Assembly (NCBI GenBank): GCA_946965045.2
Contig: OX337228.1
Coordinates: 5,146,001 to 5,210,000, forward strand
From: Epithemia pelagica
Taxonomy: Eukaryota; Protista; Bacillariophyta
Length of the DNA: 64,000 bases
Direction of reading: 5' to 3'
The notes beneath the pieces are model-generated. The model did no database searches and was not told the origin of the DNA. It saw nothing but the letters and a program-made list of their open reading frames with translations. How positions within the stretch are numbered: the first letter of the stretch is position 1; every line of letters begins with the position of its first letter. This document shows, piece by piece, positions 1 to 64,000 of this stretch. The position numbers and the translations under genes were made by a program.

Positions 1-262
1 TTTACTTCAATAAACGTTTTCTCCGATTAAAGTCAAAGATATTTCACTACTCCTAAGAACAATTGAAAAATTCATCCTAGGTCTACTGAAAAGGTCTGGC
101 TCCGAGTAGCATATCACATTTGAGAGCTCGCTCTTTGAAATGAAAGGACTTGGTACGGCTCTTCAAAGATCTAATCATTTGTACAGCCAGCCATGCGACA
201 GTACAACGTTCTATGCACATAACCAACGATAGACCATGTCTGCTGGTGAACATGCCAATATT

Positions 263-739
263 TTACTTTTCAAGCATTTCTTGAAGGGCTCCACTTCTTG
301 CAGCGGCTTGAAGCTTGTCATTACCGCCGACGTGTTCACCATTGATAAAGACATTGGGGACCGTTCTTTGACCAGACATGTCAAGGAGAGCGGCTTGAAG
401 GGACGACCCATTGTCCATTTGATCAAGTTCGTGAAGGGTATATTCCACGTTCATGTCCGTCAACAAGGACTTTGTCGCTGAGCAAAAGGGACAATAAGAC
501 TTGGAAAACACGACAACCTTGTTGCTGTCGATTTCCGCTTGCGCAAAGTCAAGTTCACTCGACGTTGAAGGCAATGGAGAGGACGACATCATGCGAGCAG
601 TATTGAAGGCAGGACGGGCAGAAGCAGCACCAAGGACTTGAACAAAAGTGGGTCTTGCCAAACCACGAGAGACAACGCCAAAAGCCATTGATGGAGAAGA
701 AATGGCCGCAAAAGAGAAGAGGCTAAAAAAGGTTTTCAT
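263..739 (-). CDS. GRX: Dithiol glutaredoxin (CPFC), probably plastid-targeted
   Basis: YCPFC active site, TVPNVFING and GG-D glutathione-binding motifs. N-terminal hydrophobic signal ending SMA|F, as in diatom bipartite leaders. Confidence 0.92.
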   Translation of the reverse strand: MKTFFSLFSFAAISSPSMAFGVVSRGLARPTFVQVLGAASARPAFNTARMMSSSPLPSTSSELDFAQAEIDSNKVVVFSKSYCPFCSATKSLLTDMNVEYTLHELDQMDNGSSLQAALLDMSGQRTVPNVFINGEHVGGNDKLQAAARSGALQEMLEK

Positions 740-1032
740 TGTGGGTCAGACAACTTTGTTTCTTATGGAAGGAGAGTAGTGAAAGTCATACATCAAAAAT
801 CGAAACGTATGGCACTGTTGGTTGTTGGTCGATACGTGGTTCGGAATTCGCGTGTTCTCAAGTTCGAAGGCGCAAGAATCCGTCAGTGCAGCGCCCGTAT
901 GACGTATGAGGGTATCAGTCGGACACAAAAAAATGAAGACTGCAAGACGGGCCATGTCCCGAGTCCCGAACCAACAAAGGTACCTACCCTTATACAGGAG
1001 TCAAAACACCACACCTAATATCCTAGAGAGGA

Positions 1033-1326
1033 GTACAAAAAAAGTGCTGCAACTTTGTCCAGAAGCAATGATGGTTTGAGAAATTGCGAGCTTATCACTA
1101 ACACCTACGCTTGTAGTGAATTGACATTGGCCTTTTCAGTTTTGAAGTCGCTAGCCTTTGTGGCTGCTAGGGAGATATTAGGAAGTACAAACAGTGCTGC
1201 AACTTAGTCCAGAACGATGGCATGAGAAATTGCGAGCTTGTTCGTACCACCTCTACTCTTTGGTCTGTTCAGTTTTGAAGTCTCGATGACAAATCGCAAT
1301 CATATTGCCTCTAGCCTTTGTGGCTG
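1033..1326. repeat. Imperfect local direct duplication, ~150 bp unit (1033-1166 and 1185-1326)
   Basis: Blocks GTACAAA..AGTGCTGCAACTT, GAGAAATTGCGAGCTT, TTCAGTTTTGAAGTC and CTAGCCTTTGTGGCTG each occur twice in the same order. Confidence 0.8.
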
Positions 1327-1386
1327 TGCAGTCTCGAGGATCATTAGACAGTGAACTCCATTCATATTTTTGCTGTATTCTTATCT

Positions 1387-4300
1387 CTATTTTTTCTTGA
1401 GCATTGAAGAAAAGAAACCAAGCGAACTACTCAAACCTAGTCCACCACTAGATTCTTGGCGTTGTTCCTCTTCTTCTTTTTCTTTCTTGAATGCCCCCTT
1501 CATCTGAAGATCGGCCAGAGTACGATCTGCCTGGATCGGAAGAAGCGCAAATCGGCGTGTGGAAGAAAGAGGGGTGTAACAGAAGGGCTGTTGCTGTCCC
1601 GAGGATGCGCTCATACCACCCATGTCGAGTTCTCCAGCTTGGGAGACTGAGGAAACACTGGATCGGGCTCCAAACAAAGAGGATAAAAAAAGATCACAGG
1701 ACTCGTCCACTGAACGATTCTTCTCGGAAACTATGTTTGGAAGCGACATCAATGTTGATCGACTCACGCTCTTTGAAAGAACTGCATGTACCTTCCTAGA
1801 GAGCCCGTCTATGTCTTCCAGCGCCGCGTTGTCAACACGAGCCTCCCTGTTTGCGTTTCTCTCAACAAAACAGTGCTTCACAAAAGCTACGTCAACATAG
1901 CACTGCATCTTCGCCGCGCCATTGACCTTGTCCATTGCACTGTTCGACAAGGAATCTCCCCATACCATGCATATGGATGACAAGGATCGACGAAGCAATG
2001 TCATTCGCAATGTGTCCGTGAGACTGAGCACGCTCCCCGCGATTCCCAAGGCCGCTGCATGATCCTCTGATGGAACGGCGGCCAATGCATCGGCGGGGGT
2101 TGTCATTTGGTTGAGAACAAACGATGTGTTCATAACAAATCCCAGAGTATGCGGTGAAACCCCGGATATGTTGTCTATTGTGGAAGAAGATGACGAACCG
2201 AGCGCTCCGCCATGTAGGACATGCCATTCTCTGTCGTCCGTACTCTCTCCGATTTTCCAGAATTCAGAGACCTTGAGGGAAAACGACTGTAGATAAGGAC
2301 GTAGTGCTGCATCTGCCCAATTCTCGAAGCAGTTCTTCACAATGCTGTCCAAGGCTCTCTGTACTATACCCAGGGCACTATACTGACCAGTTCCATGACG
2401 AAGCCCTCGTGCGGTTAGAAGCATAAGCTCACTCAATGTCACGTCAAAATTCTCTTTTTCTTCCGATGAATTGGAGTCGTTAGACAGGAAGAGTGTGCCT
2501 CGCAGCATTTCGGAGCCGTGAAATTGGGTTCCCGCAAAAGCAGATTCCGTGGCCTCCATGGCTTCTGTAAACGAGATTCTTCCGTCATTGTCGTCATCGG
2601 CCAGTGAAAATGCAGATTCAATATCCACGTGAGAGATCATACCAAGCGTACTGGCGGACCGAGCCTTGACAGCCGCAGGAGTGGACTCTTCGTCCAGCAA
2701 GGTTGGTAGGGAGGTGAGACGAAACTTGAGAAAGTAGCACAATCGTCCAACAATTAGCTCCCGCGTGCCATCCGATGTTGATTTATCTCCGTGTTCAGTG
2801 ACAATGCGTCGGACTTCGCACAGGAGACGACCGAGAATTTCACAGGTCTGAACATACAAGGACTGGCGCAACCTCCTTTCACTTTCTTCGCGCTCTTCAG
2901 CATGGACAAGCAACTCATGGGCGTCATCACTGACTTTCAGTAATGCTTGGTCCAGATCTGTGGCAATACGAAGAGTGTTCCGATAAGCCTCATGAGGCAA
3001 TAAGTGAGCTAGAGGAGGAGCTCTGGACAAAGACGCCCGGAGCGTAGATACAACCTTGGAGTGAACTGAGTGGAACGATGTCGTTAGGAGGGAATGCACA
3101 AGGGAGGAAAAGGTGGAGGAGAAAAGAGTGCTCCATAGCGAGAACTTTCTATCCGGGGTCATTTCAGTATGGGATAGAACCTGTCGAATATCGACAATAC
3201 CCGCGACAGCATCGTCCCACTTGCAGATCGGATTTTCGTTCAGAGCTCGATGACATTCAACACCATCGGTTTTATCGTAAAGGGATTGACGGATCTGTCC
3301 AAGAGCGCTGGCAGTCGTGCCTGCGATAGACACTAGAACAGATTTTACTTTGCTCCGAATCAAGGGTAGATGGGACGTCAAGAACTTGGAGCAACGCATC
3401 TGTACTGCATTTGGATCAAACAAGGGGAATGATTCCATAATCTGCTCTGCCCGCTGACCCGGGAACTTGCGGAGCACAAAAATCTCGTAGGGGTGCACGA
3501 TAACATCATGTTGCAAAATAAGAACAATCTTCGATAGGATGCCTTCCGCTTGATCTGCCGCCTTGACAGTCAGCTGATTGAACAGAGAGCCCAAGAGTTG
3601 AGCTTTGCAATCAAAATAAGTCTCCAGTAGAAGCGACGCGCGATCATTGACATCAGAAGATGGTCTGCCTTCTTTTTGGCGCGACAAGATATCTAACGAG
3701 GCTAAAGCTGCTGCAGACCGCTCAGCTCCCAGAGAGGGATCAAAGGAAGAATCATCGTTGTACGACGCAGCTGCCAACAGATTGGAACGTGAGAGCTGTA
3801 GAATTCTTCGTGGAAGCGTTTGTACTTGAAAATAGATCATACGCATTTGTGCTTCTAGTGTCGGATCAAGAATCTCCATCTTGTCTCTAGGAACAGTAGG
3901 TACGATCGAAGGGGAGGCATGGACAGCCAAGGCATTGGCCAACGGGTATCGATTTGTGTGGAAGGCAAAGAGGCAGAAAAGTTCCACAAGACACGTCGTC
4001 GCCAAATGAACTTCATTTCGATCGAGAGCTCTGTGAACGCTTCGAGTTAAATCGGAAAACTGCCGTCGAGTCTGTTGAACCACAGCTTGACCATCTGTCC
4101 CTTCTTGGCTTTCTCCTTGATTGAAACTCGAAGGCGTTTGGAGGGGAAAAGTGGGCTGCTGAAGCTTATCCATCAACTCCGGCAACGCATGAATCAGATC
4201 ATGTAGTTCTTTTGCGCGCTCCTTCATTCTCAGGACTTCGTCGCTACTGCCGACCAATTCACGATATCGGGAGGCCAGAACCAGGCGAAGTTCCACTCGT

Positions 4301-4581
4301 TTGGCTTCCGCTTCTTGCAAGGCACGCCTGTGCAAATGGCGCATTTCATCGATTGTCATGCTTTGAGCCGTTCGATAGGATGACATCATTGTAGTACCGG
4401 GGCTACTTCCTCCACTTCCAGAGTGAGTGATCAGACTAGGAGGTGGTGGTAAGGAAGTGGAGGCGCCGTATCCAGACGAACCAGTACTCGAGGTGCTCGA
4501 AACTCGATTTGGGTTGCTTCCCCCCGAGATCGAACGGTATGACCTAGGAACAGGTGGAGGAGGGGGAACAGACGAGCTCAT
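1387..4581 (-). CDS. COG1: Conserved oligomeric Golgi complex subunit 1-like protein with an internal EF-hand
   Basis: N-terminal Vps51/COG1-type segment (EAKRVELRLVLASRYRELVGSSDEVLRM). C-terminal PLSSTRRFALLPI resembles the COG1 tail. Canonical EF loop DDDNDGRISFTE at 2563-2598. Confidence 0.72.
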   Translation of the reverse strand: MSSSVPPPPPVPRSYRSISGGSNPNRVSSTSSTGSSGYGASTSLPPPPSLITHSGSGGSSPGTTMMSSYRTAQSMTIDEMRHLHRRALQEAEAKRVELRLVLASRYRELVGSSDEVLRMKERAKELHDLIHALPELMDKLQQPTFPLQTPSSFNQGESQEGTDGQAVVQQTRRQFSDLTRSVHRALDRNEVHLATTCLVELFCLFAFHTNRYPLANALAVHASPSIVPTVPRDKMEILDPTLEAQMRMIYFQVQTLPRRILQLSRSNLLAAASYNDDSSFDPSLGAERSAAALASLDILSRQKEGRPSSDVNDRASLLLETYFDCKAQLLGSLFNQLTVKAADQAEGILSKIVLILQHDVIVHPYEIFVLRKFPGQRAEQIMESFPLFDPNAVQMRCSKFLTSHLPLIRSKVKSVLVSIAGTTASALGQIRQSLYDKTDGVECHRALNENPICKWDDAVAGIVDIRQVLSHTEMTPDRKFSLWSTLFSSTFSSLVHSLLTTSFHSVHSKVVSTLRASLSRAPPLAHLLPHEAYRNTLRIATDLDQALLKVSDDAHELLVHAEEREESERRLRQSLYVQTCEILGRLLCEVRRIVTEHGDKSTSDGTRELIVGRLCYFLKFRLTSLPTLLDEESTPAAVKARSASTLGMISHVDIESAFSLADDDNDGRISFTEAMEATESAFAGTQFHGSEMLRGTLFLSNDSNSSEEKENFDVTLSELMLLTARGLRHGTGQYSALGIVQRALDSIVKNCFENWADAALRPYLQSFSLKVSEFWKIGESTDDREWHVLHGGALGSSSSSTIDNISGVSPHTLGFVMNTSFVLNQMTTPADALAAVPSEDHAAALGIAGSVLSLTDTLRMTLLRRSLSSICMVWGDSLSNSAMDKVNGAAKMQCYVDVAFVKHCFVERNANREARVDNAALEDIDGLSRKVHAVLSKSVSRSTLMSLPNIVSEKNRSVDESCDLFLSSLFGARSSVSSVSQAGELDMGGMSASSGQQQPFCYTPLSSTRRFALLPIQADRTLADLQMKGAFKKEKEEEEQRQESSGGLGLSSSLGFFSSMLKKK

Positions 4582-4735
4582 GATGATGATTGAAACTGAG
4601 CAACAACGTCAATTTGGGAAGGGACGGTCATTCCATCATCTCGTCAAAAGATGCGCAGCCCAGGGGCAGGGGGGACTGGGAACTGGGACTGGGCTTGCTA
4701 CTTGCTGCTACGGGTACTTCTACTCTACTAGCTAG

Positions 4736-4757
4736 AGGAGTACTCCTAGCTACTCCT
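4736..4757. promoter_or_regulatory. Palindrome AGGAGTACTCCT plus an extra TACTCCT in the divergent COG1/rhomboid promoter
   Basis: Perfect 12-bp palindrome at 4736-4747 and a further TACTCCT at 4751-4757. The same 7-mer recurs in many intergenic regions. Function is inferred. Confidence 0.45.
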
Positions 4758-4897
4758 ATGAGGGAAAAGACGTTCACCATGGGAAGCGACAGCAGGGAGC
4801 ACATAGTGCCATTACCTGAAAATATTGGCAATATTTCCGATGTTCTTTCAGTTTCTAATTGTATTTAAATCATACCAGTTGCAAAAGTGAAAAAGGC

Positions 4898-5926
4898 ATG
4901 ACCGTTCGGTCCCAACAACTTCTCCGACAGACTCCTCCAACTACCTTGGTGGTTATGGCAGTATGTGCTGGATTGCACCTTCTTCATTTTGTCACTAACT
5001 ATCCAGAACTCCACACTTTAACGCTCTGCCCTCAACTGGTACTTTACCAAGGAGACTCCTATAGAATTATTACAAGTGCTCTGTTTCATGGAAGCTTTCT
5101 TCACATTGGAATGAATCTAATGTCCGCAGCAGCCATTGGCACCATGCTGGAAAAACGGATTGGTTCGATTGCCCTTCTCCTCACTATTCTTTGGTCGATC
5201 CTAATTTCTTCTACAATCTACATTTCCATCGCTGTACTTTGTTTATGGGTTTTAGATAAGGAAGATCTGATGCGCCAGCACTCTGTGGGTTTCTCCGGTG
5301 TCCTATTTCATCTGTCCGTATTGGAATGCTATCTAGGGCCCCAACAGGCTCGGAGTGTCTTTGGCTTTTTTCGTGTAAGCCCAAAACTATATCCATGGGC
5401 TTTGCTGATTGCCCTTCAGATCGTTATGCCGGGTAAGTTTCCTTTTTGCCATGAACGAAGAATTACAAGCTTGGTCATCTGCGCATCAATTGGCCTAAGA
5501 ATCCGTGTAGGTCTTTCTTTTACAGGACATCTATCAGGTCTACTTGCTGGGCAGATGCAGTATTATCAATACTTAAATTTCATCTTTCCGTCTGACTCAT
5601 TCTACAGAGAGATGGACTCGTGGTCCATGTTATCGCTGGTGACCAAATTGCCAAACTTCGCACGAGCTCCGACAGACATTATACATCGAGACCCTCCTCT
5701 CACAATCTCAGTCTGCGTCTGTTCAGCATACCAATCGATCGTTCGGATACTATTTCAATTGTTGGAAACTCTATACGTCATTATTTGTGGTAGAGGGGCT
5801 GAAGCAAACTCCAATCTCCTATTGCCTCGACTGCCCGTGATGTCGTCGTTCTCACGTCATCAGCAAGATCCAGAGGACGGAGAGAACACGGTGCATGTTC
5901 AGGAAAATCCAGGCGAGGATGTCTAA
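4898..5926 (+). CDS. Rhomboid intramembrane serine protease (RHBDD1/RHBDL4-like), 2 exons
   Basis: HGSFLHIGMN, catalytic VGFSGVLF and SFTGHLSG. Removing the intron at 5433-5510 (GTAAGT...TAG, 78 nt) gives MPGLSFTGHLSG. First in-frame ATG at 4898. Confidence 0.85.
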   Translation: MTVRSQQLLRQTPPTTLVVMAVCAGLHLLHFVTNYPELHTLTLCPQLVLYQGDSYRIITSALFHGSFLHIGMNLMSAAAIGTMLEKRIGSIALLLTILWSILISSTIYISIAVLCLWVLDKEDLMRQHSVGFSGVLFHLSVLECYLGPQQARSVFGFFRVSPKLYPWALLIALQIVMPGKFPFCHERRITSLVICASIGLRIRVGLSFTGHLSGLLAGQMQYYQYLNFIFPSDSFYREMDSWSMLSLVTKLPNFARAPTDIIHRDPPLTISVCVCSAYQSIVRILFQLLETLYVIICGRGAEANSNLLLPRLPVMSSFSRHQQDPEDGENTVHVQENPGEDV

Positions 5927-5992
5927 CTTCTCGTATGTGCATTACATGAGAGCGTATGCGATCAACAGAAATGTCGTAAGGGCTACCTCTGT

Positions 5993-8900
5993 TCAATTCA
6001 TGCCAATACTTGCCGATTTCCCGGCAAACTTGGATTGGTACTGCATAAGCTGTTCAGGAGGCAACTTGGCAATGGCCTGGTGAGCGTGAACTCCAGAGTC
6101 CCCGCTTTTCTCAAGCATGTGGGCGCATCTCATCCAACCAGCCCATTGCCTCGCGTCCTCATATATTTTCCCATCAATAAGTCTAGGCAATAGCACCTGC
6201 GAGACCCAAGTATGTAAACTTTCATGTTTTGTACAAACGAGAATACAAGTTCGCATGAAGGCAAGAGGAAGCCGTTCTTCACCGGTCAAGAAAACACCAC
6301 TTATCTGATCCAAAGAAAACATCAAAACACGATCGTTGTACGTTCCATCGTCTTCCAGACAAAGTTTTATGGCGCTCAAGTACCTTTTCTGAGGTATATT
6401 GGACGCAGAGAAATCCAGTTTGTGAAGGTAAACGATCTGTTCGCAAAGAGTCATGCCTTGGAGGGAAGGGGAAGATGCGTCTGGTTCGTCCCGAAAGAGA
6501 AGAGCATGCCGTGCAACTCTGGTTCCCATACGAACGAGAGCAGCAACGAAGACCTTATCGTCTGCCATCACGAAGTCAGGCAAAAGCTTAATGAGGTCAC
6601 AGCGTTTCATCACAGACACAACCGGAATGATGTACCGCGGGTCCTTCTTTCCGTCGGCACCCGCCTTCGAATCTTGGATCTTGAAACATGCATCGATTAG
6701 GTCTTGATCTGGAGCACTGACAAGATTCTCTAAGAAAGACAAAAGCAGTGGGATCTCGCGTGTTCCAGTCATTGATGCCACATCGAACGCAATCGATGCA
6801 GCGCCATGCTTAGTTGCAGCGGCCTTCGCAAGCTTCTGCATACTAGACCGTACTGTTTTCGACAATACATCAGCTTTCTCAAGGCCACTTATTTTGAAAA
6901 GTACTCCGATGATATCAGTACGTCTCACACATAGAGCCATAAAAAGGATGGCAGGTTTCCGCATCCGATCCATTGCCTGCTTCTCGACATCACTCCATGG
7001 TCCCAAAGGATTCTTCTTTGCGGCTTCGTTCTTTTGTTCAGCATTTGCTTTCTCAATCTCATCGTAGGAACCAACTGCGTCTTCTGAAGCGAGCTCCAGC
7101 TCTTCAGTGGCCGCGTCAACCACGGTCCTTGCTAGAACCTCGTTTCTCGGGAAAAGCACATTCATCACTAACTTTAGAGCTTTATCTTGAACGCTTGCGC
7201 TCGCAGGGAAACGCCCAGCAGCGATACCAACTGCACATCGAACAGCAACATTCCTGTCTTCGGATTCCCTCTGGAAAGCTATATCTCTTAGAATCAATAG
7301 AGCGGCAGTAGCGCGTTTTTCCGCCGCAGCCTTCGCGGCATGAACGGCAGCAGCTTCTGCCACAGAATCTTGACTACTCTTCTTTGAAGCTTCAAGTGCC
7401 TTTCTGGTGATACTTTCAATGTCACACAATGAACTAAGCTGGACAATCGAAGAAGCGCTCAGTCGGGGAAGTTTCGGCAGATCTCTTTGCAACAGAGCCA
7501 CAGTTTGGGAGGCAATCTTCTTTTTCTCAAGATCGCTGGGCTTATCATTTGCAACATTCGATGCATTTACACTGGCTGCAACACAAACCTCGAGGGCATA
7601 CTCATAAATATCATGGAGATAGGGATCGTCTGGGTCAGAATCTTGCTGCAGCAGAGCCTCCGTCAAGAATCGCACCGTGAGAGAGTTGTTTTCACTACTG
7701 CGCGAAGCATCATCAGGGATGGATCGCGTGGATCCTAAACATAAACCTGACGAAGCAAGAGGGTATAAATCTATGAACTCTCCCAACTTTCGCTGTCGAT
7801 CCTTGTCTTGCACCACCTTGGAGATACTTGATTTTGCCATAGCAATGGGTGCCTGGTGCTCAGATTCAGGCGCCACTTTGCGCAGAGTGAAAGCAAGCCG
7901 CGCAGCAACAGAGCGTCCAAACTCCGCACATGATTCTGATTTGGCATTGAATGACTTTTCCAAGATCCGACCAAAAGCATCCGCAGCAGCGTTTGCGGCT
8001 TGTTCTTGAAAGAGTTTTCGCTTCTTCTGTACTTCTTCTGGATCTTCGGGGTTATCACGTTTCATTAGTTCCATCGCGTCAAGCAACTTCTGGTTCGGAC
8101 GGATCTTGTTTTCAGAACCGATGTCTATTTCCCAAGAACCACCCCCATCTCTCTCATACCACCGCCCTTCTTCCTGGAGAAGAGAGGCCCCGTTTGTTAA
8201 TATTGAGTCAAGAACCATTTCCAATGTAACAGGAACCTTCCTGGACTTGGAGGTTCCCGCTGGACGCTTCTTGGGAAGGTTCTCGAGGTTGGCAAGTACA
8301 AGATCTACAGCATCGGACATGCTTGTGGGCAACTGGATTCCATGACCCAGACCTTTCAAGGCCTTTGCTGCCCTCATTTTTGCCAAATCATCGTCAGTCT
8401 CTCTCTGACGCTTCCGTCGGTCCATGTCATCCGAGGCACTTGTGGTAGTGTCCCACTCGTAGTACACATTTGCGCGATTACGGGCAGCACGACCAGCAGT
8501 CTTTAGAGAATGAGCATGCTTGGCCATAGATAAGGCTTTTTCCGCTTGAGCTTGCATGTCGAAAGCATGTAACGCTTTCTCGAGTACGGGATGAGAGTTC
8601 GTTGACACAGAAAGAGCGTTGCGAAGAAGTGTCAAACAGGACGACTTGATTTGTGACGAGATAGCCATTATCCCCACGGCACTCAAATACTGTCCTTCAT
8701 CTTGATTGGGTGGCTCAACGGCCCGGCGAGAAAGGCAGATTGAGGCTTCGTGAAAAAAACCAGGACGATGCGTTGCCAGAGCAGCTAGAGCATTTATGGC
8801 AACTGAGTAAGGTTTGGTACCCAGTCGAAAGTCAAATTCTACACTGGATCGGTCTAAGTTTGTTCCTAAGTTCACATTCACAGAATCGTCGTGATCAGCC

Positions 8901-10251
8901 TCACCACTTTGGTAAAGAGGAGGAAAGTTTGACTCGAAGTCAAGATATGATAGGGCAGCCGGTTTCAGGATATTGACGACTTGTTCCGAAGGCGAACCAC
9001 CAGACATCATCATTCCCGATAGCACGTTTTCATCAATCTTCACTTGACCTCCCATCGTAGTGAATCCTCGAAGAACCGAAAAAGCGTAGTCAGAAATCGA
9101 CTCCAGTGATTCCCTCGTAATCAAAGGGTGTCCTTCTGGCAGATCATCCAAGGAGAAATCTTCTTGTGGCTGTGGAGAAAGCATGTGCATGAGGAGTTAG
9201 AGAAAACATGAATAAGCGCTCTGTGTACCTGTAACATGATCATACTCAGAATAAGATAACGTACTGTAGTACTCGTGCCCCTTCGTCGGGCTGAAGGATC
9301 CTGTGGTCTACGCGAACAACACAAGACCACAATTTCAATGAACTTAATACAAGAGGCCATCAAGGAGTCACGTGACCCCGAATCGGTTGAAGAAAAAAGA
9401 AGCCTTTGCAAAACGGATTCGATGAGTTTCATCACTGGTGAATACAAACGATTTGCACCACGATCATCGGCAGCCTTGATTCTTTGTACAATGTGCTTGA
9501 GAGCTGGTCGTAGGGCCGCGGATGCAGCGAGGACTCCTCTTGAAGCAGTAGCGTCATCGGCAGCTTGAGCCGTAAATACACCTGGAGTTAAACAAGCTAT
9601 AGCGGCCTGAAGCCAGTACCGTAATATTTCACCTTCACGAGCCAGGCGTTTATCCTTTCGACGAACTTGAATAAGTCGAGGGAGGGCAGGTCCATGATTA
9701 TGATTATGATGGTGGGAGGAAGACGAACCACTGCCATATGGACCAGCAGCACTGCTAATAGGGGGAGCAGTGGAATCTAGCCAACTACCGGCCTTGTGCG
9801 CTTCTCTCCAAAAGGAACGAAAGAATTCTAGGGCTGCTCCACGTTTCGCAGCAACTTGGTCCGACTGCGCCATCTCCAACAATACAGGTAAGACAAGATC
9901 TGATACTAGCCGTTCATAAACGTCTTCAACAGCGTCATCAAGACCTTCCATGGTACCTCGTGAATATGTACGCGCTACAGATGGTCCCGTGTGAGAAGCG
10001 ACTTCTAATACAGGTCTCAATAACTGCGCCATCTCTTCGTGAATGGTTGGAACTCCAGAAGATGGATCGTGTACTCCAGAATGGAGCTTAACTTCATCTA
10101 ATGACGCCACCACGCGTCCCTCTAAATCATCGATTGCCAACAATAGAGGATCTTCGTGGTCGCCAGTGTCTTCCACATCCTCGATCTGCGCATTATCATC
10201 TTCAGCAAGGCTGTTGTTCTGAGGCTCATCTTCATCTTCAAGCCTGTTCAT
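5993..10251 (-). CDS. SYMPK: Symplekin/Pta1 (3'-end processing scaffold), 2 exons; start uncertain (ATG at 10251, frame open to about 10302)
   Basis: C-terminal symplekin-like LPLAFMRTCILV...LLPRLIDGKIYEDARQWAGWMRC. The intron at 9170-9264 (GTACGT...CAG, 95 nt, phase 0) joins the two long ORFs in frame. Confidence 0.82.
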
Positions 10252-10830
10252 TCTTTCAATATCCGCGTCAAAGTCAGCAATATCTGTTTCGATGTTTTTC
10301 AAGCAAGAGAACGGCGAAAGTCAACTCTGGCGCCGTTCGCTCCATCTCCATTGTGGAGAAAAGTAAAAGCAGATGTCGAAATTCGCAAGATATTCGTGGT
10401 GATCGATAGCTAAGGTAGACTATGATATGTCGAGAAGACTACTGCAATAGTGTAGAGAATTCTCGAGTTTCACCCTCTAGCTCTAGAGAGGTACATCTCT
10501 CTATCCTAAGATTAGAAAAAAAGCAGTATTAGGAGTAGGAGTATATAGTCAATACAATCAATACAATCACTTCACACTGGGAAATGGCTGATCGACTCAC
10601 ATGGAGAAATGGCTAATCAACAGTTACTAATGGACAACTCTTCCAAACGTCTCCATGGACCCAAGTTGGTTTCTCCGAGGAAGGAGCACTATGAAGCGCG
10701 CGGGGGAATCACCGACCTCGTGCAACAAGGAGACAAGAATGGTCGGCACGGAAGAGGACTCTGTGTAGGTTCATGACCACAACTATCGTCGGTAAGTTCC
10801 ATTTACCACGGTGTTTCTGGCTGCGTAAGT

Positions 10831-12036
10831 TCATTCCTTGCCATTCTTATTGCCGTAGAGATGCAGCTTTTCGTATTCATCCGTTTGGACGTACTTTTCT
10901 GCCGCTTTGTCATGGCGACGGACACGCTCCTCAGAGTCCGTCGCCAAGAGTTCATCGAATATGACTTTCTCGTCATCCTTCATGACGTATGGTGAAAACT
11001 CGTCGCTGGGAAAAGTGCCATTTTCCACGTCGTCCTTGAACGATTTCAGGCCCTCTTGAATAGCCAAACCTACCGATGCATATCTTTTACAAAATTTCGG
11101 AACAAACGCTTCGTGGTGCGGATGACTGAGCATGCCAAGCATGTCGTGATACACAAGAACCTGTCCACTGGTGTGCTGTCCAGCACCGATACCAATAGTT
11201 GGGATTTCCAAAGAATCGGTAATTTCCTTCGCCACATTGGGTGGCATGCACTCCAACACGATAGCAAAGACACCCGCGTCTTGTAATCGAAGTGCATCGT
11301 CCACCAAAGCCCTTGCCCGAGAAGCTGTGCGACCTACAGCACGAAAACCGCCCGTCACCGAAATGGCTTGAGGCAGTAACCCAATATGACCCATAACTGC
11401 AACACCACTCTCCACAATCTGATGAGCCGTATGAGCCCTACGAGCACTTCCACCCTTCAATAACAGGAAACCACGTTTGATGTTAGCCCGTAATATACAA
11501 ACGGGTCCATGTCATTGAGGACGCTGACGTACCTCGAGCTTGACTGCGTCCATTCCAGCTTCTTTGATGAAGCGGTAGGCATTCCGCAAGGCAATATCTG
11601 TATCTCGATACTCATACGACCCAAGAGGCATATCGCCAACAAGAAGAGGAATTTTCATATTTGAATCGGGTCCTTTGCTGGCCAGATCGACTCCGCGTTT
11701 GACGGCCCCACAGTGATGAACCATATCGTCCATTGTCACTGGCTGGGTTGTGTCATGACCTAACTCCACCATACCAACCGAATCTCCCACCAATATAATA
11801 TCCATTCCAGAACGTGCTACATGCACCGCAGAGGGAAAGTCGTAGGCTGTTACCATTGTGAACTTTTTGTTTTGTCGCTTTTGCGACGTGAGAGAAAGTG
11901 CCGACACTTTGGTTGTAGCGTAACGAGGATTTGTGCCGGAAAGAGGTGAAAGTCCTTGTATCTGAGACACCAATTGTCTTTTCGACATCAAACAAGGAAC
12001 CTTTACCAACGAGGAGGACGGTAACCGCATCATCAT
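10831..12036 (-). CDS. panB: 3-methyl-2-oxobutanoate hydroxymethyltransferase, N-terminal organellar presequence, 2 exons
   Basis: TMVTAYDFPSA, ILVGDSVGM, VGDMP, MGHIGLLPQ, IPTIGIGAG and GQVLVYHDMLG motifs. The intron at 11455-11532 (GT...CTAAC...AAG) restores KLEGG. Confidence 0.95.
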
Positions 12037-12657
12037 TGTTGTTCGAAAATTACCAACTGTTGAAGTTGATTTGGTGTCTACACCTCATTGGAGTCGGTGG
12101 GTGGGAGATTCCGATGGGAAAATCTATCCAAGAAGTTGTTCTATTGTGGTTTTGATGGGGGTGAGGGCACGTCGCACGTCTGCATCTTCTGCAGTCATCA
12201 ATCGGCGACCAACCTCGACTCTGGAATCGCGGATTGGATCACGTCCTACTACTCTTCGAAATAGACTTACTTGACTGTATAACTGAAATGTAGATACAAC
12301 TACTGCTTGGGGGACCACATACACACGCGCTCTCAAGTTTTCGCGAGCCGCATTTGCATCCACCTGCGATCACACAAGACTACGAGAGATTGCTCTACGC
12401 AGGGGAGTAAGAACAGTACCCGTTACCAGTGCCCATAGTTTTCGTCTGTGCCTCAGACGACGACGAAGAAAGCGGAAGAAGAGAAGCGGAAATTGTTCCA
12501 CCGCGCCCTCTTGCTTGTCTTGTTTGCAACTTGGCAATTTGCGCATTTGCTCAAACATAGCACCCCCATCGTATCGACCTCGATCCCCAAGACCAGGAGA
12601 AGATATCTCAAGAAACTATAAAATCATATCAAGACGAATCGTTGAAGAAAGATCCTC

Positions 12658-14025
12658 ATGGCGACGACAGCAACGATGGACGAAATAACCCAGCGTATGG
12701 AGGGCATTCATCATTACGACAATGGCACGTCTGACCAACATCAGGGGGGAGGGGTTGCATCGGAGGCGTCGTTGTCTTCATCGCCAACTACACGTCCTCT
12801 CACGACACCCAGCACATCGGATCAAAGACCCTTTGACATTGCAAGGGCGGCAGGCCCTCCCTCAAACCCCATTGACTTTCCCCCTCCGATCATTCATCGG
12901 GGTCGTCGGGTGGAAGTTTGCTGTTATATTCCATCCACGGGCCAACACGAGCGGCTTCCGAATGTTTTAATCAGCGACGAACCACGAAGAGCAGGAGCCA
13001 GAGAGATGGCGTACTATCCGATTCCTCACAAGAAACCAATAAAAACCATCATGGGACACGTCGAAATTTGTGCCGTGTTGAAACGATGCATGAAAGACGA
13101 TGAAGACACAAGTGCAGACGAAGAGGAGGAGGTATTTGTGGTAGAAGAAGATGAAGACGTTGTCTTTGAATTAACAGATGAGTACGTCGCTGTCAAGGTT
13201 AATTTCGACAGCAAAATGAACCAACTGCGCAATCGTCATGCCGAAGACCCAATGAAAGAAATTGCTGCCATGCAGCTCATTGGAGATAAATCACCTCATG
13301 TGCTTGGATGCCGTGATGTTTTATATGACGCCACAAGTCAGACGTTGAATGTAATCTTGCGCTACTGTCCACATGGGGACCTTTTTCAGATGCTTCAAGA
13401 TGTCCAGCAATTTGCATCCGAAACAACACCAGGCCTGACGGAGCCACAAGCACGATACTGGTTTAAACAAATTCTACTTGGCTTGAAGCATTTGAGAGAT
13501 TTGGGTATATGTCATCGTGATTTGTCACCAGAAAACGTGATGATGGATCACAACCAATGTCTAGTTATTGATTTTGGCATGTGCTTGCGTGTTCCCTACT
13601 CAAATCCTCAGACTTGCGGCGTGACGGACATTACTCGAGGGACACAAAAACTCTTGTTCTCTCCACAGGGTGCTTGTGGAAAGTTGCCCTACATGTCTCC
13701 TGAAATATACAAGAACCGACAACCATTTGACGGTGAACTCGCAGATATTTGGACGGCAGGGACAATTTTGTTTTGTATGATAACTGGAAATCGCTCTTAC
13801 TTGCGGCCGCATTCATCAGACCCACAATTCTATTGGATGACACGTGGACTGGACCAAATGCTACGAGATTGGAATGTCCAACTTTCCGAACAAGGATTTC
13901 ATCTGTTGAAGAATTTGCTTCAAGTCGATCCACGTCTTCGCCTGACACTCGATGAAGCTCTTAATCATCCATGGTTTGATATGCCCACAGAAGAAATGGA
14001 TCTTTCAGATCCACTCATGCTTTGA
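12658..14025 (+). CDS. Ser/Thr protein kinase (stramenopile CAMK-like type)
   Basis: VAVK, EDPMKEIAAM, HRDLSPEN, DFG, GKLPYMSPE and DIWTAG kinase subdomains; single exon. Confidence 0.93.
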   Translation: MATTATMDEITQRMEGIHHYDNGTSDQHQGGGVASEASLSSSPTTRPLTTPSTSDQRPFDIARAAGPPSNPIDFPPPIIHRGRRVEVCCYIPSTGQHERLPNVLISDEPRRAGAREMAYYPIPHKKPIKTIMGHVEICAVLKRCMKDDEDTSADEEEEVFVVEEDEDVVFELTDEYVAVKVNFDSKMNQLRNRHAEDPMKEIAAMQLIGDKSPHVLGCRDVLYDATSQTLNVILRYCPHGDLFQMLQDVQQFASETTPGLTEPQARYWFKQILLGLKHLRDLGICHRDLSPENVMMDHNQCLVIDFGMCLRVPYSNPQTCGVTDITRGTQKLLFSPQGACGKLPYMSPEIYKNRQPFDGELADIWTAGTILFCMITGNRSYLRPHSSDPQFYWMTRGLDQMLRDWNVQLSEQGFHLLKNLLQVDPRLRLTLDEALNHPWFDMPTEEMDLSDPLML

Positions 14026-14502
14026 ATTGAAATCTCAGGTGCATTAGAGTAAGACGTCAATATCACCCGCACCTTCGGCCTCCCTAGCATGACTCGTATT
14101 TCTTCTGGCTCCTACGCTTGGAACAGATGGCGTCCTCTGCTAATGTAATCCATGCAATCTACTTTGAAGATCGGTTGGACCATAACGTAGCTTATGGTTG
14201 TGAAAGTACAAAAAAAGTTGGACAACTTGTAAGGTTTCGATGAACAGGACCATCGACACTGACGGGTTTCTTCTCAAACATGAAAGACGGTAAACCTCGT
14301 TGAAAGCTATGAGGCAATAGTTGAATTCAGATGTTGCGGTAAAATAACAACTTTCTCAAAATTTCGCTGGATATTACATACTTCGTATCATGGCACCAGA
14401 GTTAGAGTTTAGAGGTTGCCACTGAGCATATTGTGCTACTCCTAGATTGGAAAGCGTGTAAAGGTGACAAGCCCAAACAGCCTCTAAATCGTTTCGTACA
14501 GC

Positions 14503-14910
14503 TTACTCCGAGAAGCCCGGTTTCATATCTATTTCTCCATCACGACCCTCCAGAACGTTCAAAACGCCATTCTTGTGCATAGAAGCTCTACCCTTCTTCA
14601 TACCAGACGTATTATCCGAAGCATAGAAAAATCCTTGGAACCGACCGTTCGACATTCGACAACCGCCAAATACTGGTTCACCGTCGGGCAAAGCTTCTGC
14701 GCAAGCTGAAGGACCTCCGATGCCACTTGCTATGACTGTGATATCTGTCTTACTACCAGGTACATAACCAGCCACAAGCCAGTCCACATCCTTGTTCGAA
14801 TCATCACGAATTTTCGACCAAGTCTCAGAGACTTCGGGAAGAACGTTCACGCCACTACTTCTCTTGACACCACCGGATCGAGGGTCCGTCTGTAGAGTTC
14901 CTGCGATCAT
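14503..14910 (-). CDS. ADF-H domain protein, coactosin-like
   Basis: W-x2-IR-D...DWLVAGY...SG-GG...L-D...FGG-R...KKG-ASMHK pattern resembles coactosin/drebrin ADF-H domains. CACAATG start context. Confidence 0.6.
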   Translation of the reverse strand: MIAGTLQTDPRSGGVKRSSGVNVLPEVSETWSKIRDDSNKDVDWLVAGYVPGSKTDITVIASGIGGPSACAEALPDGEPVFGGCRMSNGRFQGFFYASDNTSGMKKGRASMHKNGVLNVLEGRDGEIDMKPGFSE

Positions 14911-15165
14911 TGTGGATGTCCAAGCCGTCGACTTAAAAAGTTTTGTGAGAAAGAGGTCATCGCAGATCTATGTCCGTCCGACCTCGTCCGACAACAGTAT
15001 GCGTCTGATCAGTCGCCAATCAGTCGTGTTTCTACAGAATCTACCTGGTTCGTGCGGCAGAGTGACAATAGACTATCCCCTTTTTTCTCTTGCAGGAGTA
15101 GCAGAAGGATGATACGGATACACAAATGCTTGATCCTAGAGATGCCAAAATAATCTATCGTCCAT

Positions 15166-16696
15166 TTACTCTTCGTACTTCCGGAAAAGAAGCGCCGCGT
15201 TGTGACCTCCAAACCCAAGATTGGTGCTCATGGCCCCTACAACATCCATGTCTCGTTTCACATTCGGGACGTAGTCAAGATCACATTCAGGATCGGGTGT
15301 CTCGTAATTTACGGTTGGTGGGACAACACCGTGTTTGATACTGAGTGCGGCAACAATTGCCTCCAAACCTCCTGCTGCTCCAAGTGTGTGGCCAGTGACA
15401 CACTTAGTCGACGAAACCACCAAGTCTTTGTTGGTGGCGTGATCGCCGAAAACGGTTTTAATTGCCATGGTTTCAAACTTATCGTTGTACGCTGTCGAAG
15501 TTCCATGTGCATTGACATATGATATTTCCGTCTTTTCCATTCCTGACATACCGATGGCCATTTCCATGGCAGCGGCAAGACCTCTTCCTTCGGGTGCTGG
15601 TGTCGTAATGTGGTAGGCGTCACACGTCTGAACGAAAAAAGAGTTAGATTCCCTCGTAAGTGCTTAAAAGGCAAGAAACATGAAAAGACTTACAGCACCA
15701 TAGCCCACCAATTCTGCGTAAATCGGTACCCCTCGTTTCTTGGCCGACGCCAAACTCTCAACAACAACTACACCTGCTCCTTCACCCATAATGAATCCAC
15801 CTCGATCAGCATCGAATGGCCGAGAGCCCGCTTCTGGGTTATCATTGAATTTCGTGTTCATTGCTTTCATCGCACAAAACCCGGCAAAGCACAAAGGAGT
15901 GATGGTAGCCTCGGTTCCTCCAGCAACCATGATATCAGCATGTCCGTCTTGAATCATTCCCATAGCTTCGCCAATGGCATGGCTCGCGCTCGCACAAGCG
16001 GAAACGACGCCATAGTTGGGTCCTTGACATCCACATTCGATACCGATGACACCAGAGGCAGTGTTACCCAGCAATGCTGGAATTGTAAAAGGAGAAACCT
16101 GTGGATGGTGACCAGAGTAATGAGGAATCTCAATGGTCACGACAGCACTTTATTGACCAGGGTCCTACCTTTGGTCTTTCTGGCTTTTTCGCCAGTTTCA
16201 GTGTTTCTTTCTCAAATGTTTCCATACCACCGAATGCCGACCCCACCATGACACCAACACGTCCAGGGTTCTCCAGAGTATCTGGCGTATTGCCTAGCTG
16301 AGCATCTGACAACGCTTGTTTCGCTGCTGCAACAGCAAAGTGTGTGTACCTGTCATTTGACTTGGCATTTTTTGGATTCGCAAAGTAGTCGTTGGGATCA
16401 AACATGTCTTCTGGGACCTCACTGGCGATCTGGCAAGGCATACAGGTCACGTCGAAACGTTCAACTTTGCGAATGCTTGACTTTCCTTCAAGGCATGCCT
16501 CAAAGAAGGATTCAGAGCCGATGCCACAGCCACTGATTACACCCAGACCCGTGACAACAACTCGTTTCTCGTCAGAGTCCTCATTCGACATGGAAAGAGC
16601 CGACGGGCTATATTGTCGAGAGGTTGAAGGGTTCGTAAGGACCGAGAATGCCCGTACAGTTGTGAAGAAAAGGAAATATTTCGCAAACGTTATCAT
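15166..16696 (-). CDS. fabF: Plastid 3-oxoacyl-ACP synthase II, 3 exons (16696-16169, 16098-15694, 15627-15166)
   Basis: RVVVTGLG, catalytic Cys in [26 protein letters not shown] and NLGFGGHNA. Two phase-0 GT-AG introns (70 and 66 nt). Leader ending VRA|F. Confidence 0.95.
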
Positions 16697-16926
16697 GGTG
16701 GCACTTTAATTGATATCACCGCTTTGACAAGCATCAACACACTGTTTTCGTTGTCCCTCTCTATCTTCGTCCGTATAAACATGGCGACGCGTCCATGTTG
16801 TTGATGACGAGTCACCATCCCAAGCGTCGACCATCTATTGGTGACGTGTTGGTGGTAGTTTTGGCAGTCTTTAATGATACTCATAAGCGACCCTAAAGCG
16901 ATCTTATTCATATGGCATCTACTACC

Positions 16927-16938
16927 CGCTCCATGATT
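16927..16938 (+). repeat. Left target-site duplication CGCTCCATGATT
   Basis: Identical 12-mer at 24290-24301, directly after the T14 tail. Confidence 0.9.
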
Positions 16939-17045
16939 TCCATAATTTCAAGATCAGGCGAAAGTGAAAGGACCTTTTCGCGCATTGGTTTTTGAAATTT
17001 CAGTAGCTTTAGTACCGAGTCCTACGTGCGCAAGCACCTCCGTCC

Positions 17046-18767
17046 ATGACGACCATGGCGGAACCCTCTACATCGACGCCAACAACCGAGAACATGGCAG
17101 ACGACGCAAGCACTAACACTCAAACCATCGATAATCAAGCGATCCCGTACGAAGGTGAGGAGAAAGAGTACACCCTCAAGTTTCTTTTCCGTCCCAAGGC
17201 CAGCAAAAACACCAACGTCGCGAAGAACCACTACGCGATTCTCCAAGCCATGCTCCAAGTCTTTCCTGAGATTGTTCTCTTCAACAATCACGGCGAAATC
17301 ATCAATCCCAAGAAGCTCAAGACTATTCTGAACTATAACGATTATCTCCGCAATTTCAACCTCCACTTCTCCAAGGGCAATGCTGATAAGAATCGAGCCC
17401 CCATCTACATCGTTGTGCACCGCATTCGTTCAAGGATTCCTGTGAGCCAGATCAGGCGCGACAGCACAATCTCTCACATCTTGTCTGAAGGAAGAGCTAA
17501 AATGACTGTACATGGTTGGAACGAAGATGAAGTTCGCATTTCCAACATTGGTTTCTTCGTCGGATACGATCCTAGTAACATTCTTAATGAAGAAATGGAT
17601 GAATGGATCAAGAAGAAAATCTTTGAAAGTACTGGAACCTCGCTCAAAAAGATCCCCAAGTTTCGATGTGGTTTCTCGTCACCATTCCTTGTTGATGACG
17701 ACGGATATCGATTCGCAACCAAGACATTTGACCTCCAATGCCGCCAACAAGATGCCAAGGAATTGATTGAACTGCTGTCGACGACGTATCGCGATAATCC
17801 TCGATTCGTTTTTCACCGAGTTCGCCACTCTCAACCTGATACTTATCGCCGGGCTATCTTGAAGCAAAACGCATACCTCAAGAAATCTCGAATCGTCCCC
17901 ATTGAAGGATTATCTTCGGACATGTTGTGGTATGGGATGCGAGAACGTATAAATAGTATTCCTGGAGTACACCGAGTTACCAAACACCGAATGACTGGTG
18001 AGAAAGGAAGATGGAGCATCCACACTGACATGCTTCATTTCAGTCAAGTCGTCACGGCCGTGAAGGGAAATTTAACACGTTGGGCTGATGAAGTGAGCGA
18101 AGCAAACACAATTCAAACTGGATATTCATTCTTACCAAGATTGGCATTTAAGAAGAACGCATTTGATGACTACGACGACGACGATGACGAATCACACGCA
18201 AGTTCGTTTCAGACTTACATGACAGCTTGTAGTTCTCTCTATGCTGCCGACGAAGACGATTGCATGAACCCCCCATCGGATTCCGCCCCTGTTGCTCAAG
18301 CATGGGTCTGTCCTATCCAGATCAAAACCGTGGTTGCTGGTCAGAGAACGGAAGAAGCACAAAGTCAGATAACGCAGGATGATTACGACCGTCTCAAGTC
18401 CGAAAATGACAAATTGACCCGTGAAATCCGTGAGTTAAAGGACCAATTCAGACAATTTATGGAGGAACAAAAACAAGCTCGAACCACGACAGTGAGTCAA
18501 CAAGAAAAGACCAATTTCAAAGCACTCCTGAAGGCAGCCATGACTGAAATCCGCGAAGAAATGACTCAAACGGCACAATCTCAAAACCAGAACACTCCCA
18601 ATAATAGCGAAGGAAATCGGGCAGAGGCACAAGAGCCAGCCAATAACGATTCAGAACAGCGGGCTACGTCCAATCTTGACGTAAGCATGGCACAGGCCAA
18701 TTTGTCCTTTCAGGCGGACGAATCCCTGATGCAATCAAGTATGTTTAGCCATGACTCCGACTCATAG
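17046..18767 (+). CDS. Retrotransposon ORF1 protein, intact, 573 aa, C-terminal coiled coil
   Basis: Position upstream of ORF2 inside the TSD-bounded unit. Heptad-like DYDRLKSENDKLTREIRELKDQFRQF. No canonical gag knuckle seen. Confidence 0.8.
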   Translation: MTTMAEPSTSTPTTENMADDASTNTQTIDNQAIPYEGEEKEYTLKFLFRPKASKNTNVAKNHYAILQAMLQVFPEIVLFNNHGEIINPKKLKTILNYNDYLRNFNLHFSKGNADKNRAPIYIVVHRIRSRIPVSQIRRDSTISHILSEGRAKMTVHGWNEDEVRISNIGFFVGYDPSNILNEEMDEWIKKKIFESTGTSLKKIPKFRCGFSSPFLVDDDGYRFATKTFDLQCRQQDAKELIELLSTTYRDNPRFVFHRVRHSQPDTYRRAILKQNAYLKKSRIVPIEGLSSDMLWYGMRERINSIPGVHRVTKHRMTGEKGRWSIHTDMLHFSQVVTAVKGNLTRWADEVSEANTIQTGYSFLPRLAFKKNAFDDYDDDDDESHASSFQTYMTACSSLYAADEDDCMNPPSDSAPVAQAWVCPIQIKTVVAGQRTEEAQSQITQDDYDRLKSENDKLTREIRELKDQFRQFMEEQKQARTTTVSQQEKTNFKALLKAAMTEIREEMTQTAQSQNQNTPNNSEGNRAEAQEPANNDSEQRATSNLDVSMAQANLSFQADESLMQSSMFSHDSDS

Positions 18768-21700
18768 AGACGACTATGTAAGCGATTACATAGACTTTGC
18801 TCTTAATCACTACCCCGACAATTCTACACCCAATCACGACACCGAAGATGACATACTAGACGAACAAGCAGAGAATACCATTCTGGACGATAGACAAACG
18901 CAACAGCAGAGAAATTACGCAAACAATCCTTATATTGGCACAGCACCACCAGAAGAAAAAGAAGATTATGTCTTCCGAGTATACGGCGCAAATACAAATG
19001 GCTTCAATCTCGGACGTGATGGTGCGGACTTCTCCGAATTTTGTGAAGAAATGAAGAACCTAGAAGTGTACTTTCGAGCATAACCTGGATACATTGAAAC
19101 CAAAGGTCAGAGAAGTTTTAGACACAACGGTCAGGAAACACTTCGACTACGCAAAACTTGTTACCAGCACCTCATCAATATCTTTACACCGGAGAAGTAC
19201 TTTTAAACCAGGAGGAACACTCTTGGTAACACAAGGCCACCCAAGTGGACGTGTGGTTCGACAGGGACACGACAACCTTGGACGATGGAGCTATCAGGTC
19301 TTATCTTGTAAGAACAGTCGCTCACTGACCATTGTGTCAGCATATCAAGTGTGTCAGCAGCAGATTTTGAACAATAATCGTGTTGCAAGCAGCACGGCAT
19401 CATCTCAACAGATCAGTCTTCTTCGACAACAAGGTCGTTCTGAAAACCCACGCATGGCTTTTGTTCACGACTTGGAAAACTTCTTAGACGAAAGAATACA
19501 AGCAGGGTCGGAAATCCTTCTGCTTGGAGACTTTAACGAAACCTTGAATGAGACTATGGACGGAATGACAAGACTTTGCTCAAATTTACAGCTAACTGAT
19601 CTGATGGAACAGGTAACCAATACGGAAGGCAATTTCGGGACTCACGCTAGAGGCAATCAACGAATCGATTATGCTCTATGTACTGAACTGGTCGCACAAA
19701 GCGCGGTCGCACAAAGCGCGGTTAGAGGATGTTATGAACCCTTTGGCGAACGAACTAAAGGAGATCATCGTAATATGATCATTGATTTCGACTCGAGGAT
19801 CCTGTTTGGTAATATGACACAACCTCTCGGACCTATCTCAACAAGGGAGTTTACTGCGAAGGACAGATCGGCGGTTAGAAAATACATACAGGCAAAGCAC
19901 AAATATTTGCAGGAACATAATTTCGGACATCGATTGGCTTCTCTTGAACATGAGTGGAGTGCAGAGACAATGGAGCAATTAGACGCAGACTTTCAACGCG
20001 CTGGAAGATTTGCTGCTAATCAGTGCATCAAGAAACCACGCCAGATCGCATATGTAAGAGAATTAGCTGAACTGCGGAAAAAGAAGAATGTTCTGTTGAA
20101 ATTGATATCTCAATACAAACTCCATCGCTCATATGCATCGGGAATCGCTCACGCAACAAGAGATGGCTGCACATTCACACTTCCTAACAGTCTGGAAGAA
20201 TGTATCGAAGAGTGCAAAGAGACTCAACAAAAGATACGGGAGATGACACACGATGCCGCCACAAATCGTCGGAATGAACAACAGGTTGCTTTAGAAACTG
20301 CTCGCATTAAGGGCGATACTAAGACTACCAAAGCTATTAAGCACAGAATGGCTGCTGAGAGGACAAAAACGATGTTTAACAAAATCCGCCAGTATCGAGG
20401 AACCCAAAAGACGGGTATCACACGATTGCAAGTACCCGTTGACGCTGACAATGTGGACTACGAACACTGCACAGAGTGGCTAACGATTGATACACCGGCA
20501 GAAATTGAAAGCCGTCTACTGCAACGGAACCAAAAGCACTTTGGACAAGCCGAGGGCACCTTTCCGACCCAACCACCCTTCTCCAAATGGGTGGATTGGG
20601 GAGCATCGACACACACCGCTGAACTAATTCTGAACGGTACATGGCAATCTACCGAGTTGGACGATCTTCAACAGTGTCTATTGCGTCACATGGAGAAACG
20701 AACTGAGCTTGATTTGATAAAAGACACAATTAGCGTTGACGAATGGCGTGCCAAAATTAAAGCGTGGCCTGAATCGACAACGACGTCCCCGTCCGGGTTT
20801 CATCTTTCCCACAGTAAGGCCCTGTTGGCAGCACACGACATAGAGCCAGGAACTGACGAAGCAAGTGACATCGAACGTATGCGAAATGACCTTATTGAGT
20901 GGCAAGTTGGTCTACTCAACAATGCGATTCGACATCAATATTCTTTCGAAAGGTGGCAAAAGATAGTCGATGTTATGATCCTGAAAGAGCCGTCGAATAT
21001 CAAGATCCACCGCTTGCGCGTTATTCATTTATACGAGCAAGACTATAACTTGCTTTTGGCTGTAAAATGGAGAAAGTTGATTCAACATGGAGCACAGCAT
21101 CAGTTACTACATGCATCTCAATTTGGTGCCGTTCCAGGTCGTGACGCCGTAATTCCAACAATGATCGAAGAGTTTCAGTACGAAATAAGTCGCGCCAGCA
21201 AGAGACCGATGGTGCACCTCGACTACGATGCAACAGCTTGCTATGACAGAATTGTCATGTCTTTTGGTGGATTAGCATCACGAAGTTTCGGACAGCATCG
21301 TTCTGTGGTCTTTATCAATGCAACAACACTCGCGGAAGCAAAGTATTATCTCAAAACTCAATTGGGAGTGTCTGAGAGATTCTATAAGCATTGTACAATA
21401 TACCCAATTTACGGCTCTGGGCAGGGCGCGGGGAATTCTCCGGCCATCTGGTGTGTGATAAGCTCGATCCTATTCGAGACCTATGAAGACAAGGCACATG
21501 GAGCAACATTCTATTCTCCTGATCGAAAAACATCTGCCCAAGTACTCATGGTCGGTTTTGTTGATGATACCAGCGGAAGCGTCAACGACTTCCTTCTCCC
21601 GAAAGCAGCCAGTCCTGAACACTATATTCAACGCGCCTCAGCCGATGCACAACGATGGAACGACCTCCTGTCTCTTTCGGGAGGATCTCTGAGGGTACAA

Positions 21701-24170
21701 CAGACATACACCGAACGCTGTTGTTTTTGGCTCTTCAGACTTTGGAGGACTGGGATTGCGTACATTGTTCATCGAACGAGGGATTGCCCAAATCTATGGT
21801 CTACTAGCTTGTCTGCGCTCTTGTGGTGTTGCTTCACAATTGGCTAGCATCATGCTAAGCTGGGGACAACTGTTGGCTGGAACTGGATCTCCGATTCTAC
21901 AAGACACGATAAACGACCTCCCTCATTTGGATCCCATGTGTTGGCTACCGACTTTGCGTGCTTCTTTATCTTGTATGAACTGTACTATCGAGCTGGCTGA
22001 TACGCATGTTCCTCCTGTTCAGCGGGAACATGATCTGTTTGTTATGGACAAAGCCCTTACTGTGACTCACAAACCTATTGATTTGCAGTTCATCAACGCT
22101 TGCCGAATATACCTTGGAATCACTTTTCTTAGTGACATGGTTACCCCTGCTGGAACTCAAATTTGTCAATTCGCCTTACAAGGGTATCAATCCACGCAAA
22201 CGCAACCTAAACTATTGTTTCCGTACCAAAATCGACCTGGCAGTAAAGCATGGAAAGTCTGGAAAAACTTTCTCCGAACATTGATCACACCTGGTACTAC
22301 GTGCAACCTTCGTGTCTGCCTTGGACGCTGGTTAGTCACTGGTTCTGCTCTCTATCGAGAGTGGAATACTTATCTTGTTCCAGAACGGAGTCAAGTCTTG
22401 ATTTGTACGCCTAACACAGATCAGTTCACAATTTGCATTCCTACTGCCGATTACCGTGGGTTCTGTGCTACTCATTCCAGCTGTCCTCTTCTCCCCTCCA
22501 CTGCACTTCCCGTATTTACTCTGCAACGCAACAACGTTCACATTCTGGCGCACTTTGCCTACGCATCTTGCTCCGACCCTACACCTAGTCCTTCTGCATC
22601 TTTCTCAGACGTTATTTCCTCCTTGGAGCGTTGGGAAAGAGAACTTCTTTGTGGCGTCTCGTTTTTGTGTCCTCTCGAGCAGCTTCATGCTATTTTTACG
22701 TCACATGACTCCGCAACACAGCTGCCGTTACATCTTTGCGGAGATGGTTCCGTTAATCACTTTGTGGGCTCATTTGGTGGGTCCTGTTCCGATGACGCAG
22801 GCTTACGATTGTTTCATATCAAGGGACCTGCACCAGGTTATCGCACAACATCGTATCGCGCGGAAAGCTACGCCTTTCTAGCTTGGTTACGCATCATCTT
22901 TCGACTGTGTGAATTTTTCGAATGCCCGCTGCCGTCACAACTGGCAATTTACTCGGATTCGGAAAGCATGTTGAAGACGATACAGCAACGTTTGGAGTGG
23001 ACCGTTGACTACCCCTACACAACAATGAGTCCCGATTGGGATCTTCACCAAGCTATCACAACCACACTGCGCCTATTCCCTAACCTGCCTCACTGTCAAC
23101 ATGTGAAAGGCCATCAAGACAGATTTTTTGCGTTTGACGATCTTCCTTTACCCGCGCAATTGAATGTGGAGGCAGATGAGCTTGCCTCCCAGTTTGTATA
23201 CCCTCCGGATTTGCCAAGCACCATCGTTCCTCTTATCGCAGGCACGGTGGCGCAATTACATTGTGCTACTGGCACCATTACCTCCAACTATCGCGCCGTA
23301 CTTCGTCGCTTATACAACGAACCTTTGATCCGCGAGCACATTTGTTCTCGGATGGAATGGTCAACTGACACCTGGAACCTGGTTGACTGGACGTCTCACT
23401 GCAGAGCCGTTCGTGCAAATTTTCCACGACGCCATTTCTTGTCCAAATACCTCCACAATTGGCTGCCCTTGGGGCATCTAGTTTCGCGCTATGCTGATCA
23501 TTACCCAGACACATGTGCGTCTTGTTCTCACCAAGCTCACGAAGATCGCGAGCATTTTCTGCGTTGTCTGGCTCGTCGGTCGTGGATTGGCCCTCTGTTC
23601 GATGACTTGAAGCAATTTTGGCAGGACCAGTCGGTTGCCCCTTCCATTGTCGATCTATTGTCCACTGCACTTCATTCTTGGCTTTCGGATACCCCTATTT
23701 CTCTCCCGTCCCTGACCCCATCATTGGCTCGTGTGGTGGCTCAACAAACTCTTATCGGTTGGGACCAACTGTTTCTTGGTCGCTTCGCTTGTTCCTGGTC
23801 TTCAGTACAAGAGGATCATCTCCGGTCTCTGGAGATTGATTCGTCCAAGAGTATTTCCGGCACTGCCTTTGTCTCAGGTACCATTCAACTCTTATTTCAC
23901 CATTTGTTCCTCCTCTGGACTCGTCGCAACGAGGATGTCCATGGACGCGATTCATTGACACGCGAAGCTGCCGCTCTCGTTCTGGCTAAAAGAGAGATTC
24001 GATCCCTTTATCAACACCGTAACGCTGTTCCCACTGAGTTACAGCAGATTTTCTACACCGATCCAGATACACACTTCGACTTTCATACAACCTCTTCATC
24101 TCTTCAATCCTGGCTTGCTACCTGGAAGCCAGTTATACTACAATCCTCATCTTCACCCAACAACGCCTAA
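18751..24170 (+). pseudogene. Retrotransposon ORF2 (APE endonuclease, RT, RNase H, C-x2-C-x8-H-x3-C), broken at about 19068 and about 21692
   Basis: APE: NTNG, FEHNLD (frame-shifted), GDFNE, RIDY, GDHR. RT: GAVPGRD, DYDATACYD, GSGQG, FVDD. RNase H: GDGS, RAES, SDS, HVKGHQD, NVEAD. Also a 15-bp in-frame tandem duplication at 19690-19719. Confidence 0.9.
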
Positions 24171-24210
24171 CTAACATTCCTACCTGGTTAGTCCTCGCCT
24201 TGTTCCCAAG

Positions 24211-24270
24211 GCCGGGCGCGTCGGTCGACTCTACTCTGCGCGGGTGAGTACGGCAGCGTTAAAATAGACT
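24211..24270 (+). other. Putative structured RNA motif in the retrotransposon 3' UTR (copy A)
   Basis: By hand, about 46 of 62 aligned columns match 24316-24375. Self-complementary segments: GTCG/CGGC, ACTC/GAGT, and GTC/GAC as a possible pseudoknot. Confidence 0.55.
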
Positions 24271-24289
24271 AGGACTTTTTTTTTTTTTT

Positions 24290-24301
24290 CGCTCCATGAT
24301 T
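24290..24301 (+). repeat. Right target-site duplication CGCTCCATGATT
   Basis: Identical to 16927-16938. Confidence 0.9.
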
Positions 24302-24315
24302 CCGAGAGTAATGGC

Positions 24316-24399
24316 GCCAGGGCAGTCGGTCGACCGTACCCTAGCGGGTAGGCGCGGCAGCTGGAAAAATAGACTATTCCCATCAACAACAACAACAAC
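24316..24399 (+). other. Diverged copy (B) of the 3' UTR motif in flanking DNA, followed by (CAA)5
   Basis: Shares GTCGGTCGAC, GCGGGT, CGGCAGC and AAAATAGACT with copy A. TACCC-tagc-GGGTA hairpin. CAA tract at 24384-24399. Confidence 0.6.
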
Positions 24400-24458
24400 G
24401 AAGACGACGACGAGAATATTACTCCTACATATGTATTCGCCGTCGATAAAGTCGAGTG

Positions 24459-25290
24459 ATGAACTCGATACGAGAAGTTCAGAGTATAAATGAGGAAGAA
24501 TTGAAGCTGGGTATCGCAGGGACGCGTGCATCGTGGCATTCAAAGTACGCAAAATCAGCTTGGATCTACGTTGGAAATGTTGGATACGAACTAGTGGAAG
24601 GAGATGTCATTTGCGTGTTAAGCCAGTACGGGGAGATTGGTAAGGATGCTCGTACTCTAGAACTGATGACAAGGTATAGCAGCGAGACTCGTCTCACGGA
24701 AGTTTTCTATTTAATCCAAAAACAGAAGATTTCCATCTAGTGCGAGACGAGGAGACTGGAAAATCAAAAGGTTTTGCCTTCTGCAAATACGAAGATGCTC
24801 GAAGTTGCATTCTTGCTGTCGATAACTTCTGTGGGATCAAGGTGCGTGTACTGCTTTTCATTTCAATGTTCCAATTTCTCCATTCATTTACAAAAATTTG
24901 TTTCTCTGCATGCAACAGCTTTGTGGGCGGTCTTTGCGAGTAGATCACGTCGAAAACTATCGATTGCCAAAAGAATTGCAAGAAAAGGAAGAGGAATGTG
25001 TTGACATCACTTCCCCTGGGGCTATGTACAAAGGATCCACGCTTGCAAACGAGTACAGCTTGACGAAAGGTGTTGATTTGTTCGCACCACCTCAAGATGA
25101 AAGCACGCAGACAGAGAAACCAAAGAATAGAAATGAATCGATTTCCGATTATAACCGACAAAGAGAGAAACGCCAACGTAAAGAAGAAAGGGCAGAGAAA
25201 CGGAGAAAAAGACAAGAACGCAGAGAAAAACGCGAAGAGGAGCATCGTGAACGTAGAGCCAAGCGCATTAGACGAGAGAACAGAAGGTAG
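24459..25290 (+). CDS. RBMX2: RNA-binding motif protein X-linked 2 / Ist3-Snu17 (RES complex), 3 exons (24459-24639, 24726-24841, 24919-25290)
   Basis: SWH-x-Y-x2-SAWIYVG, SQYGEI, RDEETGKSKGFAF and LRVDHV match the RBMX2 RRM. Two GT-AG introns keep the frame. Basic/acidic tail. Confidence 0.9.
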
Positions 25291-25367
25291 TTAAATTTTT
25301 ATCATCCCTTCTCGGAAACAAGTATTCAAACTCGATAACACGCTTTTGGGACTTATTCACATTTCTG

Positions 25368-26528
25368 TCAACGCGACAAGGTTTCTTGTGCCAACTTTGC
25401 CGATTTGGCGAGATGAGTTCGAACAGCGGGAACGAGGCACTGACGCAATGCGTGTGTGAGATAGATCCCACTCGTAAAGACAGCTACGCTTCCCATTTGA
25501 TGGGCGGCTGCCAGCGAAATTGGAACATAGTTCAATAAGGTGGTGACACCCAACGCAAACTGAGCAGTCGCCGTGATTCCAATAGCGTATAGTCCTCTCT
25601 GAACGGTTGGATTGATGACTCGAACAAGCGCTATTGTTGGGCTCGTAAGTCCGACGACCGCCAAGGAGGCAGCTGACACTGCGGTGGCCATACCCAACAA
25701 ACGATGGTTGAACTGAACGGTAGCTGTATTTTCGATGACATTCCGATCCCACGGCGAAAGGTCCCATAAGTCGCTTGGTATCCATTCATCGCCCATTTTC
25801 GGCCATGTGTTGTAAGCCCTTCCGGCATCATTTCCAGCAACTAGCGCACCGCTTAGAACCGTAACAAAAGTGAGTGCAGTTGTGGCCACACTACCAACTC
25901 GGACACGAGAAAGCTTTTGAAGCGTTTCTTTTCCCAAACTTTGTGTTTGTGATGCAATAGCCTCTTTGCTGGTAAGCGAAAATATGTCGAGTCCCGTCCA
26001 CACCAATGCACCGTATGTCGCCATTGCCATACCTAAATGAGTAGCGAGACGAATGGGTTTCACACGAATTTCTCTCTTATCATCCCGTCGATCGTCTCCT
26101 AGACCTGATTTGACCATCCACCATCCCACCAATCCCTGTGTTCCTCCCATCGCCAGCAATCCCGCCATGCGCGGTTGGTAACCGGTAGGTATTTTGCCTC
26201 GAAGGCTAAAGTATATCCATGGTATGCAAAACGCCACTCCGACAAACCGTCCAAGCATCCGATGGCCATATTCCCAGGCATAAATGTATTGAAACTCAGA
26301 GAGCGTCATAGACTGCCTTTGCTGCCATTCTGGAAATGTCTTGTATCTGTCGAATTCTCTTTGCCACTCAAGGAGGTTCAATGGCGGCGCGCTGCCCAAT
26401 GGCGTCCAAGTTGTCATGCTCAACCCTGACTGCGTAAGCCTTGTTATACCTCCAACATGGATCATGCCGATAACCAGACCAGCCGTACCAAAAATCCACG
26501 TTCCAGTAGCAACATATGGATTTGCCAT
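25368..26528 (-). CDS. COX15: Heme A synthase; true N-terminus possibly further upstream
   Basis: VGGITRLTQSGLSM, WEYGHRMLGR, RLATHL, VAGNDAG, QFNHR and AAAHQ motifs; multiple TM helices. Confidence 0.92.
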   Translation of the reverse strand: MANPYVATGTWIFGTAGLVIGMIHVGGITRLTQSGLSMTTWTPLGSAPPLNLLEWQREFDRYKTFPEWQQRQSMTLSEFQYIYAWEYGHRMLGRFVGVAFCIPWIYFSLRGKIPTGYQPRMAGLLAMGGTQGLVGWWMVKSGLGDDRRDDKREIRVKPIRLATHLGMAMATYGALVWTGLDIFSLTSKEAIASQTQSLGKETLQKLSRVRVGSVATTALTFVTVLSGALVAGNDAGRAYNTWPKMGDEWIPSDLWDLSPWDRNVIENTATVQFNHRLLGMATAVSAASLAVVGLTSPTIALVRVINPTVQRGLYAIGITATAQFALGVTTLLNYVPISLAAAHQMGSVAVFTSGIYLTHALRQCLVPAVRTHLAKSAKLAQETLSR

Positions 26529-26773
26529 GCCTAATGATAAGAGTATCTCCTTTCAATCTTTTGATATGAGTTATGATCTCGGTACTGGTACTGCAGAAGA
26601 AGTGGCAATTGGTAATCAATCCATATCTGTGATGATGATTCAGAACATTCGCGTTTGGGTATCTCTTCTGTGTCTTGTAAGACTGACCCGCCCACCGGGA
26701 CTGGGATACCTAGAGCTGTAGAGCTACCACGCACGGACACCTCGGGCTTCCAGGCAGAGCTTCCCCCGACTTT

Positions 26774-26812
26774 GGGGGGGGGCCAGGCAGGCGAAGGGGG
26801 AAAGGGAAGGGG
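26774..26812 (+). other. G-run cluster (potential G-quadruplex)
   Basis: G9-N13-G5-N3-G3-N2-G4, upstream of COX15. Confidence 0.4.
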
Positions 26813-27449
26813 AAAGGAAGGACTTGCCATAGGATGAGGGATTCCACTTCCTAACGGGAAACCGACATAACCGTCGCCAATTTTTAGTCTTGGTATATCT
26901 TGAGTACACTAATAACTATAGTGATCATTTTTCGTGGAGGGAGTTAAATGAGGAATGACAAATCCCCCGCGGCTGGGGGACTGGGCATAATTCGAACTTT
27001 CTAACTACCCAATCAAATCTCGCCATAAAAAAATGAGCGACAGAAACAGACAGATCCTCAGTACCAAGCTTTCTACACAGGAATCACGTATGTACCTGGC
27101 TACGTGAAATTTGTACCGGAAAATCGCTTGATTCTCAGTATAACACAAACAGTAGTACGAAAGACCGTGGACATCTCACCATCCACATTTCATTCCTCAT
27201 AATTTGGTAACAAAAACCAGTGATTACACCGAAGACACAACACCATCATCACTCCATCCGTTCCCACCACCATAGCGTTCCCACCACCATAGCGTTGCCA
27301 TTGCGTTGTCATACCGTTGTCACCAACAACAACAACAACAAGCCGAAAGCCACAGCGGCACAGAAAGTAAGTGTTTCCCTTGCCGATGGATGTGATGACA
27401 ACAGTAACTAACCTTTGCTTTCTTCCATGTTTACAGGAAAAGTGGAGTG

Positions 27450-27604
27450 CAGTAAGGCCGTTCCCAAAATGGACCCGAAACCAATTCGAACAGTAAGGCC
27501 GTTCCCAAAACGGACCCGAAACCAATTCGAACAGTAAGGCCGTTCCCAAAACGGACCCGAATTCATTCTTTCAGTAAGGCCGTTTTAACGGACCCGAAAC
27601 CAAA
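27450..27604 (+). repeat. Tandem repeat, 41-bp period, about 3.8 copies
   Basis: CAGTAAGGCCGTTCCCAAAACGGACCCGAAACCAATTCGAA; units start at 27450, 27491, 27532 and 27573. Confidence 0.92.
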
Positions 27605-27619
27605 GTCCGCCCATTAACC

Positions 27620-28056
27620 ATGGGCCGGGACCGTCGACCCAAGGCGCCTCCAAAGGCGGCCTCAACAACATCCACGGCAGTAACCGCTGCTGTGAAATCT
27701 GAATCTTGTCCCAAAAAACGGGAACAAGAGGACGATGACAACTTTCAATCTCGACTCCTATCCCAAAAAAGAAATCCAGGACGAAAGCGCCTGTGGATTC
27801 GGAGGAGGAAGAGGAGAACGAATTCGATGATGAAAACTCAGTCGTACCAATCGACAAACCTCCCAAAAAGAAGGGGGACTCCTCAAAAACGGCCGCCTTG
27901 AAAAAGGATGAGTCGGATGAAGAGGAAGACGACGATGAAGTCGAAGATGACTGTCCTATATTTGAGGACAAGACTCTCGCTTTGTCCAACTACCTCCCCC
28001 GCGTTTGGATCCATAACGGACGACCGGAATCTGGAATTCCAGTGTCTGTGGTGTGA
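27620..28056 (+). pseudogene. Basic/acidic low-complexity ORF with an apparent 1-bp frameshift near 27790; probable TE relic
   Basis: ACCATGG start, K/R-rich N-half, then the D/E-rich half (DSEEEEENEFDDE...) continues in another frame. No recognisable domain. Confidence 0.4.
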
Positions 28057-28799
28057 ACCAATTCTGTTCCTTGTGGTTCAATAAATGGCGGGTAACTGCC
28101 ATTATTGGTAGAGGAACCCCATTCTTCTTCTCGGTTGAGGAAGAGACAAAGTCTGGGTCGGCCATTGCATCTCGCACTGCGTCGTGAAGATTTGTATGGT
28201 TGGTTCTCTGAGGAGCCACCATTTGCTGGGCATACTCACGTACGCTCGGTTCTGCGGTCGATATGTTAAAAAAAAGTCCCCGTGAAGGGCTTTTCGTTCG
28301 TAGCGGCAAGTTTCTTGTCGTTCTCTTCGGATTTCACGGTGGTTTTGTTCTTATGCCCCTTCGTCTTTCGATTGTGGGGGCAAAGAACATGGTGTCCTCG
28401 ATGCGGCTGTTTTAGCCCATTGAGTTTGGTGTAGCACATGATGCAGTCCTTCGAAGGGTCGAAGGCCTTTGCATCACAGTCGAGCGCATTGTCAGAGACT
28501 TTGCCAGTCATCTTCTTCTGCCCCTTATTCTGGTAGCACCGGTATTGGTACTCTTGCTTTCGTTTGATAGCAGTGGTGGCTTTTTGGCGCATTTGGCTTT
28601 GGATGCCCATTTCACCGTCTTCTGCTTCGTCCGTTGGGTTCATTTGGTCCTGTGCTCTCGCTGCTGCGTTAGCGTCAACGTAGCAGCGGAAGAAGAAAGG
28701 ATCCAGAGTCGACTTGATGCCGCCCTTCGTCCGTTGGGTCGTCTCCGGAGAGACGCCCTTTTGGCCAGTAAAGCCCATATTAGAATCCTCTTTGTCCAT
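27956..28799 (-). pseudogene. Cys/His (CxxC-x10-H-x2-H-x3-C) ORF broken at a T8 run (28268-28275); probable TE relic
   Basis: DCIMCYTKLNGLKQPHRGHHVLCPHN. Reading continues in the +1 frame after ACT TTT TTT TAA. Overlaps the convergent + strand ORF by about 100 bp. Confidence 0.4.
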
Positions 28800-29210
28800 C
28801 CCTCTTGGTTTTGTTTTTGTTTTTAGAATTATGAGAGTAGTTGTGTGTTGTGCGTTTTTTAGAGAGCTGAGGAGGGAATTTTTCGTGTTGGCATTTTCTG
28901 GTGAACTCGGTGGGGAATCGGCATGTTCCGAATTCCTTCCGACCGGGACCACCGACTTTGAAATATTGAATAGTGTTACTTAGATGTTTTTTATAGCTAA
29001 TTGGATCGCAATTGGATTTTTTTAGATTAATTATTAGTGTTGATCCGACAGTTGGTTGACAGTTGGAGGATAGTGACAGGGGGGAAAAGGCACCAATCAG
29101 ATCGCTGCCTGAGGAAACTGCACCCCTCCCCCCGGACTCTCTACTCATAGTCGGATGTCCAATTTAGAACAAGCAATGCTATTAAAACTGCTTCAAGTAT
29201 CCCATAAGCT

Positions 29211-30513
29211 TCATTTTTCTGCTCGTACTTCCTCTCGAATCTGTGGAATAATAATCGAGTCCCATGAATTGTCATCAATGCTGGTGAAAGATGAATGTGA
29301 ATCTTCTTCGTCGGCCGGCCACTTTGTCATCATCTTTTCGGCTACATCAGGAGGTATTTGGTGCTGGTGGTGATGTCCCTCGACAATGGGAGGGTCAAAC
29401 ACTTTCAACGGGATTTCCATCGTCGTCGATCCCGTATGGCCCTTTCCGTGCGTGTCCGATGTCCTTGCCTCAATCAGGAGGTGATGTGAAACTTGGATCA
29501 ACTTTCCCTTGTAGGAGTCCCTGCACTTTGAAGGTACCTGGAAAGAAATTATATTATCCGGTGAACTCAATTCTTCATGCATATCGTCTTCCAAGGCATG
29601 ATCAACCGGAACGACCTGCGCCTGATGGGGGGACAAAGTCGCTTTTTGGTTTTTCATAAAGTTGAGATTCGGCATTAGGACATACGCAAGTTCCGTGGCT
29701 TGAGACCTTGCTTCCTTCTGTGTCCTCCAAGAAATCTTCTCGATAAGTTTAGCGGAAAGCTTGATCACGTCATAGGCAGAATCATTTCTGAGCAAAAAAG
29801 AAAATGAGGCGTCTTCGCCTTTTCCCACGTTGGTGTTCTTGACATGAGCAGCCCAAATCAAACACCCGTGATGGTGGTTGGATTCTGAACATGCCGTTTG
29901 CTTGCGGTGACGAGGCTTGGTTTCAAGCATGTTTTTCCATGAAAATGATTTCGTGACCACCGGAACAACGGAAGGCACGACAGTCGCTGGATACTCTTTT
30001 GAACTCAACGGTTGTCCAACCATGTGGATCTTTCTTTGAGTCGTGTATTGTTGAAAAGATGCCACCAAGACGTATTCGATGCGACATGAAGACCCCTTGA
30101 CGTTCGGGTCACTATATTCCATTGATGGTGCAATGCGTCCTGGGGTATATATCGAGAACGGAAACCGGTAAGTTCGAGTAGCTTCAACAGATGGAAGGAT
30201 TATTCGACGTGCACTCTCTTCATGAAAGATATCCTCCGTTTTATCTGCCTGGTGAGGTGATGACGTTGTTTCTTTTCCCATAAGCTCAACTTTAACTGTA
30301 TCGCTGTTTTTGTCATTGTTTCGGTCAATTTTGACGCCTGCATCATGCACCTGAATGGATATAAACCCTCTCAACCATCTCTGTGCTCGAACAATTCCGT
30401 CTGAAAATGGATGAGAAGAGGAAGAAATCAATAAACAGCTGACAGGCAAATGAATCGATCTTACCTTCATGCTCCAGGGCTATTTCAATTGTCAACTCTG
30501 CCTTCCCAGTCAT
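29211..30513 (-). CDS. Arrestin-fold (alpha-arrestin-like) protein, 2 exons (30513-30465, 30400-29211)
   Basis: VKVELMGKETT, YRFPFSIYTPGRIAPSMEY, CRIEYVLVA and YKGKLIQVSHHLLIEA fit the arrestin N/C pattern. 64-nt GT-AG intron. Confidence 0.7.
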
Positions 30514-31515
30514 GTTCGCAAAAGTATCTCTCCTTTCTCCTTTCTTCGTCGTTAACTGTTATCGTTCTCGTTGGTTTTATTGTTGTGAGTATTTGGAGAG
30601 CCATAGCGTGTTGACATTTGACATGATCATCTTTTGAAAAGGGTTCGCATTCGTTGTTCGCGGGCTACACAGAGAAGCAAAAAGCGAACAACAAAGAATC
30701 TACCGAGGAGAACGATCATGTCAGACGTCGTCAGTGTCAGTTGTCAGTCCCAATGAGCGATCCATAGCTACTTCTACCTCTCTATCTCTACTCCTATGTG
30801 GGAGAAGGGAAGGTAGAGCAGAGTGATCCTATTACGGGACTATCATAACGATTAACGAGGCAATTGCCATGTAGAATGCCGACTTCAGACAAATACTAGA
30901 GGAGTACTCATACGTTCTTTTTGGTTTGTGATTTGGATTGCTCCAACCAATATGACGGAAAGAAGCTGGATGCTGGTGCCATCAGGTGTACTCGCACTGT
31001 CAAACAACATATCACCACTCTAGAGGTAGATCGCTAATGCTCCTCGCTCGAATCAAAAGCAGACAAGCTCTTCACCCACCGTCCACTTGGTTTGCATTGT
31101 CCGACGAACGCAGAAAGAGAAAGGGAATATTGTTTTCTTTTTCTTACTCCTGCGACGTTAGATCTACTTCTTGTTCCTTCCGTTTTGCATTTACTCCTAG
31201 AGCTTAACGTGAATTATCAATGGTAAGCCTTGTATGATCGTGCTCCTATTCTACCCATTCGCCTCTACTTTCCCTCTAGCTAGGAGTAGTAGAGATAACA
31301 GAGTCACTAATGGGGAGGGGTAGCGGTAAGCGACTAGTGCCACCAGATACCAGATGTAATCTGAGGCAATAGGCAATACCAGATAATCTGTAATCTGGAA
31401 GTTTTCCTATCTGGGATGAAGATGGATGTTGATGGGGGATAGGGAATAGGGAAGATGAGAGAAAAATCGTGCACATGGGAGCTTCTCTTACCTTACTACG
31501 AGTTACTCCTACTGA

Positions 31516-32226
31516 GGGGGTATGTTATCGGGCGCGCGGAGCATGGGCGGAGCATGGATATGGGGGGAGCAATGCATGCTCCACGATGCATGCTGCGCGC
31601 GTCTATATTATCGGTGGGCGGATGCAGAGATGCGGAGCATGCGCGGCGCGCGCGCTCAAAATCCTCGACCGTCACGGAAACGCGTATGGGTCGCCTTAAG
31701 TATGGAATCGAAAAGGAAGGAGAAGAGCAACTTTGGGAAGACGATGGCAAGCAAAGGGGTGGTTTCCGGACACAATAATCATTCCCTTTATAGACTACTT
31801 ATCATTTAGAGTATCCATTGGATATTTCACCTGTTGTTCTGTTGGCCCTACGAGCTCATGTGGGAAAGACACGTCAATTTCCATGCTCTATGGAAACACA
31901 ACCTCCACCATGAGGCTGGAAAAGACTCCTAAAGAGCAAGGCAGCAACAGTTGGCCGACTATATGTACTTGTCTACAATACTAGTGCCTAGATAGACTCT
32001 GTCATCGCTTTTGTCCATGACAAATCCATCATCGGAAGACTTCGACTGTTCGACGCATTGAGTGTGTGGTGTGTGGGCGCGTGATTTTGCTTCCAACCAT
32101 ACTCCACCCGCACTCTTCCTCCGCATGTAAATTTTGCGGAGGAAAGCTCTATATCCGGGTTGGTTTGGCCTTTCTCCGCCCATATCATGCTCCGCACATG
32201 CTCCGCGCGCCCGATAATATACCCCC
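31516..32226. mobile_element. 711-bp MITE, PIF/Harbinger (Tourist)-like
   Basis: ~54-bp TIRs (GGGGGTATRTTATCGGGCGCGCGGAGCATG...) at 31516-31569 and 32174-32226. 3-bp TSD TGA at 31513-31515 and 32227-32229. No coding capacity. Confidence 0.85.
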
Positions 32227-32972
32227 TGAGAGACAGAGAAGAAAATGTGGGAGAGGAAAGCTTACTGACAGAAAGAATGCCCGCTGTCCGTCATCCGTCC
32301 CAATGACTGTTAGCTGCCAAATGCCAAATGCCAAAGGATAACACTTATATGAAAAAATACTATAGCCCATACTTCAGCTGGTCAGGACCAATTGAACTTT
32401 AAAATGACGGCTTATGTTTCATTCAAGTACTCGGAGCCTTCATCGAAGTCAGAAGAAGCTTCAAGAACCTTTCCGATGTATACTTTGCTTCTTCATTCTT
32501 AATGAGAGTCGGGAAGTGTCTCAAGAAGTGTCGCATCTCTTGGACAGATCACTGATGACGGATAAGCGGCATCCTGAGATCGGAAATCTGAAATCGGAAA
32601 CAGAAACAAGGCTACAAGCTACAGATTACTGATTGTGTCAGCATAAACAATCTGACGTCGAGTCAACCTCCAAGGTCCGGAGCCCTTTCTCTTACAATCG
32701 AGGATAGAGACCTACTCCTCCGAGAATATCGCATTTCCAAGAACTGTCAACTGTCAAAAAGATGAATGGTGCTGGTGGTACTTCTATTGCCTAAAGAGTA
32801 TCTGTTTGCATTGAATGGTATTTGTTGTACGTTCCAGACCATAAGAAAGCCGAGCATGAAAACTCCTTCTCACATCAGTGATCAAAATCAAACCCCTAAC
32901 AAAATCTTTCGTGTGAAGACAGCACCTTCCAAATTCTACTCTGCTCCCTCTAAGCCTTGAAAGCCCAGACTC

Positions 32973-33707
32973 ATGTCTAAACGAACCATCGTCGAGATGC
33001 AAGTACAAGATGGCATCGAATCGAACGACAGAAAACCTGTCATACCTCAGGCAAACGACGTACTACTGGGAAGAGGGAGAGCAATTGCGGGTCGTGAAGG
33101 AAACCAGAGATTCCAAGACGAGATCGAAAGAAACACGAAGAGGTATAGTCAGTCACAAACGAAGACTGACAAAATGCGCATAGTGATTGAAATCGTCGAG
33201 TCTGTGAAACTCTGGGGTCGATTTCTGGATCAACCACGGGCGATGGGGCATTGGTACGAAGCAGACGATCTTAAGGTCCGGAAAAAGGTTGGTCAGGTAA
33301 GTCAGTCGAGGTTTGTTCCCCGCTTATAGAGAAAGAACGTACCTGTGAATCGTTGATCTCAAATTGTTGTTCAACAGGCACTCCGTTATCATTTAAATCA
33401 CCCCCGGGCTGAACAATCCACATCGACAACAAGACCTTCCGCTGTACAGTCGGCTGTTGATGAGCAAGCTACGCAGCTACAGATGCAAGCGGGTGCGAAA
33501 GCTGAAACGACTGATGATAGTAGTTTTGACATCTCTCTTAGTGGCATTGAGCTTGTGGATGACTGTCAACCACCCCTCTTGACAGATCATGAAATCTTGG
33601 CTGCCGTCGGATTCGGTGATCTGGGAATGGAATGCGAGAATGTAAACAAGAAGAAACGCTATAGGCACTTGACTTCCGAGGATGGTTTTCTTATTCTACC
33701 TGCTTGA
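32973..33707 (+). CDS. DUF6824-type diatom protein, 2 exons (32973-33296, 33378-33707)
   Basis: DVLLGRG...GNQRF...K-x2-IV-x2-IV...GRFL...WYE...KKVGQ|ALRY, with the signature completed by splicing of an 81-nt intron. Confidence 0.85.
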
Positions 33708-34068
33708 TTGTTTGGTCAAGAAGAACCGCCGTCAATCCACCTCGACAGTCACAACCTATTGTACGCCTACAGCTAGGCACGACGATAATGATCGTAATGT
33801 CCATTAAGCTTAAGTACATGGTTATCGGCACTGTCATGAAATTTGAAATACTTACGCAATCCGTCAAGAGTCAAGATCGGTGCTGTCAGCTGGAAAAAAT
33901 TTGATAGAAAATAATGTGAGCAATCCGGAAGCATCAGAAAGAAAGCTTCCCTGGTTTCTTTCTCACACCACCTGTTTGCGACCGACCCAGCTGCTTCCTT
34001 AGCCGCATGTCCACATTATTTTTCTTAAGCCCAATATAAGCCGCCGAAGCTATCTTACAATACGAGTA

Positions 34069-35774
34069 CGAGCTCCACCGCACTGAAATTGCACAGCCAG
34101 TAGCCTGTGCTTTTGGGGTCCCCACTGTTTTTCCTATAGTGATTCTAGCTTCGTAGGAAGAACACTACCACTACGGTCATTTTGCACTGCATAACACCAC
34201 CATGGCACACTCAAGCCGGTGTGCACCTCCAACGAAAGGTGCTAGTACTCCTCCGACCATCCAGGATGCCTCAGAATCAAGTGTACCGTGAGGGAATGGA
34301 CGGGCGGCGATGAACTCTCGATAGCTGTGGAGCTACGCTAAGATTTAGAAGACCTTCCATTTTTGGGTTGGAAGGAAGCAACGAGAGGATCCAGATTGGA
34401 GTCGGATAATGATGGAATGAACCAAGATTGCAAGGAGGGACGACAATGGAAGCTCCGAAATGGATGGATGAGGCGTAGGAGAGCAGCGGCAAGGACACAC
34501 GGCAATCTACTGGATGATTCCGAAGCACAAACGTGAAGAGAATCTCGGCAACCGCATTGAAGGAAGTGACAATCAGAAGACGACGCTAATGGAGACAATG
34601 AATGCAGCAATTCACTTATCGTCCGTCCGCATCCAACAATCAACTTCTTGGCATTGCGTGGTCCGAACACAGCAAATGAAAGCCTCGTCGGGTTGGTCCA
34701 AACGCTCCGAGGCAACAACAACAATCGCGACAACAGCAAACAAGGAAGCAACAATACAAGATGACTATGCTTGACAGAATGCAAATTGAAATGGAGTCCG
34801 ATGGCTGGAAGCCTTTGGCATAGATCAGCAATGCATGGAAGAGTGTTTACAGCAAACACGGCAATCACACGGATCGCAATCAGCAACAAAACAACAACCG
34901 AGTTCCGAATAACAAGCAACATGGATGCAACATGCAACAACTCCCCAAAGTCCTCCTACAAGTCCTCTCTTGAACGCGCATCACCCTGCGACAGCGACAA
35001 CAAGGGGTGACAACGATAGCAAGTGCTGACAACGATAAATCAAACGGCGAACGCAACAATCCACGATCAACCCCTCGCATCTCCCAAACGAATCATCTCC
35101 AAATCGGCAACAAGCGACGACAATGACAAGCGGCGACAATGGCAACCACAACAAGCGGCGACAACCACAAAGACAGCAAGCGGTGACAATGACGACAACA
35201 ACCCAAAGCTTGCTGAGGCCGAACGAAACACGCGGCGACAACCACCACAACAACAAGCGGTGACAACGACAACAACAATCAACTACTCGCTGCCGCCGAA
35301 CGAAACACTCGGCGACAAGGACAACACTCGGACAACAACAACCCCAATGCAACAATCAACGATCGAACATGGGATAGTGGTGAAACAAAAATCAACAAAA
35401 GAAAGGATGGCGAACGAGGATGGATGAACAAGGATGGATGGACAAGGATGGATGAACGCGTAGCGAAAGCCTACGACACATACAAAGCTATCTAGATGCT
35501 TTCTATTGGTAGATGGTCTCTATTAGTAGCTGTTCATATTCATACTCGTAGAGAAGGCGGGTTGATTGTTGTGCCAGCGCCTCGTCTCCATGGTGAAAGT
35601 GGGTTGATCGGTTTTAGTCCACCACTCGTAAGTCGGCATGTGAAGGAGGGGCAATTCATTTTACTATATGAAAATGAATGTTGTAGTATATCTCGTTGGG
35701 CCGGAAGTGCCACCGAGAAGTGGAAACGTGAAGCACGGGCTACTGCCTGTGCAATTTCACTGCGGTGCAGCTCG
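34069..35774. mobile_element. Non-autonomous TIR element 1 (TA|CGAG...CTCG|TA; Tc1/mariner-like ends)
   Basis: ~45-bp inverted repeats CGAGCTSCACCGCASTGAAATTGCACAGSCAGTAGCCYGTGCTT at both ends, flanked by TA. An 8-bp TACGAGTA duplication is an alternative reading. The interior is decayed and low-complexity. Confidence 0.65.
35418..35457 (+). repeat. 14-bp tandem repeat GGATGGATGAACAA (about 3 copies)
   Basis: Direct reading; a matching array lies at 36703-36752. Confidence 0.85.
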
Positions 35775-35797
35775 TACGAGTACGTACTCTCCGGGTA

Positions 35798-36813
35798 CGA
35801 GCTCCGCCAGACGGAAATTCCAGCAGCAGTAGCCCGTGCTTTACAGACCTCCACTGTTTTTTCTATAGTGATTCTAGCTTCGTAGGAAGACCACTACAAT
35901 ACGGTCATTTCACACTGCATAACACCACCATGGGCAACAAAGACCGCTGTGCACCTCCAACGAAAGGGGCTGGCACTCCTGCCGAACAACAACAAGCAAC
36001 ATGGATGCAACAACTCCCCAAAGTCCTCCTACAAGTCCTCTCGTGAACGCACATCACCCTGCGACAACCACAACAAGCAGTGACAACGATAGCAAGTGCT
36101 GACAACGATAAATCAAACGGCGAACGCAACAATCCACGATCAACCCCTCGTATCTCCCAAACGAATCATCTCCAAATCGGCAACAAGCGACGACAATGAC
36201 AAGCGGCGACAATGGCAACCACAACAAGCGGCGACAAGCACAACGACAGCCAGTGGTGACAACGCCAGACAGCGACAACAACAAACAAAAGCTCGCTGCG
36301 GCCGAACGAAACACTCGGCGACAACAACAACAACAACAACAACCCCCAAGCAACAATCAACTATTCGCTGCCACCGAACCCTGTGCACGAGACTGTGCCC
36401 TTCAACGACAGCAAGCGGCGACAACGACAAGCGACGACAACGACAAGCGACAAGACAGCAAGCGGCAACAACCACAAGTGACAGCACGACAATCAACTAC
36501 TCCCTGCCGCCGCACGAAACTCTCGGCGACGACAACAACGACAACCCCAATGCAACATCAACTACTCGCCGCCGCCGAACGAAACACTCGGCGACAACAA
36601 CAACAACGAAGGCTCTCGCATCGACTCCTGCAACAATCAACAAGAAGAGATAAGATAAACACAACAATCAACCGATCAGGCAAAAGAGAGGATGGCGAAC
36701 GGGGATGAACAAGGATGGATGAACAAGGATAGATGAACAAGGATGGATGAACGATAGCCTACGACACAAACAAAGCTAACTAGACAGTATCTATTAGTAC
36801 CTGTTCATACTCG
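35798..36813 (+). mobile_element. Non-autonomous element 2, an internally deleted relative of element 1
   Basis: 35796-35980 matches 34067-34252, and 35982-36815 matches about 34905-35550 (first ~250 bp nearly identical). About 650 bp of element 1 are missing at a CCGA microhomology. Ends TTCATACTCG|TA. Confidence 0.65.
36703..36752 (+). repeat. 14-bp tandem repeat GGATGGATGAACAA (about 3.5 copies)
   Basis: Direct reading. Confidence 0.85.
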
Positions 36814-37248
36814 TATCGGGCACCGGTAAGATCATGGTCCATGAACCGCGGACGAATCATTGTAGACGACTGAGCGCATTTTTCCTTTAGTTGTCATTTG
36901 TGTCTTTTGTTTCTTCTTAGGGTCGATAGTATTTTCTCCTATTTTCTCGTTGTAGGGCTCGTCACTTCCATGGTTCGAGTTGTCTACTAGGTAGGGGACG
37001 CTTTGGTTTCTTCTTACTCCTCTAGAGTAATAATCAAAGTGGTAGGAGTAGATGGCAAACTCTATGAGGCTGATTGTCACATATTAGATAGGAGTAGTTA
37101 CAAACCCTAATGCTGTTTATCCAATTTGATAGGAGTATTATATAGTTGGACCTCCATACTCCATATCCAGAAAAATCTATCTGTCCTTCCATCCGTTCCT
37201 CGTCAGCACACAACCACAAATTCGTTCGCCGAAGAACACTCACCATCC

Positions 37249-38697
37249 ATGGAGACCGCGGCTCCTTCTTTGGAATCTATCTACGCTTTCACGCCGCAGC
37301 AGACCAACGAAACGTTCGAAGATGTTGGATATGGACCTCTTGTTGTACAGCGGCGTGATCTTCTTGAGGAAATAATCCAATACGCCTCCCCGAAGAAGTC
37401 TGTGCACATTAGCGGGTGCAAGGGTGCAGGGAAAAGCACGGTGCTGAACCAGATTGGAGAGCTGCTGGTCAGCAATGGCAAAACAGTTTTTTTCTTTGAA
37501 AACGCAACATCGTTTCAGCAACTAGATGTGAATAAATGGATTAGGAGAATGGCAGCGGTGAAACAAGAAGCGCACATTCTGGTCGACGAGACACAAGCCA
37601 ATGTTGACTCGGACATATTTACCGTGCTTTTGAAGAATACAAAAAATCACCGTCTCACGACAATCGGTGCTGGGGTTCCCCACTATCAAACAATAAGTGG
37701 GTCGTTCAAGAAATCAATTGCAACTGATCGGCTTTTTGTTGCCGAAGATATGCTTGTTGAGGAGGGGATAACAGACTATTTTGCGTCCAACACCACGGCT
37801 GCAACAGGAGCTGAGATTGAAAAGCTTCTTCAATTCATCCGCTCGCATGTTGGTGGACACATCTACCCATTAATGTGGCTTGCAGAGCATCTTGTTCCGA
37901 AGATGAAAAACGAAGGCTTCTCGGTGGAGGAGGTGATCAGATACTTTGAGTCGAACGACTTTCGAGGTCAACAGGCATTCCAAGAAATGGTTCAACGCAT
38001 CCTGCCGGATGTTACTGCTACCGACGTTCGCCCATTACTCTACAGAGACCCCGATGATCGTGCTCTCGCTGATCTTCGAAAGAAAGGATTTTGCGATAGC
38101 AATGGCATGATCGTTTCACAATTTCTCTTTGAGAATTTCGTGTCGCATCAAGGAGGAAAAGGAACTTTGTTGGCTACCAAGCTGAACCATGGCATTGCTG
38201 GTGTGCAGCAACTGCTTTCTCACACCCTTCCAAAGCTTAACTGGGACCAGTATGGACCTCATGGAGGTCCAATCGAAGAGGCTATGACGTTTGAGCTCTT
38301 GCTTGGCCTCTCCAAAGTTAAACAACTTGACACTCGACTGTTCAACCCCAAGCTCATCAATGCGGGGACTGCAGCAAGAAAGCCAGACCTCTACTTAAAC
38401 TCAACAATCGATAGTTATATTGAGTGTGTTCTCACTTCAGCCAATAATGCAACGGAGAGGAGGAGTCTTGATGAGCACATTTCACGATTCTATCCAAATA
38501 CTGACGGTGACGTCTACTACAATATTGGAGACTCCAGTTTTGCCATCATCAATTATCAGGTCGCAGGCACGGAACCTTTGCAACCCGAAAATCAGCATTT
38601 TCGAGGCCAAGTTTTTGACGAACGAGTGTTTACCTTCGTTATGCCGACCAAGGAAGTTTATCGAGGAAGCACGCTCATCGCTTCGCCGTGTATGTAG
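37249..38697 (+). CDS. P-loop NTPase + PD-(D/E)xK restriction-endonuclease-fold protein (Crinkler/RHS-type core, no N-terminal header)
   Basis: Walker A GCKGAGKS and Walker B ILVDE. C-terminal E...KPDLYLN...YIEC...LDEHISRF...Y...FAIINY resembles CR-REase domains. Intronless; first ATG at 37249. Confidence 0.62.
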   Translation: METAAPSLESIYAFTPQQTNETFEDVGYGPLVVQRRDLLEEIIQYASPKKSVHISGCKGAGKSTVLNQIGELLVSNGKTVFFFENATSFQQLDVNKWIRRMAAVKQEAHILVDETQANVDSDIFTVLLKNTKNHRLTTIGAGVPHYQTISGSFKKSIATDRLFVAEDMLVEEGITDYFASNTTAATGAEIEKLLQFIRSHVGGHIYPLMWLAEHLVPKMKNEGFSVEEVIRYFESNDFRGQQAFQEMVQRILPDVTATDVRPLLYRDPDDRALADLRKKGFCDSNGMIVSQFLFENFVSHQGGKGTLLATKLNHGIAGVQQLLSHTLPKLNWDQYGPHGGPIEEAMTFELLLGLSKVKQLDTRLFNPKLINAGTAARKPDLYLNSTIDSYIECVLTSANNATERRSLDEHISRFYPNTDGDVYYNIGDSSFAIINYQVAGTEPLQPENQHFRGQVFDERVFTFVMPTKEVYRGSTLIASPCM

Positions 38698-38980
38698 GAC
38701 AGCGATGCTCAATTCCCTTGAGTGTTCAAATAACCAAACGTCCCTACAAGGCACTACTCTTTACTGCAATGTAGATTCGCTTTCTAAGGCATTCCTAGAT
38801 CCCTAACAAGGCAACTGAAGTCCCATGAGGTCCCCGCAGGCAGCGAAGAACAAGACATGTTAGACATGATTCGCAGAAGCTACTTGGGATACTCTGGTGA
38901 CTTTTGCAGTTTGCAGCGATAGCGACGGTTGGTCGGACAGGAGGTGATCGTCCATGTTTACCGGAAGACCATTCGCTGTG

Positions 38981-39861
38981 TCAACAACCATCCCACCATA
39001 TGGCCAAGTTTCGGCCTTGAAAGGGAAGTGTAGAACAATTAAACCGCTCATCTTTCGACAGAATGTATTCACAGAACTCCTCATATGATCTAACTTTGAC
39101 CCGTCGCATTGCCGTTGGTGATCCGGATACCGCTTCATTTGAGTCGTCAGTGTATCCCTTCGACCTCAAAATTGGGAAGAACTTTTCACCCTCTTCAGAC
39201 TCTTCCACAAGAACCGTGCGAAAGTTGAATATATTAGGGAAAACGAGCAGGGTACGACAACAAAGGGCTTTTTGTAGTGCAAAGCGGCGTCAACAATAGC
39301 TTCCGTAGCACTGTCAGCATGCATTCCAACGATCAAACAACTTTCTTCAATTGCAGAAATAAGATTTGGTTTTGCTTTCATCCCTGGTAGAGTGCTTTCA
39401 CTTGTAAAGTACAACTGGTGCTGTTGCACCAATTGTTCCATCCTTTGAAAAGGCTTAGTACCAGTACTCTCCGCTTCTTCCATGTGCAAAGTCGCCCGAG
39501 CTTGCCACTTTTTCGGAAGTTGGGGGATTACATGTTTCTGAAGACATACAACCACGTCGGTGGGTCGAGGATCAACAATAATGACACGACGTTGGAGGCA
39601 CCAAGCCAGACGTGTGGCTAATTCTCCTTTACCACCTCCAGCCACGTCAAGGATTGGAGGACAGTCGCTGTCGTTTGAGTTGTTTGAAAATACTTGAGGA
39701 AATGTATGTTGAAGCCATTTTACAAAATCTTTCGTTTTGTTGTTGTTTCGAGCTCCATGTCGGCCTCGATTCCTTTGGGGCAACTTATCATGTGAAGACA
39801 CTTTGTCCCCCAAACTACCGTGCTGCCGCTGTTCTTTCGGCTTTCCTTCGACTCTAGGCAT
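38981..39861 (-). pseudogene. SAM-dependent methyltransferase-like gene with a 1-bp deletion at 39245/39246
   Basis: LDVAGG-KG, VDPR, GMHADSATEAIVDAAL, PFVVVPC. Restoring one base gives PCCVFPN and continues to VRSYEEFCEYILSK...FQGRN. Confidence 0.7.
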
Positions 39862-40072
39862 GCTATCCTTGCTTGCGTCGGCGATGGCCTTTCAATTTGG
39901 AGAGAAGTGACATGGCCACACGAGATGAGGATCGTTGTGATCTGTTGTGATATTGTGAATGGTGAATTGTGACAGACAATGCCGGTCGGCTGACAGCCAG
40001 ACCTCATTTATTATCCCTTTTTTGGATCTTGGATCATCTCGTGCTCAGTTTTTCCCGCATAAGTTTTTCACC

Positions 40073-41242
40073 ATGGACACCCAAACCGCATCGACTCAAT
40101 CATCAACCCGAGATTCGACTATGTCGGTTTTGGAAAACTCTCAGCCTTTCTTTTACGGCCTACATCAGGAATACATTGTAGGATTGGCTGAGAAGATGGA
40201 GCAATCATTCGAAGGGGCTTTGACGGAACACCTTCGCATGTCGGGCGTGTATTGGTCGCTCACAGGACTTTCTATCTTGGTTTCGCAAGAAGATGTCGAT
40301 CGTCTCATGGGTGTCACCCATGTGGAAAAGTCGAGTAAACAAAATCAATCAATACTGGACTGGCTGTTTACTTGCTATGACAAGAAATCGGGTGGTTTTG
40401 GAGGCAATACTGGACAAGATGGACATATGCTTTACACTCTATCAGCGATTCAAATATTGGCTCTCATGGACGCCTTGGACGATGATCGCTTGGAAAAAGA
40501 AGACGTTATTAAATTTGTCGTGAACCTTCAACAAACTGATGGCTCGTGGGCGGGTGATAGTTGGGGTGAAATTGATACTAGATTCACATACTGCGCCCTT
40601 TCAGCCTTGTCGCAACTTCACGCTTTGGATCAAGTCAATATTGATTTGGCCGTTGACTACATCCTTCGGTGTAGAAACATTGATGGGGGATTTGGTTGTG
40701 TCATCGGAGCAGAATCGCATGCGGGACAGGTTTTCTGCTGTATTGGAGCCCTGGCGATTGCTCGCTCGCTACACAGACTCGGGGAAGATGGTATCGAGCT
40801 GTTGGGATGGTGGCTGGCAGAACGACAAGTAGATTCCGGTGGATTGAATGGCCGTCCAGAGAAACAAGCCGATGTTTGTTATTCGTGGTGGATTCTGTCT
40901 GCTCTGAGTATTCTGGGAAAGGTAGCTTGGATAAATGGCAACAAACTTGCCTCCTTCATATTGAAAAGCCAAGATGATGAAGATGGAGGAATCTCTGATC
41001 GTCCTGACGATATGCCAGACGTCTTTCACACATTCTTCGGCATTTCAGGGCTGAGCTTATTGGGGCATTTGCATAATCATGGTGATAAGTCCAAATCGTT
41101 TCGTCCTATTGATCCAATCTACGCTTTGCCTACCGATGTCTGCAAACGACTTCAACTACGAGGACAAGTTGTGGTTCAAAAATCCATCGATGTAAACGAT
41201 CGACTATCACACTATGACCAATACGCAATTCAAAACATGTAG
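40073..41242 (+). CDS. RABGGTB: Rab geranylgeranyltransferase beta subunit
   Basis: EHLRMSGVYW, GEIDTRFTYCA, ESHAGQVFCC, GGLNGRPEKQADVCYSWW and DVFHTFFG motifs. Confidence 0.95.
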   Translation: MDTQTASTQSSTRDSTMSVLENSQPFFYGLHQEYIVGLAEKMEQSFEGALTEHLRMSGVYWSLTGLSILVSQEDVDRLMGVTHVEKSSKQNQSILDWLFTCYDKKSGGFGGNTGQDGHMLYTLSAIQILALMDALDDDRLEKEDVIKFVVNLQQTDGSWAGDSWGEIDTRFTYCALSALSQLHALDQVNIDLAVDYILRCRNIDGGFGCVIGAESHAGQVFCCIGALAIARSLHRLGEDGIELLGWWLAERQVDSGGLNGRPEKQADVCYSWWILSALSILGKVAWINGNKLASFILKSQDDEDGGISDRPDDMPDVFHTFFGISGLSLLGHLHNHGDKSKSFRPIDPIYALPTDVCKRLQLRGQVVVQKSIDVNDRLSHYDQYAIQNM

Positions 41243-41335
41243 AGCTGAAGTTGGAGACGAATCTCCGAAAAATTACTTCGAAGCAATAGAGATGAATCCA
41301 TTGATCACCGAGTGCAAGTTGAAAAATAGCTTTAC

Positions 41336-43574
41336 TTAGAACGGAAGTGCGCCCATGACATCGCCCGAAATAATGGCACTTTGTACCAAGTAGGTGGCAA
41401 TTCCTGCAAAGTAGCCAACAGCTGCGCCTACGGATACTTTCCGAGCGTACCACAGAAAGTCAACCTTCTCCAGGCCCATTAAAGCTACTCCAGACGCACT
41501 ACCAATTACCAAAATGGAACCTCCAGTTCCCGCACAAAGAGCAATTAATTGCCACAAGCGATCATCGGTACCGTAATCGGCAAGGTCGTACATTCCCATG
41601 GTGGCAGCCTGATAAGGAAGAGGTAAGATACGTCATCAGATCAACAAGATTTAAGCACACACGACGACTTACCACCAAAGGTACATTATCAATCAAGGCG
41701 GACGCAATGCCAATAACAGTGGCAATGATGTCTAGACTTGGAAGCGTTTCAGAGAGATATACGGCCAAATCTTTGAGCAATCCACTTTTGTCCAAAACGC
41801 CAATGCTCATCAATATTCCCAAGAAGAAAAGAATCCCAGACGTATCAAGTCGTTCCAGTGCGGCAGGAACTTTCAGACCTTCTTCTTCGTCTGCCAAATG
41901 AATGACGTCAGTGAGTGTCCACATGAAGCCAAGTCCAGTAAGCATAGCCAAATAGGGAGGAAGGCCCGTCAGTTCAGCAAAGACTGGTACCGACAACAAA
42001 GAGGCAATGCCAGACCAGAACACAAGGTTGCCTCGCGCAGAAAGAGGAGTCGGTTCTGGCAACAACGCGCCATCTTCGGTTTCGTCCTCTTCCACTTGAT
42101 TGACTAAGAAAGCGAGGGATCCTACCAGACAAACCACTGACGGCAGAAACAATTCCGTAACTGTTGGTACAGTCGACAACTGGTTGTTAATCCAAAGCAT
42201 GGTGGTCGTCACATCTCCTATTGGTGTCCAAACACCGCCAGCGTTTGCGGCAACCACAACCATCGCACCAAACAAAAGCCGTTCCTCATCCCGTGGAACA
42301 AGTTTTCTCAGCAAAGATATCATGACGATGGTCACCGTGAGATTGTTCAGGATCGCGGAGAGAAAGAATGTTATAAACCCGATTGTCCAGAACAATTGCT
42401 TTTTCGATGTTGTTTTGATTTGGTTTGTGACGACTTTGAACCCTTGGTGTAGGTCAACCACCTCAACGATAGTCGACGCCGCAAGCAAAAAGAAACAAAT
42501 ATCCGATACCTCAGCGAGTTGTTCACCAAGCTGTCGGATAACTTCTTCTGATGCCACTCCGGCACTTTGGTAGTAATCGGCGTATGTGACCCATAAGCCT
42601 GTACTCATGAGCAAGGCAATTCCTGCTTTGTTAAACTCAATCACCTCTTCAAATATGATTCCGAGATATCCCAGCACAAAAATCCCAATCATTGCAATGT
42701 CTGAATGGTCGTGCAGCCAGGCTGACTGAGAAAGAAAAGAGGCGAAAGCTCCAGCAAAGAGAAGAGATGCTCCCACTGCAATAATATCTTGCTTGGCTTT
42801 TTCTGGAGTGTTCGCCAAGCTGTTGGCGGTATCACACATTTCGTCCCTCATCTGATCAAAGCGGTTTCGGAGTTTCGGGTACTTGTCGGTCAAGGTGACC
42901 AAACTAACACGTTCGTCTTTTTGGACAACAGTCATAACGTCCTGTAAATTGATGACACCCAAAATTTTGCTGTCATCTTGAAGGCGATTGGAGCTGACAG
43001 AATCCGCCACCACCAAATGTCTTATGTTTGATTCCTGCATGAGAGCAATTGCGGCACTGGCGACCTCAGACGGACTGACCGCAATCAAATTGCTTGCAGG
43101 AGTGACATAGTCTTTTACTGGGGCAACAAGAAAAGAAGCAGATTCCTCTTCGTTATTGGAGGATTGTACACGTGCTGTGGAAAACTTGATATAATCTGAT
43201 TCCGTGAACAGACCGAGTAACTTGTCGTTGCTATCAAACACAAGAGCAGCGTCTTGGTTACCTCCAGTGATGGCATCCATGACAGAAAGAACTCCGTCCT
43301 GATCAGACGCTTTGTGGAATCCATTCATCCGTTGCGCCTCAGTCAAGATTCTCGAAGCTGGACAGGAAAATCCAAATCCTTCAGGAGTGATGAAGGATGC
43401 GGGGTTGTCCAGGATGCCCTCGCTGGACGACTTGAGAGGTCCAATTGGTAGGGCATTGTTCTGAACCGAGAAAGATGTGTGGCGAAAACTTGGGTTGCTT
43501 CTTCCAGTGAAAGCATGACTGCTCTCAAAGACATGAAGTAGGAGCACCACGGATCGCAGCTGCAGGCATTTCAT
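41336..43574 (-). CDS. nhaD: Plastid-targeted NhaD-type Na+/H+ antiporter with an N-terminal CBS pair, 2 exons (43574-41673, 41608-41336)
   Basis: IIFEE-x3-FNK, FFLSAILNNLT, NAGGVWTPIGDVTT, IDNVPLV|AATMGMY and GGSILVIGSASGV. Two CBS-like repeats. Leader SHA|F; 64-nt intron. Confidence 0.9.
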
Positions 43575-44357
43575 TTTGTCTTTCCTCTCTGTTCCCCTCT
43601 TTTTTACTCGATCTCTTCCATCAATGTCCCATTCCCATGGCTGGTGCTGGTAGATAGTCGTTGGCATCCGCCGTATCTTTGAGGTACGTGGTCGACTGTC
43701 AGGCGTCGTCATATTGCTCGCAGAATTCGTAGACCTCTCACACGCACGCGTGTGTAGTGTGTAGTATGCCCCACCTGTTTACGTCCAAAAATCTAGCCAC
43801 CGCAACGTACAACCGGACGATCGGAATGCAGTCGCACAGTCCTCGAACTTGTAAATTCTACAGCAAAGGCTAATACTTTCTCTGTCAACCGCGTAGGTTT
43901 TGCCACAAAATGAAAACTAATCAGTTACATGAATCCTTGGTACAATATTTGCAACGCAATATCTTTTGTGAAACGATAGAGATTAAAGGTCTCACTTGTC
44001 TCTATCATGGACAAGGTGCACCCGACAGAAAGATGTGAAATTTTACGGCGCTACTCCGACCCCCAACAGCCAGCAGACCAAAGATGAGACAATAGCCTCA
44101 TTCATTTTTTCTTCTCTGCGTTGAGGAGACCCAAAAAAGCATAGAAAGTATAGAGTCGCTCTTTGGGCCTCGCGTGTATTGGATATTGGATGGACTTTTC
44201 AATGTCCCTATCGGAGAGACGACATTGACAAGAAACACTAGACGAGCCAGTGCGTTACCATCGGTCAGACTCGGATTGAAGACTGACCAACAGATTGAGC
44301 TCAATCCGTTGAAACTTTTCTGTAAGGACGCGAAAGACCCCTTACGGACGACGATCA

Positions 44358-45974
44358 TTGGATTCGATGAATATGGTCATTTCGACAGTGAGTAACCATG
44401 AGGATGCACGGTATCAGTATAGACCTCAGCGGAGTGCACAGACCACGGCGATTTATCTAAAGCCCTCCACCTCTAGTGGTGTTCGAAGTACAACTGCAAC
44501 AATGCGTTGTTCGCCCCAAAAGAGTCCACTTCTGCAAAAGCAGCAAAAAGTGCATATCGCCGTTCCTCGATCCGAGCAAGGCATCATGACAGGAACTCCT
44601 ACGATGAAACCGCAAAACACAAGTCTCGACGCTGGGCAGGATGGAGGCAAGCAGGCCAACACAACATCGATGAAAGTTGGCGTGAAGGGTCACATGCAGA
44701 TGAATCACGGCACCAGTGACTCGAGTTTATCGTCGTCTCATGTAACGTATCATCTGCAAAATGGGAGTAAAGAGACTTATACACTTCCCATTACTGCTCC
44801 TCTAAACTCTCCATGCGACGATACCTCCAAGAAAAGAAGACGGCGGAGCTCCAACCTCAATCATTGGCACAACGCGTCGCTCCAACAAAGAGCCATCTTT
44901 TGTGCCATTCTGATTTTTTCTCTCTGGCAAGCAGTTCGATTGACGCAAAGGATTCACCGTAAATTCCAAGGAGAGCAGCTTCCTCCTCCCCAAACCCTGG
45001 ATTTCCTTGTCGCTGGTTTCCCAAAAGCAGGGACAACGACCATGCTTGCCACCCTTCGTGACCACCCGCAAATCGCAATGGACTCGCAGGAGAACTGCCA
45101 AATTGCCCGACCTATTCAACAAGATGATGTGAATCTGAAACGCCTGAACCGTTATCTCTTTGCTCTCAAAAACGATGTCGTCAAAGAACGGAACCAAGAC
45201 CGGTCATTGCTATTTTCCCTCTCGTCCATGATGAACAATGGGGCCAACCCTGCACTAGCTCCCCTAGTACCTGAGAATCTCATGTCTGGAATCAAGTGTC
45301 CCGACGCAGTGAAGAACTTCAAGGCCATTCACCGACTGTCTCAGCACTCACCGAACTGCAAATTTATCATTGGCGTTCGACATCCCATTTTGTTTCTGCA
45401 GTCGTTTTACAACTACAGAGTGTTGGAAGCTCACGTGAAGAACCGACCCGATATTCCGTCTCTTTTTGACATTTGGGAGCGAAAACTAAACTGGTGGGAC
45501 ATCTCCCCGGATACCACCCGGTATGAACTTTTCTTGTCCCAGTTTGGCAAAACAGAAATGAGTCTCGACCAACTACAAAATTGGTTCGTAGAACGGCCGA
45601 CGCTTGCTGTCAAGCCGAATCGTTTTCGTATCTTCCTGTATACTCTTGAGCAAATGGAAGATGTCTCCAACAATGATACGTTTCGACGAGATCTCCAAAA
45701 CTTTCTGGGACTCTCCGAAGAGGTGCAGCATTTTGGGCATGAAAACAAGATATCAAGTCTGGCAGATCAATACAAGGAAACGATTGACATTTGCTCTGCC
45801 GAATATAGTTCCCTTCGATCCGTCGCGATTCAAAATGCCGTTACGACCGTGCAGTGGATGCGCAAGTTCCTGCAATCCCCCGATGTGGTGGTGTCGAATA
45901 GGGCAGTCGTGGAGAAGCAAATTGAGACCTGGACAAGGGACCCCTGTGAAGATGCTTCTGTCAGTGCTGCTTAA
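44358..45974 (+). CDS. Type II membrane sulfotransferase-like protein; start uncertain
   Basis: One TM helix (AIFCAILIFSLW), 5'-PSB loop FLVAGFPKAGTTT, 3'-PB motif FIIGVRHPILFLQSFYNYR. Confidence 0.75.
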   Translation: MDSMNMVISTVSNHEDARYQYRPQRSAQTTAIYLKPSTSSGVRSTTATMRCSPQKSPLLQKQQKVHIAVPRSEQGIMTGTPTMKPQNTSLDAGQDGGKQANTTSMKVGVKGHMQMNHGTSDSSLSSSHVTYHLQNGSKETYTLPITAPLNSPCDDTSKKRRRRSSNLNHWHNASLQQRAIFCAILIFSLWQAVRLTQRIHRKFQGEQLPPPQTLDFLVAGFPKAGTTTMLATLRDHPQIAMDSQENCQIARPIQQDDVNLKRLNRYLFALKNDVVKERNQDRSLLFSLSSMMNNGANPALAPLVPENLMSGIKCPDAVKNFKAIHRLSQHSPNCKFIIGVRHPILFLQSFYNYRVLEAHVKNRPDIPSLFDIWERKLNWWDISPDTTRYELFLSQFGKTEMSLDQLQNWFVERPTLAVKPNRFRIFLYTLEQMEDVSNNDTFRRDLQNFLGLSEEVQHFGHENKISSLADQYKETIDICSAEYSSLRSVAIQNAVTTVQWMRKFLQSPDVVVSNRAVVEKQIETWTRDPCEDASVSAA

Positions 45975-46816
45975 CGTTTTACTACGTGTCGCTATGTCAT
46001 TGTGTTGGTGAATGGTTTCTTTCTAGAGATATCGTCCATGCTATGGCGAACTGTCGCCATCGAAAAATGGCCGAGAAAGTTCCAGTGACGAGGCTACAAG
46101 CGAAATGCCTCTTGATGTCGTTTTGTGAAAAATGTGTCTTTCTTTTTGCGTTGATTCAGTTCCTGTTGCGATTTTTGTGTGTGAAGTGAATGGATGGAGT
46201 ATAGATGAAGTAACTTGTGCACATACGACCAATCATTTTAATCGTCTAAAGCGTCTAGGAGTAACACTGTTTTGATTGTTATGGGTCGAAGAAATACTGT
46301 GGAAACATTCTTGTCGAACATACACCTGGAGTTCACAGACAGTCAGATTGGTACACAAGCAGACGACGTTGAAGACCAGGAAAAGATTTTGCCCCGGTAG
46401 TTTGGTGGAGTAAGTACCATCGAACCTCTACCTCAGACTTCCGACAATCTAAGGGACATCTCAATCTCCGACAATGATGAGGGTTCCCCATTCCCCACGA
46501 GCAATGAATCTTTCTTGCTAGAGGAGTACCTAGAGTAGCAAGCTAGGTAGACCTTAAATTGTACTCCTACTACGATAGCTCTTAGAGGAGTATGGGCTGT
46601 GTGTCGACTGTCGACCGTCTTTGACGCCTTACGTGACAGGTGTCAGATTGACACACAAGAAGTCTCACCTTTTTTTGTCCACACGATTCCACACAAAATC
46701 AAGCAAAGAATAGGAGTAAATTCGTTTCCGATTTCCGATCCATTCTCGCTCTGTCATCACTCATCGACTCCCAAACCATAGGAGAGGTATATTCCGGATC
46801 GGAGAGCAGAATCAAC

Positions 46817-49800
46817 ATGGATATGACCAATGAAGACGATGGTTTGTGGGATGGTAGGCCTGACAGATGTGTGATCAAGAATCGTTCTGATTATTCGCTC
46901 CTAGCGAGTCACTGTTGTCATGTTGTGTGTCAACGACTTTGATAGCCAATATACTAACCGTACAATTGTAATCTGCTTTTGCAGAATTGAGCCATCAACA
47001 AAGTCGCGAGATTGCACAGCATCGTGCTCGGGCTCTGCAAGAGGGAATGAACCAAATTGGTGACATTGGTCCGTCTACCGAAAACGGAGGCTTTGATGCT
47101 GTCCAGCGTGTCGCGAGACGTGCAGTCGACGACATTCAGAGAGTCTCGAGAAACGTTTATCAGTCGACAGTGGACGCTTATCAACGGTCCACGATAGGAC
47201 AAAAGAGAAGCCGGCATGCATATTATTCAGTTCCCAATCAAGGGAATGAGAACGGGGGATACCTTGATGATTTTGGGATATCCACCCGGGATGACCCACT
47301 GTTGTCGCCTGGAGCGTTCACCTCGTTTGATGATCCAGGTAACAATTCTACAAATGCAAACGCATCCAGACACAAAAAACAATCAGACTTTGTTCTTTTG
47401 CCACGACTACGTCGACGACCTGTCGCAGATGGATGGAGTGCAGCTTCCAATCTCGACCTCTATTTCAGCTCACTCTATGCATACTACTACAATCGTGGAT
47501 TGACTCCCATCATAGGAAAGGGCGTCGTTGAGCTGGTGACACTGTTCATTACATTGAGCCTTTCAGTCTTCTTGTTTGCTCATGTGGACTGGCGAAAGCT
47601 GGCCAGTTGTATCGACGAAGCAACATGCGAATCCGATTTCTTCGAGGCCTACTTTGTCCGACAGCCGAGCGGGCTTGGCTATTCCATTGTCAGGATATAC
47701 TACTTTCTTTTCATTCTATTTGGAATGTTTTCAATCTGGACTTTTTGGCAGAACATTCAAAATGCGCTGAGATCAAAAAGGGTTTTCGAGGATCAATTGG
47801 GGATAGCAGCGCATAGACTAGAAGGTGGCGCTGTTGACTGGGATCGAGATGTTGTGAAAAAGCTCTGTGAATTGCAAGAGTCTGGTGAATACCGTGTTGC
47901 AATTCATGAACAAGCTCAAGGCATGGATGCTTTATCAATTGCCCATCGTATTTTGCGAAAGGAGAACTTTTTTGTTGCTTTTTTCAATCAAGGTTTGCTG
48001 GATTTCAGTGTTCCATTTTTCGGAAAAGATCATTTCTGTGCTAGCCTTGAATGGAGCCTTCACTTTTGCATTTTCAACTTCATGTTCAACCACAAATACA
48101 ATATCCGACCTGCTTTTTACTTGGACCCTTCGTCTTTGAAACACCGATTCATTGTGTGTGGAATTGTCTATGCGTTGCTCATGCCATTTCTGCTGTTTTT
48201 CACAACTGTACATTTCGGATTGAGCAATGCCTATGACTGGAAGTCCATGGGACAGTATTTGGGTCCAAGGCAATGGTCCCTGACTGCAAGATGGACATTT
48301 CGCGAATTCAATGAGCTTCCTCACCTCTTTGATCGGCGTCTGGCACCTTCATACGAAGCTGCCGAACAATATCTGAATCTTTTCGGTCAGAATGAAATGA
48401 TGACCGTCGCTGGTCACATCCTAGTCTTTTTGGGAGGATCAATTGGAGCAGTTCTCGTGGTTTTCTATGGCATCAATGATGCCATACTTCTGCATGTCAA
48501 GATTGCAGATTGGAATTTGTTATGGTACGCAGGGGTGGCGGGAGCGATATTCTCGGCTGGGAAATCCTTACTACCCCAGGGTAAGGAAGCCAGAATACGA
48601 TATATTCGCAATGTGTATACTTCTAGAGAAAGCGCACTGGAGAGTGTTGCAAATCATATCCACTACTACCCGGACATTTGGCGTGGACGAGGCTGGGATC
48701 CCAAGACGCACAAATCTTTCTCTACCATGTTTAAGTTCAAAGCCCAACTTTTCCTTCAAGAGGTCATTTCATTGATTCTGTCTCCATACATTCTCTGTGT
48801 CTCGTTGCCCAGATGCGCAGAGGCCATCTGCGAGTTTGTTTTGTCAATCAAATCTGAGGTTCCTGGTGTCGGTGAAGTCTGTGGTTATTCTACTTTCAAT
48901 TTTGATGTTTACGGAGACGAATCATGGCACGGGCGGACTCTTGGCAACAAAGTGAATTCGTCAGAGATCGACTCGAGAAACTTCTCTAACAGTGTGCTGA
49001 GCATAGGATTCGACGAGGCATCACGGCGTTATCCCAAGCCGAAAGCGAAGCATGGTAAAATGGAAAAGAGCTTCTTTAGCTTTAAGGTGTCACATCCGAG
49101 CTGGAAGGTATCAGAATCTGGGCAGCATTTGGTCGACCGCGTTGAGCAGTACCAGCGAGAAGAAACAGCATCATTCAATCGTGAACAGCAGTTGCACATA
49201 GCTGCTGCGGCGCGGCAGCTTGAAACCCTTGCTCGCCTCGAACCTCAGGGGGCCACTACGCAGGCGACGACCACTGTTCCCAATGCACATGGACTAAATA
49301 CGATGCCCGCCATGGGAGTACTTAACCAGTCAGCTATGCAGCTACAACTGGCATCAGCAGATGCGGGAGCTGGTTTGTTCCGGAGCAACACAACCGGATA
49401 TGCCACTGTTGCTGGAACAAACCCTCCTCCTCCATCTGCCTTTGCTCATCTGGCAAGCCAACCCTACATCATCGATAGCTCTCCAGCAAACACGGAAGCT
49501 GATGAAGCCTGCTCTGCTCCTTTTGCTTTGGATGTTGAACAGGGCAACATGGCCATGAGCGGATCGCGAGTTCTCTCAAGTGATGCTTTGCCGGAACCTT
49601 CTCCAACAGACTTTAGAACAAGTCTTGCATTATCCAGCGATATACGCCGATTATTAAACATGTCATCGCTGGAAACTGGTAGTCTTCTGGACGATCCCGG
49701 AGACAGCCACAACAAGGAACGCCAGTACATGTGGCTGGACCGCTATCATTCCCACATGGCTTCCGTTCAAGAACAGGGACTGCCACATTCTCCATCGACA

Positions 49801-49821
49801 ACGAAGACGGGTGATTCATAG
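46817..49821 (+). CDS. ATG9: Autophagy protein ATG9, probable 2 exons (46817-46853, 46985-49821)
   Basis: NLDLYFSSLYAYY, HRILRKENF, LEWSLHFC, ARWTFREFNELPH and GKMEKSFFSF...HPSW. A 131-nt GT-AG intron supplies an in-frame ATG. Confidence 0.92.
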
Positions 49822-49994
49822 AGCAAAGCTGTATAAACCAAGACATGGATGTCGTGAAAATATGTTGTCCAAAAATAATTCAGATAACTCCTTGTCTAGA
49901 CATGGAAAAGCTTGGGCTACGTAGTTGCCAGTTAGTGCTTGATGGGTCACGTCACGTCAGAACATGTAATCAATGTGCTTTTCCATAGTTGACC

Positions 49995-52900
49995 TTATAC
50001 AGCTAACAGATCCCGGTACCGCTCGATTACGAAGAGGCAGATGAGCATTATTAAAAATCCCGGAATAAAAAGCAAATTCATCAACTGCCGCAAGCTAATG
50101 AAACCCATCGAAGAAATAAACATATCTCCACTGGACCGTCCAAGGGTATCAACCAGTGTCGCCAGAAGCCCGGAATTGAACGTACCCGAAGCAAGCGCTG
50201 TGGGAATAACCTTTGAAAGAGTTGACCCGATTACTCCCTCAAATGCTTGAATGGAAAGGTAGGTAACAAAGTATCCAGCAATGTACCGTTCTGGACCAAC
50301 TGCAAGAGGGTGGCCCTGGTTGTAGTGAGAAGATGGTGTTCCCATCAAGTCACTAATGTCAATCAACAGCAAGAAGCCACAGCATCCAAACGCAATAAGA
50401 TACCGCATCAATTTCTGATCTTGAAACACCAATGATAACCGACCGATAAGTATAGAGAATGGTATCACCAGGCAGCCGTTGACAAATCCAAGAGTACCAA
50501 CTTGTTGGACCTGCCATTGGTACCGATTCTTCGATAGGGCCGAAGTTGCACTCACAAGAGCTTCGATGGTGAAGACTTTCGCAAAAAGCAGCCCCAGACA
50601 AATTCGAACAGGTAGCGTGACAAGATCGAAAAAGTTCAAGACGCGATTGAACGTCCGAGTGACTTGCTGGAACAAAGTTGGATTTTCTGGTGGTTGCGAA
50701 AGGGTGCTGCTTTCGTCGAGGAATGGGGACGAGTCACCACTGGATGTTATGTGAAGAGTTCGATCAGGAGCATCTTCTGAAGCTTCTGGGAGATTTTCAG
50801 AGCTAAAGATGGCTTCAATTTCGGCCCTATGTTGACTGGAAACAGAATCCATTTTCGCTAGCTCCTTTGCTAGCTGCTCCGCCGTCTTGGATTCTCGTTC
50901 ATGCACGCTCGTGCTTAGAAAATCGCCCTCCTTGTGGTAAGAGGTATCCAGTTTTTGGGCTTCGAGTCGTTTCTGCTCCTCCAGACCATCTCGATTGGGC
51001 TCTTCAAACGTAAGTAGAACAATAACGAGGAAGGTAGCCCACAGGGCCGCCATAAAGTACCCTGGCATTGTTAAACCATTAAACGTCACAAAGCCAACAA
51101 AGGGCACAATTGCGACAACTTCAATTTGGGCCAAGAGCACAGCCATGGCCGGTCCCATGGCAGAACCGGCTGCAACGACCATTCCAAAGGACGCATTAAC
51201 GCTGGTCCGCAAGCTTAACGGGGTTGTGTCAGCAAGAAATCTTCGAATAATACATTTTGGAGCACCCAATCCGGAAATAAATCGTCCCAACAAGGCGTAC
51301 TCAACTTGCCGAGTCTGGTCCGCAAGACTGTAGAGGAGATTGCCCACCAGCAGCAACGAGCAACTCATAATCAAAGGTTGACGAAAGGAGTAGTTTGTCC
51401 ACATGGAGAACGGAATCGACGATACAAAAGCGGCCAAAGGCATCATACCAATCAAAGTACCAGACATGGCATCATGAGCATGCAGTCGATTGGCGTACAT
51501 GGTACTAGAAGGTTCGACAATGTAGTAGTTCATGCAGTACAAAAACGCACTGATGAGGTTGAGAGTCAAATTGAAGACCTGCGATCCACTCAGAGTTGCC
51601 TTCTCTGCATGAGTTGGAGGGAGTACAGCATTGTGCTGATTGGTTTTTCTGCTTCTCCATTCCGCCAAGAGTTTCATTTCGCCCGTCAGCGACTTCCCTC
51701 TCATTGTAAGAAAAGCAGGCTCCAAGCCAAGCTGATCTTCATAAGTTCCAAATTCTATCCAAAATCTCAATGTTTTTATGAAAGAGTCGGCAAGATCTGT
51801 TTTGAGGTCCATCGATAGCGACTGTGCCGAGCTCGTGGTGTTGATAATGGAAATGAACATGGCTCGTTGCGCTTCAAAGGCCGATGAGGTTTCTTCCATA
51901 GGTATTGGATCAATCCCTTCGTCAACTGGCGGTTTCTCAGCAATGGTTTTACTTTTGCTCGGGGCCACCAACTGCTGAAAAGAGTCTGCTAAAGCAATCA
52001 ATTCTTCGTGATGCAGAATCTTTCGAAAGGCGGTCGGATGTTTGACAACCTGTTTTGTGAAGTAGTCAAGCATGGGGGTACCCTCAAACGTTCGAGCGTA
52101 TCCATCATACCTTATTAAAATTTGACAAACCGTCACGACGTTGATCACGCAAAAGGCAAACAACTCTAGAATCTCTTCCCCCAACAATGTGGCTTCAGAG
52201 GTTTCGATGGGGCCATTGACAGCGTTTTCCATCCAAGAGGCGGAAGTTTGCTTGTTCTGATGCCCCGTTAGCTCTTCAAGTTTTGCAGACAGTTGCTGCC
52301 ATTGAGAATGGTAAAACAATTGAACTTTATCCATTTCCCATAACAAGAAGGAAATCATTTCAGATCGTTCGTGGCTCGACACTTTTCTCATGGTACTTCG
52401 TTTCGATCTCGTTTTATTAAAGAGCGCTCCTCCAGAAACTGCCGGTGTTCCTGGAATGCTCGGCTGACTGGATTCGGCATCGGAACTTGCTGATATTTCG
52501 ACATTATCCATGGAATGATATTGTCGATCGGGTGGAGACAGACGCTCGGATGGACGACGGCCGTCTGGGAGGGAAGCTCTGCCCCCTGTCCTTGTTGTGA
52601 CGGGGGGCGTGAAATCGCCCTTGGGAAACAGATTTGTGTCATGACCGGCCGCAGGCGGTGGCGTTCCATGAAGCGACGACCGTTGAGATGCCGGATACAA
52701 GTCCGTACTGCTGTGCTCCATGACATCTGTCCTCATGTTGCCTGGTACACTATTTCGGATGGAAGGCGACAAAAGCGAATCGACCAAGACTTGATGCAAA
52801 GCCTCATTGGACAAACGTCCATTCGGAGCTTCACGCAATAGCTTGCGCAACTTGACACGCCGTCTTGCCATACCTTTCAACAAGACTTTGAACAACCCAT

Positions 52901-53000
52901 AATCAACCGTATGTGGCGTCCAATCAATATTGTCATCGACTCGGATCGCCTTTTCCAACCATGACCGAAACGACTCCGCTTGAGAAAAAGGGATGGACAT
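49995..53000 (-). CDS. SPX-MFS protein (vacuolar phosphate transporter type)
   Basis: N-terminal SPX-like helices (DYGLFK, EMDKVQLFY, FCVIN...QILIRYD) and a C-terminal MFS with GRFISGLG and multiple TM helices. Confidence 0.88.
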   Translation of the reverse strand: MSIPFSQAESFRSWLEKAIRVDDNIDWTPHTVDYGLFKVLLKGMARRRVKLRKLLREAPNGRLSNEALHQVLVDSLLSPSIRNSVPGNMRTDVMEHSSTDLYPASQRSSLHGTPPPAAGHDTNLFPKGDFTPPVTTRTGGRASLPDGRRPSERLSPPDRQYHSMDNVEISASSDAESSQPSIPGTPAVSGGALFNKTRSKRSTMRKVSSHERSEMISFLLWEMDKVQLFYHSQWQQLSAKLEELTGHQNKQTSASWMENAVNGPIETSEATLLGEEILELFAFCVINVVTVCQILIRYDGYARTFEGTPMLDYFTKQVVKHPTAFRKILHHEELIALADSFQQLVAPSKSKTIAEKPPVDEGIDPIPMEETSSAFEAQRAMFISIINTTSSAQSLSMDLKTDLADSFIKTLRFWIEFGTYEDQLGLEPAFLTMRGKSLTGEMKLLAEWRSRKTNQHNAVLPPTHAEKATLSGSQVFNLTLNLISAFLYCMNYYIVEPSSTMYANRLHAHDAMSGTLIGMMPLAAFVSSIPFSMWTNYSFRQPLIMSCSLLLVGNLLYSLADQTRQVEYALLGRFISGLGAPKCIIRRFLADTTPLSLRTSVNASFGMVVAAGSAMGPAMAVLLAQIEVVAIVPFVGFVTFNGLTMPGYFMAALWATFLVIVLLTFEEPNRDGLEEQKRLEAQKLDTSYHKEGDFLSTSVHERESKTAEQLAKELAKMDSVSSQHRAEIEAIFSSENLPEASEDAPDRTLHITSSGDSSPFLDESSTLSQPPENPTLFQQVTRTFNRVLNFFDLVTLPVRICLGLLFAKVFTIEALVSATSALSKNRYQWQVQQVGTLGFVNGCLVIPFSILIGRLSLVFQDQKLMRYLIAFGCCGFLLLIDISDLMGTPSSHYNQGHPLAVGPERYIAGYFVTYLSIQAFEGVIGSTLSKVIPTALASGTFNSGLLATLVDTLGRSSGDMFISSMGFISLRQLMNLLFIPGFLIMLICLFVIERYRDLLAV

Positions 53001-53521
53001 GATGATATCCTATTGCTCTATATCACCACCAATGTGGGTGGATGATTATTTACCCTCCTCACTTTGGGTTGAGGGTTGAGGGTCTTCGTTGGATCTTGCT
53101 CTTGTTTGACGACGATGGTGTTGCCCCATGGCGCATGGCCCATGGCGCATTGCTTAAAATTTCAATTAACTGTGCATCCGATACTTACCAAATATCATCG
53201 GATACGAAGATAGATACTCCTAAATAATAATGTAAATGCCAAGCGAGCCAAACCTAATATTCAGCGCTACTCCTTGATCGTTGTTTCTTCTAACAATCAA
53301 CCATTATTTGATGTTGTGAGTTGGGAAATACTGATACCTTTGTTCCAGGGTGTGATGGGAGCTCACCAGACAGTAGGGCCACCGTAACGGTTCTTGCAGC
53401 ACTCCACGTGCCCTTTTATATGAAAGGAATGCGACTGAAAGGCTGTCGGAAAGAACATGCGACTGACTTTTGGTTTCGCACATCCACGCGGCGTCCAAAC
53501 TTTCTGGGTTGTGTGTGGACC

Positions 53522-56500
53522 ATGAGGAACTTGATTCTGCAACGAGAGCGCTATGTTCCACCACCGGTCGATCAAGAAGGCGGTGGGGATGCAATTGATG
53601 TCGCATACTTGGATTCGAATAACATTTTTTATGAATCTGATGATGAAGAAAGTTCAGCTTGCTTTGTTTTGCAGAACAGTGGGGAGTTACGTGCTTTTGT
53701 GAACCACAAGCGCCAAATCCACTGGCAGGTTGATCTCAACAGCACTTTGGAGAGAGATCCAACGGAGGAACGCAGCAATGGCTGGTTTTCGGTCAAGGTT
53801 CTGGCACAGGAACAAATGGCATGTTGCCTGAACCAATCTACCGGTGCCATCGTAACTGTTTCACTGCAAGACTCTCTCTCTTCATCCTCGGCGGAACCAA
53901 ATGGAGTCGAACTTGTCGGGGAGTTTGAAAATGGTATCCTTGCAGCAGAGTGGAGTCCTGATTGCCAGATTTTGGCGCTTGTTGTAAACCAAGAGGAAGA
54001 TGATGAGCAACAGACACACACCATGTTGATCACCATGACCAGTCAGTTTGAAGTTCTAAGTGAAGTACTTTTACAGTCGCGACCAATGTCAGAACCAACG
54101 TCTACAATGCCATTTCTGTTATCTTTGAGCTGGCGTCCCGATGGGAAATGGCTGGCAGTTCTCTCGTCTGGTAGAGATTCCGAAAACTCTGCCGCCACTT
54201 CACAACAACCGCCGTTTATTCTTCGAATATATGATCCAAGAGACTTGGCGTCGACGCCTCCCGCTGTAGGACGCACCGAAGATGGGAGTGGAAAACTACT
54301 ACAGAACTTTGGCGGCACGAGCACGGCATGGGCTGGTTCCTCGTGTTCACTATTACTGGCAACAACTCAATCCACAGGATCCAAACGTAAGATACGTTTT
54401 GTGGAGTCCAATGGTTTGGCGCATGGCGACTTTACTTTGCGCGACAAAAATTGTACCATCCATCAAATGGCTTGGTCACCAACCAAGGCCACAACAACGG
54501 TCTTGGCCATTCATCTTTCGACGGAATCTGTCCAAGGCGATGTCACAGTTGTGGAGGAAAAGGTACAGTTGTGGTATCGTTCCAACTACCATTGGTACAT
54601 GAAACAAGAGTTTCGGTACACTCCGTCAAATCATATAGCTTGTCTTCGATGGTCCACCCTTGAAGAAGATCATTTGACCGTCTTGTTGAAGAATGGTGCG
54701 CGTTATGTTTACAGGTTTCGGTGGCAAGAATCAATCACTTGTGCGGCTCATTCGAATATTGCCTTTGTCGTCGATGGAAGTGGATTGTTGTCAACACCGT
54801 TGGCAAAAATGATTGTTCCTCCTCCAATGTCTCATTCGAGCCTTGCTCTAGAAGCACCCGTTCGAGATATTGCCTTGGCAGATTTCCCTCCAAGCATTGT
54901 GGATGGTGATGATAGCTTCCAGGAAAATGGGAGTACCGTGATGGGTCTTGTGCATTTGTCAAACAACGCTCTGGTTGTTCTCGGTACGCAGGAAGTAAAA
55001 GACAGGGATTATCTTTCCAAGCCGCAAGTCTTGGCACAGATTAGTGGGGACATTCTACGAAAAGAATTAAAATCGGGTGACCCCAGTCTCTTTCCCTCAT
55101 CTCCTGGTTATTTGTTCCATAGTTTGCTGGTCATTTCGGTGAATCACGAAAAGGACGGAAATTCCCACAAGAGTTCTGTCGAGGCTATTGCATTGGCAAT
55201 CGATGAATCGGAGGAACGAATACTGCATTTTGTTGTATCGTACAGATCATTGACTGACGAGGGTCGAACCAATTTGGCAACAGATGTTTCTATTCGATGT
55301 ATTGACAATACCTTGTTTCAACATGGTCGTGTCCTTACCCTCACAAATTGGTTTAGCGTTGAACCGAGTTCGGCCCAGTCATCAGATCGAAGTGTTCTGG
55401 TGCAGTTGACAAATGGAGAATTGTTCGAGTACATTGTCGGGAGTGAGGGCGAGACTGGTAAAATGGAGAAGAGTGAGATGGACGCACTACTTGAACCTTG
55501 CCCATGGATCGTTGGTATAAAGCGAACTCAGACCGAGGGAGAAGACGAACATCGTGTGATTGGAATGTCATGGCGCAAAAGGCTTTATTGTGGCGAGGTC
55601 CTCTTGTCTGATTCTGTTTCTAGCTTTGATGTCTCTGATAGATATGTCTGTTACGCGACTGCAGCGGCATCTCACTGCGAACTCAAGTTCATTGCAAAGT
55701 CACAGATCTGGGAACTAGATCCGTTAATGGGGGCATCCGAAGAGAATGTTGCTATTGTATCCGCGGAATACGAGCCAAGAAATGCCGAAAGGGGATCACA
55801 CATTGTTACTGTTCTCAGTAACAAGCCGATGGCCGTGCTCCAAATGCCGAGGGGCAATCTAGAAGGTGTTTACGCACGCGCGTTGGTGTTGCCTCATGTG
55901 CTAAGTCAGCTCTGTCAAGGGGCTTACAGGAATGCTTTGGAAATGATGCGACAACAAAAAGTGGATCTCAATCTCTTGGTCGACTGGAATCCCGCAAGTT
56001 TTCTAGACAGCGGTGCCAAAGACCTGCTTGAGCAAGTTTCCAATGTGGATCATTTAAATCTCTTTATTTCTTCACTGAGAAACGAGAACGTGACGCAAAC
56101 AATTCATGCTCTCCCCTCTTGGCTACTGGAAGACCTAAATTTGTCTCTGGTTACGACTGACCAATTTGACTTTTCCACGAAGGTAAATCAAGTTTGTCGT
56201 AAGCTACGCGAACTCATGGAAAAGAGCGTCCAAGTTGGCGATGCCTTGCTTTTTCCGGTTCTCTCGACGTACGCCAAAGAAGAGCCTCCACAACTGCATA
56301 CTGCCTTGTCTCTGATAGAGTCGAAAGCTCTCGAAAATGAAGGTGCTTCGGAGGCGCGTTCTCGCAAGAAACAACCACCACTTTTCTCGGAACGTTCGCA
56401 AAGTGCTTTTCAGTATTTGGCATTCTTGGCCACGTATCAAAAACTGTTCGATACAGCACTTGGAATGTACAATTTGGAATTGGCCAGAGCCGTCGCCCGG

Positions 56501-57952
56501 AATTCGCAAATGGACCCAAAGGAATACCTTCCATTGCTGGAACGACTTCGAAACTTACCCCCTGCATACGCGAAACATGAAATTGATATGCGACTTGAGC
56601 GCTATCCGAATGCGCTTCGAAACCTCGTAGAATCGGCGAACCAGGAAGAGGAGGGATCAGATGGAAATGTTAAAAACACCTTCGATGACTGTTTGTTGCT
56701 CATCAAGAAACACAGTCTACATACCTTAGGACTGGAGTTGTTTCATCAAGAAAGCCGTAATCGGGAGATTTTGATAGATCTTGGACAACGGCTTCTTGAT
56801 TCCGGGGAGGCGCAGAATGCACTCACAATTTCCTTGACAATCCCGGAACCAGCGCCTGTGGAGCTTATTCTGAAGGCGGCACGGAAATGCAGGGACTGGC
56901 AAACCTTCTTCTCGTATACGTCACCACCAAGTGCCGATGGGCCTGAAAAGTCTGCCTTTGTGAACCAGGCGCGGGATTTCGCTCAGGAGATGGCAGCTGG
57001 CGCCACTACAGCTGGCGGCAGGGCTGAGAAAAGACAACTTCTGTCGGATGCTGCCCGTATCATGTTGGACTATGCCCATGATGTACCTGAAGCTATAGAA
57101 CACCTCTTGCACGCTGAAATGTGGACCGCAGCACAGAGAGTAGCCAAGTTCCACGGCACTTCAGATCTAATGAAGAAATGCACCGATACAGCTGTTGGAA
57201 ACGCATACAGTGCCTTGGATGAACTAAACGAAAGGGCATCGACCTTCGAATCAACCATGGAACGATACATTGAAGTACTACGCCTGCGAAAGGAAGCATA
57301 CAATAACGGAACAGACATTCCCCCTTCTGAAAATGCGGATGGAGACGACTCGGCGTCGCTTTTTTCCGCATCTTCCCAAGTTTCTTACTTGACTGGTGCC
57401 TCAAGATCGAGCACGGGTAGCACAAGGTCTTCTGCCAGTCTCTCCACGGTGATAAGTATAGCTTCCAACAACAGTTCTTTTAGCCTCACTGGGGCCGACC
57501 AAGAGAATCGTCACAAGAGCAAGTACAACCAGATCGGTCGAACGAAGGGCAAACAGAAAAAGAAGAAAGGGAAAGGTCGGACGAAAGTGGTTCCTGGTAG
57601 TGAGAGGGAGCTACAAGGGCTTGTGGATACACTTGAAACAACATGTTTCGATTCCACACTTGTAGAATCTTTGAGTGATTGCATTGTGTTTCTCTACCGG
57701 ACTAAGAATATGGCATTGGCTGTTGACATGTATGATTGTTTCGAAGATTCGGCTAAGAGAATCCGTGCTAGTATGGAACGGAGAAAACGCATGCAGCAAG
57801 ACGATTGGCTCAAGCTCGAGGAGAAAAACAGACGCGAAGGTATCAGGGAACTAAATTTTGTCCATCCACTGGAAAAGAAGGTTGAAGCCTTGAAATGCGA
57901 CGATTTACCTGATAATATTCGACGACTATTCGAGGTCATTCCAAGACGATGA
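53522..57952 (+). CDS. ELP1: Elongator complex protein 1 (IKI3)
   Basis: MRNL start, WSPD, SWRPDG, NYHWYMKQE, ERG-x2-IV, LQMPRGNLE, DLNLLVD, SQMDPKEYLP and a basic C-terminal KKKKGK region. Confidence 0.95.
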   Translation: MRNLILQRERYVPPPVDQEGGGDAIDVAYLDSNNIFYESDDEESSACFVLQNSGELRAFVNHKRQIHWQVDLNSTLERDPTEERSNGWFSVKVLAQEQMACCLNQSTGAIVTVSLQDSLSSSSAEPNGVELVGEFENGILAAEWSPDCQILALVVNQEEDDEQQTHTMLITMTSQFEVLSEVLLQSRPMSEPTSTMPFLLSLSWRPDGKWLAVLSSGRDSENSAATSQQPPFILRIYDPRDLASTPPAVGRTEDGSGKLLQNFGGTSTAWAGSSCSLLLATTQSTGSKRKIRFVESNGLAHGDFTLRDKNCTIHQMAWSPTKATTTVLAIHLSTESVQGDVTVVEEKVQLWYRSNYHWYMKQEFRYTPSNHIACLRWSTLEEDHLTVLLKNGARYVYRFRWQESITCAAHSNIAFVVDGSGLLSTPLAKMIVPPPMSHSSLALEAPVRDIALADFPPSIVDGDDSFQENGSTVMGLVHLSNNALVVLGTQEVKDRDYLSKPQVLAQISGDILRKELKSGDPSLFPSSPGYLFHSLLVISVNHEKDGNSHKSSVEAIALAIDESEERILHFVVSYRSLTDEGRTNLATDVSIRCIDNTLFQHGRVLTLTNWFSVEPSSAQSSDRSVLVQLTNGELFEYIVGSEGETGKMEKSEMDALLEPCPWIVGIKRTQTEGEDEHRVIGMSWRKRLYCGEVLLSDSVSSFDVSDRYVCYATAAASHCELKFIAKSQIWELDPLMGASEENVAIVSAEYEPRNAERGSHIVTVLSNKPMAVLQMPRGNLEGVYARALVLPHVLSQLCQGAYRNALEMMRQQKVDLNLLVDWNPASFLDSGAKDLLEQVSNVDHLNLFISSLRNENVTQTIHALPSWLLEDLNLSLVTTDQFDFSTKVNQVCRKLRELMEKSVQVGDALLFPVLSTYAKEEPPQLHTALSLIESKALENEGASEARSRKKQPPLFSERSQSAFQYLAFLATYQKLFDTALGMYNLELARAVARNSQMDPKEYLPLLERLRNLPPAYAKHEIDMRLERYPNALRNLVESANQEEEGSDGNVKNTFDDCLLLIKKHSLHTLGLELFHQESRNREILIDLGQRLLDSGEAQNALTISLTIPEPAPVELILKAARKCRDWQTFFSYTSPPSADGPEKSAFVNQARDFAQEMAAGATTAGGRAEKRQLLSDAARIMLDYAHDVPEAIEHLLHAEMWTAAQRVAKFHGTSDLMKKCTDTAVGNAYSALDELNERASTFESTMERYIEVLRLRKEAYNNGTDIPPSENADGDDSASLFSASSQVSYLTGASRSSTGSTRSSASLSTVISIASNNSSFSLTGADQENRHKSKYNQIGRTKGKQKKKKGKGRTKVVPGSERELQGLVDTLETTCFDSTLVESLSDCIVFLYRTKNMALAVDMYDCFEDSAKRIRASMERRKRMQQDDWLKLEEKNRREGIRELNFVHPLEKKVEALKCDDLPDNIRRLFEVIPRR

Positions 57953-58358
57953 ACTTTGAAATGAGCATTGGCTATTGGCTAGCTTTTGAGCTATGAGCCT
58001 TCCGATTAATGGATGGGATTCGAAATTCGAATTGCGGGATCTTCTTGTTCCAGAAATCGTTCTGCTACCTAGCACTCGTAGAACTTCAATCGCATAGAGT
58101 TGTTTGCTGGCTTCTATGAAAATGTTTCTTCTAGTCCGATGACGTCATCCCATACCGATAGAGTGTAGTTTTTGTTGTTCTTCTTCTTGTTTGTGTACAA
58201 GTCCTGTTTCTTTATCTTCCATCATCGCAGACACGCAACATTGCCTCTTGCGCCAACAAATAGAATGGGCTTGGTTGTCCTTACTTGCAACAGACCCATC
58301 AGAACTGACGATAGTGCTCCCGCATCATAGCACTCATTATCCCAGCACCAATTCCACC

Positions 58359-61300
58359 ATGGACCCAGAACGAGTCCATGCTTACCTTCAGGTAGCTTGT
58401 GCTGGGTTGGGCTTCGATATTGGAGAAGTTTGGTGGACATCAAATGAAAATGGGTCTTCCTCTTTAGCTACTATCGGTAAGTTCTGCGACCCAACTTTAG
58501 CTCATCATTTCTCGAGTTGATTTTCATCGTATCTCAAATAAATGTTCATATTTGATCTATTTCTGTTAGAAGAGAGTCCTCCTGGCCAACTACAAGAGCG
58601 TCCCAACAATGCATCGGATAGACGGTGCCGTTTCGTCCAACTTTACACATCACGTTCGTACGAAAGTCGGAGATCTGAGTTGGTGAATCCACCCGAAGAG
58701 TCTTCTTCTTCGAACAGCAATGAATTGCGTCGCAGCAGCTCATCCGACAATCTGCAGCAACACGTGTTGTCTCCTCGTCTCGTTGATGCTATCAGCAAGA
58801 CAGCGCAGGTGGTTTGGGCCACCACGAAGAAACAAGAAGGGTTGATTGGAAGGTCCGACATACGACTGCAAACTGCGGTCGGAATGCCTGTAGCAATGGA
58901 TAGGAATGGGAACATGTGTGTTGTTGTCATGTTCTCACCGAACAATGTACAAAGCACCGATGATGCAATGGAATACCTTTATTCAATCAGCCAATCTGCT
59001 ACATCCTCTTCGATCCCCTTTATGTTGCCCGTTTTTGATGCACCAGCAGTAGGCGTGAGGAAGGAGTTACTACCTCTACCTGTCAGCTCGCAGGAACCAC
59101 CAGTGCCTGATACCTCTCCATCTTCGCTGGGAGAAGGAGTGATTGCAAGATTCGTATCGCTAGACGTAGCCCATTCGTCCATTGAATCAACAACTAAGAC
59201 AAAGCAGTCCGATGGACCAGAGGTCCACTCAGAGCATGACTTAACCATCGCCCCAAAGGATACATTCGGGATACCCATGCTTCCGTCCTTCGCGGAGCTT
59301 GGTAACGGGAAAGCCGACACCGATGGCGCCGAGGATGCCTTTGATGAAGCCACCTATGGTATTTGGACAACAATCATGGAGAACAATGAAGATCCACTCG
59401 ATAACCTGGTCGTTGATGCTGATGTTTCCGCCACAGACACAAAGCAGGCTACAATATCTGCATCTTCCTTGCATCAATTTGCCTCCATCATTACGACACC
59501 ACCGCCTCTGAAAGAATCTCGGAAACACAGATTGGTTGAGTTTTGCATGGCTTTCTTGGGAATGAGTGTCTTTGACTTAGCTGATGTTTGGGTTCCCTCT
59601 GACGTCAATAGCCCTTACCCTTCGGACACACTGTCCCACCTTGTCACTGTCACATCGTCCGATTCCACGGAGAACACGGGACTTGCCAAATTTCAACAAG
59701 CATCCGAACGCACGCTTATCAAATTCTGGAACGGTGCGGTTGGACGGGCTTTCTGTACAGGGAATCCTGTCTGGAGCTCCAATGAAAACAACTTCATTGA
59801 CAGTGGACGCAATGGGGCATTTCAACAAGCACATTTTAGAACCGTGTTGGCCGTTCCAGTTATATCCAAGGGGGCAACTCGACCTTCTTGTGTTGTCTCT
59901 ACGTATGCTTGTGTCAAGTCTGAATCCGTGCCATTTGTACTCAAGTTTGTACAACAAGCACTTCGAGTGCTGTGGGATGGCCTGGATCGAATAGATCAAC
60001 CGCATGTGTCAACCAATGTGTGGGAAAACGTGGCTCCGGCTGATTTAGGGGAAATGGCCGCAGACGTGGAAATGCAACAACACTTTCAAGCCCGAAAGCG
60101 AACCCACCAAACGATGATCTCATCAGTAGAACCGGCACCAGTACCGGGCAGCTCAACTTCTTCTGCGGTCGTCGCCAAGAACATGACTTCTCAGCTGCAG
60201 TCAATACAGCTTCCAAATGGTGATGTGATAACGGTTCCTATTCATCTTGAACCGAGCAGTCTCCCTGCGCAAACCGCTCCAAGGCAAGAGATTCGAGCGG
60301 AAGAGTTACAAAATCACATGAACGACGCTCTTCGGTCTGTGGCACACGCATTCCCTGCTCCCTCTACGGCTTCCACAACCTTCTCACCTCCGCGTGCCAA
60401 CAATACTGCCTCTGCGCCTAAACGTGCTCACCTGGGAGCCGCTGTACACGCAGTTCCTCTTGCCATGCCACAGCCTCTTCCTTCTCAGATTATTGCAGGA
60501 AGCAACAATAAGTCTACTATTGCGCGGCAAGGTTTAACGCCTAGTGTTCCGTTGAGCTCTATTGGAATTGGGGCGCTGCCTTCCACCAATCTGAATCAAG
60601 TTGTTACGCCCTCTACAACTCCACCGCTGACTGCAAGTACACTGGTTCCCAGTGCCAGTGCTAGCACCACAGCGACAGCGTCAATGGTCGCAGCAGTCAC
60701 TCAGGATCAGGCCGTTCTGTTGGAGCAAACGTCTCCATTGTTTTGCCTCCCTGTGAACAACATGACACCTTCAACGAATGCGTTCAACATTGGTTCCACT
60801 TCCATTGTTGGGAAAATCTGTCGTATTGAAGGATGTGAAGACATCACGGTTTCCAGAAGACCATACTGTGCCAAACACAGCGGGACTCGAAAATGCGAGC
60901 ACCCGGATTGTCCCAAGTGCGCGCAAGGTTCTACTAAGTTCTGCATCGCTCATGGAGGAGGACGCAGGTGTACCTTCCCAGGTTGTGACAAGGGTGCCCG
61001 TGATAAGTTCTTTTGTGCTGCGCATGGAGGTGGGAAACGTTGCCAATTTGCGGGTGGTTGCACAAAATCAGCCGTGGGAGGGTCATCGATGTGCACTGCT
61101 CATGGAGGAGGGCGCCGATGCGATGTGCCTGGATGTGGCAAGTCTGCGCAATCGTCCACCAAGTTTTGTGTAAAACATGGAGGAGGTAAAAAGTGCGCTC
61201 ATGCTGGGTGCGAAAAAGTTGCACGAGGACGTACATCCTTCTGCGCTTCTCATGGAGGTGGTATCAGATGCAAACTTGAAGGATGCAACCGTGTTTCCAT

Positions 61301-61463
61301 TGGAAAACTTCAGCTGTGTCGAGCACACGGAGGGGGCTCGTCGCGCGGTGGCGGTGGAGGAGGTGGTGGTCGAGCTACTGCACCTTCCGTGTCGTCCGAC
61401 ACAGCCAACGTTGCTATCATTGTTGAAAACCGTGTCGGAACAAATGGTGCCACCAATACATAG
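58359..61463 (+). CDS. Protein with two GAF-like (NIN/NLP-type) domains and seven C-terminal Cys/His repeats, 2 exons (58359-58476, 58570-61463)
   Basis: GFDIGEVWW...LQTAVGMP...VVVMFS and FDLADVWVP...GAVGRAF..G.PVW...TVLAVP. Six C-x4/5-C...C-x2-HGGG repeats plus one divergent repeat (60819-61337). 93-nt intron. Confidence 0.7.
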
Positions 61464-61809
61464 TTTTCGGTGTCCATGATCATCTGGATGATACATATAT
61501 TCAGTTTTGTAACAAAGAAATACATCGCTCTCTGAAAGTGATGATACAATTTGGACAACGACCCAGGCATGTCAACCATCGGAGACCGAACCGGTTCCTA
61601 GTCTGTGCAAAGCTAAACAACCGGCATGCCCATGCTAGTTTTGTCCACGTGCTATTTTTGCAGTATACTCACGGCGACACGGATAGTCACTATTGCGGGG
61701 TTTGGCTGTGTCGTTGGTATAGTTTCTCTGGGTCGTATAAGGATCAACAGTGCGCTGGGGATCATCAATTTCGCCTTTTTTAATTTTATTAGAACTGAGA
61801 GTCTTGCAC

Positions 61810-63093
61810 CTACTTCGCCCATGGGGCTTTAGTACTGGGCATACTGGCATTTCCACCATCACTATTTAGGGAAGTTGGTATTGGTGGTCCTGGAGCACCG
61901 TCAACTGCCCAAGGCGCACGAACCATGGGTGCAACAGTCCCTTGCTGTCGAAAGGTTGACGTTGTGGGCGGTTCTCGAGGGCTTTCGGACGGAGACCAGT
62001 CGGCTGCAAATAATTTTCCAAACACAAAGTGCTGAACAACCTGTCTTTTTTTGAGGACTTCTCCTTCGTACAGCTTCAGTAAACCAGAAGCAACCTTTTG
62101 CCATGTAGGCAAGTTACTAATGTCATTGAGCATGGGAGAAGACTCAAAAAAGGGTACGCCTTTCTTGAGCGACTTGATATATCGAATGCATCCATGATAC
62201 AGGTACTTGTCCCCCAGACTGTTTAACACGCGTTCATCGTGAATAGAACTGGGGCTTTCGCTGTTGCCACTACGTTCGTCCGCTTGAAGCTGACATGCCC
62301 CGAGATAGAAAGGGAGGCAGTGATAGTCATCAAGACCCCATACTCCATGACTCCCCGCTGGTTCAAGCACGTATTCTGTTTGAAGCTGTCGTGTGACTTT
62401 CAAGTAGGCTTGAAAGATGGCAATTGTTATAGCTTTAAGCCGTTCCATTGAAGGAGGTTGATCTTGGCTAGATCCAAAGCATCCAAGCTTACAAAGAGCA
62501 AAAAGGAAGACTTGAAAAGAACATTCGTGGCCAGTTCCGTAATCCAGTCGAACTGGGTGTCCAAATGCATGGGAGAGATACGAACCAAGCTCTGCTATGG
62601 TGGTCTTTTCTTCATCGGACGCATCGATGGAATCAATTGTGAATAAATCTTTCGATGCTTCCCGACCTTTCAATGCGGACTGTTCTAAGACAGAATTATC
62701 ATAATCGTCTATCCGTGGATACTGTTGATGAATCTTGAGAATCGTGAAAACAATGCTTGGACAACGGACGGTAAGACGATCATGCCATTCACGAAAGACA
62801 GGATTTCCAAAACGCGCCTTTGAACGGTCTGACGGAGGCAAGTCTTCGATCCACGTCAACATTTCTTCTAATGATCCATGCAACGCTGCCATTGCCGGAG
62901 ATAATCCCACCAGTGGATCATTCGGATTGTACTGAAAGGCAACGTCGGTTGAAGCGCATGATTTTCCCATTGCTCCTACCAAGCGCAATAGACTGGCCTT
63001 GGCTGGAGACTCCAGAAATTTGTTCATGTCATCATCATTGAAGATGAAGCGCTTTGGGGTTGGTATAGATGAAGGATCGGTTGAGGATGACAT
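61810..63093 (-). CDS. PTPA: PP2A phosphatase activator (PTPA/Rrd)
   Basis: RFGNPVFREW, RLDYGTGHE, LEPAGSHGVWGLDDY and EVLKKRQVVQHF motifs. Confidence 0.95.
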   Translation of the reverse strand: MSSSTDPSSIPTPKRFIFNDDDMNKFLESPAKASLLRLVGAMGKSCASTDVAFQYNPNDPLVGLSPAMAALHGSLEEMLTWIEDLPPSDRSKARFGNPVFREWHDRLTVRCPSIVFTILKIHQQYPRIDDYDNSVLEQSALKGREASKDLFTIDSIDASDEEKTTIAELGSYLSHAFGHPVRLDYGTGHECSFQVFLFALCKLGCFGSSQDQPPSMERLKAITIAIFQAYLKVTRQLQTEYVLEPAGSHGVWGLDDYHCLPFYLGACQLQADERSGNSESPSSIHDERVLNSLGDKYLYHGCIRYIKSLKKGVPFFESSPMLNDISNLPTWQKVASGLLKLYEGEVLKKRQVVQHFVFGKLFAADWSPSESPREPPTTSTFRQQGTVAPMVRAPWAVDGAPGPPIPTSLNSDGGNASMPSTKAPWAK

Positions 63094-63175
63094 TGTCAGA
63101 GTCAGATGCTGGGATTCTGTTTTTGACAGAGAATAATGAAGACGCGAACCATTTGGGGCGACTCAAGAGCTACTA

Positions 63176-63814
63176 ATGCGCTTTTCGAAACGCGCGCCAA
63201 AAGCAAGAGAGCATTTTACGTCACACCGCCATATTTTCAGTAGACGACTTGTTGCAACCATGTTCTCTCGTTGGGGTGAACGCAGTGGACTCTTTGGCAT
63301 TCTAGCTCCAAGAGCTAAAGCGAAACCTGCACCAGCTTCGGATGAGCAAGAAGCTCCACTAGAGGAAAGCACAGGTACTTTGGGTAGCGAATTAAAATCA
63401 TCGCAAGGTGAAGACTCGATAGCAGACTCCACAAGGACCACAGAAGACAACAATGACGAGATTTTATCGTCGACAAGGGAAAAAGTACCTCAGGAAAAGC
63501 AAAAGAGTGCAGATGAGTTGATTCTTGAGGGGCAGAAATCTCGTGAAGTTCAGGCTCTTGCTCGAGATGATTTCTGCAAGAACCAACGTGCGCGCTACCT
63601 CCATAAAGCATCACAAACTTGGTTTGATAATGCCCATATTGTCGGTGTTCACCATGACGACGGTGTTGACCAACCGTATTATACTATCATGTACCATCCG
63701 AGACCTGAGGAAGAACCTGTGGAGAAGCAAACAACAAGAGATCGACTTGCTCATGTACCTTGGGACGAACAAAAGACACTGGAAATTCTTTCGTCTCGTA
63801 GGGCAAAACGATAA
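63176..63814 (+). CDS. Hypothetical protein with a C-terminal beta-rich module (IVGVHHDD..PYYTI..EKQT..RL)
   Basis: The ORF fills the intergenic gap and the C-terminal ~60 aa looks like a small Tudor/SH3-like barrel. Start (63176 or 63260) uncertain. Confidence 0.55.
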   Translation: MRFSKRAPKAREHFTSHRHIFSRRLVATMFSRWGERSGLFGILAPRAKAKPAPASDEQEAPLEESTGTLGSELKSSQGEDSIADSTRTTEDNNDEILSSTREKVPQEKQKSADELILEGQKSREVQALARDDFCKNQRARYLHKASQTWFDNAHIVGVHHDDGVDQPYYTIMYHPRPEEEPVEKQTTRDRLAHVPWDEQKTLEILSSRRAKR

Positions 63815-64000
63815 ACTCCCATGTGAGGCGACACATCTCGCAAGTGAGATGCAGGGACGGTAGTCGCTGGGTTTTCTTAGCTAACTTAGACCACTCTGGT
63901 TCGACCAAAGTCAATAATGTTTCCCTAGTGCTCGACTATTTCACACCGGATTACTCCTAGAGAAAAGAGTGCGACATCACTCGGCTTATCACTCGGCTTT

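Follow-up and report, generated by a model that had tools for sequence, protein, structure and literature searches.

The sharing of 3' tails by LINEs and SINEs is textbook knowledge in animals and plants, and the stringent type of LINE/SINE pair, which was reportedly described by Okada and Ohshima, includes the eel pair UnaL2/UnaSINE1 as well as CR1-type and RTE-type pairs, all with a common 3' tail. Site-specific non-LTR elements that read DNA away from the nick are also well known; R2 gives footprints tens of bp from its cut and the elements TRE5 and TRE3 of Dictyostelium are found near tRNA genes. Stringent LINE/SINE pairs are among the subjects of the review PMC3747384, and in one survey of diatom transposable elements an RTE-like family is the only non-LTR family mentioned.

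The locus presented here lies in a stretch of 64,000 nucleotides from the diatom Epithemia pelagica (the whole of this stretch is referred to as the window) and was described in an earlier note as carrying the same motif of about 60 nt twice, once within the 3' end of a retrotransposon and once just past it. Direct reading of positions 24000-24600 and 16700-17200 together with an alignment of the two copies to each other showed that both copies are real. Copy A (24220-24269) and copy B (24325-24374) have a mean column identity of ~74%, the blocks previously given as invariant (GTCGGTCGAC, GCGGGT, CGGCAGC and AAAATAGACTA) are found in both, and TAGAC closes each of them, at 24269 inside the element and at 24374 just outside. 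The two copies are members of different subfamilies. In our judgement the 60-nt motif is probably a 3' recognition module of a LINE and a SINE, which came to be present twice in the window through re-use of a site downstream of a GCGAC word. The features of the locus are as follows.

16879-16902, plus strand: host target word ACTCATAAGCGAC, with GCGAC at 16887-16891 (the 12-mer is found in the flanks of two other LINE-A copies)
16879-16902, plus strand: variant of the host target word, AAAGCGAT, with GCGAT at 16898-16902 (direct reading)
16916-16925, plus strand: putative left target site duplication (TSD) of the older SINE, CATCTACTAC; weak, 8/10 match to 24381-24390, starting 24 nt after GCGAC
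16925-16938, plus strand: SINE 5' stub CCCGCTCCATGATT (a BLAST of the reconstructed empty site against SINE copies begins here; alignment)
16927-16938, plus strand: left TSD of the LINE, CGCTCCATGATT, perfect over 12 bp (direct reading)
16939-24289, plus strand: LINE-A, a non-LTR retrotransposon of 7351 bp with a 12-bp TSD, a 5' end ..ATAATTTCAAGATCAGG and a poly(T) tail
17046-18767, plus strand: ORF1, 573 aa, with a C-terminal coiled coil (translation)
18751-24170, plus strand: ORF2 in three pieces, 18751-19083, 19094-21847 and 21756-24170 (translations)
24197-24212, plus strand: stem-loop 1 of the tail in copy A, GCCUUG-UUCC-CAAGGC (MFE fold; compensatory variants across subfamilies)
24220-24229 in copy A and 24325-24334 in copy B, plus strand: GTCGGTCGAC core (direct reading)
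24220-24257, plus strand: stem-loop 2 of the tail in copy A, a long bulged hairpin and the core of the motif in the earlier note (folds, covariation)
24258-24275, plus strand: single-stranded conserved GUUAAAAUAGAC followed by the subfamily-specific hexamer UAGGAC (invariant in 87 exact-pattern copies; alignment)
24276-24289, plus strand: sense-strand T14 tail (direct reading)
24290-24301, plus strand: right TSD of the LINE, CGCTCCATGATT, which is SINE sequence (direct reading, alignment to SINE copies)
24290-24381, plus strand: remainder of the 5'-truncated SINE, copy B (matches to other copies, SINE anatomy)
24323-24363, 24365-24374 and 24375-24381, plus strand: parts of copy B, namely the hairpin, AAAAAUAGAC and the end UAUUCCC (SINE anatomy)
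24381-24390, plus strand: putative right TSD of the SINE, CATCAACAAC, the first base of which doubles as the last SINE base (direct reading)
24381-24399, plus strand: flank past the SINE, including a (CAA)5 microsatellite at 24384-24398 (direct reading)

When copy A was used as query against the window's own genome (60.5 Mb in 23 contigs) dozens of matches were obtained, and the pattern GTCGGTCGR...AAAATAGAY was found there in 87 exact copies as against one for the reversed control. The LINE-type tail word GGCAGCGTTAAAATAGA is present 136 times in the genome at no more than one mismatch and the SINE-type tail word 71 times, the reversed control being 0 in both cases; since copies A and B both belong to such dispersed families, their likeness goes beyond chance. 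Every LINE tail is followed by 5-6 nt specific to the subfamily and then by a T run on the sense strand (median 8, range 2-32), and a poly(A) tail of the L1-like kind is not present. The copies bearing the LINE tail have TSDs of 10-19 bp and their 5' truncation leaves anything from 52 nt (short copies of 52-136 nt) up to the full length. Duplications, 5' truncation and T runs are signatures of target-primed reverse transcription, and TSDs, a variable 5' truncation and a variable terminal repeat are present in the LINE and the SINE alike. Judged by these sequences, copy A represents the 3' tail conserved in a family of poly(T)-ended, probably APE-type LINEs with several subfamilies.

A minimal variant of the tail was observed in locus L005 at 1727-1790 (G000:C6:1295180-1295243), 214 nt downstream of a normal tail on the same strand. 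It has one hairpin, ACGCUGCC...GGCAGCGU, followed directly by UAAAAUAGAC, and may be the mark of a further LINE family using the same terminal word.

LINE-A has a second copy on contig C9, which is 98.6-98.9% identical to the copy in the window, and its 5' end is common to the loci L070-L073. Three long ORFs lie on the plus strand of the element. The motifs GDFN, IDY and FVDD can be read in the translations of ORF2, and the domain order as read is an APE endonuclease, a reverse transcriptase with FVDD, RNase H and a C-terminal CCHC. The Pfam matches of ORF2 to RVT_1 (E 4.7e-4) and RNase_H (E 5e-3) are both below the Pfam cut-offs, while an ORF2 homologue (P0010, 38% identity, 96% of the query) has both PF03372 (Exo_endo_phos) and PF00078 (RVT_1), and a phmmer search of ORF2 against PDB revealed no relative. 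ORF1 is without a domain recognised by Pfam and gave only scores below 0.8 when searched in the ESM Atlas; neither Pfam nor the ESM Atlas search with ORF1 revealed a DNA-binding domain for GCGAC.

The ORF2 in the window is broken by an in-frame stop at 19084-19086, which separates the beginning of the APE domain from the rest of ORF2, and by a frame change at ~21756-21847 (near 21800), ahead of the RNase H part. The LINE-A copy on C9 (L009/L079, G000:C9:1515650-1522630) is split within the tail hairpin by an insertion of ~7 kb, which has terminal inverted repeats starting with GTATAAATCCTGCCACTACACGC and is probably a DNA transposon.

Copy B is found in a different kind of element. At least 40 other places in the genome, among at least 89 candidates, match the sequence 24303-24381 at 95-99% identity, and the longer copies of this SINE continue upstream through a body common to them and a head containing A and B boxes (TGGTCGAGTGG and GGTTCGAGTCC). 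The full SINE is 257 bp, with a copy in locus L036 showing a 14-bp TSD and no T run. Its two boxes are ~50 nt apart, and its head was matched by neither the ARAGORN nor the Rfam tRNA models; ARAGORN identified no tRNA on the SINE loci, and Rfam gave no match to the full SINE up to E 10, so that it is by its promoter boxes that the head could be called tRNA-derived. The T runs of the SINE range from absent to 10 (median 4), copy B itself having no T tail. The last ~60 nt of the SINE are homologous to the LINE tail, with the hairpin kept through compensatory changes, and the tails of SINE subfamilies match those of particular LINE subfamilies in both hairpin and terminal hexamer; as an example, a long-loop hairpin and a UUCAAA end are common to one SINE subfamily and the L057-type LINE. 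In the reconstructed empty site the homology to the SINE begins at ~16925, just ahead of the left duplication of the LINE. By homology to these copies, copy B is a 5'-truncated copy, ~97 nt long, of a SINE bearing a LINE tail. That it would instead be the host gene of a structured non-coding RNA and no retroposon at all, as could be read from its folding into a hairpin and from the absence of a T tail and of a clean TSD in the window, is barely credible next to its 95-99% identity to dozens of dispersed copies that show TSDs, variable 5' truncation and T runs, and next to the lack of a match in Rfam.

Since the SINE is without a clean TSD (8/10), the position of its nick in the window is uncertain. 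In the flank past it, the (CAA)5 at 24384-24398 is one unit (3 nt) shorter in contigs from two public runs of the same organism. The public contigs break at the repeats, and neither an empty allele nor an RNA 3' end was seen in them.

RNAalifold and single-sequence folds of the tail gave two adjacent stem-loops. The pairing in stem-loop 2 was assessed over 14 pairs in 26 diverse LINE and SINE tails, where 92.6% of the cells are standard pairs as compared with 28-48% after a shift of the 3' partners by 1-3 columns. Changes on both sides are seen in six of the 14 pairs, and the observed covariation score was reached by none of 500 shuffles. Stem-loop 1 varies in sequence by subfamily with its complementarity kept, and the SINE has a stem-loop 1 of its own (CCAUGA/UCAUGG), in the 5' arm of which the LINE of the window is inserted. 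Hardly any variation is seen in the single-stranded AAAAUAGAC or the GUC located between the two helices, and this includes both trinucleotides of a GUC/GAC pseudoknot that had been suggested earlier; the same holds for both sides of a candidate closing helix formed by UUAGUC upstream and GACUA in the tail. At one position of stem-loop 2 the pair is A.C, G.U or A-U, reminiscent of an isosteric wobble.

The module was also found, with further compensatory hairpins, on two marine metagenome contigs (L142 and L143; JGI Ga0307387_10043153 and Ga0115011_10076958), which indicates that the family exists in other environmental organisms, and in the assemblies containing ORF2 homologues the tail is interrupted after stem-loop 1 (L140) or the sequence ends short (L141). 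No match to 24100-24450 was found in Rfam up to E 10, in line with the remark in the earlier note that no named RNA family resembles the motif. The covarying tail hairpin fits a signal for recognition by the reverse transcriptase, common to the LINE and its SINE. This was one of the explanations offered for the motif when it was first noticed, and with a 257-bp SINE, the homology of its last ~60 nt to the LINE tail and the compensatory changes it is the one that fits best.

The duplication flanking the LINE in the window is SINE sequence on both sides, which points to the SINE as the older insertion and the LINE as the newer one. LINE reverse transcriptases are known to make chimeras, such as U6/L1, and a single event could accordingly be pictured in which a LINE-SINE chimera was formed by template switching or a downstream SINE was carried along by 3' transduction. 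This is highly improbable for the present locus, as the duplications flanking the LINE (12 nt in the window and 17 nt in locus L053) are sequences internal to the SINE, a situation to be expected only with a SINE present in the DNA beforehand, while no other copy of the composite junction is present in the genome and copies A and B are of different subfamilies and ~74% alike.

A complementarity across the insertion had been reported as well, and the two sequences concerned, CTACCCGCT at 16922-16930 and AGCGGGTAG at 24343-24351, are in fact reverse complements of each other. The idea built on it, that the insertion interrupted a self-complementary unit, fared less well: the ordinary SINE sequence CCCGCT accounts for six of the nine bases, the remaining three are chance flank, and a disrupted host structure at the empty site is without support.

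The left flanks of LINE 5' ends were compared, and thereafter the LINE and SINE insertions with clear duplications, giving 25 independent sites. The three LINE-A insertions have ACTCATAAGCGA in common, located 42-51 nt upstream of the element and outside the duplication; the 13-mer upstream of LINE-A occurs only three times in the genome, twice in front of LINE-A copies and once at an unoccupied site. Among the 25 independent LINE and SINE sites, 13 have the end of a GCGAC 20-27 nt ahead of the TSD, which at a background of ~1 per kb per strand gives a binomial P of ~1e-21, and in the downstream flanks, which served as control, GCGAC is present at background rate only. Ten sites were fetched after the idea had been formed; five of them are canonical, a sixth shows GCGAT at 24 nt and a seventh GCGAC at 31 nt. 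At two more sites the word is found in reverse orientation at 22-23 nt, and about one quarter to one third of the insertions, depending on the variants counted, have no recognisable word at the canonical distance.

The consensus of the target word is C-A-W-R-W-GCGAC-Y. The 11-mer CAAAWGCGACY occurs 221 times in the genome as against 61 times for the reversed control (a 3.6-fold excess), and all of the 20 word sites sampled are free from any member of these LINE and SINE families, indicating that the word is a widespread host sequence existing on its own. Outside the ~11-nt word the insertion flanks are unrelated, and the target is not one defined gene or repeat as for LINEs of the R1/R2/TRAS type. 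About half of the TSDs start with T, as would fit a primer ending in A that anneals to the U run.

Two other candidates in these flanks were discarded. The 12-14-mer upstream of LINE-A was considered as a part of the element, i.e. a 5' leader, filler DNA or a 5' transduction, and rejected because the TSD lies between word and element, the spacer is different at every site, the word is absent within the LINE and insertion-free word sites are common. An enrichment of CATG in the TSDs was dropped when the signal faded as sites were added.

Several further observations concern the word and its surroundings. CAAAWGCGACY is often found in tandem or inverted pairs (GGTCGC...GCGACC), for example in the loci L120-L139, and might have a role in the host as a regulatory site. 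The left flanks of L018 and L072 have ~45 nt upstream in common (CACCAAAAGYACGACACASATGCGACCCGAC), the word there being part of another repeat. In L072/L078 (G000:C2:4038528 and ~4046250) the 18-bp duplication of the LINE lies within a 47-nt tandem duplication of the target, and when read in that way GCGAC is again found 23 nt upstream.

What the insertion sites have in common is a short host DNA word, GCGAC, ~24 nt upstream, instead of the structured host element that LINE-A had been suggested to mimic. Another suggestion was that the element targets the 3' ends of its own relatives. Combined with the idea of a mimic, it would recognise the tail motif of a resident copy as DNA or nascent RNA and insert beside it, and for this speak the presence of the tail both inside and outside the element in the window and in L053 and the resemblance of AAAAUAGAC to AAAWGCGAC (7-8/10 positions). 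Homing is nevertheless very unlikely, since most insertions defined by a TSD have GCGAC in their flank and no tail copy, TAGAC is found at the canonical position in no site, the distance to a resident tail varies (35, 65 and ~150 nt), and the newcomer enters at the 5' edge of whichever fragment is resident. The part of the suggestion that stands is that copy B is an older, 5'-truncated retroposed copy; the part that falls is the targeting of the relatives' 3' ends, a second tail being absent near most insertions and newcomers entering at the 5' edge of older copies.

In the window the TSD of the LINE starts 24 nt after GCGAT and 35 nt after the exact GCGAC, the canonical range being 22-27 nt, and the spacing of 24 nt is thus true only for the one-base variant GCGAT, which may have acted as a second target word. 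The locus may then represent two successive insertions aimed by one cluster of target words. Re-use of a site is seen elsewhere in the genome. Contig C11 has a GCGAC, a spacer of 25 nt and then three occurrences of one 16-bp TSD: ahead of a long LINE copy whose 5' end is intact, between this copy and a 52-nt fragment from another subfamily, and past the fragment. An identical pair of cuts was thus made in two separate insertions. In locus L026/L053 on contig C6 a LINE of another subfamily is located directly 5' of a SINE fragment, the 17-bp duplication is SINE sequence, and in L053 the SINE-derived 17-mer adjoins a spacer of exactly 24 nt after GCGAC. Among the listed tails, 5-6 same-strand pairs within 1 kb were found as against ~0.24 expected, and no opposite-strand pairs.

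These counts bear on the possibility of a chance nested insertion, where the LINE would have landed by accident beside an old retroposon tail and the two events would be unlinked. A composite of this kind is unique in the genome and 26 of the first 30 loci have no second tail within 1.5 kb, as expected from chance, but the excess of same-strand pairs, the threefold identical 16-bp TSD on C11 and the GCGAC upstream at a fixed distance make it unlikely, as does the start of the LINE TSD only 0-3 nt from the 5' edge of the SINE fragment in both cases of a LINE preceding a SINE. The earlier note had associated a chance event with random flanks, no motif nearby and pairings without covariation; the pairings do covary, and most flanks are indeed without a second tail, yet GCGAC recurs upstream of them.

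At the 5' junction of the LINE in L053 (G000:C6:1085000-1094999, minus strand; ~1051-1390 of the reverse complement) a perfect palindrome of ~300 bp was observed, which is centred on the 17-nt duplication; past the palindrome come 19 nt of filler and then the 17-mer once more. The arrangement resembles the product of snap-back synthesis from the nicked top strand at insertion.

Returning to a shared module and a re-used site, the mechanism proposed is as follows. The module would consist of two adjacent stem-loops, the single-stranded AAAAUAGAC, the hexamer and an oligo(U) end. Several subfamilies of APE-RT-RNase H LINE would end in this module, and the 257-bp SINE with its putative pol III A and B boxes would have acquired the same one, with different SINE subfamilies carrying the tails of different LINE subfamilies. 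The reverse transcriptase of the LINE, as we infer from the tail sequences, would bind the module and start target-primed reverse transcription on the U run, and the retrotransposition machinery would nick about 22-27 bp downstream of the host word C-A-W-R-W-GCGAC-Y. A nick at a set distance from the word would make insertions stack head-to-tail with the newest nearest the word. For the window, the first event would have been the insertion of a 5'-truncated SINE, and LINE-A would later have inserted 2 nt inside the SINE 5' edge and duplicated 12 nt of SINE sequence, the motif being present twice because the same genomic spot was used twice.

The tail decamer (U)AAAAUAGAC and the target word (C)AAAWGCGAC are alike at 7-8 of 10 positions. 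A doubtful addition to the mechanism would be that one surface encoded by the element reads both the tail RNA and the DNA word, in which case the tail RNA would mimic the target or compete with it, or that the RNA docks on the opened target as a measuring device, in which case the tail hexamer and the U run would span the ~24 nt to the nick and set both the nick position and the length of the tail.

A search of the published literature, the coverage of which was incomplete, brought up neither a LINE with a poly(T) tail nor a SINE/LINE pair from diatoms, nor a target word of this kind. The module is well defined by covariation, and its oligo(U) end, which takes the place of poly(A), corresponds to the 3' end that pol III SINE transcripts naturally have. 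A probably APE-type LINE and a SINE would here be steered to ~24 bp downstream of a host word, with cuts reproducible enough to remake a duplication of 16 bp. If the targeting is true, the family provides a compact system, found in nature, for studying how distance from a DNA word is measured by a non-LTR element, and the places of new insertions in this genome would be predictable.

When compared with the stringent LINE/SINE pairs, the diatom elements are similar in having a SINE with a putative pol III-type head and with its last ~60 nt homologous to the 3' UTR of the partner LINE, a conserved terminal stem-loop, TSDs and 5' truncation, and SINE subfamilies that track LINE subfamilies. They differ in the terminal repeat, which is oligo(T/U) on the sense strand instead of poly(A) or short repeats like (TGTAA)n, in a module made of two stem-loops and an invariant single-stranded decamer, in the target word upstream and in the host being a diatom. 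With R2 and the TRE5 and TRE3 elements they share an insertion position fixed relative to a sequence away from the nick, and repeated use of a site with stacked copies. Unlike that of R2 the endonuclease is probably of the APE type and not RLE, and unlike R2, TRE5 and TRE3 the elements have hundreds of target sites, marked by a short dispersed word, in place of a single multicopy gene. By analogy with human L1/Alu, an autonomous LINE would mobilise a pol III SINE by target-primed reverse transcription, and, as for human L1, around half of the TSDs have as their first base the one found in the tail (A in L1, T in the diatom elements), pointing to annealing between primer and tail. The human pair is relaxed and dependent on poly(A), whereas the elements described here have a specific structured tail, U in place of A and a target word upstream.
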